IMG/VR virus record: IMGVR_UViG_2617270945_000001
Coordinates: 1-4,288 of that record
DNA from: a virus
Lineage: Duplodnaviria; Heunggongvirae; Uroviricota; Caudoviricetes
Strand: one strand, 5' to 3'
Length of the DNA: 4,288 nt
In this document: in pieces, positions 1 through 4,288 of the stretch
Layout of the letters: every line of letters starts with the position of its first letter
Numbering within the stretch: position 1 is the stretch's first letter
Program-made: the position numbers and the translations under genes
Notes under the pieces: generated by a model
Told to the model about the DNA's origin: nothing
Seen by the model: only the letters and a program-made list of their open reading frames with translations
Databases searched by the model: none

Positions 1-26
1 CCTTACCCTCTTCAGGCGCGTGTCGT

Positions 27-60
27 GATTTTCTAACCTGTATTTAACGGGCTTTAAAAT
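27..60 (+). promoter_or_regulatory. Candidate late promoter upstream of the protease/scaffold gene: -10-like TAAAAT at 55-60 with only a poor -35 match (ttctaa, 31-36)
   Basis: Seen: TAAAAT hexamer at 55-60 in the about 115-nt non-coding stretch before the ATG at 153; no good TTGACA-like -35. Established: Mu transcribes its late genes from activator (C)-dependent promoters, one located upstream of I, that lack a strong -35. Assigning this site as that promoter is inference. Confidence 0.2.
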
Positions 61-134
61 CTGCGTGAAGCGCCTTTCTCATTTTTCCCCTGTCAGCACT
101 TTCTGAAGTCCCGCAAAACCGGCCCTGAAAAACA

Positions 135-151
135 CCGGCTTATGCTGCCGG
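135..151 (+). promoter_or_regulatory. Small 5'-UTR hairpin (ccggc-ttatgct-gccgg) abutting the gpI-like start codon
   Basis: Seen: 5-bp GC stem 135-139/147-151 with a 7-nt loop, ending 1 nt before the ATG at 153; the only purine-rich SD-like bases (GGA, 149-151) lie in the 3' arm. Function is inference. Confidence 0.25.
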
Positions 152-152
152 A

Positions 153-1277
153 ATGAAGACGAAAAACACGCCCAAACTTGCTTATGCCATTCTGAATGCC
201 ATCAGCCTGTCCGCAGACGGGGACGGTGACTGGTGTCAGATCATGCCAGCCGGTCGGGTAAAGGCCCGTGACGGTCGCCCGGAAAAACCGGCGGAAGGCT
301 GGCTGATTAACCATGCGGCCGTTGAGCGCATGGTATCCGGGGTCGTGGCACTCAATCAGCCGGTGAAGATTGACTATAACCACCAGTCACTGATTGAGGG
401 GCATGCGGCACCGGCTGCCGGTTTTGTCATGGCCTCGCCGGAGAACTTCCGTTTCAGTGAAGAGCGGGGTTTTGAAGTGCGTCCGAAGTGGAACCCTCCG
501 GCCATTGAACACCTGCGCAATAACGAATTTCCCTGGTTTTCCCCGGTGATTGGTTATGACGAAATCACCGGTGAACCTGTTGAGCTCCGGATGCTGGCTA
601 TTACCGGTGACCCCGGTCTGACTGGCATGAATCCTGTCGCCGCACTGTCGGCGGATGACCTTTATAACGCCTTAAACCCTCCTTTAAAGGACACCTCCAT
701 GAATGAGCAATTACGCCAGTTGCTGACGGCGCTCGGTCTGACCGTGGCTGACGGTGACGAATTTACGCCGGAACTGGGCACGGCGGCGCTGTCTGCCCTT
801 ACCGGGATCAAAACCCGTGCGGATGCGCACGACACCCTGAAAACGCAGGTTGCCAGCCTGTCGGCAGAGCTGGAAACCGCAAAAGGCACACCAACTGGCG
901 GCACTATTGATCTGACGAAATACGTGCCCGTTGAGACGTATAACGCCCTGCGTACCGAATATGTCGCGTTGTCGGCACAACACGGCAGCACCACGCTGGA
1001 GCAGTTGCTGGATAAGGCCGAGTCCGAAGGACGCATTTTCAAAAGCGAACGCGGATACATGGAAGGACTCGGACAACAGATTGGTGTTGCGGCACTTTCT
1101 GCACAGCTTGACGCCCGCCAGCCGGTTGCGGCTCTGACCACTCTTCAGACCGACACCGTGACCGTGCCGGATAAAAAGACCGCCACCGCTGTGCTGTCGG
1201 CTGAAGATATCGCCGCCGCCCATCTGCTGGGTAAAACCGAAGCCGAGTTCCTGAAAATGAAAGAGGAAATGCAATAA
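153..1277 (+). CDS. I: Mu gpI-like prohead protease/scaffold protein (374 aa)
   Basis: Long ORF with coding-like codon usage, immediately upstream of and overlapping (TAATG) the major head gene, as in Mu. Ala/Leu/Glu-rich, coiled-coil-like C-terminal half fits a scaffold domain. Family assignment is from recalled similarity to Mu-like prophage I proteins, not a search. The SD at the 153 start is weak, but no alternative in-frame start exists between the upstream stop (126-128) and 153. Confidence 0.8.
   Translation: MKTKNTPKLAYAILNAISLSADGDGDWCQIMPAGRVKARDGRPEKPAEGWLINHAAVERMVSGVVALNQPVKIDYNHQSLIEGHAAPAAGFVMASPENFRFSEERGFEVRPKWNPPAIEHLRNNEFPWFSPVIGYDEITGEPVELRMLAITGDPGLTGMNPVAALSADDLYNALNPPLKDTSMNEQLRQLLTALGLTVADGDEFTPELGTAALSALTGIKTRADAHDTLKTQVASLSAELETAKGTPTGGTIDLTKYVPVETYNALRTEYVALSAQHGSTTLEQLLDKAESEGRIFKSERGYMEGLGQQIGVAALSAQLDARQPVAALTTLQTDTVTVPDKKTATAVLSAEDIAAAHLLGKTEAEFLKMKEEMQ
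699..1277 (+). CDS. Z: Putative nested in-frame scaffold protein (Mu gpZ-like, 193 aa) from internal initiation within the gpI-like gene
   Basis: Seen: in-frame ATG at 699 preceded by AAGGA (687-691) with 7-nt spacing; downstream region is the coiled-coil-like C-terminal part. As far as I recall, Mu scaffold Z is made by internal initiation within I; applying that here is inference. Confidence 0.4.
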   Translation: MNEQLRQLLTALGLTVADGDEFTPELGTAALSALTGIKTRADAHDTLKTQVASLSAELETAKGTPTGGTIDLTKYVPVETYNALRTEYVALSAQHGSTTLEQLLDKAESEGRIFKSERGYMEGLGQQIGVAALSAQLDARQPVAALTTLQTDTVTVPDKKTATAVLSAEDIAAAHLLGKTEAEFLKMKEEMQ

Positions 1278-2224
1278 TGCCTACCCCGATTACACCGGCG
1301 ATGATCACCGCCCTGATGACGGGCTACCGTTCTGATTTTCAGGCCGGGATGTCCATGGCTCCGTCTCAGTACCAGAAAATTGCGATGACCGTACCGTCCA
1401 CGTCGAAATCCAACACCTACGGCTGGCTTGGGCAGTTCCCGCAGTTCCGTGAGTGGATCGGCTCCCGCGTCATCGAGAAGATGAAAGCCTATGGCTACGC
1501 CATCGTGAACAAAACCTTCGAAGGCACCGTCGCCATTAGCCGCGATGACTTCGAAGACGACAATCTTGGCATCTACTCCCCGTTGTTCCAGGAGATGGGG
1601 CGCGCTGCGGCGGCACAACCGGATGAACTGGTCTTTGCTGCACTGCGTGATGGTCTGAATGCGGCCTGCTATGACGGCCAGAACTTCTTTGATACCGAAC
1701 ACCCGGTTTACCCCAAAGTGGATAGCTCCGGGGATGCACAGATGGTCAGCAATATGTTTGTGGCAAAAACCGGCTCTGTCGGTGCACAGGCGGATTACAG
1801 TGGCCCGGCCTGGTATCTGCTCGACTGCTCCCGCGCGGTAAAACCGCTGATTTATCAGGATCGCCGTAAGGCCGAACTGGTTGCCCAGACAAAAGTCGAT
1901 GAAGGCCGTGCGTTTACTGATAACGAGTTTGTGTTCGGTGCTTCCGCCCGTCGCAATGTGGGCTACGGCTTCTGGCAGATGGCCTACATGATGCAGTCAC
2001 CGCTGACGCTGGATGCGCTGTGGCACGGCTGGTCAGCCATGCGTGACTTTAAGGCTGACGGTGGCCGCAAACTCGGCATCAAACCCACCCATATTGTTGT
2101 CCCCACCTCGCTGGAAAAACAGGCGGTGCAGCTGCTGGAGCGCGAGCTGTTCGCGGACGGTAACACCACCGTCTCTAACGAGATGAAGGGCAAGCTGGAG
2201 CTGGTTGTCGCGGATTATCTGTAA
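1277..2224 (+). CDS. T: Major head (capsid) subunit, Mu gpT-like (315 aa)
   Basis: Strong SD AAGAGGAAA (1261-1269) 7 nt upstream of the ATG at 1277, which overlaps the upstream TAA by 1 nt. Codon usage is strongly biased to preferred enterobacterial codons (ctg, ccg, gcg, cgt, ggc, acc), as expected for a highly expressed capsid gene. Size and position match Mu T; family assigned from recalled similarity. Confidence 0.88.
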   Translation: MPTPITPAMITALMTGYRSDFQAGMSMAPSQYQKIAMTVPSTSKSNTYGWLGQFPQFREWIGSRVIEKMKAYGYAIVNKTFEGTVAISRDDFEDDNLGIYSPLFQEMGRAAAAQPDELVFAALRDGLNAACYDGQNFFDTEHPVYPKVDSSGDAQMVSNMFVAKTGSVGAQADYSGPAWYLLDCSRAVKPLIYQDRRKAELVAQTKVDEGRAFTDNEFVFGASARRNVGYGFWQMAYMMQSPLTLDALWHGWSAMRDFKADGGRKLGIKPTHIVVPTSLEKQAVQLLERELFADGNTTVSNEMKGKLELVVADYL

Positions 2225-2231
2225 ACGGAGA

Positions 2232-2250
2232 GCCGGGCTTACGGCCCGGC
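2232..2250 (+). promoter_or_regulatory. GC-rich stem-loop (GCCGGGC-ttacg-GCCCGGC) in the 43-nt gap after the capsid gene; not a canonical intrinsic terminator
   Basis: Seen: perfect 7-bp all-GC stem with a 5-nt loop starting 8 nt after the gpT stop; no U-tract follows (ccctgcggagggcaaat). Sits just upstream of the SD (GGAGG, 2258-2262) of the next gene. Confidence 0.4.
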
Positions 2251-2267
2251 CCCTGCGGAGGGCAAAT

Positions 2268-2669
2268 ATGAATGAACATCACACTGTGGCAGCAACAGAT
2301 GATTCAGGTCTTCGGGTCAGTGGTGACAGTCCTGTCACGGTACTGGCAGAAGTGCGTTGCAGTCGTACGCAGTTTCGTCGTGCGGGGTTCCTGTTCATGC
2401 GGGGACGCCAGCAGGTTGACGTCACCCCGGAGCAGCTTGCCCGACTGGAAGCGGAGCCATGCCTCACTGTACGAATACTACAGACGACTGGTGATGATGC
2501 GGGAGCCGTGGCGGGTGTGGTTCATGCAGCGACCGGTGCAGATTTAGCTGAAGCCGAAGCCGAAGCCGAAGCCGAAGCCGAAGCCGAAGCCGAAGCCGAA
2601 GCCGGACAGGATGCTCCCCGGAAAAAGACCGGCAATAAAGCTAAACAGGAAAAAAAGGCGCGCGCATGA
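2268..2669 (+). CDS. Small protein in the Mup35 position (133 aa): N-terminal domain, (Glu-Ala)9 acidic linker, Lys-rich basic C-terminal tail
   Basis: SD GGAGG (2258-2262) 5 nt before the ATG at 2268; stop overlaps the next gene's start as ATGA (2666-2669). The open frame extends upstream to 2205, but 2268 is the first ATG with an SD. Amino-acid composition is normal for this frame, unlike the overlapping frame. Function unknown; position between T and the gp36-like gene matches Mu. Confidence 0.65.
   Translation: MNEHHTVAATDDSGLRVSGDSPVTVLAEVRCSRTQFRRAGFLFMRGRQQVDVTPEQLARLEAEPCLTVRILQTTGDDAGAVAGVVHAATGADLAEAEAEAEAEAEAEAEAEAGQDAPRKKTGNKAKQEKKARA
2547..2606 (+). repeat. In-frame hexanucleotide microsatellite: GCTGAA + (GCCGAA)x8 + GCCGGA, encoding (AE)9-AG
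   Basis: Seen directly: eight perfect tandem GCCGAA copies at 2553-2600, flanked by one degenerate unit on each side; in frame 0 it encodes alternating Ala-Glu. Confidence 0.95.
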
Positions 2670-3085
2670 ATTACGCCACCGAAACCGATATGCGGGCGCG
2701 TTACCGCGAGGATTTGCTCAGGCCATTACTGGCCGTGCCCCGTTCGGATGAACCGGACACGCGCAAGCTGAACCGGGCACTGACGGACGCGTCTGCCCTT
2801 ATCGACAGCTATCTGTCTTCCCGTTACACGCTGCCGCTGGCGGTGGTTCCGGCGGTCCTTGTTCAGCATTGCTGCACGATTGCCTTTTATTACCTGTGCG
2901 ATCAGCGGGCATCCGATCAGGCGCGTGACCGTTACCGTGAGGCGCTGGCCTGGCTGAAAGATGTCATGAACGGTAACGTGCCGGTCGGCGTGGATACAGA
3001 CGGTGCGGCCCCTGAATCCGGGGATTTACCGCAGGTGCAGTCTGATGCGGCGGTGTTCGGGCGCAACCAGAAGGGCTTTATATGA
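2666..3085 (+). CDS. Mu gp36-like protein (139 aa; gene J position), putative head completion / head-tail joining protein
   Basis: ATG at 2666 overlaps the upstream stop (ATGA); AAGG at 2655-2658 serves as SD. Stop overlaps the next start as ATGA (3082-3085). Position after T and Mup35 matches Mu gp36. Function is inferred from family and position. Confidence 0.75.
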   Translation: MNYATETDMRARYREDLLRPLLAVPRSDEPDTRKLNRALTDASALIDSYLSSRYTLPLAVVPAVLVQHCCTIAFYYLCDQRASDQARDRYREALAWLKDVMNGNVPVGVDTDGAAPESGDLPQVQSDAAVFGRNQKGFI

Positions 3086-3645
3086 TTACGGAAACCGAGC
3101 AGGCGTACATCGCCCGTATCCGTGAGTATTTCGGGAATGAACTGGTGTCTGTTGACACACATCCCGGCGACTGGAGCGACAGCGTACTGCGCACCATGCT
3201 GATTAACGCCCCGGCTATCTATGTTGCCTGGCTGGGTGCCGGTGAAGGGCGTACCCGTGGGCGTCTGGTCAGTCACTGGGTGTTCTACGTCATCGGCGAC
3301 ATGCTCAATGGCCGTGAGGTCAGCCGTCCCGGGCTTTATCAGATTGTGGCCCGCCTGATTACCGTGCTGGACGGCTTCAGAGCAGAAAAAACCTCACCGC
3401 TTTACTTTGAAAAGGCGGTCAACGGTTACACCGAAACGCAGGCAGGCAGCGGTGCCGTGATGTACGCCCTGTATTTCTCATGCGAGGAAATGATCGACCC
3501 GCTGACGGATATCAGCTCGCTGGATGATTTCCTGCGCCATTACGAAACCTTTACCGAACCGGAAGGCACGCCGGAGTTTAAGGCACACATCCGTCTGCCT
3601 GGTGCAACTGCCGCCGGTGAAAACGCCGGACCGTCAGAGGAATAA
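3082..3645 (+). CDS. Mu gp37-like protein (187 aa; gene K position), putative head/neck morphogenesis protein
   Basis: ATG at 3082 in an ATGA overlap, SD AAGGG at 3071-3075; coding-like composition; position matches Mu gp37. Exact function not determinable from sequence. Confidence 0.75.
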   Translation: MITETEQAYIARIREYFGNELVSVDTHPGDWSDSVLRTMLINAPAIYVAWLGAGEGRTRGRLVSHWVFYVIGDMLNGREVSRPGLYQIVARLITVLDGFRAEKTSPLYFEKAVNGYTETQAGSGAVMYALYFSCEEMIDPLTDISSLDDFLRHYETFTEPEGTPEFKAHIRLPGATAAGENAGPSEE

Positions 3646-3648
3646 CAG

Positions 3649-3927
3649 ATGACAACCATTTTTATTAAACCTGCGCCGGGATGCCTGATTCGCGATCCCG
3701 ACACGATGACTCCGCTCTCACAGGACGGTGAAGAGAAACCCTTCACCCCGTTCTGGTGCCGCCGTCTTAATGATGGCGACGTCATTGTGGTGGATAAAAC
3801 GGCGGAGCCTGCCCCGGCTGCCACAACTGCTAATACCGGCGAGGCTGCAAAACCAGCGGGAGCGGTAGCAGAAAAAACTGCGGCGGTGGCTGAAAAAACC
3901 GCAGCATCAGATAAGGGGACGTCCTGA
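3649..3927 (+). CDS. Small protein in the Mup38 position (92 aa) with an Ala/Lys/Thr-rich low-complexity C-terminal tail
   Basis: SD GAGGA (3637-3641) 7 nt before the ATG at 3649; its TGA overlaps the ATG of the tail sheath gene (TGATGA, 3925-3929). Contains the duplicated AVAEKTA motif. Confidence 0.65.
   Translation: MTTIFIKPAPGCLIRDPDTMTPLSQDGEEKPFTPFWCRRLNDGDVIVVDKTAEPAPAATTANTGEAAKPAGAVAEKTAAVAEKTAASDKGTS
3862..3903 (+). repeat. Two tandem 21-bp units, each encoding AVAEKTA, differing only at 4 synonymous third-codon positions
   Basis: Seen: gcg gta gca gaa aaa act gcg (3862-3882) versus gcg gtg gct gaa aaa acc gca (3883-3903), in frame with the 3649 ORF. Confidence 0.9.
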
Positions 3928-4288
3928 TGATTAACTTTGATTATATCGGCGATAACAATCGCATTCCGCTGGTACAGATTGAAATCAATAATTCAATGGC
4001 CGTGACCGGCACTCCACCACAGCGTCAGGCGGTACTGTTGTTTGGTCAGGCTGCAATGAAAGACACTACCATTCAGGGGCGCGGTCAGCTTGATGTACCA
4101 GTACGTATTACCCGAGCTTCACAAGCAAGAGAACTCTGGGGGCGAGGTTCCATGATTGCACTGATGGTAGAGGAATTTATCGCCATTAACCCTGACACAG
4201 AGTTATATGCCATTGCACAGGGGGCTGGAACAGGTCAGTCCAGGGCATGCGTGATGAATATCATTGGAACAGCATTGGCAGACGGGGT
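3927..4288 (+). CDS. L: Tail sheath protein, N-terminal part (Mu gpL-like), 3'-truncated by the window edge
   Basis: Open frame from the ATG at 3927 to the window end (120 codons, no stop); SD-like AAGGGG at 3913-3918. N-terminal motifs (IPLVQIEINN...; ...VMNIIGTALADG) resemble the N-terminal region of contractile tail sheath proteins (from memory, P2 FI has ...VQVLEINEG... and ...NIIGTTDENG). Position matches Mu L. Confidence 0.75.
   Translation, partial: MINFDYIGDNNRIPLVQIEINNSMAVTGTPPQRQAVLLFGQAAMKDTTIQGRGQLDVPVRITRASQARELWGRGSMIALMVEEFIAINPDTELYAIAQGAGTGQSRACVMNIIGTALADG

Follow-up and report, generated by a model that had tools for sequence, protein, structure and literature searches.

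An in-phase A_AAA_AAG heptamer at the Mup35-like/gp36 gene junction of an E. coli Mu-like prophage is very probably a chance motif of one sublineage

The A_AAA_AAG heptamer close to the 3' end of the Mup35-like gene, in the 4,288-nt stretch of prophage DNA analysed here as a whole (the window), is very probably a chance motif of one sublineage and not a selected recoding signal. A reading made from the sequence alone (the sequence-only reading) had proposed a dnaX-type programmed -1 frameshift at this site, giving a Mup35-like/gp36 fusion. That proposal is not supported, since the heptamer is polymorphic in near-identical prophages and no stimulator lies at a working distance from it. The same reading had offered coincidence as the simpler explanation, a Lys-rich tail and the gp36 Shine-Dalgarno (SD) element being written in one A/G run, and this is the account that the alignment favours, because the AGG of the SD is invariant while the A-run changes.

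Genes and features of the window

The window covers the head and connector module of an E. coli Mu-like prophage; its genes were assigned by Pfam, and their order matches Mu genes I/Z-T-35-36-37-38-L (Table 1). The gene names Mup35-like and gp36-like, given earlier without database searches, are upheld by PF17891 at 2268-2669 and PF07030 at 2666-3085, and the E. coli homologues are annotated in RefSeq as 'HI1506-related protein' (Mup35-like) and 'gp436 family protein' (gp36). Among 5,426 complete E. coli genomes, 228 have Mu-like prophages that match the segment 2200-3100, at 267 places in all and with 80-99% identity. The gp36 of the window is 47% identical to that of Mu, which forms a dodecameric head-tail adaptor in the cryo-EM structure of Mu; Mu gp35 is thought to be connector-related and was not resolved in that structure (PMC11915804). 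A promoter and terminator scan of 2150-2800 returned nothing relevant on the + strand.

Table 1. Positions of genes and sequence elements in the window
Feature	Position	Strand	Remarks
gpI protease/scaffold	153-1277		Pfam E 2e-73
gpT major head protein	1277-2224		Pfam E 5e-119
HI1506-related / Mup35-like gene, 133 aa	2268-2669	+	FluMu_N PF17891, E 5e-9
(GAAGCC)n hexamer tandem repeat	2546-2604	+	Period 6, 9.8 copies, 98% matches; encodes EA repeat
A_AAA_AAG heptamer	2651-2657	+	Zero frame of Mup35-like gene, gaA AAA AAG = E K K
AAGG, gp36 Shine-Dalgarno element	2655-2658	+	7 nt before ATG 2666; overlaps last three heptamer bases
Weak interrupted hairpin	2658-2699	+	Sole candidate downstream structure; stem includes gp36 AUG
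ATGA stop/start overlap	2666-2669	+	gp36 ATG 2666-2668, Mup35-like TGA 2667-2669
gp36 gene, head-tail adaptor, 139 aa	2666-3085	+	Phage_Mu_Gp36 PF07030, E 7e-36
gp37	3082-3645		Pfam E 3e-15
DUF2635	3649-3927		Pfam E 4e-19

Anatomy of the heptamer and chance expectation

The last codons of the Mup35-like gene read cag(2646) gaA(2649) AAA(2652) AAG(2655) gcg cgc gca TGA, with the heptamer in the zero frame as the sequence-only reading had it, and AAAAAAG occurs only once in the whole window. In the zero frame the ORF terminates at TGA 2667-2669. A -1 slip at the heptamer would enter the gp36 frame, the next codons being GGC GCG CGC ATG AAT TAC with the ATG at 2666, again as described before; the GCGCGCGC run was also located where it had been placed, at 2658-2665. 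The fusion would contain the junction peptide ..QEKKGARMNYATE.., and its computed size of 272 aa and 29.55 kDa agrees with the earlier estimate of about 29 kDa, the separate products being computed at 14.08 kDa (Mup35-like) and 15.50 kDa (gp36). Upstream, the gp36 frame is closed by TAA 2642-2644 and opens only at 2645. The -1 phase of gp36 follows from the ATGA overlap, because in any gene pair that overlaps in this manner the second gene is in the -1 frame.

The frequency of such motifs was compared with a synonymous shuffle in which the protein sequences were fixed and the window's own codon usage was applied. Across the six window genes, 4 in-phase XXXYYYZ heptamers were observed against 3.7 expected, and the heptamer count is no higher than chance gives. 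At the E-K-K residues in particular, the shuffle produced A_AAA_AAG with a probability of 0.14 and any heptamer with a probability of 0.41. A point against the chance reading is that an in-frame copy of this motif is not trivial. Few heptamers provoke more shifting in E. coli than A_AAA_AAG, and the genes of this species show strong avoidance of it in frame, with z -10.1 (Sharma et al., PMC4066793).

Conservation among related prophages

Loci were gathered from IMG/VR (34), from species-representative genomes (32), from Mu and SfMu, and from E. coli chromosomes (11, including 10 that were sampled directly). The close family, defined by gp36 at least 95% identical, comprises 33 loci including the window and contains 15 distinct 100-nt junction variants. 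The in-phase heptamer is present in four of these variants, as GAA AAA AAG in three (the window, L005/L006 and L016) and as AAA AAA AAG in one (E. coli CI5). Eight variants read GCG AAA AAG, with Ala replacing Glu, and one reads GCG AGA AAG. In the two others the KK codons are lost (..GAA/AAA CAG GCC CGT GCA TGA); this KK-less type includes one found in sampled matches that score like O157:H7 prophages. The changes at the junction are non-synonymous (Glu, Lys, Ala or deletion), the flanking columns vary freely among the 15 variants, and synonymous variation around the heptamer is not suppressed in the close-family alignment. Four loci (L001-L004) have a gp36 match of 100% in the scan, yet carry GCG AAA AAG in place of the heptamer. 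As the motif is polymorphic despite a 100% gp36 match, nothing holds it in place.

Outside the close family, 42 distant loci were covered (gp36 33-69% identical; Salmonella/Citrobacter type, Mu, SfMu, Aeromonas, Rhizobiales and others), and an in-phase heptamer in the last 30 codons of the upstream ORF was found in none of them. The alignment of homologues, which the sequence-only reading had suggested as a check, therefore turned out against its own proposal, the heptamer being missing from 11 of 15 close variants and from every distant locus.

These absences, including those in phages with a 100% gp36 match, weigh heavily on the possibility of a genuine dnaX/IS3-type programmed -1 frameshift, in which a set fraction of ribosomes makes a functional 29.6-kDa fusion that enters the connector. 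In favour of such a frameshift are the in-phase heptamer with a -1 frame open into gp36, a motif that is highly shift-prone in E. coli when stimulated, the assignment of both partners to the head-tail connector region, and a product that would be a clean, full-length two-domain fusion. Set against the alleles, it is considered highly improbable. A narrower version, confined to the QEKK/QKKK sublineage, supposes that a small selected -1 fraction exists there and that the fusion tethers the still-unplaced gp35-type protein to the dodecameric adaptor ring; it is given an equally slim chance. If this version were true, a frameshift would have newly arisen in the head-tail connector and would do without classical stimulators. 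A programmed frameshift in the Mu-like connector module would, if true, also give a clue to the position of the gp35-type protein in the virion.

The alleles bear also on whether the A-run is a homopolymer sequencing or assembly error and the heptamer an artefact. Homopolymer runs are error-prone on some platforms, but the alleles differ by substitution (GCG / GAA / AAA) and not in run length, the frame and the ATGA are intact in all of them, and GAA AAA AAG occurs in three independent IMG/VR contigs (L005, L006 and L016). On the ground that the alleles differ by substitution rather than length, this explanation was rejected, with next to no probability left to it.

The allele of E. coli CI5 (L070, NZ_CP011018.1) is CAG AAA AAA AAG at the equivalent of 2646-2657, with eight consecutive A and the in-phase heptamer kept. 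Over 2560-2780, CI5 is the closest complete E. coli genome (97.7% identity), and none is identical. A 34-nt megablast query, with the heptamer in every 28-mer, gave no match among the 5,426 complete E. coli genomes; as the low-complexity filter probably masks the A7 and (GC)4 runs of the query, this absence of matches carries no weight.

Stimulatory elements

No SD-like element is present 6-17 nt upstream of the heptamer, the distance criterion for such a stimulator in Sharma et al. (PMC4066793); positions 2634-2645 are aataaagctaaa and contain no GGAG, AGGA or GAGG. The sole AGGA nearby (2647-2650) directly adjoins the heptamer. An SD adjoining the heptamer that closely reportedly does not favour a -1 shift, as Larsen et al. 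are said to have found in 1994.

Downstream, the hairpin at 2658-2699 folds with -16 kcal/mol (z -0.94), a stability equalled or exceeded by 31 of 200 shuffles. It begins 1 nt past the heptamer, so that the spacer measures about 1 nt. Folds with a start 4-6 nt past the heptamer are no better than shuffles (z +0.7 and +1.6). Among the 15 variants no compensatory change was detected in this hairpin and its covariation score equals that of shuffles; two of its pairs are broken, in 5 and 9 of the 15 variants. It was ruled out as a frameshift stimulator by its spacing, its significance and the absence of covariation, in line with the doubt that the sequence-only reading had itself expressed about a downstream stimulator. 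With no stimulator at a functional distance, and a hairpin that is neither significant nor covarying, the case for a programmed frameshift is further reduced. If active, the hairpin would cover the gp36 start as long as no upstream ribosome had opened the structure, which would be coupling and not stimulation; the weak hairpin over the gp36 AUG is consistent with coupling but not significant.

The gp36 ribosome-binding site and the ATGA overlap

In contrast to the A-run, the AGG at 2656-2658 is invariant in all 15 close variants (A21, G22 and G23 of alignment A2), and the Mu record annotates the RBS of gene 36, GAGG, at the same distance as the AGG of the window. The best reading of the AAG-G that closes the run is therefore the gp36 Shine-Dalgarno, as had been pointed out when the heptamer was first described. 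The ATGA overlap is common to all 33 close loci, Mu and SfMu, and a 4-nt or 1-nt stop/start overlap is kept in about half of the distant loci. Since AGG and ATGA are both conserved, the junction is read as an ordinary translational-coupling junction. It has the hallmarks of an overlapping gene pair, with a stop that overlaps the start and an SD inside the upstream coding sequence within 5-10 nt. At Mu genes 35 and 36 there is likewise an ATGA overlap of 4 nt, and a purine-rich SD falls within the coding sequence of the upstream gene, 7 nt ahead of the ATG; the order T-35-36-37-38-L is shared as well, and the overlap is conserved from Mu to the window prophage. Translation of the Mup35-like/gp36 pair is thus probably coupled, and gp36 would be a product in its own right, arising through ordinary initiation or through termination and reinitiation at the ATGA.

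Origin of the motif in the Mup35-like tail

The Mup35-like protein consists of an N-terminal FluMu_N domain, followed by an (EA)n repeat and a basic tail, ...PRKKTGNKAKQEKKARA. Its similarity to Mu gp35 (47% identity) covers residues 21-63 only. Mu gp35 has a folded C-terminal region, whereas the C-terminal half of the Mup35-like protein is unrelated to it and is made of the acidic EA repeat and the basic tail. Because the repeat and tail replace the Mu-type gp35 C-terminal region, Lys codons sit over the gp36 SD in the window.

This part of the gene varies among relatives. In eight of the E. coli prophages sampled, the (GAAGCC)n copy number lies between 2 and 13 units, and a pattern search detected no such repeat in two further sampled E. 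coli prophages. The array behaves as a variable-number tandem repeat, and the length of the Mup35-like gene, 351 to 426 nt across relatives, varies because the copy number varies.

In the chance reading, the heptamer would arise where a fast-evolving, Lys-rich and probably disordered C-terminal tail (..QEKKARA) is written with AAA and AAG codons. The last Lys codon, AAG, followed by G, would then double as the gp36 Shine-Dalgarno (AAGG).

Comparison with known frameshift systems

The site has a zero-frame X_XXY_YYZ motif and a -1 frame open into a defined product, as programmed frameshift sites do. Absent are a stimulatory structure downstream, an upstream SD-like stimulator (which is optional) and conservation among homologues. 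With E. coli dnaX and the IS3 family (IS911, IS2, IS3) it shares the identical zero-frame A_AAA_AAG, and, as in IS3 orfA-orfB, a shift would fuse two adjacent ORFs. Unlike the dnaX and IS3 sites, it lacks both an SD-like element at 6-17 nt on the upstream side and a stable hairpin or pseudoknot set several nt downstream of the heptamer; its motif is not conserved and synonymous variation is not suppressed.

Lambda G/GT and the ECs1801-type cluster share with the window a phage structural-gene setting, in which the protein of a small ORF would be lengthened by a -1 shift close to the ORF's end. In the cluster data of Sharma et al. (PMC4066793), A_AAA_AAG_25 and G_GGA_AAG_4 carry the mark 'true'. 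The lambda G/GT-type shift is conserved from phage to phage and is located between the tail tube gene and the gene for the tape measure. The junction in the window belongs to the head-tail connector module, between capsid and adaptor genes and upstream of the gene for the tail sheath, and its motif is not conserved. In the Enterobacteriaceae conserved-motif screen of Sharma et al., the Mup35-like/gp36 site is not among the prophage clusters in the part of the paper used here, which are tail chaperone and tail-fibre genes (PMC4066793); this also speaks against a programmed frameshift. A literature search for a known frameshift at Mu 35/36 or HI1506 found none.

Natural fusions were also sought. 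Among the best 120 gp36 homologue clusters listed from a collection of 5.8 billion proteins, none is a FluMu_N+gp36 fusion, all being 109-146 aa long with PF07030 only, which again counts against a programmed product. With the hypothetical fusion as query against the 5.8-billion-protein database, only 3 matches were scored, the EA repeat swamping the search.

One of these 3 is a joined protein related to 1277-3085 of the window, P0001 from a Logan assembly, predicted at 280 aa, in which the N-terminal 158 residues of gpT are joined directly to gp36 residue 9 (..YPKVD|MRARY..). It was rejected as a Mup35/gp36 fusion, being a deletion or assembly chimera that lacks the rest of gpT and the whole Mup35-like gene.

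Expected level of unselected slippage

Published rates set the scale of what the heptamer could do without selection. In Table S3 of Sharma et al. (2014, NAR, PMC4066793), A_AAA_AAG without a stimulator gives 0.291 ± 0.015% -1 frameshifting in E. coli, rising to 4.3% with the IS911 SD and hairpin and to 39% with the IS3 pseudoknot, and the background without the motif is given in the same paper as about 0.055%. The paper also mentions that some proven frameshift sites, for example IS1, have no known stimulator (PMC4066793), a further point against the chance reading. As slippage of the heptamer without a stimulator is about 0.3%, a trace of fusion is the most that would be expected.

A functionless trace fusion, made by ribosomal or RNA-polymerase slippage on A7 or A8, is on balance probable. 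Such slippage is compatible with the chance-motif explanation and differs from it only in whether any product exists. The excess of 0.291% over the 0.055% background argues for it, as do the eight A in a row of the CI5 allele and the avoidance of AAAAAAA in all frames, which Sharma et al. attribute to transcriptional slippage or indels (PMC4066793). On the other side, the 0.291% was measured in a different sequence context, and the AGGA directly adjoins the heptamer. Efficient transcriptional slippage takes runs of about nine bases, more than the A7 of the window. A slippage rate higher than the 0.3% baseline is possible in the window context. With the heptamer taken as a chance motif, alleles that bear it would then show a trace of unselected -1 slippage, in about 0.3% of the ribosomes translating the Mup35-like gene and without consequence.

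A second in-frame heptamer in the gpI gene

A second efficient in-phase heptamer, T_TTA_AAG, was observed at 683-689 in the gpI protease/scaffold gene, 10 nt before an internal in-frame ATG at 699 that aligns with the start of the Mu scaffold Z (MNE...). It overlaps the SD (AAAGGA) of ATG 699. A -1 slip here would stop after 5 codons (GHLHE*), leaving a protease-only product. E. coli STEC299 (L037) has the motif in identical form and Mu lacks it; most probably it is an in-frame reading of the Z ribosome-binding site (AAAGGA).

The heptamers at 2651 and 683 are both best read as ribosome-binding sites that lie within an upstream reading frame. Where phage operons are gene-dense, purine-rich sites of this kind, together with ATGA overlaps, will repeatedly yield in-phase heptamers that read into the next gene. 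Motif and phase alone should not be scored as recoding, as the two cases in this one window illustrate, and candidate frameshift sites can be filtered cheaply and decisively by asking whether close alleles conserve them.

Other observations

A 91-aa ORF beginning with ATG, at 2272-2547 in the +1 frame, lies wholly inside the Mup35-like gene, its start 4 nt after that of the latter, and is probably spurious.

A strong GC hairpin is present at 2231-2252 (GCCGGGC-TTAC-GGCCCGGC), just past the stop of the major head gene and with no T-run; the fold of 2222-2270 has -21.7 kcal/mol. The hairpin of Mu at the same place has a T-run and is annotated as a TransTermHP terminator. Close relatives have a hairpin-forming sequence at this position, one variant with a stem change to G-U, and a Tolumonas prophage has one with a different stem sequence. 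The hairpin may be a conserved attenuator or mRNA-stabilising element that separates the high-copy capsid gene from the low-copy connector genes.

Follow-up and report, generated by a model that had tools for sequence, protein, structure and literature searches.

An in-frame array of perfect GCCGAA hexamers lies within a small gene beside the capsid gene of a Mu-like prophage, and it raises the question of what the repeat is, how much it varies, and what kind of protein carries it. The window analyzed here is the whole stretch of 4,288 nucleotides (IMGVR_UViG_2617270945_000001:1-4288). It represents the head-neck module of a Mu-like prophage, of a type hosted by E. coli and Shigella. Direct reading and unit parsing resolved positions 2547-2606 of the plus strand into GCTGAA (2547-2552), eight perfect copies of GCCGAA (2553-2600), and a terminal GCCGGA (2601-2606), which together encode (Ala-Glu)9-Ala-Gly. 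Tandem Repeats Finder delimited the array at 2546-2604, with a period of 6, 9.8 copies, 98% matches, and a score of 111. The array is in frame within the ORF at 2268-2669, the product of which consists of 93 residues, the (AE)9-AG tract, and a basic C-terminal tip, QDAPRKKTGNKAKQEKKARA (2607-2666, plus strand). The eight perfect units, their frame, and their translation had been described in an earlier note on this DNA, and all were confirmed.

Many database proteins that contain the array are recorded as partial and stop within or beside it, which could point to a chance low-complexity run or an artefact of assembly. Against this reading, a 24-nt (GCCGAA)4 probe allowing up to one mismatch matched seven overlapping positions in the window, where 0.00 were expected from 200 dinucleotide shuffles, and none of the 200 shuffles yielded a single match. 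In addition, the array is contained in closed genomes at many lengths, PCR fragment analysis in MLVA measures its size directly, and 23 contigs encode the exact 133-aa product. A chance or artefactual origin is refuted by these observations and retains practically no probability.

The repeat-bearing gene encodes 133 amino acids on the plus strand (2268-2669). Its ATG at 2268 is preceded by GGAGG at 2257-2261, and its stop codon overlaps the start codon of the following gene in an ATGA at 2666-2669. Upstream are the protease/scaffold gene I (153-1277) and the Mu-type major head gene T (1277-2224, plus strand), whose product gpT matches the Pfam family Mu-like_gpT at 5.3e-119 and is 52% identical to gp38, the major capsid protein of the phage JBD30. 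The repeat ORF begins 44 nt past the stop of T, and the small protein was thus correctly placed beside the capsid gene by the earlier note. Downstream are a Mu gp36-type head-tail adaptor gene (2666-3085, plus strand; Pfam Phage_Mu_Gp36 at 6.6e-36; phrog_195, head-tail adaptor), a gp37-type tail terminator gene (3082-3645), a DUF2635/gp38 gene (3649-3927), and the start of a tail sheath gene (from 3927). As judged from the ATGA overlap, translation of the adaptor gene would be coupled to that of the repeat-bearing gene.

The exact 133-aa product was found in 23 public contigs, all with an identical gene order. Its closest named relatives are partial proteins of Shigella sonnei and E. coli, and the best match in any complete E. 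coli genome was 96.7%. The phage collection yielded matches only to two records of Stx phages that contain a Mu-like insertion and to one Yersinia phage, and a search for related loci in the contig collection gave 600 pattern matches with none confirmed.

Several other features were observed around the gene. An all-G:C stem-loop without a U-run is located at 2232-2250, between the stop of the major head gene and the Shine-Dalgarno sequence of the repeat gene, and the region 2222-2266 has a folding energy of -21.7 kcal/mol. Edwardsiella (L025) and Mu (L023) have stem-loops of other sequence at the equivalent position, the one in Mu being annotated as a predicted terminator; in JBD30 one was not clearly found. 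As an attenuator, or by stabilising the mRNA, the stem-loop may set the ratio of capsid to downstream expression. An alternative-frame ORF of 91 aa at 2272-2547 terminates exactly where the array begins. It was rejected as a gene, as it matched no Pfam or PHROG family and the database proteins that begin in this frame are frameshift chimeras. Several database proteins, P0076, P0082, P0083, and P0073 among them, are chimeric between the two frames, and in P0073 the array is read in another frame as (KP)n before the original frame is resumed; frameshift mutation or sequencing error is the probable cause of such proteins. Additionally, the product of the DUF2635/gp38 gene has a low-complexity C-terminal tail of its own, composed of Ala, Glu, Lys, Pro, and Thr, with its repeat part encoded at about 3862-3903. 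Its units include AVAEKTA, present twice in the window, and EKPAT, present twice in the locus L002 versus three times in L004 and L011. Between prophages that are otherwise similar (the window, L002, L004, L011, and L013), the length of the product varies from 76 to 95 aa, so that the module contains a second tail of variable length.

Variation of the array was assessed in complete E. coli genomes, where 229 records from 228 of 5,426 genomes carry the repeat gene, annotated as 'HI1506-related protein', and where an annotated complete protein underlies 204 full-length matches. Among the 74 of the 229 matches that were listed, the matched span was between 48 bp shorter and 66 bp longer than the query, with 17 size classes, and the array ranged from 2 to 21 units including the terminal GCCGGA. 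All span differences among these 74 matches were multiples of 6 except for one of -17 (L010), which was explained by an array of seven units together with a 1-bp indel upstream of the gene and a gene start shifted by one base. In a sample of 16 alleles with sequences from closed complete genomes, the ORF was intact in every allele, and 15 carried between one and 20 pure, uninterrupted GCCGAA units followed by GCCGGA; the remaining allele (L011) ends in a variant unit. At the protein level, variant dipeptide units (AG, VE, SE, KA, and TE) occur occasionally, while the basic tip and the ATGA overlap were kept in the aligned alleles.

The contrast between the array and its flanks was most evident among ten O157-type loci. 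These differ by only 0-1 mismatches over 1,900 bp downstream and by 2-17 over 2,279 bp upstream, and yet they contain 4, 6, 7, 9, 10, 11, 12, 13, 15, and 21 units. Similarly, their neighboring proteins mostly share RefSeq (WP) accessions, while the accession of the repeat protein is unique to each locus. Mutability is therefore far higher in the array than in the DNA around it. Two expectations of the earlier note were strongly borne out by these results, namely that related prophages and isolates would carry different copy numbers, and that a 6-bp unit would keep the frame, since the length differences within the gene are all multiples of 6.

The carriers of the locus also showed changes outside the array. 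A second polymorphism was observed in the basic tip at 2640-2666, where a 9-bp indel distinguishes KQEKKARA from KQARA or EQARA beside an A7 run (2647-2653). The proteins P0057 and P0058 are frameshifted in the basic tip or at CCCCGGAAAAAG and continue into the +1 frame. In E. coli SCU-171, an extra hypothetical gene is present on the minus strand between the gp37 and gp38 homologues (L010, 3516-3782), and in E. coli JKHS016 a truncated protease gene abuts a tape-measure pseudogene (L011, 1-1053); rearranged remnants thus occur among the carriers of the locus. Many family proteins were deposited as partial and end in or just before the (AE)n tract, including P0040, P0062, P0065, P0068, P0070, and the cluster members P0120-P0133. 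Breaks in draft assemblies thus seem to be frequent at the repeat locus, perhaps because single genomes can hold up to four copies of it with different array lengths.

The same array proved to be in use in molecular typing. EHC-5 is a locus of the Japanese MLVA scheme for EHEC of serogroups O157, O26, and O111 (Izumiya et al., 2010), for which the S5 Table of PMC10062581 gives the forward primer ATACTACAGACGTCTGCTGATGA and the reverse primer CCGCTTTGTTACCGGTCTTTTTC. Both primers matched without mismatches directly beside the array in the ten O157-type loci (L008, L012, and L014-L021), with an amplicon size that tracks the number of units. In the window, the forward site (2475-2497, plus strand) has two mismatches and the reverse site (2621-2643, minus strand) has four, and none of the other primer pairs in the 18-locus S5 Table matched here. 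The array at 2547-2606 is thus almost beyond doubt the orthologue of EHC-5, an identity established solely through MLVA primer tables. The two share the array, its place, its gene, the 6-bp GCCGAA unit, and a copy number that differs among isolates and complete genomes. The window differs in carrying a diverged allele of the Shigella sonnei / E. coli prophage type, with mismatched primer sites and GCTGAA as its first unit.

The typing data provided an independent record of the variation. Values of 0 (locus absent), 2, 3, 5, 6, 7, 9, 10, 11, 12, 13, and 14 are given for EHC-5 in the tables on isolates from Chiba and Yamagata, where CEC18128 and CEC18136 are the same at the other 16 loci and differ solely at EHC-5, with values of 5 and 9 (PMC10062581). 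Polymorphism of the array is hence already known and in routine use, and the comparison of copy number across homologues and isolates proposed in the earlier note, which here revealed strong differences in both closed genomes and MLVA isolates, has effectively been run by typing laboratories for more than ten years. In the passages and supplementary tables of PMC10062581, EHC-5 serves as a size marker and its gene or protein is not mentioned. A discussion of the gene or protein that harbors EHC-5 was likewise not found in the literature searched, nor was anything relevant on a VNTR in a Mu-like element of E. coli. Searches of full-text literature gave no typing paper that names the GCCGAA hexamer in any rotation or on either strand, and no paper on HI1506 by name.

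The protein itself belongs to a recognizable family. Residues 36-72 match the Pfam domain FluMu_N (PF17891) with 36.1 bits against a gathering cutoff of 25.8, and the whole protein matches phrog_3622, a family without an assigned function, at 2.8e-74. In BLASTP, the protein matched Mu gp35, which has the same Pfam domain, at 6e-11 over the core, and it also matched the H. influenzae protein HI1506 (PDB 2OUT) as a structural homologue. No NCBIfam match was obtained for the protein, although its RefSeq name is 'HI1506-related'. The gene has the position typical of gp35, with the Mu-type major head gene T on one side and the gp36 adaptor gene on the other. The protein is not an orphan, and its homology to Mu gp35 and HI1506 was missed in the earlier note.

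Alignments of the protein with Mu gp35 and relatives from Edwardsiella, Erwinia, Serratia, and Salmonella (alignments A1 and A3) revealed a conserved core, C.R..YRRAG..F.RG...V.VT..QLA.L.A.P.L.V, followed by a short linker. After this linker the relatives have a helical C-terminal domain of about 50 residues, whereas the window protein has (AE)n and the basic tip in its place. The motif of this C-terminal domain, ..RIR.AVA.L....P.HFT..G.PKV.AV...LG..VT..QI.AAL, is found in Mu gp35, P0084, P0088, and P0095 and is absent from the window protein. The likeness to Mu gp35 and HI1506 hence lies in the N-terminal core, with its RRAG...QLA.L.A.P.L.V motif, and in the gene position, while the difference lies in their two-domain architecture. 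The presence of FluMu_N and the absence of the C-terminal domain together indicate a FluMu_N-domain protein that is not a canonical two-domain gp35, and membership in the gp35/FluMu_N family without the C-terminal domain can be assigned with little doubt. A derivation of the tail from the C-terminal domain by deletion or frameshift was not apparent, as a comparison of the DNA with the two-domain gene of Edwardsiella gave no convincing homology beyond the core and linker.

An AlphaFold2 model of the protein was computed from an alignment of 22 sequences. The predicted elements included a beta-hairpin (25-38/41-52), a helix (54-61), and a strand (66-73). Block-mean pLDDT values were about 85-92 for residues 21-70, 53-54 for residues 1-24, and below 50 for residues 76-133, which include the array and the basic tip. 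Together with the profile comparison to JBD30 gp39 described below, the model places the folded FluMu_N core at about residues 25-73 (2340-2486, plus strand). The prediction of disorder that the earlier note had suggested as a check was therefore in agreement with a flexible C-terminal part, and it corrected that note in two respects. The N-terminal domain of about 95 residues reduces to a folded part of about 50 with flexible flanks, and the acidic tract is not a linker, since nothing folded is predicted beyond it; it belongs to a disordered tail that replaces the C-terminal helical domain of the family. Fold searches with the full-length model gave weak matches only, as disorder is predicted for over half of the chain. 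The (AE)n tract and the basic tail are quite probably disordered and tolerant of changes in length.

Tails of this kind were also observed elsewhere in the family. In the distant syntenic members P0119 (L026) and P0086 (L027), low-complexity AE/AK/AG tails with lysine ends replace the C-terminal domain, and these tails are encoded by different repeat units based on GCGGAA.

These results favor an explanation in which the array is a hypermutable in-frame hexanucleotide VNTR, EHC-5, in the disordered tail of a gene-35 homologue of a Mu-like prophage, and this explanation is considered probable as a whole. Whole units would be gained or lost when identical GCCGAA copies mispair by strand slippage or undergo unequal exchange. 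Because each unit is two codons, the reading frame and the ATGA overlap with the adaptor gene are kept. The protein would thus consist of the FluMu_N core at about 25-73 followed by a disordered (Ala-Glu)n tract and a Lys/Arg-rich tip in place of the helical C-terminal domain, and between one and 20 GCCGAA units would be tolerated because the repeat lies in this disordered tail. Since the array has no structure and its changes keep the frame, variation in length would be tolerated and is probably close to neutral, an assumption that the broad and continuous spectrum of alleles fits. Instability driven by hairpins was considered separately and rejected, as neither strand of the array folds better than its shuffles (z = +1.9 and +2.1).

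Simple-sequence contingency loci, as in Neisseria, Haemophilus, and others, have repeat units that are not a multiple of three or that lie in a promoter, and changes in copy number switch expression ON or OFF. The locus studied here resembles them in being a short, perfect tandem array within a coding sequence, where slippage would drive the variation. It differs in its two-codon unit, where length alone changes and the ORF remains open in all sampled alleles. An ON/OFF phase-variable locus was rejected on this basis, given the 6-bp unit inside the ORF, within-gene changes in multiples of 6, and 16 of 16 alleles in frame.

The absence of the canonical C-terminal domain could also be taken as a sign of decay, in which the gene lost its function along with that domain and the repeat drifts in a dispensable ORF. 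The occasional frameshifted or truncated alleles (P0057, P0058, P0073, and P0083) and the rearrangement of some host prophages (L011) are compatible with such a remnant. However, the ORF is intact in all alleles from complete genomes and a complete protein is annotated under the 204 full-length matches. Core domain and basic tip are both retained between prophages with a DNA divergence of about 7-10%, the stop codon overlaps the start of the essential adaptor gene, and unrelated Mu-like elements show the same architecture. Decay is accordingly regarded as very improbable, and a maintained gene with a length-tolerant tail is the preferred reading.

A possible location of this protein in the virion was suggested by a more remote relative. 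A search with the family profile matched chain B of the PDB entries 8RKC and 8RQE (hmmsearch against 8rkc_B/8rqe, E 3.2e-4), which its depositors named 'Mu-like prophage FluMu N-terminal domain-containing protein' and which is identical to gp39 of the Mu-like Pseudomonas siphophage JBD30. The comparison of the family with gp39 in hhalign gave a probability of 93.3% and an E-value of 2.7e-7, aligning residues 27-72 of the window protein to residues 57-105 of gp39, while gp39 alone scored 22.5 bits against Pfam FluMu_N, below the gathering cutoff of 25.8. The gene for gp39 also has the gpT-type capsid gene of JBD30 upstream and a gp36-type adaptor gene downstream. By cryo-EM, gp39 forms trimers at the three-fold and quasi-three-fold axes of the T=7 head, with a beta-tadpole fold likened to T4 Soc and with its first 52 residues disordered (PMC11445458). 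It was present on only about 5 of 12 particles, and its authors considered it dispensable under mild conditions (PMC11445458). The disordered 52 residues of gp39 (L028:4591-4932) are of low complexity and segregated by charge, being rich in Lys and then in Asp, Pro, and Thr, so that its basic-then-acidic N-terminal extension mirrors the acidic-then-basic C-terminal tail of the window protein.

The two proteins are alike in the FluMu_N-type core, in a gene that follows a gpT-type capsid gene, in small size, and in a long, disordered, charge-segregated extension. In contrast, JBD30 is a siphophage, the extension of gp39 is N-terminal and contains no perfect repeat, and the identity is about 35% over only 46 residues. 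The capsid contacts are conserved only in part. The gp39 residues E91, S95, D96, and K100 align to A58, A62, E63, and T67 of the window protein, where only the acidic residue before an invariant Pro is kept (D96 to E63). Of the partner residues in the capsid protein, Lys197 and Thr196 are kept, while Lys66 aligns to a Glu in the window, which is followed by a Lys, and to a Gln in Mu. The beta-hairpin of gp39 also contains a disulfide (Cys67-Cys72) that is absent here, where Arg37 and Leu42 are the aligned residues.

The likeliest reading, given the homology to gp39, is therefore a protein of the capsid surface whose charged tail is prone to slippage and tolerant of changes in length. By this homology, the core would dock at three-fold and quasi-three-fold positions of a mature T=7 capsid in the manner of gp39, with gpT as its presumed binding partner if the small protein is indeed a decoration protein, and the charged tail would form a flexible appendage of the head. 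The suggestion of the earlier note of a flexible tether on the capsid surface is plausible in this light, with the core homologous to gp39 and the C-terminal part predicted to be disordered.

Data on Mu itself point in more than one direction. A near-atomic cryo-EM study of 2025 described a capsid without a cement or decoration protein, and gp35 was not located in it (PMC11915804). Loose, sub-stoichiometric binding could explain why nothing was seen in preparations of Mu. The GenBank record of Mu instead annotates gp35 as 'head-to-tail connector complex protein', in a note that cites PMID 29767456. If the protein acted in the neck, as this annotation and a sentence that cites the same work have it, rather than in the capsid shell, the acidic tract and basic tip would contact the portal, the adaptor, or the end of the packaged DNA, and the repeat would be simply a tolerated VNTR. 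The ATGA overlap that couples the gene to the adaptor gene is in line with a role of this kind, as is a basic tip that could bind DNA. However, the neck of Mu was built completely from gp29, gp36, and gp37, without an unassigned gp35 (PMC11915804), and JBD30 gp39, the sole member of the family structurally placed in a virion, sits on the capsid surface. No virion proteomics on the repeat protein was found in the literature, where papers on SuMu and on two roseophages were uninformative. Given the partial conservation of contacts, the missing disulfide, the sub-cutoff score of gp39, and the extension at the opposite end, capsid decoration is proposed only tentatively, at somewhat less than an even chance, and a role in the neck is judged unlikely.

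If the protein does decorate the capsid, a further question is whether its variable length could be adaptive. As a contingency locus at the protein level, the array would diversify the length and charge of a tail displayed in hundreds of copies per head. The properties tuned in this way would be surface charge, aggregation, adhesion to debris or mucus, or the recognition of the particle by host or immune factors. Pure and uninterrupted arrays that are very diverse even between near-identical prophages are compatible with this possibility, although such arrays are equally expected of any recently active neutral VNTR. Further points in its favor are the AE/AK/AG tails with Lys-rich tips that arose from different repeat units in distant syntenic members, the charge-segregated disordered extension of gp39, and the conservation of the basic tip, at which diverged prophages differ mostly synonymously. 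In contrast, the variation has no known phenotype, the element is for the most part passed on as a resident prophage in which virion properties are not under continuous selection, and a broad continuous spectrum of 2 to 21 units is as predicted by stepwise neutral slippage. Adaptive length variation is thus improbable. A more elaborate version is slightly less probable still. It holds that the gp35-family core anchors hundreds of slippage-diversified, polyanionic, basic-tipped tails outside the head, that repeat number tunes the virion surface, and that such mutable tails evolved repeatedly as an alternative to the C-terminal domain. If true, this would amount to a 'contingency coat' of variable protein length on a temperate phage, with tuned charge, aggregation, adhesion, or recognition. 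Near-neutral variation of a tolerated tail remains the preferred reading.

As a polymorphic repeat, the array adds nothing new, since public-health laboratories already size EHC-5. What the analysis adds is the context of gene and protein, by which a routinely typed VNTR is tied to a specific phage gene, a homologue of Mu gp35 and HI1506 that lacks the C-terminal domain and is related to a capsid decoration protein. The EHC-5 marker accordingly reports the carriage of a Mu-like prophage, with a score of 0 when the prophage is absent, and its tolerance of widely different unit numbers is explained by the combination of a disordered tail and a two-codon unit. For the family, Mu gp35 is linked to the structurally defined decoration protein gp39 of JBD30, and this link provides a concrete hypothesis for a protein that was left unplaced by the recent cryo-EM of Mu (PMC11915804).
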